Assembly: GCA_049999805.1 (NCBI GenBank)
Contig: JBNGIO010005874.1
Coordinates: forward strand, 29,609 to 93,608
Direction of reading: 5' to 3'
DNA: 64,000 nt
From: Folioceros fuciformis
Taxonomy: Eukaryota
Under the pieces are notes generated by a model that saw only the letters and a program-made list of their open reading frames with translations, made no database searches and had not been told where the DNA came from. Below are positions 1-64,000 of this stretch, piece after piece (position 1 is the stretch's first letter; the number at the start of each line of letters is the position of its first letter). A program made the translations under genes and the position numbers.

Positions 1-138
1 AGCGTGTTTGGGGATTGGCGGGGGATTTTGCAGATCGATGGAAATTCTGTCGTCTGAGAATGGTTAGGCTTTAGGCGGGGGAGATCGGGAGGGAGGAGCT
101 GTCGGCCGCTGGTTCTGCGGCTGCTGCTGGGAGGAGGC

Positions 139-1974
139 ATGGCGCACGGGTTTCTTGGCCGAGGCAGATGTTCGTACAAATATGCGACTATGGTGGTGTG
201 CGGAGGGAACGTGGTGGCCGCTCTTGTTATGTTGCATTCTCTGCTCAGTCCGGTTTATTTCCATCGCCCGTCCATGCAGGGCTGGACGTTGCAGGAATCG
301 AGTAACGGTATGTGCGCGGGTGCATGCAGACGCATGCACGGGGGGATTGGTTAGGTTGGAAGTGTGGAGGTGGAATTTGGATGCTTGGTCAGTGTTTTTG
401 ATGCTTGGCGGGCTAGGGTTGGTTGTACAGTTTCTGGTGAGAGTAATTTGAGTTTGGATTGTGCTGGAGTGGTGTGTCGCGAAAGGCGGCTGTATTCGAT
501 TTGGTAGGTTTTTTTCTGAGCGTTTGACGAATGTTTTGCTTGTCGATATGCAGTTTTGCAAGCTGAAGTTGAAGAGAAAGAGATCAGAGAACTTCATGCA
601 GCGCGATTGAAAGCAGTTCCCCATGCCCTTATAGAAAGGGTATAGTACTACATGCTGCCGATGACTTCAATGTGGCCGACTTTTGCTTGCCTGGCGCCCG
701 TTTATTAATTTCGAGGGGTGCAGGTCACGTGTGGTGTCTACTGTCACGTGGTCTCTTAGTAGAGGTGTGCAGTTCACGTGATCTCCTCACTATTGCGTCT
801 TCCGATCTGTACCAGGTCAAGGAGATAAAAGCTGAGTCTGACGACGAGGCTGCGCGCCTCAGCGAGGCAGGTTACGCCAGACTGAAGGTGGCCAGTGAAC
901 TTGCAGAAAGGCTTAAAGCGCTAAGGGATTCCAACAATCAGACCAGCCAGCAAGGTTGGTTCCTTCAGCCTGTCCTCTCCAATTCCTTTTCAGGGTCTCT
1001 GCTGGGTGGATGATCGTTGACTGAACCCTAAGCACCTTTGCTGTTTTCTCTGTAGCTCTCGAACTTTGGCGAAAAAAGGCTCATCAACGGGCCGAAGAGA
1101 GAGCTAGGATTGGCAGTTCAGGTGTGGCCCAGAACTTGCTGCGGTGTGACTGATTGGCAATGCATCGAAAGATTTGCACCTGGGACTGCAGGCTCTCGGA
1201 CTGTTTCAGTCATTGCTTCATTCTTTTGGACCGTCTACAGACACTTTGGCGTTGCAGTAGTAGCAACTGAAGGGCTGTGGGCTACATGTTTGCAAATCTG
1301 TGAATGGGGGTCACCTGAGCAGAGGCTGTGAGGAAAGTGGAAGTCGGCTGGGATCCAGTGCTCGGAGCTATTCTGCAGGACGCCGAAGACGAGAGTACCC
1401 AACTCAAACAGAAGGATGTGGATATGGGTAGACGCCTACACCTCTTCTTCTTCTGTGCTGGTGTGTCATGTCCACCATAAACTGACGCTGCGGCCTGGCC
1501 ATCTGCAGGGGGGTCCTATGAGACCGGCAAGCCCTTTGCAAGAGGATGTAATCCTGAATTCCACACAGATTATGACGGCGTAGCTGTGACATGGGGAATC
1601 ACACATCCGACAGACACCGCAGCCGATTGCTGTCAAGCATGTCATGATCAGGCAAGAAATGCCAAGGACGGTGAACTGAAATGCAACATATGGGTGTATT
1701 GCCCTTCAGAGGAGGGTTGTTTTTCCCCAGATAAATACGAACACAAACATCATGAATGTTGGTTGAAGCAGGTTGGTGCCGTCGTTCAGACTTTCTTTCC
1801 ATATTCCCGATGACACAGATTCCAATATTGTGTATTGACCCAGACGGCTGTTGTGTTCTGTAGGCGTTGGAACCGAAGCTGAATTTCAAAGGCACGTACA
1901 GCGAGGAATACCGTTCATCTCACCCGAAAGCTCCGACTGTCGTGCCTTGGGTATCGGGGGTCATCAGCGAGTAG
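139..1974 (+). CDS. Multi-exon conserved plant protein with an N-terminal membrane anchor and a C-terminal Cys-rich PAN/Apple-like domain (At4g33380-like)
   Basis: Exon pieces: MAHGFLGRGRCSYKYATMVVCGGNVVAALVMLHSL (hydrophobic); coiled-coil LKVASELAERLKAL; HTDYDGVAVTWG..AADCCQAC..CNIWVYCPSEEGCFSPDKYEHKHHECWLKQ; last exon from 1864 ...APTVVPWVSGVISE* with TAG at 1972-1974; GT-AG boundaries. Confidence 0.75.
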
Positions 1975-2200
1975 GGACATTCTTTGGCCGGCTTCTGGAT
2001 TTTGAGACAGCCATTTCTTGTCCTCATCATCCCGTTATTGAGCGTCTCCTAACTATGAACCTATAATCAGCTTAACCCAGCCGAGGACTCATTTGGGTGC
2101 ACACACCTGGCCGCACTTCGAACCTGAGGCTATAATGATCTTTACGGTTTCTCTGCCTAGCTGTATGATCGGTTAGTACGACCCGATTGCTTCGTCCTGC

Positions 2201-3217
2201 CTATAATCGACGGGAGGGCCAATATGCATGAATCTGGTAACCTGTCTTCCAATTGTCCAGAAACATGACAGCCCGGACGGCCCAGAAGCAGAGAGTCATT
2301 CCAACTACCATAAGAGTCCGCTGCACCATCCTGGACTTGATGCGCACGGCGAAATGGCTCACCGCAGCCACGGTGACCCCGACCAGACTGTAGAGGAATC
2401 CGACCACAAAGCCCTCAGCTCCAAGCTGCATGCCCGACTGCTGGTAGAAGAAGAGCAGCTTCCCGGGATTGTTCCGATCCGGCATAAAAAGCGGCATCCC
2501 GCGGATGATGTTGAACATGCCACCGGAGACGCTGAAGAAGTAGATCAAGAGCGCGCCTCCGCACCATACCTCCCGCTCATGCAGCGGCGAGTTCGGCGCC
2601 ATGAGCATCTTAGCCACGAAGGGAGCCGCAACCAGCAATCCTCCAGCCAGAACAATCATCTGCTGCCGCGACACCAGCGGCGGCCGCAGAATCTGCCCTA
2701 CCTTGAACCCGGTACGCGCCTCCACGAACTCCGCGATGCCCTCTGCTGCCCGGGACATGTCCCCCGGCTCTGCGGCACGGCTTTGCTTCAGCTCCACCTT
2801 GCCCGGGGGCAGGTACCGGATACTCGGCAGCGAGTGCACTCCGAACAAGGCAAAGCTCCCGGGACTCTGCTTGAACTCCATGTCCACGAAGAAAACCTTG
2901 GTAGCCGGCGGCTGGTCCTGGTTGTGCTTGGCATAGGATGTTGCGACCAGACCGAACTCCCGCCTCAGTTCCTCCAGCTTGAGCTCCGTCTTGTCCCGCA
3001 GCTGCATCGCATCGAAGAAGAAGATGAGCGAGTACGGCCGGCCCTCAGGCTGCATTGCAAACCTCCGCAGGCCGCCATCGTCCAGCCGGATGACGCCGCC
3101 CGCCGCCTGCTCCTGCTGCAGAAGCAGCTCCGCAATGCGATCGTCATTGCTCTCGGCCGCGGCCCACGCCGGAGCCGCCAGCAGCACGCACACCACAGCC
3201 AACACCGTCTTCCACAT
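2201..3217 (-). CDS. OST3/6: Oligosaccharyltransferase subunit OST3/6 (intronless)
   Basis: 338-aa ORF: signal peptide, thioredoxin-like lumenal domain (RPYSLIFFFDA, VFFVDMEF), four TM helices with YFFSVSGGMFNIIRGMP and QQSGMQLGAEGFVVGFLY, C-terminal LDNWKTGYQIHAYWP. Confidence 0.93.
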   Translation of the reverse strand: MWKTVLAVVCVLLAAPAWAAAESNDDRIAELLLQQEQAAGGVIRLDDGGLRRFAMQPEGRPYSLIFFFDAMQLRDKTELKLEELRREFGLVATSYAKHNQDQPPATKVFFVDMEFKQSPGSFALFGVHSLPSIRYLPPGKVELKQSRAAEPGDMSRAAEGIAEFVEARTGFKVGQILRPPLVSRQQMIVLAGGLLVAAPFVAKMLMAPNSPLHEREVWCGGALLIYFFSVSGGMFNIIRGMPLFMPDRNNPGKLLFFYQQSGMQLGAEGFVVGFLYSLVGVTVAAVSHFAVRIKSRMVQRTLMVVGMTLCFWAVRAVMFLDNWKTGYQIHAYWPSRRL

Positions 3218-3511
3218 CTTTCCCTTCCCTTCCCTTCCCTTACTCTCCCCGGTTAGCCGCTTCTTCCTGTGACATATACCCTGATGTCTGTCTGCACGGT
3301 TACTCCAGCTTTTCCAAAAGGAGTCACTTTGACGGACATGGAGTCAAGCCCCCGCTCCGTGTCAATTGGTCTAGGATACTCCAGATTCCAATTGTGAAAG
3401 GAAAGAAAAAAGACAAAGAAAGTAAAAGTAAGAAAATGAATTGTAATTTATTCTCGCCATATCGACTGCGGTTTCGTAATTTTAAGACTGGGCTAGGGCT
3501 TTCGTAAAGGT

Positions 3512-4674
3512 TGTCCAAGATTGTGGTATCTTACTATGCTGCTACCCATGACTTGGAGTGCTTGACTTAGTGTGGTCTAGGAGGCCTATTGCTAGTGTTT
3601 GATGTGTTGTTGCTTCTCACTACAAAGGGTGTTATTTCAATCTTATAAGCTATCCCTCTTCTCCAAGGAAGATAGCAATAGATAGATGCAACAACAACAT
3701 GTATTGAGAAACAACAACAACATCATACAATAGCACAATGCTTGAAAGAAGCCCTAAAGAGAGTCAACAAAACTGAATGAGAAATGAGAGAGAGCATCTG
3801 TTTTCCTAAGCTAGGAGCTAAACTCTATACTCTCTATCCTCTCCTTAATAACTCTCTTCTAACACACTCACACTATGTTAGCACTTGGCTTTCAGAGGTT
3901 GCAGGGACCCTATTCCTCTTTATCCTCCTCTTAAGATATGAGAAGCTTGTGAGGACCCATGTTCTCTTCTCAACTTAGGAGTGTAGGATGACAAGTGTTG
4001 TATTCTCTACCAGATATGCACTCACTCTGAGCTCTCAAAAACACTCTGAGCTCTAAAACACGCTTTGGGCTCTCAAACACACTTTGGGCTCTCAAACATA
4101 CTCTGAGCTCTCAAACAAACTATGAGCTCTTAAAAACACTCTGAGCTCTAAAACACACTTTGGGCTCTCAAACACACTTTGGGCTTTCAAACACACTCTG
4201 AGCTCTCAAATTCTGTAGGTACCCTAGTTCTTTTAAACACTCTAGTCCTGTAAACACCCTAGTCCTGTCCTCACAAGACCATGGCTCAAGTGCTAGCCTC
4301 AATTTCAAGAGTCTAGTACTCTATAGGCCAAGATCCTCTATCATAGACTGGGCTTAGCCTCATGTGTTTTATAAGGAGGCTTACATCACTCTCAAAACGT
4401 AATTGCCTTAAACATGTTATCTTTCTTCTTAAGTCCTAGATTTCCCTAGTTAACTTACCAAACTAGATACAGGATAAGGTGTCTTCCATGCATGTTGTTG
4501 CATCCCTCTCATGGATGGCTCCTCTTCATCTAACCTCACCTCCACTATTCAGAGCTTGTAATTAGCCATTAGCATGTTAACCTAGTATGTTAGAGATCCA
4601 ATTTTGCATTCCTATCATGCATAGATCCTTACTAATCTAACCATTAGACTCCTTAATTTAATAATCTGATGACA
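3512..4674. mobile_element. AT-rich LTR-like remnant (candidate solo LTR)
   Basis: Non-coding AT-rich ~1.16-kb block bounded by TGTC...GACA with an internal minisatellite; no target-site duplication, PBS or PPT was found. Confidence 0.4.
4019..4210. repeat. Minisatellite of ~19-20-bp units (cactctgagctctcaaaca / cactttgggctctcaaaca), about 10 copies
   Basis: Directly visible tandem copies of two interleaved variants. Confidence 0.9.
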
Positions 4675-4860
4675 AGAAAAAGAATGTTGCCGAACAAAAA
4701 TAAACAGCAGAAGAGTGCTAACAGGAGTGCGGATTCTTAGCATGCCTTCGCATTATGTTTTAACTTTGTCTAGTCTTCACGGGAGACATCTCGTCGAGGG
4801 TGTAATGTTTACCATAACGTTTTTGGATTCGGGAAACAGAGAAGTGTTGGTTACAGTTAG

Positions 4861-5754
4861 TCATCTACACAACAAAACGCTCTCCATTTCTTGTGCAACC
4901 CGCATTCCGGCTTCCTCGACAGCGAGGGAGGCACGGGAGGATGGAAACCTGGCGGGGTTGGACCAGTTGAGATGGATGAAGCGCACTTTGGACTTATCGT
5001 CCTCCGGGAGAGAGACGACGAAGCGGGCCATGGAAGAAGAAATCGTGGGGTGCGGGATGTCGCTCCTATCCCGCCCCGGAAGCTCGCCTTGGTCGAAGAA
5101 CGTCCCGTCCAGGTACGCCACATCCACCTGCCGGATCTCATCTTCAACCCGCACGCCTTGCTGGTCCCAGTCATTCCATCGGTCGATATCCGGGATGAAG
5201 AGCGCGCGCCGGCTGGGGCCTTCGACGCGGAAACCAACCACCTCTGAGAACTCCTGCCGGTGGGGCACCAGGAGCGGCGTCACGCGCAGCCGGGGACTGA
5301 GCTCCACGCTCTGCCTGTCCGCCATTTCCCGGATCTCGATGTTGCGCAAGGCCACCAGCTGGCTCCAAGGCCCGTTGGTCGCCAGGAAGCTTGCCATGCG
5401 CGGCATGGCGTAGACTGGGACGGAGGAGGTGTCCATGGCCTCCCGACCTAGGAACATGAGCCCGGTGTAGTGCCCGATGTGCGCGTGGGTGAGCAGGATT
5501 CCGGATAGGGGAAGGTGTTCGGTGCGGAAGATGGTGGAGAATCGGTGCAGTTGGTCGCGGAAATCCGGCGTTGCGTCCAGCAGGAACCGCTTGCCCGCGA
5601 TCCGGTCCACCAGACCGATGCATGTCGCGGTGCGCCGGAGGGTCGGGTCGGCCCATCCTGGATCGTCGTCGTGGCCTGCTTGAGGCGCGCCCCCGTCTTG
5701 TCCAGTCCCGAGCACCACCAGCTCCACCGCACCTGCGGTGTCGGAGTCCGCCAT
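4861..5754 (-). CDS. Bacterial-type PqqB-like MBL-fold metallo-hydrolase (intronless)
   Basis: 297-aa ORF with LVVLGTGQDGGAPQ, LLDATPDFRDQL, GILLTHAHIGHYTGL, NGPWSQLV, VPHRQEFSEVVGF, LFIPDIDRW, LDGTFF, IPHP and FIHLNWSNP, the motif series of the bacterial PqqB-like/Lactamase_B_2 family. Confidence 0.88.
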   Translation of the reverse strand: MADSDTAGAVELVVLGTGQDGGAPQAGHDDDPGWADPTLRRTATCIGLVDRIAGKRFLLDATPDFRDQLHRFSTIFRTEHLPLSGILLTHAHIGHYTGLMFLGREAMDTSSVPVYAMPRMASFLATNGPWSQLVALRNIEIREMADRQSVELSPRLRVTPLLVPHRQEFSEVVGFRVEGPSRRALFIPDIDRWNDWDQQGVRVEDEIRQVDVAYLDGTFFDQGELPGRDRSDIPHPTISSSMARFVVSLPEDDKSKVRFIHLNWSNPARFPSSRASLAVEEAGMRVAQEMESVLLCR

Positions 5755-5859
5755 GGCTCACGCAAAGAGAGCTAGCTGCTTTGAGCTCGGCTATGGGACG
5801 AGAAGGTGGTACACATCTTAAGTCATTCACTAATACGTATATTTAATACTGGAACTCAA

Positions 5860-6957
5860 TCAAGCCCCGCTTTCAGCCATGCGTTTGGAGACGGCCTTGG
5901 CAGCCTCCTTCGTCTCTCTGCTGATGATGCGGAGTTGGGTCAGGAGCTTGAGCCTTTGAGGATTGTTCTTCTGCCGTTCCACGTCCAGGATCATCCTGTT
6001 CAGAAGGGTGAAGAAGTAGCTGTCAGGACCTAGGTACTCGACCTGGCTTTTCATCGTTGCCACTCGATCGGAGGGAGTTTTGTCTCTCATCAGCTGCACA
6101 GGCACGGGGAGATTTAGTGTTGGAACAACAAGATGAAGGTTTTGATTCTAAATTTGTCTGGAGAAGCTTGCCTGATTCAGCAGCCGGATCTCTGGCCGGA
6201 GGGTCCTCTCCCTCTCCGACATGGCGACTTGGAGGGTGGTTTCGATTTGGTTCATCACCTGGAGGTTACCTTCCTTCTTGGCCTTCCTACCAATGCAGCA
6301 AGTGTTAGGTCAGATGTGAGGAACGTGGGAGAAGACGGCAGCTTTGGATGTGGACGGCCAGACAGAAAGAAGGAAACGTGTAGTACCAGCTCCAGGTAAG
6401 TCGAAGCCACCATGAAGAAATCCTCAGTCAAGAACTCCACGTACTTTTGAGCTGCCTGCTCCTTGTCCTCGGCTTTGAGGAGTTCAGCCAAAACCTCTGT
6501 GGCGTGAAGCTGGAGCTGCCTCATTTCGGTGACCTTCTCTGCAAGCCAAGGAAGAGCCGGCGCATCTGAGCAGCACTGGACATGAATTTTGATGCGGAGA
6601 GAGGAAGAAGAGAAAGCTCACGGTTTCCTGACCTTTGTCTGACGCCTGGCACACAACTTGCGCTGTCCTTGCTCTCCGATAACAGAGATGGTTATCTCGC
6701 AGCAGTCTGGCCCTTCCACTTGCACCGATTCCGCCTCCCCGAGATCCTGAAACGGGTTGCAGCAAGAACGGACGTGTGTGAGAACCGACGGCGTGGAATC
6801 CATCGCGCCACGCACACCGGATAGCCAGCGAGACAGCCGAGCGTGTGAGCCTACCTGAGAGACTGAATGAGGCGGAGGAGGTGGAGGAACATGAGCGGAG
6901 CACCGCCATAGCCGAAGGCGGTACGGACACTACGGCGAGCGCCATTTCCACGACCAT
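5860..6957 (-). CDS. Probable plastid-targeted protein of unknown function (about 4 exons)
   Basis: Ser/Arg/Ala-rich transit-peptide-like exon ending VVCQA; helical exons EFLTEDFFMVASTYLEL, AKKEGNLQVMNQIETTLQVAMSERERTLRPEIRLLNQ (followed by a GC donor) and LMRDKTPSDR...RMAESGA*. Confidence 0.7.
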
Positions 6958-7019
6958 GGTGTAAAACCCTGCCGGAAAGCACAAGCGAAGGCAGAGAGAG
7001 TGGTTTTGAGTTGGCAAGG

Positions 7020-8573
7020 ATGCAGGCCAGAGGACCGCTCTTTGATGCGCACTGCCACCTTCAGGATGCTCGAATCGCTCACTGTACTCCCCGCCTGCTG
7101 CAGTCTGCCAAGGAGGCAGGGGTGCAATGGTTTGCTGTCAACGGAACGTCGCAGGTTTGTGACCCCCATCAAGCCCTACTATGCTGACGCATGTGATTCT
7201 GCCCCTGCTCCTGCGAGAGCGGGTTTTGACGTGATGTGGCTGTGAGCAGGAAGACTGGGAGGACGTGAAGGAGCTTGGTGAGAAGCACTCGTCCGTGATT
7301 CCATGCTTCGGTCTCCATCCTTGGTATATCTGGTTGAAGAAGGATTACATTGCAGATCGGTTGACAAATTATGTTCCCGTCTGCATGACGTGAGGTTCGC
7401 ACGTCCACGATGCCGTTCTGATCATCCTCCTGCTGGGAGCAGGTACTTGGAGAAGCGTTCTCCAGATTGGTTGTCCAGTTTGAGAGCCATGCTTGAGGCT
7501 GTCCCGACGGCTGCCTTGGGAGAGGTACCCTTTCTACACAGGCTCACCCTGACCAGGGCTTTGCCTTCCTGCAAGCTTGCAGCGCTTTGGTACTTCGGTG
7601 TGGTACTACCATGTTTCGCACCGGTCTGTCTGACTGTGAGCTTGCATGGCAGGCGGGGCTTGACAGGAGCCCTCGTGGCCGTGCTTCGGATGGTGCAACA
7701 CAGGTCTGGTTTACATCACTCTGTTCTGTCCTTCCCAGGCGACTCCGAGGTTGCATTTCCCAAGCTCAGTCTTCAGACTGAGCTCTGAGCTTGTATACCC
7801 GGGCACCCAACAGGCAGAGATTTTGAAGCAGCAACTCGAGCTAGCCAGGGAGCTCGATCGACCGGCTGCAATCCACTGCGTCCGAGCTTTTGGAGCTCTT
7901 CAAGATGTTCTTCGGTAAGCTCCACATCTTACCATCCATACGTTTCATCCTCCTCCGACCTACCTCCAGTCAGTACTGATCCCATCACCTCCATGGCTGG
8001 CAGAGACCTGGGTCCCTTTCCTCCTGGTCTCATCCTCCATTCATACAGTGGCTCCGCGGAGATGGTCCGCGCTCTCTCCAATCACAACACATACTTCTCC
8101 TTCTCCGGCTTCATCACTGACATGAAACCCAACAAGGCTAAGAACATCCTGAAAGCGGTACGACACATCACTCCACCACTTTCATCACCTACCTACACTC
8201 ACTTCCTCACTCCCCTCACCTGGCAGGTACCCTGGGACAGGCTCCTGCTAGAGACAGACTCTCCAGACGCACTGCCCAACGTGGACCCCGACTCATTGTC
8301 ACCCATTCCAGAGGTCCCTGCCCACACCAACACAGCCATGAAGGCTCTGAACCATCCTTCAAACATCCGATCTGTGAGCATTGTCAACACAAACTCTTCA
8401 CCCTCATCCAGTCCCCACAACAAGGCATCAACAGCACTCATTGTTTGCCTATTCTGCAGGTTCTTTCCATCGTCTCTTCTCACCTGGGAAGAACCGAAGA
8501 AGAAGTCGGTGCTGTCACTTACCAGAATGCCGTTCGTCTCTTCTCCTTCCCTGGCTCCAAGCTGCTCTCGTAA
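7020..8573 (+). CDS. TatD-related DNase (multi-exon)
   Basis: ATG at 7020 gives MQARGPLFDAHCHLQDAR (HxH motif); later exons IPCFGLHPW, AALGE, IHCVRAFG, ILHSYSGS, YFSFSG, DRLLLETDSPD, NHPSNI, TYQNAVRLF; TAA at 8571-8573. Confidence 0.92.
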
Positions 8574-10788
8574 GCTCGTACCCTCTGAACAGGGCAGATT
8601 GTACCACTCAAATGGCAGGCAGCAGACAGCAGGCGGAATCCAGCCTGGAGCCTGATTGCCAGATTGGTAGGTCCCATTGCATCAGGCAGAAACCTGTCGA
8701 TAGTACGTCCCGCGCGAAGTGGCTGGCCACGGGACGGGCCCAGGGAGTCGTCATCGATTATGCTGCACAGCCATCATCATCGCCAGGCCATCATATTCCG
8801 CCTCTGTATTTACCATTTCATAATTCGAACTCCTCTGTATTAAAAGCTCCCATTAAACCGCGGCTAACTGACCTCCGCGGTTAGCCTAACCACGGTCACA
8901 GGCTTCGGATTCGCAGATGGCGACCGTTTCCTGGATGTCATTCAAGGCGAACGACTTCCAATCCTCGACGGTCAGCATTCGGATTCGTGCAATCGTTCCC
9001 CCCAGTTCATTCAATTTTCGCTCCGTTCGGGTCGTGAGACATTAACAGATCTGCCATATCCGCATGCGCAAGTCCCTAAGCCGCAGGCTACAGCAATGGC
9101 AAAAATGGTACTGGTTGTCACCATATGCGATTCGCGAGATCCGTCCGCATTCCGGATGCACTCGCACGGATCATCCGCAGCTTGGCAGGCTCGCGAATTG
9201 CTGTGGACAGTTGCGCCTTGACGTTTCCTCTCAAGGTGGGTGGGTAGCTTTGCAGAAGCCGGGCCATGGCGGGGGGATCACAGACTCTCGTGAGGACAGG
9301 AGACTGTGAAATGCACAACTCCTGCTGGTCTGGATCTCGCATTCCAGTTGGAGAAGCGGAGCTTCATGTTTGCATCTGCAGTTTGCTAGCGGCCTTGTCT
9401 ATTCCTCTTCTGACTTTGTCTGCCTGGAAGAGAGCGTGATCTGGCACGCTGCCGACAGTCCTGGGGTGTCCTTGCTCTGCTTGGTTTTGGGTGCCAGCTG
9501 CTGTTTTCTGGTCCCGCGCTTCCGGCCTAGGGCTGGTCAGTAGGCAGTGAGTGTGTCACGCCGCTCTCTCAGTTGGTGAACGGCGTGCGGAACATCTGCT
9601 ATCAGGCTAGCGTCGGATAGGTACTGTACATCCCGGGAAACCTGGCAGCGGGCAGTGTGGCGATGCCCGGGCTTGCCGTGACTCTGCCCGACTGCAGCAG
9701 CTGCCTGGAGAATTCTCGGACGGCAGGATAGCAAGGTAGGCTGGAGTCCTAGAGGTGCCTCGTTAGTCTCTCTCCGGCTCTCCGTCTCCTTGCTTTTCAC
9801 GCCAGAGTGCCAGATTGCAACGAATTTCTTCGGTTTCTGTGAGCTCATCTGGCCTTAGGAATGTGTCCTCTTCTCGGTGCTCTTGCTGCTGCCGCTGGAC
9901 CTGCTGGGCTGCTACCTTCTGGTCTCATGAATACAAAAGCGAGGTTTCAGGCTTGACGAGCAGCGGCCACCTCTGTGGTGCCGTCACCGGTCTACCTCGG
10001 CGGAAGTACCTGACCTTGTGGGGCCTGCCTTGTTGCATCGGATTGCAGCACTCTTTTGTCTTATTCAACTCACCTTCCTCCGGCCACCTCTGTCGTCCAC
10101 ATTCTCTCTCCCAGCCTTTTTGAATCAGTCGCTGTTCTCACCACTGCCCGACAGCAGATATTCTGCCCCTGTTTCCCAATCTCCCTGCCGTCCCTCCTCG
10201 TATGCTTTTCATCGACGCTGTATGCGTGACAAGTGCTTGCTCCGTGCCATACCTGTAGCTGCTCCTTGGTCTTTTTGCTTTTGTAGAAGGAGGCTGCAGG
10301 GACCAGTCGTGGAATTGGTACAGCTTCTCTGCCTCCTCCCGGGGCTCGAATTTGCTGTTCATGTTGTGGGCTACTTCTATCAGGCGCTGGGGTGGGTGGG
10401 CAGAGCTCGTACTGCAGCAGGGGGCTGTGTAGGAACAGTTGTCTCAGAAGTGGTCCCACCGGGGTCGCTAATGGCTGCCACTGCGAGCCTCCCCGGAAAG
10501 CGAAGAGGGCTGCAGCTCCGTGTTCGCTTCTTCTAGGTGAGACTAGCAGCTGAGCAAATGCGGGGCTGGAATAGCAGAAGAAAAATTCTTGCTCTTGCAT
10601 CTCGCATGATTTTTGTGCTGTGTTGTGTCTGGCATCCGGGATCGCAGCTTTGTGTTGAAGCCTGGGCCAGTGAAGTGGGTGAGTAGATTGCGCTGTGTCG
10701 TGAAGTAGTGGGTTAAGTGCGTGTTTGGTGACACGAAAGCTCTCGCCATGCGCAGGGAGTTGGTGTGGGTTTAGATCAGCTTGAGACC

Positions 10789-13700
10789 ATGCCTCTCGTA
10801 AGGTACGAGATTAGGAGCGAGCACAGCTTGGCCAATCCGGACTTGTACCGGGCAGCGAAGGATGAGCCAGAGCGGCTTTTGGAAGGAGTTGCCACGGCAG
10901 GCCTCGTTGGAATAGTCAGGCAAATTGGTGATCTTGCAGAGTATGCATACTGCCCCCTGGAATGAAGACCGAAATGGAGCTGGGGAAAGCTCTTTCTCGC
11001 GTCTGGTGATGATGGTGCTGTTGCCGGTTTGCAGGTTTGCAGCGGACATCTTCCGTGACCTTCATGAAGAAGTCATGGCGGTTGCTGCAAAAGGTCATGA
11101 TTTGGCCATCCGAGTCCAGCAGATCGAGGCGGAGATGCCGTCAATTGAGAAGGCGCTGCTGTCTGAGACGAACCAGCTCAAGTACGCTTACAACGCAGGT
11201 AGAACAGCTCGCTCTCACTGTTTGTCTTGCTTCTCTTCTCATGTCAGCTTCCATGCATAATGCTTTTGGGCTCTCCAGGTACGGAGTGGCATGCGACTAT
11301 CCGAACAGATCAAAATCACTGCACTCAAGGGGATCTTCCTCGGTTTATAAGGAATTCTTACGAAGAATGTAGAGGGCCTCCAAGGCTCTTCCTGTTGGAC
11401 AAGTATGTGGAATGCGTCAAACACAGTCCAAATAGCTCCCTTCAAGTCCTGCTGTGGCTCCATTGTCCTTCAAGGATCTGGGGTAACGGAATCCCCCTGT
11501 ACCCATCTGAACTATCTCTAAACTCCTTGCCTCTTCCGAGAGCAGGTTTGATGTGGCCGGTGCTGGAGCGTGTTTGAAGAGGTACACCGACCCATCTTAC
11601 TTCAAGACAGAGTGGGCTGCTTCTGAGCTCATGAAAGCAGAACGTGAACAAAGGGCCAGAAAGAAGGTATTTTCTCAAGCCTTGCGTATTCCATTAGAGC
11701 TGCAGGTTCCTCAACAGCTTGGCGTCCCTGACTTTCTTGCTTCGTCGCTGTGCTGTAGAAAAAGGGAAGGCGCCGGAGGGACAATCCCAACTCTGTGGAC
11801 ACGATGCCTGTCACACAGATCAATTCGAGGTAATTAGTTCACCTAATGCATCAATTTCCGTTCATGGTCTGGATTGAGGTTTTTGATGTACAAGGGTAGG
11901 CTCACGCTGCCTGCTCTTGATTGTGCAGAGTGCGCTATTCTTCACGAGGTGTTGAGACAGATGGCCCTCCAGGGCCGTCTACGTCCTTAAATTCTGAATA
12001 TTTGTCAAAGCAGTCACGGGAAGCTCTACCCCCCAGCCGAGGACCAGATGCAAGCAGTGTATCAGGGTCCTCTGTTTCGTCTATGTCACTTTCGGACACA
12101 CAGACAAGAGTAGCTCCACCAGCTCGCCGAGGTACAGAATCAGCTTCCAAGACGGAGTATTTAAAACATCCCCGGTTAGGTCTGCCTCCTGGTCGAGTCA
12201 TGGAAATTGGGGGTGGAAAGGCATCTGCTAAAGAAGAGCAGCAGGGCAGGACATCAAAAGATGTGCTCCCTGTGGCTAGAGGGCTGGGAGCGGATGCTTT
12301 GGCCAAACGTCAAATTACTCCAATTCCAGAGCAGTCAGCATTGCACATCAGGGAACCAGTTGCCGGAGGAGTTGGTGACAACTCTCAAGTTACATCTCCG
12401 AAGGTTCTTCCATCAAGACATACAAGGCAATCATCTGGATCTGACAATTCAAATTCTCCGTGTCTAGTGTCCGCAGCCCAGGTGGACGAGCCACTCAAGC
12501 TCAGTGCGAAGGAAATTGAAGCTGAAACACTATCTGGAAGATTTGTGAGGGTCCACCCGAAATTAGATTTGGTGTCAGAGACACATGCGGATAGTTCAAA
12601 GTGGCAGTTAAGCAAATCTAATCAGGTCGACTACAAAGCTCCGGCGAAACCTTCATTGGATCGACAGTCTGGGCATGAGCAGGTCCAATCTCCTATCACT
12701 AATAAGGAGCAGGAAGTTCCAGTCAAGCCCCCATCAGATCGCTTTGAGAGCCAAGCAGTAGAGTTGATTTCACCAGCGGATGCAGCAGATGATCTCACAG
12801 GTGATGCAGATCACTTTGTGGATGCACTTGCAACCATGGAATCAGACGGGGAAGCAGATGCAGAGCCCAGGACTTCTGGAGCACAGCCACCTCTGGAAGC
12901 TGAAGCCACTGCTGCTCCTAGCAGCCAGGATACCGTAGGTCATAAAACATTGACAAACGAAGAGGACTCAGAGGGACAGGCCGTCGACAGTCCCAAGGGG
13001 ATTGCGGCCCAGGCTAGAGACACCCTGGTAGACTCGTTCGCATCTCCAAGACCAACTGCCTTCAGCGGGGCCCGTCTATCACCTTCACTCACTGTGGATT
13101 CTTCTGAATTGTTGAGTCCGTCTAGTGTAGGGTCATATGCTGTATATGAAAGTGAAGAGTCCGTCTTGACTCCAGCAGGACAGGGTCTAGCAGGGGTCAC
13201 AAAGGAGCAGCCTAGTCCCAGTGAAGAAGCAGCCTTGCCGAGTGACGTCCAGTTCATCTCTGAAGTCAGTGAACTCTTGATTTCGAATGGAACAGCCCAG
13301 GGTCTTCCATCCTCCAGTACTCAGTTTGCCATGCCTTCTAGACAGCCGCCAAGTCCTCCCTGTTCTAGTCAACCAGTCATCTCTCCCAGAGAAGCTGTAG
13401 GACCTCCCAGGGATGCAACTGGATCCCTGGTCAGCAAGGTTCATATACCCTCCATTGAACCTCCAAGTCCCTCTGGGACAGTCGTAGTGCTTCCTTCACC
13501 TGTTAATGCTCTGAGCTCTCCTTGGCATCTAGTAAGTCCAGCTGGGTCTACATCTGACCTCTCCTCTCCTCGGAGGTTCGAGGGTTCTGCTAGAGACGTT
13601 TTGAGTCCCACTGCATCTAACGTCTCTGGAGAAGAACTTGAACCTAAATTGAAGGCCCCTGGTGCAACCGCTGAGGTTGCTTTCCCTGCAGAGGACCCGC

Positions 13701-15503
13701 CAGCGGTTCTGAAGCCCCCTGGTGAAGAGCTGTTGACTCCCTCTATACATGGTCCTTCTCTTTCTTCTCCAAGCACAACTGTTTCAGACGAAGCTGCTGA
13801 AGTTATGACAGAGTTACCTGCTGTTGCCTCTACCCCAGAGACGTCCCTGCCAGATGAGTACCTTGATATGGCAGCAAGATTGAACAAGGACCAAGGAGGT
13901 CATGAAAACTTGGAAGAAGCTGTCGGTACAGATGTCGCAGAACAGGAGGTGAAGGACGGAGAAGTAGAGAAACCTGAACAACTCGATGAAGGCGACCTGC
14001 CGGGTGAGGAAGTATTGTCCGAGGACTTTGAAAGTCAGCAGGACGTCTCCAAAGGAATATCAGACCAGGCGGAGGATCTGACTGCCGGGGTAGCAGTTGA
14101 ACAGGTCACCCGTGAAGAAGAGCTCGCCGCTGCTGACCCTCTTCTCCATCTGCTCTCATCGGAAGACGAAGTTGAGGAGGAACTGGATGAGGAGCTTGCT
14201 GAAGCTGCCAGATCTAGCCATGTGTCTCCTCCTCGTGCCCCCAGTCCTCCAGTTCCTCCAAGTCCTCCCAGTTCTCAAAGCTCCAAAGCCCAGAAAATCT
14301 CGGTGTTAGTTCCACTGTCCCTTTCTGATACTGAAGCCAATGATCCTGAGCTTTCCCCTGGTGGAAGTGATGGATCCTCTCCCAAGTCTTCTATTTTCAG
14401 TGCCCTCCATTCACCCATGTCTCCCCCACTCCATGGTCGAAAGTTACTTGATTCACCACGGTCTCGGAGTGCCAGGAGCTTTCGTGCCTCAGAAGTCTTG
14501 GATCCTACATCCCCGACCCATAGTCCAAGACTAAACCTCCAGAGATCACCAACTTCGAAGTCATTACCTGAGATAATGCCGCCAGTTCCCCCCTTGAATC
14601 CTGGTCAGTGGCACGAGAGGAAACCGAGTATCCCTTTAGAGTTCGGGAGATCTCCTTCTAGAATGCCTCCTCCTCCTCCTCCTACTATTCCCTCGACCCG
14701 GACTAAACAACCCTCTCCACCTCCTGCACCTATGCCAACGAGGCGGGCCCCTATTGCAGGTGAACAAGATGCACTAATGGATGCTATTGCTGCACATGAC
14801 AGAAGCCAGGTAGGAGGCAATGAACGGTTGGTACCTACCAGTGTCATTCCGCAATTGACCTTTCTTCCTGTGCTGCCCAATGGTGCAGAAACAATCCATT
14901 CATCTTTCTTTTTTATTGGCTGGCTACCCCTATCTTTCACTTGATGCAGTGGTACTTCACCTCTTCCCTTGCAAGCCCTACTCATGGCTGACTTCCGTTT
15001 TCTGCTGTTGATCTCTGCAGCTACGAAAGGTTTCTCTCTCAGCGCAGGCCTCTCCAAGCAGTAGCTCTCCAACCCAAGATAGGGAAGGCCTTCTCCAGCA
15101 AATAAGGTCGCAGGTTGTGAGCTGAACTTTCCTGTGGGCATGTCGTGCTTAACTTTCCTGTCTGCCGATCTTGCTGTCCTTTCGTGTGTGACCAAGTTTC
15201 TACACAATCATGTTCTTGTGACGAACTTCCTCCTTCATTGTTACAGTCATTCAGTTTGCGGGAGACAAAGTCGTCCCCAAGGGTGCAGCCAGAAAGCTTG
15301 CAGCGTCCGGTCACAAACATAAATGTAGCAGCCATACTGGAGAAAGCCAATGCCATCCGTCAGGTCAGAGTTGTTGTCGATGTAAACACTGGTGACTCTC
15401 CTCGTGTTGGAGACATGTAGTGACTGACCCGGGGTTGTGACAGGCTTTCAATGGAAGTGACGATGAAGACGACGAGGATGATCGGTGGAGTGATACAACG
15501 TAG
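10789..15503 (+). CDS. SCAR: SCAR/WAVE-family Arp2/3 activator
   Basis: [23 protein letters not shown]...[75 protein letters not shown]; long Pro/Ser-rich middle exon; WH2 [30 protein letters not shown] and acidic tail [14 protein letters not shown]. Confidence 0.95.
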
Positions 15504-15783
15504 CAGAAGAGTGAAGCAGACCCTCCTGTTGTTTAGATCAGTATTTATATAGGCGCCCACAATTCTTTCCTCTCAGGTCCTCAGCTTGTGGCCGTTTAGA
15601 TCATCCTCACGGCCTGGCTGTTTGGGAGCGGCTTGTACCACTTACGTGTTGGGTTTTTGGATTATTAGGCAGAACCTGCTGTGGTGTAGTGTAGGTAGGC
15701 TGCTGCGGCTGTGACAAAGGGACTCCTGCTCGCGTCATGAAAGCCCTAAGGTGTCGAGCATTTTGAATGAAATCCCTGCTAGA

Positions 15784-16820
15784 ATGGCCATGTCTTCGGC
15801 AGCGTGCATCTCTTTCACTCCCGTCTTCCCTTCCGTCTCCAGGGCAGATGCATTCCAAACAAAGGGCAACTGGATTACTGTGCGTTGCTCTGTGAGTGAT
15901 CGAGATAGCAGCCCAACGTTGCATCTTCTATGCTCTCAACCGGGGTGTAGAGGCAGAAGATCGGTGCAACACGGATGTCCCCGTATTCCAGCCTTGCCAT
16001 TGGGAGCCAGGCCACCGGATGGCGAGGAATCAGGGGATGCCGAAGGGGGATCGGAGGAAGGTGCCGTAGTGTTCAAGCGCGGCGGAACTCGGGAGCACTA
16101 TGAGGTGGAGAGCTCGCTGGAGAGCTTGGGGTTGCACGCTCTGTCCTCGGAGCTCTCCAGAACGGCCGCGATTTCCATGGGCCTGAAGGCGGCAAAATCC
16201 GACTCCGCCACCCCCGTTTCCATCTCCTGGAACGTGAGTAAGCAGGGCAGGGATCTGCGGCTCAACGGAGTGGCCAGAACCGCCATCTCCGCAATATGCA
16301 ACAGGTGAGCGTCCGGTTGTTGCTGTGCAAGCGTTTGCAGTGCAGGAAGGGAACGGGCGGATGGAACTGACGCGAATGTGGTTTCTTGTGTGTGTGTCAC
16401 AGATGCTTGGCTCCGATGGCCGAGCGGATTTCTGGAGAGTTCTCTCTTCTGCTGACGGAGAAGCCAGTGGAGGAGCCGACACAGGAGAAGCTTGGGGTGG
16501 TGCTGGGAGCGCTGGGGCAGGGGCAGGACCTGGATGAAGAGGCGCTGCGAATGCTGGACCTAGATTTGGATGACAAGATGCATTTCCCCCGGGAGGCGTC
16601 TCAACTGGACATCTCTAAGTACATCAGAGACACCGTGCATTTGGAGATTCCAGCCAAATCCATCTGTGTGGAAGCTTGCAAAGGACTGTGCCTGAGCTGC
16701 GGGGTCAACCTCAACAGGTCGTCCTGTAAGTGCGTGCAGAAGGAGAAGGACGATGGCAGGTGGAATGCTTTAGAGCAGCTAAGGAAGCAATTGCGGGAGC
16801 AGGAAGGGAGGGCAGATTAG
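15784..16820 (+). CDS. DUF177/YceD-family plastid 23S rRNA accumulation protein
   Basis: Transit-peptide-like N-terminus; LRLNGVARTAISAICNR|CLAP; LDISKYIRDTVHLEIPAKSICVEACKGLCLSCGVNLNRSSCKC and W-x-x-L-x-x-L tail; intron ~16305-16402. Confidence 0.9.
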
Positions 16821-17425
16821 TGACTCGAGTTCGCTCATTCCTGCAAGCACCCCGCTGTGTCCTGGAAGTGGAGATGCCGGTGGTTAAGGCTCACCTTGCT
16901 CTGCTTCCTCTGTCTGAAGTGTCATCTTAGGGTCCTTGGATCTTCAAGCCACAAGCCTCAATAGGGTTAAGGCTTGAGGAAGAGTCACAGGTCTGGGATA
17001 GATGCAAAATCCGTGGCTTAGCCGCTGGGATCTACAACCGCAGCTGGTGTGGATGGAGAGACCAACCAGGAATGTGGATGCCTCCAATGTGAATTTCAAC
17101 GCAAGCTTGATTTACAAGGGTAAGCATGCAGCAATGCCATCGGGACTGCCAGGCAAGGCCTGGCAGTACCGATAGTTACATGTAGTGGGCAGGCTTCTTC
17201 CGCCCATATCCAAGCTCCCTTATTCCCTTCAACCCTTTTTGACTGACTCGCCGAATCTGTCCAACATTCATCAGGAATTTCGTCTGGAATTCTGTGCCAT
17301 GTTGCGCACATTCCACAAGAAATGCAAATGCGAACCTTGGAGCTACCGGGACCTGTATGTATAAATGGCCTTCCTCTTTCGAGCTCTCTAGTATCACAGC
17401 CTTGTTCGTAACTCTTTCTCGCGAG

Positions 17426-17983
17426 ATGACGAAACGCATTTTCACGCACACTATTCTGGTTTTGGTAGTATTGTGGCATATTGCAGATCAAGCTCACGTT
17501 GATGCAGTTTGTGTGCCTTATGGACTGCCAGATGAATGGGATTGGGCGGTCATCTTTTATGCTTTTCCAGACTGCACCCTTGTGTCAGCAGCCTTGTTTG
17601 GCAATACATCCAGCTCTTGCGGGTCATGTAACAATGTAGGAAGTGAAATCACCAAAGCATCTGCTCAAATAATAGTAAGGCCTGATTCTCCAATCTCATT
17701 AATTTTCTATGAATTAGAATCTTGCCTAGGCGACGTGAAGGGTATTGCTCCACCACCTAAGAATGGTGGTCCCCATCTTTCAGGAGGTGACCAGAGTGCA
17801 CCAAGCACACCTCTCGGTCTACCTCAGGAAGCACCACTGGACACTGTCAATCTACCTCCTAATTCTTTCCTTGTGAAGTGTTCAACGATTGCTGGACTTC
17901 CTACTTGGAAAAGGGAGCGTGATCGATCTTCAAAGCTTCCATGGCAAAGAACAAGCTATATGAGTCTAAATTGGAATGTTTAG
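17426..17983 (+). CDS. Orphan secreted Cys-rich protein, possibly MiAMP1/beta-gamma-crystallin-like
   Basis: ATG at 17426 gives a signal-peptide-like MTKRIFTHTILVLVVLWHIADQAHVDA; repeated IFYxxxxC motifs, CGSC and SFLVKC; single exon. Confidence 0.5.
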   Translation: MTKRIFTHTILVLVVLWHIADQAHVDAVCVPYGLPDEWDWAVIFYAFPDCTLVSAALFGNTSSSCGSCNNVGSEITKASAQIIVRPDSPISLIFYELESCLGDVKGIAPPPKNGGPHLSGGDQSAPSTPLGLPQEAPLDTVNLPPNSFLVKCSTIAGLPTWKRERDRSSKLPWQRTSYMSLNWNV

Positions 17984-19500
17984 GATGATAGGGCAATGAA
18001 TATTAATTATTATTATATAATAAATATTCTCTTTGCAATTTATTATATATTTTATTTATATATACTATTGTATTACAAGCAACCTATCCATGTAAGAAGA
18101 AAGAAGTTTTTTTTATACATATGACAACTTATTTCTCCTATGTGATTGAAGTTCATAAAAATAACAGAGAAACTGCATTCTTTCATTCCTTATATTTGAC
18201 TTAATGGAATACATTGTAGTTTATTTATTTGGTTTATGGAACAAGCATTTCCATCTTGTTTTTCTCAAGTAAAGGAATATTCACCAAGGCTTATGTTCTC
18301 AAAAATTAGTACATGTTCATTTCAAATAAAAATTATAATATATAATATATTAATTTAATAATATATTTTGGAACAAGGTTTTATACTTTATTGAAAAAGA
18401 GATGTGAGATCCCATCGAACAAAACAATGAAGAGGAATAATGCAAAGAGGACAAAAGATCAAAAGGGGAACATATCTCTTATCTTTTCTAAATAAATTCT
18501 GTATTTAAAAAAATAATATTAGCTCACCAATATATACACACATTCTTAAGAGGATCCAAGAAAAAAAAGACTAAATAAAATATATATATTATACTAAAAT
18601 AATCATGTTAGATCACTAATACATCTTCTTGAGAGGTTCTAGGATATCGTTTTGATCTAAGACTTAATGAGTTAAAATACTTGTATCATAGTAAAGGTTA
18701 TCTTACGGTTTACCTCATCCTTGATCCATTTACTCTCTCTATGGGAATATAAAGTTTATATAATTTATTTGAAATAGATCAAAGATCTAATATACCTCAA
18801 ATAAGAGCAGGAAGAGATGCTACAAGGGTTGAAAGAAAAGGAGATTCAATGAACACAAGCCTTGTAAGTATCTACTGCCCCTAAAATGTCATGGTTAATT
18901 ATAACAAAGGGCTTACCTAGAACGCTTGTATTTTCTATTATTAAAAAAGAGAACTAATAAAAAAGTGCTGCAAAAAGAAAGCTATAGCCTAGGAACGAGG
19001 GAGAAATCCATTCTTGTGATTGTGATTAGCCTTCGTGCAAGCCTATGGAACTGTGATAAGCCTTCACAAAAGGAATAAGTCTTTGAGAGGAAATAAGATA
19101 GAATTGTGATAAGTCTTTGTACAAGCTTTGACAAGAGCCCTAAACCCTCTTGAGAAGAAAAGAGATTTAAGATAAGTCTTTGTGCAAGCCTTGATAAGTC
19201 CTTGCTCATGGGCTAAAGCGTTTTAAACATATGACTTCTTGTAGCCAGACACTAAGACTTTGGGCTTTTGATTAATCCCTTTCCTTCAGGAGCTTATTTA
19301 TTTTAGAAGAACAAGATGGAAAAACTCATCTACCTCTAGAGAGAGATAAACCATAATAGGAACACTAGGGACTAACCTCTTTGGATCCGCACCGGACTCT
19401 AATATACAACAAAATTACCTAAAAAGTCGTGAGCAAATCGGCTTGTGGAAGGGGAAGTGGAAAGAAAAGACAAAGAAGCGGTTTCCTACGTCATGTATTT
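17984..19500. other. Very AT-rich intergenic block, probably decayed transposon sequence
   Basis: Abrupt drop in GC, no credible ORF, short imperfect repeats (gataagtctttgtgcaagcc) at about 19020-19200. Confidence 0.5.
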
Positions 19501-19517
19501 AAGACAGGATCGCGTAG

Positions 19518-19684
19518 GAAGACCTCAAGGGAGACCAGCCTTATGCTAGGTTCCCATGAAGACCTCCAGGGAGACCAGGCTTATGCTAGGTTCCCATGAA
19601 GACCTCCAGGGAGACCAGCCTTATGCNNNNNNNNNNGGTTCCCATGAAGACCTCCAGGGAGACCAGCCTTATGCTAGGTTCCCT
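19518..19684. repeat. 40-bp tandem repeat (gaagacctccagggagaccagccttatgctaggttcccat), at least 4 copies, interrupted by an N gap
   Basis: Directly visible; the gap at 19627-19636 suggests a collapsed array. Confidence 0.92.
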
Positions 19685-19739
19685 TGTAACCCGTACCCGG
19701 AGTATTTCTAGTACAAAAGACAATGAACATTAATGGTTT

Positions 19740-20164
19740 ACGGCCGGGTTGAGCACTCTGGGTTGGAGGTTTTGACTGGGTTTATTTTTAGATACACTTG
19801 GATTTCTCCGACCCAAAGTACTCGCCATGCCAGTTGGCGCTATCTAAAATAACGGAATGGCTTTATATACAATCCAGGTTGGATGTCATATGGGATTAGG
19901 AATCGCTTGCTTTTCTTCCATTTCCATGACCGCTGCAAGTTGCCCTCTTTACATGAATCGTTCTAGCGTTGAGGACAAGGCACGCCTACATTGTACAGAT
20001 GGACTCTTTTGTTCTGCTTTCGACTTCAACAAGACCTCCGGCTGGATTCAATGTGTCAAGCATACTTGGTAGGTATCAAGTGTGAAGCATGCTACAAATT
20101 GTGAAGACATTGCTAACAGAAACGTGTATCAATCTCAACGTTTGTCTTATGGTGTAGCTCCAAG

Positions 20165-20207
<43 letters not shown>

Positions 20208-22560
20208 AGAGACAGGGATAATGTAGCAGCACACTTACAAGGTCCTGGCTGTTCCGCAGCTTGGAGGCCACAATTTCAGACTGAGCTAGAAAGCCAAGGT
20301 TCTCACAACCCATCTGTGAATCCCAACCGTGCCGAGGGCAAGAAAAGGTCTAGGGTTCAAACTTCAATTCAAGGTGATTCATCACTCATTGACGAAGATA
20401 ACACAGGGAAAAGGTGGGACGAATCTGAATTGCTCATATTGGTTTCTGTATGAAAGGAGGATGTTATGAAGAACAGGGACGGCAGTATGAACGAAAAGAT
20501 GACTCCTGCCAACACAAGATGGGCTGTAATTTCAACTTCATGTGCAAGCCATAAGGTATACAGGATGACGAAGCAATGTCGTGATCGCTAGGAAGCTCTC
20601 ATGACGGAATTCAATAAAGTCCAAGATTGGGAGTGACCTCGTCACAATTCAGGACGGAGCAGCTATTGGAATATGGAGAAGGCTGAGAGAATTGCTCAAA
20701 AGGTGCCCAAAGCCTTCCTGCGGACCATGTATGAAGCCATGTATGTGTTCTAATGCAACAAGGCAGTCAATGCCAATGGGACTTGAAGCAGTTCAAGCGG
20801 AAAGATTGGAGGACAGCGGGCTTCCTATCGCCTGGGAAAGATCGCTGGAATCACTCGTGCCCATGGGGAAGGTGAGTCTTTAGGGTCCGTGAGAGGCTTA
20901 GAGGTGGATGTATCAGTGGCTTTGGCAATTCCCGGGTACCATCGGGTAGGGGAGCGCTCTCGGAGCGCCTTGTCTTGAGTTTTGGGCTCAAGGCCAGTTT
21001 CCCCCTCTCTTGTGGTACTCGATTTATGTACATACGTGAGCAGGGTTTTCCTTTGTATTGTAAGTGGGAGGAGTCTTCCACTTATAATCAGAATTATATT
21101 TTTTTGCGAAAAAAATGCCAATGAGACTTTTGATAGCACTAAACTAAACAGTGGTAGTGGGAGCTCGGGTAATATCAGACAAGTAGATTCTGAGTGTTGC
21201 CTTGAGCCGGACCCCTAAGTGCAGACAAAGTAGATTCTGAGTGTTGCCTTGAGCTGGACCCCCAAGTGCAGGTATAACTATTTGGAGACGATGGGGAGCA
21301 AGAACATGCCTCAACCTGGAAAGGTAAAAAGAGGAAAACATCGAAGGACTCCACGATCATTGGATTGGTGCCCATGATGAAGGAGAATCATGCTGCAAAA
21401 CTAGAAGCCATAAGGGAAGCTAAGGAGAATCAGAAACAACGACATAAGGAACTCTTAGACTAAGAGCGTGACAAGATAGCATCCATTACAGCAATGGAGC
21501 AAAGGAAAATTGAGGTGTATGAGTGTACCGAGGAGAAAAGATTGCAAGCTAACTCTGAATTTGGGTGGAAAGTGGTCCAGGCAATGACCGACATATCTCT
21601 TTGGATCCGAAGTCTTAGTTCAACTATCATAGAGGTAGCCCATATCAAGAAAGGGTAGGTAGAACTTACACAACATTTATTTCTCAACAACAAAGGATTA
21701 AACATATGGTTTCTAGTCCATTGCTCCATAACATGTGCATCAAGATGTCTCTCAACCTGTGACCTTCGGCACTTCTAGGGCTATGAAGTTTCAATGCATG
21801 CCATCTTCTTCATCGTCCTCCTTGCCTGCCAACAATCTTGGATCTATCTCATCACCACTATATACCCGAATGTTGTGCAGTAACACACAAGCATAAGTCA
21901 ACGCATTGAAGTAGTTGATGTTGCCTCGCCACACTTTCCTACCTAGTATCTGCCAAACTTTTTCGAGTGCTTCGAAATCGTCCTCAACAACCATACAAGA
22001 AGAGGATAGCTTGAAGTTAAAAGACTCTTTGTCTGCCATCAAACTTTGACCAGGAAAGGGGATGATCAACCATGGAAGCAAAGAGTAGCCAACATCTTCG
22101 ATGATATACTCTCGCACTTTCTCCGATGATATACTCTCGCACTTCCTTGTTATCCACGAGCATGGATGGTCCATTCAACCATGCACCTCCATTGACTTGG
22201 TGATAGAACTCTGAGTTGTATAGAATTCTCGTATCATTTGCAGCTCTTGGCCAACCTATTACTACATCTAAGAACTTATTAGGGCCTACGATACCCTGCA
22301 TTGTGAAATCTTTNNNNNNNNNNCATTGTGAAATCTTTGTATCTTCCTCGATACTCCCATTGGTTTTCTCAAAGATAGTTCGAGCCGGAAATGGGTCACA
22401 TCGATGGCAGCACAACAGTTCATGAAGCCATGTAGTTCAAAGAATCCTGCCTTCACTTCATCTAATTGACCTATTGATGGCCAAGCAAGGTGATGCCTAG
22501 CCTTCTGTATGATTGCTTTGACAAAACGGTGAGTAATTATGCAGGCAATTGACTTGTCCC
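19740..22560. mobile_element. Degenerate PIF/Harbinger DNA transposon (Myb/trihelix ORF on +, HARBI1-type DDE transposase on -)
   Basis: + strand ~20400-20740: KRWDESELLILVSV*...RWAVISTSC...TKQCRDR*EAL..EFNKVQDWE*...SYWNME (Myb/SANT-like, with stops). - strand 21791-22560: NCCAAIDVTH, FLDVVIGWPRAANDTRIL, YIIEDVGYSLLPWL, FNFKLSS, ACVLLHNI (DDE_Tnp_4-like), frameshifted and 5'-truncated. The left boundary is a guess. Confidence 0.85.
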
Positions 22561-22564
22561 ACTC

Positions 22565-22631
22565 TGAAGCTTTCTCTTTATTCCGAAGCTTTCTCTTTAT
22601 TCCGAAGCTTTCTCTTTAGTCCGAAGCTTTC
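22565..22631. repeat. 19-bp tandem repeat (gaagctttctctttattcc), about 3.5 copies, at the truncation point of the transposase
   Basis: Directly visible. Confidence 0.9.
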
Positions 22632-23035
22632 AGGTAAGTAGACAAAGCTATCACCTGTGGTCAAGTCTCCTTAAGGCAATGGCATCTGGTTTCTGCACAG
22701 AGATAATCCTCCTGTGATGTTCACGAATCGAGGAACTGGAGTCGGTCAAGAACGTCATAGGAACTGGAGTCGGGTCAAGAACGTCATGAACTACGTTCAC
22801 ATGAAAAAAATCCCCGGAGAAAGCGCTCAGGGTCCGGGCTGCATGGGAACCTAGCATTACTGGACTTATCTGGTACAGATTGAAGTGACCTTAGTGAACC
22901 TCCCTTAACTATCGTCATGCTCGGACAGCCCTAAACGTCGACTGGCTCTGGGTCTGTTGTTGTGCAGAGGGGATGGCGTCTGAATAGCGTGTTGCAGACT
23001 GGATTCAGCCTTCGGGGCTTCCGCTCGGGGTAGTG

Positions 23036-23914
23036 ATGTCGAAGGTAGCGAAAGCGTTGTCGAGGGTTCCAAAGAAGAATCGTTTCGGATCCCATGAGAG
23101 CCTGCTTCGATCCAGCGGGTGGCTGGCGGACAAGCTGTCTGCAGAGTCAGGTTCGGGAGAAGCAGGTGCTCGAAGCAGATCCACGCCGTCCTTGACGTAT
23201 TTGGCTATGCTGCATTATTTCCGTTGCAAGAACCACCTGGGGTTCAACGCGGATTCTGTTCTACAGTCTGTTGGCCAATTTGTGAAGAATGGCGGCGATG
23301 CGCCAAGTGTTTCCAGGACAGTCACGGGTGTTGCAGCGGTGAGAAGAGGAGCTAATGTTTCCGGCGGCGCTAGCTATTCCAGATTGCTGTATCAGGATGT
23401 GAACTTGAAGCAGTATTTGAGCACGGTGCAGCCTCCAAGGAAAAACTCCACCGGGTTGCGTCCCGGCAGGGTTGTTGTTCATCACTACCCGCAGAAGACG
23501 GCTGTCCATCTGTTTACTCCGGATGAAGTGTCGCCGCAAACGTTGAAGCAAGTGGCGTCGGTGTTGTCTGCTGCCTCGAATTGTAGTGTTGTTTTGAGAA
23601 CTGTGAAGATGCAGTCCATCTACCAAAGTGCTTCCTTGATTGCTCAGGACATCTGTTTACAGCTGGAACAGAGGAAACAGTTTCGGAGCATTACGCAAGC
23701 ACTTTTCAAGCAGTTGAAACGGGAGCCTTATGTTGAGGGAATTCGAGTCATATGCTCGGGGAGGATTAACGGCGCGCTGATAGCTCGCAGTGAAAGACGA
23801 GGCTATGGTCCTCTGACTTTGCAGTCTTTCAGCGCTAAAGTGGAACACGCCCAGGCTCAAGCCCAGCTTCCTTACGGTATCCTTGGAATCAAGGTTTGGG
23901 TGAGCTACGTGTGA
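23036..23914 (+). CDS. rps3: Nuclear-encoded mitochondrial ribosomal protein S3 (uS3m), intronless, apparently with rearranged segments
   Basis: YSRLLYQDVNLKQYL...GLRPGRVVVHHYPQKT (plant mitochondrial S3 N-domain signature) and S3_C domain SIYQSASLIAQDI..LEQRKQFRSI..VEGIRVICSGRINGALIARSE..YGILGIKVWVSY. Confidence 0.9.
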   Translation: MSKVAKALSRVPKKNRFGSHESLLRSSGWLADKLSAESGSGEAGARSRSTPSLTYLAMLHYFRCKNHLGFNADSVLQSVGQFVKNGGDAPSVSRTVTGVAAVRRGANVSGGASYSRLLYQDVNLKQYLSTVQPPRKNSTGLRPGRVVVHHYPQKTAVHLFTPDEVSPQTLKQVASVLSAASNCSVVLRTVKMQSIYQSASLIAQDICLQLEQRKQFRSITQALFKQLKREPYVEGIRVICSGRINGALIARSERRGYGPLTLQSFSAKVEHAQAQAQLPYGILGIKVWVSYV

Positions 23915-24477
23915 CGAGGAATAGGGGAGTTCACCATCTGAGTAGTGAGGGCAAAGCGTGCTGTGAGCATGATGGAGGGGATAACAAGGCGAGCGGACCC
24001 CGGGCATCTGGTTTGTGCAATCTGGGGCTATGAGCTCCCATCACGTCTAAGTTAATGTGGTGGACATGCATTAGCCAGTACTATGCTGTGAGAAACTTTT
24101 TCTCACCTGCTGATTCGGGTCTGCCTTTCAAGTGTAGCCTCCCCCTCCTGGCCAGGGAGAAACGCAGCACAAAGCTACAGGCTGCAATGGAGCGGGCAAG
24201 GATGGGCACTCTGTTTACCATTCAGCTTCTGTAGAGCAAGAACCTGGGTGCGGATTGGTAGGAAGAAACTGGGTGTCGATTGGTAGCAAGTACACAACTG
24301 TAAAGGTAGACGACGAAGAAGTCTTGCACAATTCGATATAGACGTTCTTTACGTACCAACAAGGAATTTAAGTGACAACGCACAATGTACAGGCATCTTA
24401 GAGCTTAAAACGCTTGGCCAACTCTACGGACATATCAGACGAGATTTCCCAACCAACACGGAACTTGCCATTCTTGG

Positions 24478-27400
24478 TTAATCAACGTCCTCCTGAGGCT
24501 TGACAAATCGCACCGGCACGGCTGGTATGCTATACCACCATTCCCTGAACCTGCGAATCAATCGCTCCGTGTTTTCCTCTCGGAGTTGCAGTCGCCTGGT
24601 GAAGAGTTCCCAGAATGCCACCAAGAAGATGAATCTAAAGGGGACTAGGGCGAAGACTAGTGCTAGGCCCAAAAGGACAGCAACCACTGTGTTCGTAGCC
24701 TGAAGAGAATTCGAATGCGTGCAATCAGAGACACCCTACAGAGCAGATATTTGCGCCGAAAATGCCTAACAGGAGTAAAAACATATTTGAACATGGTTTA
24801 TACCTGTGGGTATGCCGATAAGCCGATAGACCTTACTTTCAGAAGCAAAATGTTGGCACTCTGGAGTAGTCCTTCAACTTGTGCGAGAGCTTGCTGCAGT
24901 GCCAACAACTGCTGTACACTGTTCTGTCCCTGAGGGGTAGATACCACGAGCTCCACATTTCCATGGTGACGGCCTGACCGAAGCCAGACTATCAAACCGA
25001 CAGCAGATAACAACAGTAAAGGGATACAGTAGTCCAACCAATCTCTGCACCAAAATTCAAGTTAGAGTCCGCTTGCCACAGCAGCATACGATTCAGAAAA
25101 ACAGACTCTTGAAACGGCTGCAAAATTTCGGACCTGTAGACAATGTATGTAACAAGTCCACAAAAGAATAAGGTCTTGCTAGGTTCCTCCCAGGCGAGGA
25201 GTGCTTGAAACCACGTTAGTACACTGACGACGGGTAGCAGCAACTCCTGTGCACAACAGTTAGGGTTAGCCCAAGCATGAGACCCAAACACCAGAGGCTA
25301 TGCAACACCCTCAACAAACACCACACTCATGCAGCTGGACTTTGGTTCCCAACAAATCATCTGGGCATACCCGCACAGGCAAGCAAGAGGGAAGGGAAAG
25401 ATATCTCCTCACGGATTACCTGTAGTACCGCAAAATTTGTACCAATGCCTTTGGCATCAACTTTTAATCCGTCAACACTAGCTTTAGCCAGCTGCACCTT
25501 CCGATGACTGTCCCGCGACTGGACTACCGCTTTCTCCAGAGGAGTAAGCTCGCCAATCAGGACCTCTCCCACACACACTGGCTGCTCCTTCTGTGCCCTT
25601 TTTGGGCTGTTCACAGCTAAACTGTCAACAGCATGCACTGCTGACGTAGAGGAAATCGGATAGCCATCTTGCCGAGTGAAGTAATTGTCCATGTAATCAT
25701 TGCTACCAATCTCAGCTGCATGCAGCCTGTCAGCTAGTGCTTTCAAAACCAGATCCCCACCTGGTATCTCTTCTGCCAATGAGAAAGTCAGGAGTTTTTC
25801 TGGTCTTACAGGCAAGGTGCGAAAGACCTCTTTTGTGGCTCGTAGGCGAGCAATGCCAAGAACAGCCTTTGCAAGGGCCTCTGCTCTACCCACACTTTCA
25901 AGCTGATTGCCTCTGATGAACTGATGTACAAAAATAACTTCTCGAATGATGGACAACCAGTATTCACGCCTGGTTCTTCCCACCAGTTCTGGAAACTCCA
26001 ACACGACCGGCTCAGGCCTGCAAAATATGTTTCCGCTGTCTCAGAGGCTTTGAGCTGAGAAAAGTGGAGAGAAAACAGATAACATACAGAAAAAAAACGC
26101 TTACGTAGAAGGAGACTTGTACAACACAGCCTTGTCAAACAGGCGAGCACCCCAAGGACCAGTTAATACCGGTTTGACTGTGTGGCGAAGGTCAGCAGAC
26201 AGATCATACTTCTTAGCTTTGTCATAGGATACAACACCCGTTGCTTCAAAGTAAAGTGCTTGATCTGTCAATGTTAGCCGCCCTGCAAAACCAGAATGCA
26301 ACACATCATTCCGAGGAAATAAAGGTTGAAAGGTAAGTGCGGGAACAAAGCTAAGTGCATTTTTGATCGACAAAACGAAACAGATCCAGACCGGGCCAAG
26401 TAGAAAGTCCAATATGTTGCAAGACTGGCTGAGTTGTGGCAGTTCCATCGATGTCTATGACTGTCTCTCCTGGTGCAAGTTTGAGAGTTGTGACCAGATT
26501 TGTTGTGACTTGCTTCTTTATCCCCTTGATTGACCTTCATGGCAGCCAAGAATTCCAGCTTATAAGCTGCAATGTAGAAGCTGTGGACCAGGCAACACAA
26601 AAACACGCCACCTTACAGGTCTATGAAACTGGCATAGGAAAACATCAATAGCCTCACTTATCAAGCTCTCCCAGGTATTTGTCCCAGACCGGGAAGGCTA
26701 GCCGATTGCCAGTCGATGAGGTGAGAGCTTCAAACTGGCAGTGCACACTGATTGTATCCGCAGCCACAGGTATGGCCGGGGCCAGCCTTGCAAATGATTC
26801 CAGGCCCACTGTGCTTTCAACGTCTACCTGCAAAGGGTCAAGTTGACCACATAAGTTGCTAAGCGAACAACACAACTCTCGAAAAGTGCGAGATGCTTCT
26901 CTAAGTGTAGTTCATTGAGATTTATATGGCCAGTGCATCTTACAACAGTTCTGACCAGGCGGCAACGGATACCCGCCACATACAATGAAGGCTTTAGTTC
27001 TAGCTTCCCAAGTCCCAATTACCTTTGCTAGCATTGGCATCAAATCAGTATAGAACAAAGCCGGGTCCTCATCATCATCATCATCACCATCCTCATCCTC
27101 ATCCTCATCCCCATCAACCTCCAAGGAGCCTTGATTGGATTTGCTGGAATCATCATCAGTCTGTCATGACAGGTAGGGGGTGCGGATATTAACGAATCCA
27201 TGTGATTGAGCAATATTCCCCCACCCCCTCGCTGTTAATACAACTCAGCTGCAACAGTTCATGCTCTGCCTACATTTCCTTGTCCTCAGATCAGCTTCTT
27301 TGAGCCTGTTAAATATCACATTCCGTAACTGATGTAAACCAGCTAGTATGCAATACGTGCTTCCTTCATTAGAACTAAACGCTTGCAGGAAATCAGAGAG

Positions 27401-27927
27401 TCAGCATCGAATATTAGTGCCTGACCTTCACAGCCGGCTTATTTGCAACACCAGGGGCATCCCAGGCTAGCATCATGTCGAACGTGAAGCGTCGAAAATC
27501 CCTGTCATGCAAATGGTCCGTAACCGTGGCAATTGCAAGCGCCTTGAAGCAGCAGTACTCCAAAAGATTGCGTGCATATCGTGCTGGCTGCTTAGCCGAA
27601 GCAGGTGCCTCATCATCAAAATCCCTCTGCAAATCCTCGGTATCCAACACGAGAATCCTGCAAGCAAACCATCAGCGTCTCTCCAACTCCAATCCTCCTC
27701 ACGCTCCAGCACACTCCAACACCCAAACACAGAACCAAAAAAACAGGCCCTCACCGTGCACATTTCCCTACGACAACATTTGCCAGCGAAGAAAGTTCCT
27801 TGATCCACTTCCGCCCTGACGAAGTCCGCCCTAGGCTCCGTTGACTGTCATCCTTGTATGTGCTCTTCACCGACTGGTCTCCCATGAGGGACTCCATGAA
27901 AACCCTGCCCTTGTTCAGCAGCGCCAT
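24478..27927 (-). CDS. DUF639-family plant protein (multi-exon)
   Basis: MALLNKGR...KWIKELSSLANVVVGKCAR; YARNLLEYCCFKAL..FRRFTFDMMLAW; STVGLESFARLAP; GRLTLTDQALYFE; LTGPWGARLFDKAVLYKS; EFPEL..RREYWLSIIREV; GIGTNFAV; RRFREWWYSIPAVPV. Confidence 0.92.
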
Positions 27928-28602
27928 CTCGAGCTCTCACCACAAACCCCTGATCCCACCCTCAACCACTGCCAGGAGTCTCCCTCTCCATCCAGGTTGC
28001 AAATTCGTCACTCCCGCAGCCGCAAAACTCCTGCAAATTGTCCAGGACATCCGAATTCCCGACCTCCACCATACCCACCAGGGTGGCTTCCTGCCCGACT
28101 CCACACAGCCTTCCTCCGGCACCCAATTCCAATCCCGGCTGTAATTCAAACGAACTTCGCTCGAAACGTCTCATACACGCACCCAATTCGGGAATGCAGG
28201 CTGTACTGCAGAACAGCCGCGGCAGTCCGAGATATAGCAGGGGCGTGCCTTGTACAACAGAACGCGACACGATTCAGTCACACAGGAGAAGGCGAAGAGG
28301 GGGAGAAGCCCCTTCGCGTGGGCGAGCCCCTTGGCTTTCCAAACACCCGGGATGCACAGACGGATGAGATCGCGGTAAATGCCTGACGATGAATCTGCCA
28401 GTCACACTTGGCATTTGCCGTGCCCCCTTCTCCTGCCGTGCTTCTCTCTCCTCGGCCACTCCAACGTTTACAAGTTACCGATGAATTCGTCCAGGCATTC
28501 GTATTAGTGCAAATTGGGGTGGTTTGAATCGAGATTCCAGAATCCACCATGTTCGATCAAGTTTTGTTTCTAGCTGTCCTGCTCTACCAGAGTTACGAAA
28601 AG

Positions 28603-29618
28603 TCACTTCTTCCTCTGTGGAAGTCGTTGCACGACCACCTGCAGCCAGGAGGTAGCAGGTGAGGGTTGGGATCTGGAAACCTTGGGACGAGACTGATTTG
28701 ACACCACACCCACCTTGCCGCTGTTGGTCTTGTCCCCAACGATGGTTTGGCAGGAAAGCCTCCAGTTGTCTGGTTTCTGTGAAAGGATTAGCAACCGGAA
28801 GGACCATCAGGCCAGACGTTGTGGGATGCATACGTTGGACATTCGTTTTAGCAAATTAGACTGACCTTCTTTAAGTACTTGTTCTCTGCATCCGTCCTGT
28901 CGTTCAGAAGCCCCTGACCCTCGAGAATCTGCGTCAAAGAAGGGTCTAGGGAGCTCCAGTCAGCTTGTGAGAGGAGGCTTCACTTGGTGGAGCCCAGCAA
29001 GACTGAAGAAGATAGACCTGAACGATGCAAGTGCCGCAGCTGCCACCTCCTCCACAGTTCATGACTTTCCCCTGCCACATCCGTTGCATGCATCAAACCG
29101 GCAATGGACAAGAGGAACATGCCCTTGTGTCAGATTGCAGGAAAATGCGTACCCACGTATCATACAGCTCGAGCTTGCTGTCCTTCATGATGGTTCTCAG
29201 CACTTTGTCCCCACTCACTGCGGACACTGTTTGCACTTCGCCACCTGCATTAGGCTACAGCATGTTGCACAAATGGGCATCACAGAAGCCTCCTAATCCT
29301 AATCCTAGTGCAAATGTGCTGGATTGGATGTGCACACAAGTCCAGGCTCACCGACAGAAATCGAAGCTCGATGATGGGGGGCCCTTGCGGCTGCTCGACT
29401 GTGCTCTCTGGAGAGCTTGTGGAAACGCTGACATCGGCACTGGACGATTCCAAAGCTACCACACCCCTATGCCTGAGCCTTTGGCGCTGCCACTGCCTCG
29501 GGAGCCAAGCTCTGCTGGTGGATGGAAGATACACAGCCTGGAGGGCCACTGGTGTCCTTGGCGCAGTCTGGTGACCGGCAGCCGCGCCTGCTATCGCCAT
29601 CTGCATGGTCATCACCAT
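28603..29618 (-). CDS. Plastid 2Fe-2S ferredoxin-like protein (PnsB3/NDF4 family)
   Basis: Transit peptide, PIIELRFL, then exons SGDKVLRTIMKDSKLELY, GKVMNCGGGGSCGTCIV, LLNDRTDAENKYLKK, KPDNWRLSCQTIVGDKTNSGK, VVVQRLPQRKK*. Confidence 0.9.
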
Positions 29619-29841
29619 TCTCCACAACACACAATGACAGAAAGCGTCTCCGCGCAGGAACGAAGGGCACAGAGGAGTGAAACTAGCATCGGCTCCAAGG
29701 CTGTCGTCGTTTTGAAGCAAAGCCTTTCGGTTCACACGTTGGTTCATCGTTTCCTTCACAGAATTCTCACGTCCTACGGTTACAAAAAGCGGGCCAGCGA
29801 TGGCAATGGCAAGCAAATTCTGTGCCAGCACCACACGGTCC

Positions 29842-31071
29842 TCATGATTGGGTTTTTAGGAGCCCGGGTTTAGCCTCCTTGAATCTTTTCTGGTCTTGTA
29901 TCATGCTGTCGAAGACATCCAGGAGAGTGTCCAGGCCCTGGGTTTCTGGTTCCAGCACTCGCAGGGCAAACACAATGCTCTCGATTGTGGAGAGGCAGCC
30001 AGGCTTGGGCTGCCGCCTGACACACTGTGACATACTCGGTGCAGCTGTTGACAACTTGAAGTGCGGGAGAGAGTGAAGCCAGGGATTCTCGCAATAAATT
30101 CTGCGGGCCTTGGACCAGGTTCCGTCCAGGACGATGAGGTGGTTCACTACTGGGAGGTGGGAGACGCTACCTGCCGTCTCTCCATGTCCAGCAAGCTCTG
30201 GGGATGATGCCTCAGCTCCTCCGATGGAGGGTGACAGATGAGGCAGCAGCTCCACGGCATTGTCTGTGGGGTACAGCAGCCCTGTCCCTTCCGGCAACCT
30301 AATCCAAGATGGGACTGCAGACATGTCACCACTATTCCGAACCTGCTCAGAGACCTCTGCTGTTTCTCCATCATCCAAGCTGCCTACAGAGGGAGCGTAG
30401 GCAGAAACCCTAGATCTCCCGGACTTCTTCATGCTCACCTCCTGATACTTCTGCTGCACCTGCAGCTTCTTTCCTCCCCTTCCAGCAATGCTCCTCTTGG
30501 ATCCAGGAACCTTGGGGCGGATCCTGTAAGAAACCTGCTCATCAACCTCCGGGAGAATGATGAGCTGCACATTCTGAAGACTCAGCACGGCTATCCTGGC
30601 GGATCCCAGAGCATGGTCCCTCTCCTCAGGGTGCTGCAAGATGGTCACCCCAACCTGGTTCTTCACCACGTACTTGATCCTTCCACAGATGCAAAGAGAT
30701 GCTGGCTTCCTGCACATGACACAGAAGGGCCGCCTAGGTCTTGGCTCTCCGCTCAGCTCAACACCGTCTGCAGCATCGGTTCCTGATCCTTCCACAAGGA
30801 TGTCCTCCCCATTTGAACTCCCTCCCTTAATTCCTCGGCTAATCTTCCGTCCTTTCTCTCGTCCTTCCACAGTTGAGATACTTGGAGTGCAACACCGCTG
30901 TTCTTGTACAGACCCGCTTGACACGCTAGCGCACCTTGCTGAGAACTCTATGGCACCGTTAACAGAGCTGTGCTCACTCATCATCCCCGACGAATCCAAA
31001 TCACCCAGCGGTGGTTTCCACAAGCAGGCCCTGGGGCTCAATGCATCCATGCTCAGTCTCAATGACAGCAT
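29842..31071 (-). CDS. DTW-domain tRNA-uridine aminocarboxypropyltransferase (DTWD2/TapT-like), intronless
   Basis: CVMCRKPASLCIC, VTILQHPEE, LLYP, LIVLDGTWSKARRIY..NPWL, VRRQPKPGCLSTIESIVFAL, FDSMIQDQ; start codon uncertain. Confidence 0.92.
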   Translation of the reverse strand: MLSLRLSMDALSPRACLWKPPLGDLDSSGMMSEHSSVNGAIEFSARCASVSSGSVQEQRCCTPSISTVEGREKGRKISRGIKGGSSNGEDILVEGSGTDAADGVELSGEPRPRRPFCVMCRKPASLCICGRIKYVVKNQVGVTILQHPEERDHALGSARIAVLSLQNVQLIILPEVDEQVSYRIRPKVPGSKRSIAGRGGKKLQVQQKYQEVSMKKSGRSRVSAYAPSVGSLDDGETAEVSEQVRNSGDMSAVPSWIRLPEGTGLLYPTDNAVELLPHLSPSIGGAEASSPELAGHGETAGSVSHLPVVNHLIVLDGTWSKARRIYCENPWLHSLPHFKLSTAAPSMSQCVRRQPKPGCLSTIESIVFALRVLEPETQGLDTLLDVFDSMIQDQKRFKEAKPGLLKTQS

Positions 31072-31493
31072 AGGTGAGGTCCGAGCGACCGAACGCACAT
31101 GTCCTCTGAAGCCATCTTAGGAGGAGAACGACATGGCAGGGAGGTAAAAACCACAACTTTCAAGACCGACAGGCCTGACTCTAAAACCCTAGTTGCGCGG
31201 TCTTCGAGATGCACAAATTTTCTAGTATACAGGACTCCAGAGTAGCTGGTGGACTCATGACATCAACATGGAACACGAACACAGCAAAAAAGCTGTGTGC
31301 AAAACAGTCAAAGAGTCTGAATCTAGCATCTGCGATTCCCGTCTCAACTATCAAAGATTCTGCGGGTACCCACAGTCTATTTCCTCGAGCTTGCTATCTT
31401 CGTTACTATTTGCCTTTGAGGACGTGCTTTGTGAAGAATTGTCAGAACGGATGAGGCATAGATCAAGTGACCCGTCCGAAAAAGGAAGGTTCC

Positions 31494-33357
31494 TCACTTC
31501 TCACGAGTTTCTGCCAGCTTCAGTTCCTGCGAACAGGAAAGGAGATGTCACGATTCACAAGAGCTTGTGGGCGCAGCACGCAGAAACAAATGCAAAAAGT
31601 GAGAGTTTCAGACCTGAGACAGAGCAATCCATGCATCAAGAACTTTCTTGGCTTCACCAGACTGATGAACGTCCCTAGCCAATGTGACACCACTTTCGAA
31701 GTCTCTTGTGACACCGGCAGCCATGAGCCCCGCTCCAGCATTCAGAATCTACATGACAGAAACAAGCGAACTGTCAGCAGAGGCAAGGTGGTTTCAGGGC
31801 TAAGCCTATTGCTGAAGTATCGCACCCTTTGCCTTTGATAATCAGAACAGTTAGGACAAGAGGCAAAGAATACCAAGGCATCAGCAATTGGACCCTTCTT
31901 TCCAGCAAGGACATCTCGTAGGACTTGAGCATTGTAATCTGGACCTCCTCCTCGAAGATCCTCCAAGGTACAGCGGGGTATTCCAAAGTCCACTGAAGAA
32001 ATAGCTCAGTACAACAAAAGCCAAGATGAGAATGGCCACAACAATTAGACCTACACATCCGTCAGACAAGGCGACCTACATGGGTCGAAGACGAATCGTC
32101 GAATGCTGTCAGGTAAGACTTCCAGCGCAAACCCAGGGCCTGCCCAGTATACAACCATCCCACATCATCATGGCTTGAATCAGGCTACCGCAACAACACT
32201 ACGAACAGACTCCCACGACAATCTGACACATACCGAGAGGAGACATCTCATCCAAGCCAACAGAATTAACAACAATCGCTCTCTGCATCCCGAAAAGTTG
32301 CAGCCCCTTCGCCATCTTCTCCACCTATACAAGTCAAGACGCATCGATCTCTCTAGTATATGGTTGACATTTCCCCCTGAGGCACAGGTGACCGTGAAAC
32401 ATGCAAGTGACCTAGCTGGTCATTCACAACTTTACTGCGTGCTGCATCAAGATCCGGAAAACATGCACAGATGATCCAGAAAGGAACACTGTGAACAGCA
32501 CACAGCAACGGTCAGGAAACCATTACTCATGGAAGACAAGGCAGAGGACTTACTAGGCTCTCGGTGTAGACACCAACAATGGCAAATGGGGACCTGGCAG
32601 GATTCAGCATTGGCCCCAAGATGTTGAACACGGTCTTCACCTTCAGCGATTTCCTTACAGGACTCACAAGCTTCATAGCAGGATGGTACCTGGGCCCCAT
32701 CATAAACCCCACCTTTACCTCCTCCACGCACCTCCTGATGCCCTCCGGCCCAAGATCCACAGCCACACCCAAAGCCTCCAGCACATCAGCACTCCCACAA
32801 GCCGAGGACGACGATCGGTTTCCAACCTTGGCAACGTTAGCCCCACATGCAGCTGCCAAGATGCAAGCTCCAGTCGAAATGTTCACGGTGTTGGCACCGT
32901 CCCCTCCGGTACCCACAATGTCCAGCGTCCCTGACAGCCCAGAAACTCGGACGCTCCTCTTCAGCATCGCCCTAGCCAGCCCTGTAATTTCCTCAGACGT
33001 CTCCCCCTTGGCCCGCAGGAGCACCAGGAATGCGCTGATCTGAGCCGCCTCCGCCCCGTCCAGCAGGCCCTCCATCACCGCCTCCGCCTGGGCGTCCGTC
33101 AGATCCGTCTTGCTCAGCAGAAGCTCGATCACGCGCTGGATCGTGAGCGAAGCCGGGGCTGCCAGCCCCGCTTCATGAACAGCTGCCCGGCAGCGCAGAC
33201 CTGAGGCAATCCAGGGCAGCCTCCCCCGCATTGGCAGCTGCCCAACACCGTATACGACACCCGGCCGAACTCGAGCTCCACATCCCTCTCTACTCCATCT
33301 ACAAGCTCCCGACTTCGCGGAAGCCGCCATGGCGGCGTGCAGAGCTGCCGAAGCCAT
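31494..33357 (-). CDS. PAT1: Anthranilate phosphoribosyltransferase, plastid (TrpD/PAT1)
   Basis: [72 protein letters not shown]; downstream exons [25 protein letters not shown]; last exon [10 protein letters not shown]. Confidence 0.96.
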
Positions 33358-33527
33358 AGGGGCGAGCAAATCGAGGCACACATCGGATTAGGTGGGAGAC
33401 CAATCTATCTATATAGCCCAATCCTCCTCCCAGGGAATCAGGGATCGACAGACTCTCGGAATCTGTGTTTACTAACTCGTCCGTCGGGCGAGAATCGACA
33501 GGGAAGGAGAACTGGGAGGGAGTAAAG

Positions 33528-36220
33528 ATGATGGCAGCGATGGCGGCCCCGGCGCTGCAGGAACGCACATTTCTGCATGGCGGGAGCAACAGGCTGGCCT
33601 CCTCCCTCCCCCTGCGGCAGCGGAAGAAGCAGCAGCAGAGCTGTGTTCCATCCTGTGCTCTTGTGGGCTCCATGGCGGCGGAGCCGAGCCGGCGAGATAT
33701 CGATGCGGTTGATCAGGCTGGGCCTCGGCTCTACCATATTGCGACCATGGGGTGCCAGATGAACGTGGCGGACTCGGAGAGGATGGAGGGAGTGCTTTGT
33801 GCAAACGGGTATGCGCCTGCTGCCAATCCTGAGGACGCCTCGCTCTTCATCCTCAATACCTGCAGCATTCGGGACAGGTCCGAGCAAAAGGTACAGCAGG
33901 ATCTTCAGGGAATGTGGGGATAAGCTACAACGGAGGATGGGGTTGCTGGGTGATAAGGAAGGGTATTTTGTCAGCAGGAATGGACATGTTGGGAACGCTG
34001 GCACTCACTGGGGCCAGGTTGGTGTGTCAGGTGTATTCTGCTCTCGGTGTCCAAAAGGCGAGGAAGAGGGCAAACCCCAGCATGAAGATTGTGGTTGCTG
34101 GATGTGTGGCCCAGCAGGAAGGTGAAGCATTGCTACGGAGAGTGCCTGAAGTGGATTTGGTGATGGGCCCACAGCACGTAGGTCGGCTTCAGGAGCTGCT
34201 GGATCAGGTGCGGGTTGTCTTTGCTTCTGGTGCAATGTCGATTAGGCTGTGGGGAGGATGTGTGATGGGTGTTATGTGAGAATGGTGAGCAGGTGGATCA
34301 GGGGAGTCAAGTTTGTGCAACTGAGCCTATGTATATCATGGAAGACATCACAAAGCCTCGCAGGTACAGCTTCTTCCTTTTCTTTGAAGCAAAGCTGTTG
34401 TCCGTGTCTCAGTTTTTTGACATGTGGGAAAGGTATGATCTGTGGGCAGGAGCTCAACGACAACTGCATGGGTGAACGTGATTTACGGTCAGCTTCTGTG
34501 AACGTCTTTCACCGCGTTACGCATTTCTTGTGCGATCACCTTATTCATCTTCTGAGAATCTGGACATCAACTGTTTGCGGTTGCATGCAACAGGCTGTAA
34601 CGAGCACTGTACATATTGTGTCGTTCCTGGAGTTCGTGGTAAGGAGCAGTCTCGGGAGCCTGAAGCAATTAGGAAGGAGATGGTTGCAGTCGGAGCTGCT
34701 GGGTAAGTATATTGACAACAGAGCAACATCATTTCACCAGAACTTGTGACGATTTGGATGCTGCTGATACAAGCAATCGTTTGCTCAACATGCTAGGTAT
34801 AAAGAGGTGACTCTTTTGGGGCAGAATATAGATGCTTATGGGCGCGATCTTCCTGGGTTTGCAGCTGATGGATCTGGCCGTAGGCTGTGGACTCTGGCTG
34901 ACCTGTTGAAGTACGTCCATGACGTCCCTGGCATAGAGAGGATTCGATTTGCCACATCCCACGTAAGCATTAAGCGTCTGAGCAGGCTGGCTGTGGCTTT
35001 CTGGAATGGTTTGCTTCCTACTCTCACAATCCCTTCTCTGGTCCCATACAGCCACGGTACTTCACAGAACGACTCATTAAGGTGTGTGCCGACCTGCCCA
35101 AGGTCTGCAAGTACTTCCACATTCCATATCAATCAGGGGATAATGACATTCTCAAGGTATTTAAATCCTCATTGCTTCTCGTTCTGTAATGCCTTCGCTT
35201 CCCTCTTCTGTCTTAAACCATCCGTGGCATTGGCCTCGGCACAGACTATGCGGAGAGGATACACTGCTGAGAGATACCTAGACATCATCAGGAAAGTTCG
35301 GGAATACATGCCTGATTGCTCCATCAGCGCGGATGTCATCGTAGGCTTCCCTGGTAAGCATTCGGCTCTGCCACAAGAGTGCCACTGGTTTGAAGAGTGA
35401 ACGCTCATCTCCTCTAAACGAGAAAATCCATGTGGCAACAGGTGAAACAGAAGAGCAGTTTCTCAACACACTCAAGGTGATGAACGGTGGGTAGAGTGAC
35501 TTCCTCCATCCTGTACTCCGAACACTCATCTCCACTTCTTCTCTCACATATGATGCCCTCACATGATGCCTTCAGAGGTCAGGTTCGATCAAGTAAACAC
35601 TGCAGCGTACTCCCCGAGACCTGGGACCCCAGCAGCTCTCTGGGACAATCAGGTCGAATCTTCTTTTCTTCATTTCCGTATGCATCGCGTAGTGCATCTT
35701 CCTTCCCACGCCACCCCGCATGACACCGTTGCCCACGGTTCCCTCTCAGGTAGCTGACCTTATCAAAATGGATCGGCTCCACCGCATCAACAGGTTTTAC
35801 TCCTCACCCAACATCTTTTTTCTGGAGGTCCTTCCTTCTGATGTGTCTCAACACCTCTACTCTCGTGCAGTCTTCAACTGGAGCATTCCCTGGAACGAAG
35901 CCGGAGGTACATCGGTCGAGTGGAGAAAGTTCTGATAGAAGGACCCAACACCAAGCCCGGTCACGAACACCAGGTCCCACCCACACACCTTCCCCTTCCT
36001 TCCCTCACTTTCCACATCACATCAGAACTGGAAAAAAGCTCGAATCCAGTGCTGAACTAGTCAACTGCCACACCTGCAGGTGATGGGTCGAACAAGCACC
36101 AACCGCCTGGTGTTCCTCGAGGGAGGTCAGGATCGGATAGGCAGCATAGTGGATGTGAAAATCCTGGAAGCTCGGGCAGTGAGCCTCAGCGGTGTACTTT
36201 TCACTACCAGTTCCATCTAA
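33528..36220 (+). CDS. miaB: tRNA-2-methylthio-N6-dimethylallyladenosine synthase, cyanobacterial-type, probably plastid-targeted (about 13 exons)
   Basis: [53 protein letters not shown], radical-SAM [58 protein letters not shown] and a TRAM domain; TAA at 36218-36220. Confidence 0.95.
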
Positions 36221-37090
36221 AAAGCAGAGTTTTGGAAAGCCTCCACGTAGCAAAAACGGCTATTGCTCTCGGCACGAGCCGTATTCCTGCTCCCGTACCT
36301 GGACTTTCGTGCATTCCAAAAGAAGCCCCATGTGCCAGATCCCATCCACAACCAAGGTGGGGCGGTACACCCAGTGAACAAGCTCTACACAGCCCGGGAA
36401 CATCTCGTCAGGGCGGTGCTCGTGCGTCGTGTGCAAGGTGAGACTACACACCATTGGACCCGATAGACTTGCTATGTCTATCAGAGCACGAGAACCTTGA
36501 AGAGAGGCCATGGCAGGCTCCCGAAGCTCCCGGGGCCTCTGAGACGCGGTGACTGGGCCTATCTTGAGGTCAGATCCGACGCCCCCTGGACATACATCCA
36601 GAGATCCCATCTCCGGCCCCTGAAATCTCTCCCCCCACCCCGCAGACAAATTCAACAGGCACAATTTTATGCCTCCCATGTCTGAGTACAAATTGCCACG
36701 TCCAAGCTGCACCGTCCCGACACTCACGATCTGGACTCGGGCTGTTGACGTCACTGGCTTCACGTCGGTTCCCGACAGAAGTTGCCAACGTCTGAAGAGA
36801 AAGCGCCGCCGGTATACGCGCGCAATACGGAAAGGAGAGGGAGGTCCACACGTAGCGCAGCGCTGCTCAGAGCCGAGCATGATGCTCTCTTCCCTCGTCC
36901 TCATCTTTTAAGGTGACGCCGTGCCTGGAGGAAAGAAACTGGCGTCAGGCAGCAGCGCGTCCATGGATTGTGTGTACGTGCAAGACACGTGAGATGGTGA
37001 GCGAGGGGTGAGAGTTTCGCGACTAGTGCGTCTCACGCGACTCAAACGAATCAGGCGTTTCATGCGACTCAAAACTGCGTGCCTCTGGAC

Positions 37091-38339
37091 ATGGCGGACT
37101 GCAAGCCGAGGAGTCGGGTTCCCGGGGCGGTGAATCTGGTGATCCGGAGAGATTCTCCGAGAGTGGTAGAGACGGAGCCGGAGAATTTCAGGGAGGTGGT
37201 GCAGCGGCTGACGGGGTTGCGGAGGACGAGGCACCAGCAGCCCAGGAGCAGACCTTCCAAGAACGCGCAGAGGCTGAGGAGAAGCTCGAGTTTCAGCCCG
37301 AGCGTGGGAGGGAAGGTGGAGACGGATATGACGTCCCTTGCCACTACATCACTTCCTGCTACCTCTCCATTGTCGAAGATGGAGAATGGTAGGGAGGAGG
37401 GGAGTCACGACCACCATCGGCATCGTGAAGTTCGGATTGATGTTTCTTGTGGGTTTGGGGCAGAGTGCAATCAGCTGACGCAGCCCACGCTGCGAAGCCC
37501 GGACAGCGTGCTGCAGATGGACCGGTACCTGGAAGCCGCGGCCACCGTGTGGCCGACAACGCAAGACGCGTGCAGTATTAATGGGCTGGCCATGGCTGCT
37601 GGCAGCGCTCCAGCGGTACCTCCGTCCTGGGCCGGCTCCGTTTCTCTTGAGCTTCTCCCGCCTGCTCATCTCCTGCAGGTGGACGATTGGACCAGGTTTC
37701 CATCTTGTTTGGATCCATTCATCCTCTGCACTCCTGCACGACGATGCCTCATCTGCAGTACTGTGCGTGGCTTTTCTTGCAGGACAGCATTTGTGCTTCT
37801 GCTTCTACTGCTGCTCCTGAGCTGCAGGAGCCCGTAAGCTTTTTCATCGGCCAGACCGTGAACGTCCATCCGTGCGAGTGTCTCTGGGACAGCACCTTCC
37901 CGATCTGCCCGATCAACGACCACTCCTTCCCTGCAACCCAGGGTACCGGTACCTCGGATGCAGAGCTGGTTAGTTTCCAGTCCGCTTACGGCTACGAACT
38001 CCAGGCCGACCTGCAGGAGGCATTGAGCAGTATGCCAGACTTCTCACCTCCTGTCGACTCCCAGACTGCGCTGCCTTTCATACACTGCATATCATCCTGT
38101 TCCCACCGAGCTCATAGAAGCTTGTCTGTTGCCTGGCAGGGCCGTCTACGGAGTTCGAGCAGCTGGCCATAGCCTCTACTTCCGCAGCCTGCAAGGAGAC
38201 AGCCACTCCGGCTCCTTCCAATCCCTGGTTTTGGGTGGACGATAACCTCGATGAACGGCATGTGCCCGTGCCAATGCCCGACCCTCAGCCTCCAAGCATC
38301 TTCCAGCTCCAAACCAGATCCCCCTGGGATGGCTTCTAA
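37091..38339 (+). CDS. VQ-motif protein with introns (3' structure uncertain)
   Basis: PRVVETEPENFREVVQRLTG matches the FxxxVQxLTG motif; plausible GT-AG intron 37679-37782 and an open terminal exon ending TAA at 38337-38339. Confidence 0.8.
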
Positions 38340-38634
38340 TCAGGCGTCCCCCGCCATGCTGTTTGTGAATACTTCCGGACTCGAATTTGGTACATAACAA
38401 GGTCTCCCGGCCATCTCATGGTTTTTCCCATCCCATATAGCCAACCCAGAAATCATGCAATAAAAGTGTGAAAATAAACTTTTGGGATAGTTTGTCGCGT
38501 CTCGCTTCATTCGGTAAGCACAAGGAGGGAAACATGTGTTGCCAAGGGCTAACAATGTTGTTTCACGACCGATCGTGGAGGTTCGGCCTTCACAGCTTGG
38601 CGGCCCTATGTTGTTTAGACGACATGTCTGATGG

Positions 38635-39582
38635 TTACGGGCTGTCGGAGGTGAGCTGCTTGGATCGGAGGTGCAGGAAATCAGCCATTCTTTGCAGCAT
38701 GACTGGCGGCCATCGGCGGATGCGACGCAGCCAGTCCTGGTCCCGGTACAGGGCACAGCCGTCCCCAGACTCGATCTGGTAGCAAGCAAAACGCCATTCC
38801 TGCTCGGCCAGGCCCTCCAGCCCCTGGCCCCAGTGCAGAGCTGCAAGGGCTGCTCTAGCATCCACGCTCCCGGGCGCACGTCGAGCAACGGCCGCCAGCT
38901 CGCGCATTCCGGCCTCCTCGTCCCCGAGCTGCACGCGCATCAGCGCGGCGTTGGCGGCGGCCATCGCCGAGGCGTCCCGCTGCCGAGCACGCTCGAAGGC
39001 TAGTGCGCTCGCGGCGTAGTCCCCGAGCGCGTCCTCGAATCTGGCAGCCGCGGCCAGCGCGGTGCCCCGACTGTTGGGCACGAACGGATCGGGCCCGGCC
39101 ACTGCCAGCGCTTGAGTGTAGTCGGCGATGGCGGCGTCCCAGGCAGCCAGACCCTCGCTGGCCAGCGCCCGCGCGGCCAGAGCGCGGGGGTTGCCGGGGC
39201 TGCGCCTCAGCACCTCGTCCATATCCGCCACGGCTTCTTGGAATCGCTTCGCATCCAGCCGCGCCTGGCCGCGGGCCTCGAGCCAGGCCTCCTGGCCGGG
39301 GTCTGCCAAGACTGCCGCGTCCCAGAGCTCGCAAGCTCGGTTTACGGATCCCGCCGCCCATGCCTCTGCTGCCTCCACCGCCAGCTGCTCCGCCTGCCGC
39401 TGAGCTGCTGGCGACGGAGGTGGCGGTGGCGATGCTGCAGAAACCGGCCGCGGTCCTAACCCTAGCGCCAGCCCGAGGAGGACTTCCCGCCGGAGGAGAA
39501 GGTACGTCGGCTTCACTTGCTGCTGCCGCGGTGACGCTCTGATGCTGCAGGAACAGGCTGGAAGGTACAACGTTGTAGACAT
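38635..39582 (-). CDS. TPR-repeat protein of cyanobacterial-type family with a putative Tat thylakoid-lumen signal; intronless and GC-rich
   Basis: Bipartite N-terminus with RREVLLGLALGLG..VSAA; 4-5 TPR repeats; C-terminal ARAALAALHWGQG..AEQEW..YRDQDWLRRIRRWPP. Confidence 0.85.
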   Translation of the reverse strand: MSTTLYLPACSCSIRASPRQQQVKPTYLLLRREVLLGLALGLGPRPVSAASPPPPPSPAAQRQAEQLAVEAAEAWAAGSVNRACELWDAAVLADPGQEAWLEARGQARLDAKRFQEAVADMDEVLRRSPGNPRALAARALASEGLAAWDAAIADYTQALAVAGPDPFVPNSRGTALAAAARFEDALGDYAASALAFERARQRDASAMAAANAALMRVQLGDEEAGMRELAAVARRAPGSVDARAALAALHWGQGLEGLAEQEWRFACYQIESGDGCALYRDQDWLRRIRRWPPVMLQRMADFLHLRSKQLTSDSP

Positions 39583-41632
39583 GGTATGGCGAGGGCTGCA
39601 TCACACGCCTCTCGGACGCTGTTTTTGTATGAAGAAGCTCTGCGCGATTTTATCTTCCCCATTCCAGCCGTTTTTGTGGAAGCTTGGTTTCAAGCGTGCT
39701 TAGTAAGTGTGTATTGGAGAGCACCTCGCGAAGCGTGAGGGAGAGCAGTCGAGGGTCATTCGAACGAGGTGAATCTTGCAGACACTGAAAATGGATTGGA
39801 TAGCTTGCTGCTGTGGAATTGACACACGCTGGAAATGGTTTGCACGACTTGCTATTGCTTTGGAATTTTGCCTCAGCTCGGGATGTTGCCGGAAGTTACA
39901 TATTGGACAGTTTGGAGCTTTCATTGAAAGATGTGGCGGACTTTGGTACAGGTCTTCAGCCGCAGAAAAGGCCATCGAATGTACTCGGAATATGATTTGT
40001 CTACATGTTTACGTCTTTCACCTCGGCTACTGCTCTATTCCGAAAGGATCAGGGAGCTTGGACGAATAACAGCACCATCTTAATACAGCCCACACTTCCA
40101 CTGGTTGGATGCTGTTTCCGACAAGGCAGCTTCCAGGTCTACCACCTCTGCTCCGTGAGATACTGTGAATTGCCCGACATCGCACTCGAGACATTTATCG
40201 TCAGCCTGACATAGTTGCACTACGTGGGCACCGACAGCTCTATCTTCACTCCCATGATCCTGGGGTTGCTTCATCTCATTCCCACACCCAGCTTTTTCAT
40301 CGCTTTCATCAGCTTCAGATAGCTTCATCGCATCGTCAGCTGCAGCTCTCTCATCGAATTCGTCAGGTTGAGGCCGCTCCACCTCGTCGTCGGCAACATC
40401 TCTTTCGTCAATCTCATCAGAATGAGGTAGCTTCACGAGATGGTCCAAACATCATGCCCTCGTCCTTGCTGTGTGCGGAGGGTAGACAATTCTTAGTGTG
40501 CCATGGGCTTTTTTCAGATCAAATCCCATTGCGGGACTGCGATGCATACCTTGAAATCCCTGTACACAAAAGCTCCTTTCTTAAAAACTACAATGTTTCT
40601 CACGGCCCCAAGCGAGGCTGACTGTTCGCAGCTTCACCATCTTTGACTTGGCATGGCTGCGGGAAGGGTGGTTGTATCTGGCATGTACTGTAGTATGATT
40701 GCAGCTCCTGTGGCTGAGGAACCTTGACACAGACCTAGCTCAGGAATCCTGGTCCTGAGCAGGACTCAACCAGATCTGCAAGGAAGTAGGCCTGCTAGGA
40801 GCATGCCTGAACCACGATCCTGCCGGGTTCACTCAGGCGTGAATCCGTCCTCTTTTGCTATGATGTGTCTTTCATGAGCAAACCAGACGGACTGCTATGG
40901 TCGGTGCCCTGTTGATACGCCAGCTATCAATCTCCTGAACCCGTATCGGACTCCTGTAAGTCGAGCTTCTGACTAGGCAGGCACATGTCATGACGTGCCA
41001 AACCCACACTATCCAGCCAGCAATCAAGCAACGAGGACAGACCTTCGTGGTCGATGACTCCTTTGCTCTGCCATTCTGGGACTGAAAGAATCAGCACAGC
41101 GAGTCCCCACACCGTTCCCCGCTACTTCCGCAATCCTCACAAGTACCCCAGGCTGTCTCACAGACTCCGGCCCGCACACGTCCTTTCGCACCCGATGCGA
41201 TGAGGGGCACACTCTCCCGACGAAGCGAGACGGAGAAGCAAATTCGATGGGCAGGCGCATGATCTGGCTGTGCACTCCTGGCTGGGAGACGAGAACAAAA
41301 CGCGGACGTGAGACCGGTTTTCCATGCTGTCCGAGACCCGCGTCTCTTTCCTCAAGACTGCAACAGCGTGAGAGAGAAGAGAATAGAGGAACATGCTCTG
41401 ACAGGTTCCGGACGGGTTCCAGTGCTGTGCGATGGGCAGGTAGGGATGCTTAAACGAGAAGTCTTGGCCAAAGAACGTCCAGGGCTAGATGAAGAAAATG
41501 ATTTTCCGTCTATGTACATAGGTATTTGTGAACGTTGGGTACTACGTGGCGCTGGTTAGCCCAAGCAGCTATGCTTGGTGTTCCCTTTGGCGTGCCCGTT
41601 GTGACAACGTGCTAGGGCTCCTACTCCTACAT

Positions 41633-42980
41633 ATGGTAGCAGCACCTCCCATTGTTGCGATGGCGGCTGCAGCCCCGTCCGTCCTCACCACCCACCATTT
41701 GCACCTTTCACGGTGGAGAGCACGCTCTTCTGAAGGTACATGGCTTCAAGCTGCTTGTCCCAAAAGCCTCGTTGCTTGATGTTCGCTAGGGCTAGATGCA
41801 CCTGACTCGCATGGACTGCGTTCATGGGTGGGGCCGCATTCCCTCTTCGGCCTCTGTAGCTCTTTTGGGTCTTGTTGCTGCACATCTGAATTCAGATAAA
41901 TTAGATCACGTGGCCTTCAAGGAAATGTTGTTCTTTCTGAGCCAGAGTGGGAGCTTGCTTGGTGGGGAGGGACATTGCGTAAGTTTGGTAGGGGGAACGA
42001 GATTGGGAGGGTTTCGCGGGAATGGGGAATGCATGCAAAGGCTTCAAGCTCTGAGATGTGGTGGAGCTGGGCAACGTCTGTCGCAGTGCTGTGATTGGTA
42101 CCCTCTTATGCAATCAATTATGGTGCAGGTTGGCCCTTTCTCAGCAATTGGAAGTCGGGGCCAAAACCGCTGTGTCCAACAGATCTAGCAAGGAATGCTG
42201 ACTGCCCTCGACCTCATTGTGCGATGAGTCAATCCTCACGGAATCCACGGCAGGTACCCTAAGTTTGCTCTTGCCTCCCTCGCCTGTCAGAGCGGCAGGT
42301 ACCCTAAGCTTGCTCTCGCCTCCCTCGCCTCCCTCTGGCAGGGAAGAAGTAGGGGTGGGTTGATGCTGGCGATGAGCGGTTCTGGCGTGACTGCCCTCCA
42401 GAGGAACTGGTGACTTCTGTTATCTTCTTTCGCGGATGTGATTGCTGCAATCCCGAGTTTAGGATTTGGCTCGTGTAGCGTCCAGCTTGAGAGACTGTGG
42501 AGGTAGGTTTAGAGTTTTCAGTCCTTTGTCGAGAGAGTCGATTTCCTCCGTCATGCACTGGCGGTGAGGTTGGTCTTCCCTGACAGACTCTCCGCTCTAC
42601 TCAAGATCTTCTTGAGTGCCCCTTGGTGGGTGATTCTATGATGGAGTAGTTTGCAGTGGTTGGTTAGCTTATCTCTTTCCTGGGCCCTGCAGGTTCTAGC
42701 AAAGGGAGTAGCCCGGCGCATGCTCTATGAGGAATCAGACTCTTATGTGCTCATCGAACCGGGCCAAGAAGAGGTGTTTGTGAATCTAGAAGAGCTGCAG
42801 ATTAGGCTGAAGCATTGGCTAGAGAATTGGCCAGGCAAGGAGCTGCCCTCAGATCTGGCCAGATTTGAGGCTGTAGATGACGCCGTAGATTATCTCACAG
42901 ACTCTGCATGTGAGCTGGATCTTGGTGGTGGTCGGGGTTCTATGCAATGGTTTCGTGTTCGCCTAGACAATGAAGCCTGA
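41633..42980 (+). CDS. CRR7: Chlororespiratory reduction 7 (NDH assembly factor)
   Basis: Transit-peptide exons 41633-41734 and 42129-42253 splice in frame to VLAKGVARRMLYEESDSYVLIEPGQEEVFVNLEEL..LENWP..LPSDLARF..ACELDL..MQWFRVRL. Confidence 0.9.
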
Positions 42981-43585
42981 CCGGCATATTTGCCAAATGC
43001 AATGCAGTGTGATGCTTCCTTCCTCCGGGGAACATCTGGCAGAACTCTTTCAGTCTCTTCATTGTGTCTGATTTCCATCTTTCTTCTGTCACACGAACGT
43101 ATGTCTCTATTTTGGTTGTGAAGACCATAAACTCACGAATCAGTTACTTCCCTGAATGTGCATCGTTGCCATGGTTCATCTGGACTGTCATCCAGTATAA
43201 GCTCAGGATGCGAAGGCCTGAAACTTTGCGCAAACTTTGGTCTGTCAAAGCGAGCCATGACCCTGGGATCATCCTCACCGCGCGTACTCATGTTCCTTTG
43301 TGTGTTGCTGCAGTGGTAGATGACAAACCAACTTGGGGAGCAGCGTCATCTTCATGTTCATGCCCATGTGAGAATGACTTGGTACATCTGCAGCGGCTGC
43401 CAGGCATTTTGCAATAGCTCAAGTGGGCTCCTGTTTCTGCGACTTTGTTCTGTTCTATTTCTGTTCCGTCACTAGGTTTTCAGGTTCAGGCAATTCCTCC
43501 TCCCCAGTTCCAATGACCTACTTAGTTTTACTTGTGTCAGGGAACAAGAGATGATTAGTGGCTGAGTTGCCGTCCTCGAGTCACC

Positions 43586-44657
43586 ATGGACAAGATTTGG
43601 GATGCTCATGTCAGGGGTGAACCAATCAAAATGTTCACTGCCAACTATTATGCAGCATGTGCTGCTGGAGGAATGCTGTCAACTGGTGCCACGCACCTGC
43701 TAATAACTCCTCTTGATGTGCTGAAGGTCAACATGCAGGTTTGTGGATCGAGTTTCTCGTACTTTGATGCTTCTTACAAGAAGGAACGTTTGCATCACTA
43801 GGGTGTGTGTGGGAAAGGTCAGCAATTGCTAACAACTTGTCGCCACGATCTCTGGCCAGGTAAATCCCATGAAATACAACAGCACTCGCACGGGGCTGGG
43901 AACTCTGTGGCGGGAGCAAGGAATGCCAGGGCTCTGGAGGGGTTGGGGCGGGAAGCTGTGTGGCTACAGTGTGCAAGGTGCTTGCAAGTTTGGATTCTAT
44001 GAGTACTTCAAGAAACTGTATTGTGATGTCCTGGGCCCGGTGAACGTGGAGCGTCGCAAAACTCCCATCTACATGGCTGCCAGTGCTTCAGCAACACTCA
44101 TTGCTGATGTTACATTGTGCCCCTTCGAGGCTGTCAAAGTGCGTGTGCAGACCAGGCCAGGCTACGCAAAGGGGTTGCTAGATGGGTTCCCTAAGATGTT
44201 CAGGTCTGAAGGCATCCTCTCATTCTACAAAGGGCTTGTTCCCCTCTGGGGTCGGAACTTGCCCTTCGCCATGATCATGTTTTCATCCTTCGAGCACTCG
44301 GTGGATCTTCTGTACACCAAGGTCGTGAGAGTGCCCAGAACGGAGTGCTCGAAAGGCACTCAGCTGGGGGTGACATGTGTGGCTGGTTACATGTCGGGCA
44401 TCATGGGAACAATTGTGTCAAATCCTGCTGACAACATCGTCACCTACATGTACAAGACCAAGACTACAACAACGTTTTCGCAGGCAGCAAGGGAGATTGG
44501 GCTTGTGGGGCTCTTCACGAGAAGTCTGCCTCTGCGGATGATGATAGTCGGACCCATTGTCGCAAGCCAGTGGTTCGCGTATGACACACTGAAGGTCCTT
44601 CTAGGCTTACCCACCAGCGGCGGTGTCGACCATCATCTCAAGGCATCAGGAGAGTAG
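43586..44657 (+). CDS. Mitochondrial phosphate carrier (PHT3/MPT family)
   Basis: YYAACAAGGMLSTGATHLLITPLDVLKVNMQ|VNP, GYSVQGACKFGFYEYFKK, LCPFEAVKVRVQT, PLWGRNLP, VSNPADN, LGLPTSGG; one intron 43739-43859. Confidence 0.95.
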
Positions 44658-45104
44658 CAATACCATCGGAGTAGTTCAGCCTGCCATCCGGCCGTCCAAT
44701 CATCGAATTGCTTCACAGGTCATGTCGAGTCTTGGATCCAAACGAACAGCAGTTCCCACTTTGCTTAAATGCAGTCAGTCTTCAGTCAGTAAGCAATTGT
44801 CTGAGCCGTCAGACGTTCGTCCGGATGCCTAATTGCATGCAATGGGAGGCAAGAATTGGCTGTTATCCTGCAAGTGCTGTTTTCCACACTTTCAAACAGA
44901 TGGAGAAAAAAAAAACTTTCGCATAGCCATTGGCAGAGAGGAACTCCGGCGGAGAGATCTCACGACATGTGAACCATACTGCCGCAACATGGTTGTCACA
45001 ACCACCTAAACCCTCGACCTGGGCCACTGGCAAACAAGTAGTAAGCCACAGTAATCACTCTTCATGCCTTCGATTCAAGGTTCAGGGTTTAACACTACCA
45101 CTCT

Positions 45105-45755
45105 TCATGCCTTGGGTGCGTCGGGCTGCTTCTTAGGGACGGAGTCGCGCACTTCAGGAAGCTCATACAAGGCCTGCCCAATGCGCGTGAGTGTTGGAAA
45201 GTGAGTCATGTCCACCCCATACCGCTCAGCGCTGCCCAGCTGAGGGATGAGCACAACGTCCGCCAGAGTGAGCTCGTCTCCGAAGCAATATTTCCCTGCA
45301 GACGGCCGCAAAATCTGCTCCAAGGCCTTAAACCCCGTACTGATCCAGTGCTGGTTCCAGCGCAGCCGCTCCTCGGCCCCAAGCTTCTCCTCCACCCACA
45401 GCCCAATCCGCAGATTCTGCAGCGGCTGGATCCCGCTGGAAACCACCGCCAGCGCCCGCCTCACGGCCGCCCGCGCTTTCGGGTCTCGAGGAAGCAGCGG
45501 CTTGACATCCGGGTACCGCTCCTCCAGAAACTCCAGAATGGCGATGGAGTCGGCGATGGCAGCTCCATCCACCTCCAACACCGGCACCGTCCCTAGAGGA
45601 TTGAGCTTGGTGAAATCATCGCGAAACTGCTCCCCGGTCCCGATGTTCACGGCCCGGTACTCGTAGTGCAAGCCCTTGAACGCCAAAGCTAGCCGCACCC
45701 GCCATGCGCACGAACTGTGCCAGAAAGCATGTAACACTATCGTCTGTTCCGCCAT
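45105..45755 (-). CDS. GSTZ: Glutathione S-transferase zeta (maleylacetoacetate isomerase), intronless
   Basis: SSCAWRVRLALAFKGL, LNPLGTVPVL, DSIAILEFLEE, SGIQPLQNL, YCFGDELTLADV, P-x-x-QPDAP tail. Confidence 0.95.
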   Translation of the reverse strand: MAEQTIVLHAFWHSSCAWRVRLALAFKGLHYEYRAVNIGTGEQFRDDFTKLNPLGTVPVLEVDGAAIADSIAILEFLEERYPDVKPLLPRDPKARAAVRRALAVVSSGIQPLQNLRIGLWVEEKLGAEERLRWNQHWISTGFKALEQILRPSAGKYCFGDELTLADVVLIPQLGSAERYGVDMTHFPTLTRIGQALYELPEVRDSVPKKQPDAPKA

Positions 45756-45893
45756 AGACACGCCGCTGCTACCGTTTCCAACCGAGATACAACTTCGCAC
45801 CTGCATGTCTTTATGGGCTAGCCGTAAAAATCAGGTGGCCAGGTCTGGGCCCCACTGACACTGTCCTTACACGAGTGTGCCTGAAAAGGTTCG

Positions 45894-64000: not shown

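Follow-up and report, generated by a model that had tools for sequence, protein, structure and literature searches.

A transcribed nuclear gene for mitochondrial uS3 with a non-collinear order of conserved segments

The locus and its transcript

The window (the whole 64,000-nucleotide stretch of DNA analysed) carries an intronless open reading frame (ORF) encoding a mitochondrial-type uS3 protein, P0001 (Table 1). The convergent minus-strand neighbour is a DUF639-type gene with six GT-AG introns, in which the DUF639 match lies in the exon 25419-26016 and the terminal ORF ends at 24478. The window also contains PPR and DTW genes, and its DNA is about 50% G+C. The spliced neighbour, together with the PPR and DTW genes, supports a nuclear rather than mitochondrial location of the uS3m gene, in agreement with the nuclear setting proposed in the initial annotation.

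RNA contigs from two species cover the coding sequence (23036..23914) without a break or gap. The contig of run X1 reproduces the window sequence over 22947-24698 and is then spliced across the six CT..AC joints of the neighbouring gene; the RNA nature of X1 and of a further run, X2, was deduced from such spliced joints. The contig of another taxon, denoted organism B, is approximately 90% identical to the window, shows no gaps over 22984-23912 and carries the same neighbour gene. Upstream of the start codon, a short upstream ORF ends in a stop that shares the reading frame of the main ORF, and the stop-to-stop frame of the latter opens at 22988.

Searches for traces of the origin of this gene in the surrounding DNA gave negative results. 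A tblastn search of the window with 8 reference proteins detected no further rps3-like piece outside the ORF (other matches E >=0.02), and a search of 22600-24400 against Rfam for a group II intron remnant preceding the N-terminal domain produced 3 matches, none of which belongs to an intron family or comes anywhere near its gathering score. The repeat search found no direct repeats in 22900-24000, so there is no DNA trace of duplication in this region.

Table 1. Features of the uS3m locus and segments of its product (window positions; B1 and B2 are labels coined in this analysis)
Feature	Position	Strand	Evidence or remark
5' UTR (minimum extent)	22947..23035	+	identical RNA contig of run X1 starts at 22947
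uORF, 4 codons, within the 5' UTR	22973-22987	+	stop in frame with the main ORF
CDS, 292 codons and stop, intronless	23036..23914	+	mitochondrial-type uS3, nuclear-encoded, product P0001
Residues 1-13, basic amphipathic N-terminus, candidate mitochondrial targeting signal	23036..23074	+	composition
Residues 14-35, motif B1 (KNRFGSHE..SLLRSSGWLADKLS), homologue of the RYGY..LLR(V/I)SGWMA insert block	23075..23140	+	B1 profile, hhalign
Residues 36-47, variable B1-B2 linker	23141..23176	+	25% identity to P0002
Residues 48-92, motif B2 (PSLTYLAMLHYFRCKNHLGFNADSVLQSVGQFV..), homologue of the LNxxVMQYFF..KNQ..FDP insert block	23177..23311	+	phmmer, profile, hhalign
Residues 93-112, poorly conserved linker	23312..23371	+	35% identity to P0002
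Residues 113-168, segment A2, uS3 N-terminal domain from about uS3m residue 27	23372..23539	+	profile, TIGR01009, pLDDT
Residues 169-292, segment C, rest of the KH-like region and S3_C, joined to A2 without insert	23540..23911	+	Pfam, phmmer, Foldseek
3' UTR region, shared with or abutting the 3' end of the convergent DUF639-type neighbour	23915..24477	+	RNA contig

The protein core is a mitochondrial uS3

The C-terminal part of P0001 was readily recognized: the Ribosomal_S3_C domain (PF00189) scores 69.8 bits against a cut-off of 34.1, with residues 206-289 aligned to profile positions 1-83 of 83. The bacterial family profile TIGR01009 (rpsC_bact) scores 80.8 bits, below its equivalog cut-off of 114.5; the alignment pairs profile positions 28-203 with residues 113-289 and thus leaves the first 27 profile positions unmatched. 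Pfam reported no KH_2 match in P0001. Segment A2 matches positions 27-74 of a uS3m N-terminal-domain profile (42.9 bits, E 6.1e-15), and the top three PDB sequences retrieved with P0001 by phmmer are plant uS3m chains (E 4.3e-35). In the AF2 model, residues 113-292 adopt the two-domain uS3 fold, with pLDDT mostly 88-97 (mostly 89-95 over residues 113-168, with two blocks at 74-77). Foldseek comparison of this core retrieved bacterial uS3 (E 5.5e-17, TM 0.72-0.77 on the target) and the Arabidopsis chain 6xyw_Bb (E 8.5e-15).

The best named relatives are rps3 products of liverworts, mosses, Charales, Zygnematophyceae, ferns and seed plants. In a phylogenetic tree of 33 sequences, P0001 and its orthologue P0002 group within the streptophyte clade or at its base, on a branch of 1.09 next to the join with the outgroup; this was flagged as a possible long-branch artefact, and the tree is not informative on the position of the pair among land plants.

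The first ~26 residues of uS3 have no detectable counterpart anywhere in P0001 and appear to be lost or degenerate. The linker at residues 93-112 may be what is left, in degenerate form, of uS3m residues ~9-21: when tblastn alignments with four references are extended with gaps, they reach back to mitochondrial residue 9, at position 23336 of the window, and the alignment with the N-terminal-domain profile does not run into this linker. The initial annotation described the ancestral N-terminus as having become internal, which holds from about uS3m residue 27 onward and not for the preceding ~26 residues. Its landmarks proved exact, namely, the ATG at 23036, RFGSHESLLRSSGWLADK at residues 16-33 (23081-23134) and PSLTYLAMLHYFRCKNHLGF at residues 51-70 (23186-23245), and the position it gave for the N-domain-like stretch, from about residue 92 (23309) and followed by S3_C, was borne out.

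Segments B1 and B2 are related to the central insert of plant uS3m

The region preceding the core contains both motifs that characterize the insert of streptophyte uS3m, B1 (RYGY..LLR.SGW) and B2 (LNxxVMQYFF..KN...FDP). The corresponding patterns that the initial annotation gave from recall (RYGY..LLRISGWMA and LNxLVMQY..KN.I.FD) are indeed present in the mitochondrial proteins of the moss P0011 and the liverwort P0005. The insert motifs are not restricted to land plants: B2 is found in Charales as well, and a B1-like motif together with B2 in Zygnematophyceae.

Comparison with the structurally characterized chains 6xyw_Bb, 9gyt_B and 9evs_B (the latter two presumably being entries of the cauliflower mitoribosome) gave non-collinear phmmer matches. 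Residues 113-170 of P0001 correspond to chain residues 27-82, and residues 170-291 to 418-539; residues 50-92 correspond to 229-268 of 9gyt_B and 6xyw_Bb, a match that is weak taken alone (8 bits, independent E 19). Single collinear proteins also match the N-terminal region weakly in pairwise comparison, with a best score of 12.8 bits compared to the 8 bits for the PDB chains.

Profile methods yielded a clearer signal. From 17 collinear land-plant sequences, we built a hidden Markov model that covers the B1-B2 region and scored residues 1-105 of the two proteins with it. Among 10,004 sequences, the score of this insert profile is 23.1 bits for P0002 (E 3.6e-5) and 15.7 bits for P0001 (E 0.0067), with 21.8 and 13.2 bits, respectively, for the profile domain at B2, and the best of 10,000 shuffles reached 10.0 bits. 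When the same profile was run against 968 stop-to-stop ORF pieces of the window, the uS3 ORF scored 12.4 bits and the runner-up 4.8. Profile-profile alignment of the two N-termini with the insert alignment (hhalign) gave a probability of 95.6% and E 1.1e-8 in one collinear stretch, query residues 8-101, that covers both B1 and B2. With a profile of B1, P0001 (13.3 bits) and P0002 (10.3 bits) occupy ranks 1 and 2 of 10,002, the best shuffle scoring 9.8, a test that is partly circular because the sequences in this profile were chosen by a regular expression written after the motif was seen. P0002 thus lies only narrowly above the best shuffle with the B1 profile.

The order of the segments was compared in a motif scan of 205 uS3-related proteins, 35 of which contain the N-domain motif as well as B2. 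In 33 of these, the N-domain precedes B2; the two exceptions are P0001 and P0002, both of which are arranged as B1-B2-N-domain-C-domain. The relative order of B1 and B2 is the same in all 28 sequences that contain both motifs. We conclude that residues ~14-92 are, at the level of sequence, homologous to the central insert of uS3m and that the order is non-collinear. The B-A-C order proposed in the initial annotation is therefore upheld by the phmmer matches, the insert profile, hhalign and the motif scan: residues ~14-92 turned out to be significantly similar to the insert, and the alignments are not collinear.

Two other candidates for unusual arrangements were rejected. P0026 seemed to have A joined directly to C; inspection shows a collinear B1..B2..C. 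P0105, considered as a second, N-domain-less nuclear form, clusters with the mitochondrial protein of Psilotum; most likely, it is an exon-only ORF from the mitogenome of a fern.

Conservation of the arrangement and predicted structure of the N-terminal region

The orthologue P0002 is full-length (290 residues) and 70% identical to P0001. Identity reaches 84% in the C-domain and amounts to 67% over residues 1-15, 60% in B1 and 62% in B2, compared to 25% and 35% in the two linkers. In the comparison with organism B, for which the list of substitutions is assumed to be complete up to 23383, residues 16-31 and 48-79 show synonymous changes only, whereas non-synonymous changes affect 4 of the 12 codons in linker 36-47 and 6 of the 20 in linker 93-112 (all among the substitutions listed). 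In the collinear proteins, the B1 and B2 residues are conserved from Charales to angiosperms. Judging by these alignments, the cores of B1 and B2 are more strongly conserved than the linkers. The arrangement is kept in at least three taxa, those represented by P0001, P0002 (the sole orthologue sequence) and organism B, and the RNA in two species, the 70% identity to P0002 and the substitution pattern mark a transcribed, intact ORF that is kept between species. A search of metagenome contigs with the two-sequence alignment produced 132 pattern matches, none of which was confirmed.

Residues 1-20 include six lysines and arginines and no acidic residues (net charge +6) and have a helical hydrophobic moment of 0.81, that is, they are strongly amphipathic; the sequence suggests that the protein is imported via this basic N-terminus. 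Over residues 14-109, the pLDDT of the AF2 model is below 50, so that the model does not support docking of B1 and B2. A predicted complex of the core (113-292) with residues 10-95 received a score of 0.01 and a mark of 0.34, values that speak neither for nor against docking. The AF2 model of the collinear Nitella uS3m (P0007) is too poor to use (mean pLDDT 63.6), apart from a helix-turn-helix pattern over B2, which is also seen in P0001.

Proposed origin of the rearranged gene and alternative explanations

Most probably, the locus is a transcribed, intronless nuclear uS3m gene that derives from a streptophyte mitochondrial rps3 and has its segments in the order B1-B2-A-C. In the mitochondrial gene, the N-domain (A) comes first, followed by a long insert with B1, B2 and variable filler and then by the C-domain (C). 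In P0001, the chain begins with a short basic N-terminus (residues 1-13) and continues with B1 (14-35), B2 (48-92) and a linker, after which come A, starting at about uS3m residue 27 (113-168), and C (169-292). The other, variable parts of the insert, which amount to well above 100 residues in bryophytes and to more in seed plants, have been cleanly removed, which brings the A-C core back to bacterial length. The new order might have arisen by joining non-adjacent rps3 fragments or by duplication followed by deletions, and the rearrangement would belong to the lineage of this plant, most likely, hornworts.

B1 and B2 would be retained in the mature protein because of contacts in the head protuberance of the small subunit (SSU), and these contacts would be independent of where the B1-B2 module attaches to the core. 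In cauliflower, the SSU head protuberance comprises uS3m, mS31/46 and mS35.

The strongest competing explanation accepts the homology of B1-B2 to the insert and takes this region for no more than a cleaved targeting peptide: a stray second fragment of rps3 would have become the 5' end of the gene, with no role in the mature protein. Transferred organelle genes often gain presequences from whatever stands upstream, and the N-terminal position of B1-B2, the net positive charge of the region and the pLDDT below 50 over residues 14-109 all fit such a role. Nevertheless, we consider this explanation unlikely: presequences usually retain composition rather than motifs, and 90+ residues would make a long presequence for plant mitochondria, whereas here the cores are 60-62% identical to P0002 against 25-35% for the linkers, differ from organism B only synonymously (among the substitutions listed) and comprise the same residues that are conserved from Charales to angiosperms in collinear proteins. 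Less probable still is that rps3 was transferred in the ordinary way and acquired an unrelated presequence whose similarity to the insert is due to chance or convergence. The motifs are short and no single pairwise match is strong (independent E 19 with the PDB chains), but the profile and profile-profile scores exceed those of all 10,000 shuffles and of all other ORFs of the window, B1 and B2 are ordered as in 28/28 sequences with both, and the match is stronger in the orthologue than in P0001 itself; we therefore give this reading very little weight.

Another possibility is that residues 13-32 represent the original N-terminus of uS3 (KVNPISVRLNLNRSSDSSWFSD) rather than B1, in which case only B2 would have moved and the order would be A1-B2-A2-C. 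These residues are close to the protein N-terminus, and a global MAFFT alignment of 50 sequences places K13, R20, W29 and D32 under K4, R11, W22 and D25 of the collinear proteins. Yet when the first 34 residues of 108 collinear sequences are made into a profile, residues 1-46 of P0001 score -1.6 bits (rank 3099 of 10,002) and P0002 is not reported, whereas the B1 profile ranks the two proteins 1 and 2, and hhalign puts residues 8-101 collinear with B1 and B2, which makes this assignment improbable. Plant nuclear genomes commonly contain organelle DNA inserted as rearranged mosaics, so the ORF might in principle be a nuclear copy of mitochondrial DNA without function or else an assembly chimera. 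This seems the most remote of the alternatives, given that the ORF is intact and present without gaps in RNA contigs of two species, has a 290-residue orthologue (70% identity, 84% in the C-domain), shows a purifying substitution pattern relative to organism B (among the substitutions listed) and is accompanied by no second rps3-like piece in the window.

A more elaborate version of the B1-B2-A-C scenario would draw uS3m from two genomes. The nuclear chain, B1-B2-A2-C, would be complemented in trans by the missing first ~25 residues (exon 1), encoded by a mitochondrial 'pseudogene' with the intron rps3i74g2; the nuclear gene would have been built at the DNA level from exon-2 fragments only, and B1-B2 would form a module that docks to the mS31/46-mS35 head protuberance irrespective of its position. 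The homology of the nuclear N-domain starts within 2-3 residues of the rps3i74g2 exon 1/exon 2 boundary. We offer this version as a speculation that is very probably wrong as a whole. Exon 1 is among the most conserved parts of uS3.

Transfers of genes from organelles to the nucleus are textbook events that normally keep the segment order or, at most, split the gene; a rearrangement of the kind proposed here is rare for a gene that moved from organelle to nucleus. In the B1-B2-A-C gene, conserved segments of one ribosomal protein are reordered (B-A-C, a change other than circular permutation), apparently without loss of function. B1 and B2 would represent the functionally important part of a large, poorly understood insert because they are apparently kept by selection while more than 100 residues were discarded, and the arrangement suggests that the attachment point does not matter for the contacts they make near the mRNA entry in the head protuberance. 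P0001 also offers structural and import studies a naturally minimal uS3m. We did not find this arrangement in the titles and abstracts of open-access papers and preprints on rps3/uS3m, hornworts and nuclear transfer. According to a study of hornwort mitogenomes, rps3 is present there only as a degenerate pseudogene (PMC10012718); if the organism is a hornwort with such a mitogenome, the nuclear gene would account for the missing functional rps3.

Comparison with known systems

The plant uS3m proteins, including those of Arabidopsis (6xyw_Bb), Blasia (P0005) and Bucklandiella (P0011) and the chains 9gyt_B and 9evs_B, resemble P0001 in the N-domain from about residue 27, the C-domain, B1 and B2. 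They differ in the order of these segments, A-B1-B2-C as opposed to B1-B2-A-C, and in length, 430-561 residues compared to 292, P0001 lacking the first ~26 residues as well as the variable remainder of the insert. Furthermore, P0001 is encoded by an intronless nuclear gene and has a basic N-terminus, whereas plant uS3m is mitochondrion-encoded. The cauliflower mitoribosome is described in PMC12672651. The uS3m proteins of Charales (Nitella P0007 and Chara P0169; 270 residues) are short, like P0001, and carry B2 with little filler; unlike in P0001, B2 lies between A and C, in the collinear order, and the uS3 N-terminus is intact. A motif pattern search did not find B1 in the Charales proteins.

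Other plant mitochondrial ribosomal protein genes that were transferred to the nucleus replace the mitochondrial gene, gain an N-terminal targeting sequence and evolve faster; the gene for P0001 would share the first two properties, and its long branch in the tree agrees with the third. The known transfers either keep the segment order or split the gene, as in the case of uL2m, for which a preprint reports a mitochondrial N-part and a nuclear C-part (bioRxiv 10.1101/777342), whereas in P0001 the segments are reordered within one polypeptide. The uS3m of Tetrahymena is assembled from three genes in two genomes, as reported in PMC7326499, which shows that this protein tolerates chain breaks in and around the N-terminal domain, with mS31 involved in the adjacent region. 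The Tetrahymena case involves separate proteins in an unrelated lineage, whereas P0001 represents a permutation within a single chain.

Identity and expression of the permuted rps3 gene

The rps3 ORF of Folioceros fuciformis encodes a permuted mitochondrial-type uS3 (uS3m) that is expressed, conserved, and homologous to collinear plant uS3m, with its segments in a different order. The product, P0001, contains a Ribosomal_S3_C domain at residues 206–289 (69.8 bits vs the Pfam cut-off of 34.1) and aligns through residues 113–289 with positions 28–203 of the NCBIfam profile for bacterial S3, TIGR01009 (80.8 bits, under the equivalog cut-off of 114.5). Among solved-structure sequences, 55 distinct chains match P0001 at E ≤0.01, the top three being plant mitoribosome uS3m (9gyt_B, E 4.3e-35; 9evs_B; 6xyw_Bb). 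The AlphaFold2 model, computed from an alignment of 50 sequences and with pLDDT mostly 88–97 for residues 113–292 and <50 for residues 14–109, matches bacterial uS3 (E 5.5e-17, TM 0.72–0.77 on the target) and 6xyw_Bb (E 8.5e-15) in Foldseek. Together, these matches identify P0001 as a mitochondrial-type uS3.

A contig from sequencing run X1, identical to the window, spans 22947–24698 unbroken; beyond this it leaves out six segments bounded by CT..AC, which correspond to GT-AG introns of a minus-strand gene converging on rps3. Run X1 therefore contains spliced RNA; the neighboring gene has at least six such introns, of 87–173 nt. The nuclear location of rps3 proposed in the initial annotation is supported: the ORF adjoins a gene whose GT-AG introns are spliced in RNA, and PPR and DTW ORFs also lie in the window. 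The corresponding contig of organism B (run X2) differs from the window at 91 bases over 22984–23912, without gaps, before continuing into the same neighbor through the same joints. Counting also the full-length orthologue P0002, the permuted arrangement is therefore present in at least three taxa (that of the window, organism B and the one from which P0002 comes). The 3′ end of the neighbor lies so near the rps3 3′ UTR that RNA contigs of two species fuse both transcripts; in organism B, synteny is kept and the UTR (23912–24317) is swapped for ~360 unlike bases. The best named relatives of the DTW protein are from mosses (50–52% identity), liverworts (44–48%), a lycophyte (48%) and, at lower identity, ferns and seed plants; one further protein reaches 64%.

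Features of the rps3 region and other ORFs in the window
Feature	Position	Strand	Description
Short N run (assembly gap)	22286–22425		Within overlapping ORFs of both strands, ~0.6 kb ahead of the rps3 transcript start
Tandem repeats upstream of transcript start	22566–22631, 22731–22787		19 nt × 3.5; 29 nt × 2
uORF (M-A-S-E-stop)	22973–22987	+	Four codons, 5′ UTR, in frame with the main ORF, 48 nt upstream of ATG
rps3 ORF (P0001)	23036–23914	+	292 codons, intronless
Tandem repeat in 3′ UTR region	24235–24290		25 nt × 2.2
Convergent neighbor	24478–27453	-	Weak DUF639 match, 22.8 bits, under the Pfam threshold of 37.1
DTW-domain ORF	29845–31098	-	418 residues, tRNA-uridine aminocarboxypropyltransferase type
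PPR ORF	55098–58478	-	PLS class, 1127 residues, intronless, E motif at end; no DYW domain reported

Segment order

We denote the uS3 N-domain A (A1, the first ~26 residues; A2, the rest), two blocks conserved within the insert of streptophyte uS3m B1 and B2, and the remaining KH-like part with S3_C, C. Searched exhaustively with HMMER, a set of 1.84 billion representative proteins yielded 2306 matches to P0001 at E ≤0.001; among the 150 matches listed, only P0002 (290 residues, 70–72% identity) matches over the full length. The hits include mitochondrial uS3m of the liverwort Blasia (P0005, 430 residues) and homologs from the moss Bucklandiella (P0011, 538 residues), Chrysanthemum (P0032, 561 residues), Nitella and Chara (P0007 and P0169, 270 residues), Zygnema (P0019), Gonatozygon (P0017), Psilotum (P0069) and Gnetum (P0053). 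The insert motifs cited in the initial annotation do exist, for example, as RRYGYDDRLPSMHEIDQLLRISGWMASKKS and RAPLNHLVMQYFFHPKNQIRFDP in the moss protein.

In keeping with the proposed order B-A-C, phmmer aligns P0001 with plant uS3m chains non-collinearly: residues 113–170 match chain positions 27–82, residues 50–92 match 229–268 (weak alone, at 8 bits and independent E 19), and residues 170–291 match 418–539. When 205 uS3-related proteins were scanned with simple patterns, 35 contained both the A motif and B2, with A ahead in all except P0001 and P0002 (33/35); B1 precedes B2 in all 28 proteins with both, these two included. At the A-C junction, the sequence ..HHYPQKTAVHLFTPDEVSPQTLKQVASVLS.. 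links the final strand of A in the alignment without a break to the helix that lies after the insert in collinear proteins. A is joined directly to C, in agreement with the uninterrupted TIGR01009 alignment.

Homology and constraint of the front end

The similarity of the front end to the insert exceeds chance. An HMM of B1-B2, trained on 17 collinear land-plant sequences with P0001 and P0002 excluded, was run against residues 1–105 of these two proteins, 10,000 shuffles and 2 reversals; P0002 scored 23.1 bits (E 3.6e-5) and P0001 15.7 bits (E 0.0067), with the top shuffle at 10.0 bits. With the window's own stop-to-stop ORF pieces, 968 in number, as a natural null, the rps3 ORF scored 12.4 bits and the runner-up 4.8. 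Finally, hhalign of both N-termini with the insert alignment yielded one alignment (query 8–101) running through B1 and then B2, at a probability of 95.6% and E 1.1e-8. In a search of 10,002 sequences with a separate B1 profile of 30 sequences, P0001 came first (13.3 bits) and P0002 second (10.3 bits), the best shuffle reaching 9.8. There is some circularity in this test, since the training sequences were picked by a pattern written after the motif had been seen.

Identity between P0001 and P0002 is 84% in C, 79% in A2, 67% in residues 1–15, 62% in B2 and 60% in B1, vs 35% in residues 93–112 and 25% in linker 36–47. Up to 23383, to which the difference list of organism B is assumed to be complete, there are 34 differences in 29 changed codons: residues 16–31 and 48–79 carry synonymous changes only, and non-synonymous codons make up 4/12 of linker 36–47 and 6/20 of linker 93–112.

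Global MAFFT alignment offered a different assignment, with P0001 13–32 as the uS3 N-terminus. A profile built from residues 1–34 of 108 collinear proteins gives P0001 residues 1–46 only −1.6 bits (rank 3099/10,002) and does not report P0002; therefore, B1 is the better assignment for this stretch. A first-80-residue profile matches P0001 113–164 at positions 27–74 (42.9 bits, E 6.1e-15), stopping at residue 113 without extension upstream. Thus, of the internal ancestral N-terminus initially proposed, the N-domain from profile position 27 stands, whereas the earlier part is unmatched by the profile. Gapped tblastn from four references reaches mitochondrial residue 9 at P0001 residue 101, within the stretch 35% identical to P0002; upstream of residue 113, this could at best be a decayed remnant of the uS3 N-terminus. 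Detectable A homology begins 2–3 residues after the position (codon 25) of the group II intron rps3i74g2, a coincidence that we note; this intron is reported in Charophyceae, hornworts and tracheophytes (PMC10012718).

Proposed working and origin

Residues 1–20 of P0001 are amphipathic (hydrophobic moment 0.81), with net charge +6 and no acidic residue, a composition that would suit them to direct import. B1 and B2 would stay in the mature protein, making the contacts behind their conservation from algae to angiosperms, and the variable filler of the insert would be dispensable; an earlier figure legend describes most of the insert as unresolved (bioRxiv 10.1101/777342). Because circular permutation of A-B-C cannot yield B-A-C, the order requires either that non-adjacent fragments were joined end to end or that a duplication was followed by two deletions. 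A repeat search of 22900–24000 found no direct repeat remaining, and an Rfam scan of 22600–24400 found no intron remnant.

Comparison with known systems

Two very long uS3m-like proteins, P0026 (1183 aa) and P0033 (960 aa), contain collinear B1-like (LLRLSGW / LMRLSGW) and B2-like (YYVMHYFSLCKTN) motifs; taken with Zygnema P0019, they show that both blocks are older than land plants. Outside the window, P0057 / P0199 (426 aa, Logan), on a long branch within the seed-plant clade, are seed-plant-type uS3m without any N-domain, in which B2, the remaining insert and the C-domain come after ~100 basic, presequence-like residues; they may represent another nuclear-transferred, N-terminally truncated rps3.

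The titles and abstracts found among open-access papers and preprints describe no permuted nuclear rps3. In hornwort mitogenomes, rps3 is reported as a degenerate pseudogene (PMC10012718); Isoetes is reported to retain the mitochondrial gene (PMC2731911), and in Huperzia rps3 is listed among the functional ribosomal protein genes (PMC3325193). Of these lineages, a hornwort would probably best match the gene described here. Plant uL2m is described as split between genomes (bioRxiv 10.1101/777342), and Tetrahymena uS3m as put together from three genes in two genomes (PMC7326499), a precedent showing that uS3m tolerates broken connectivity.
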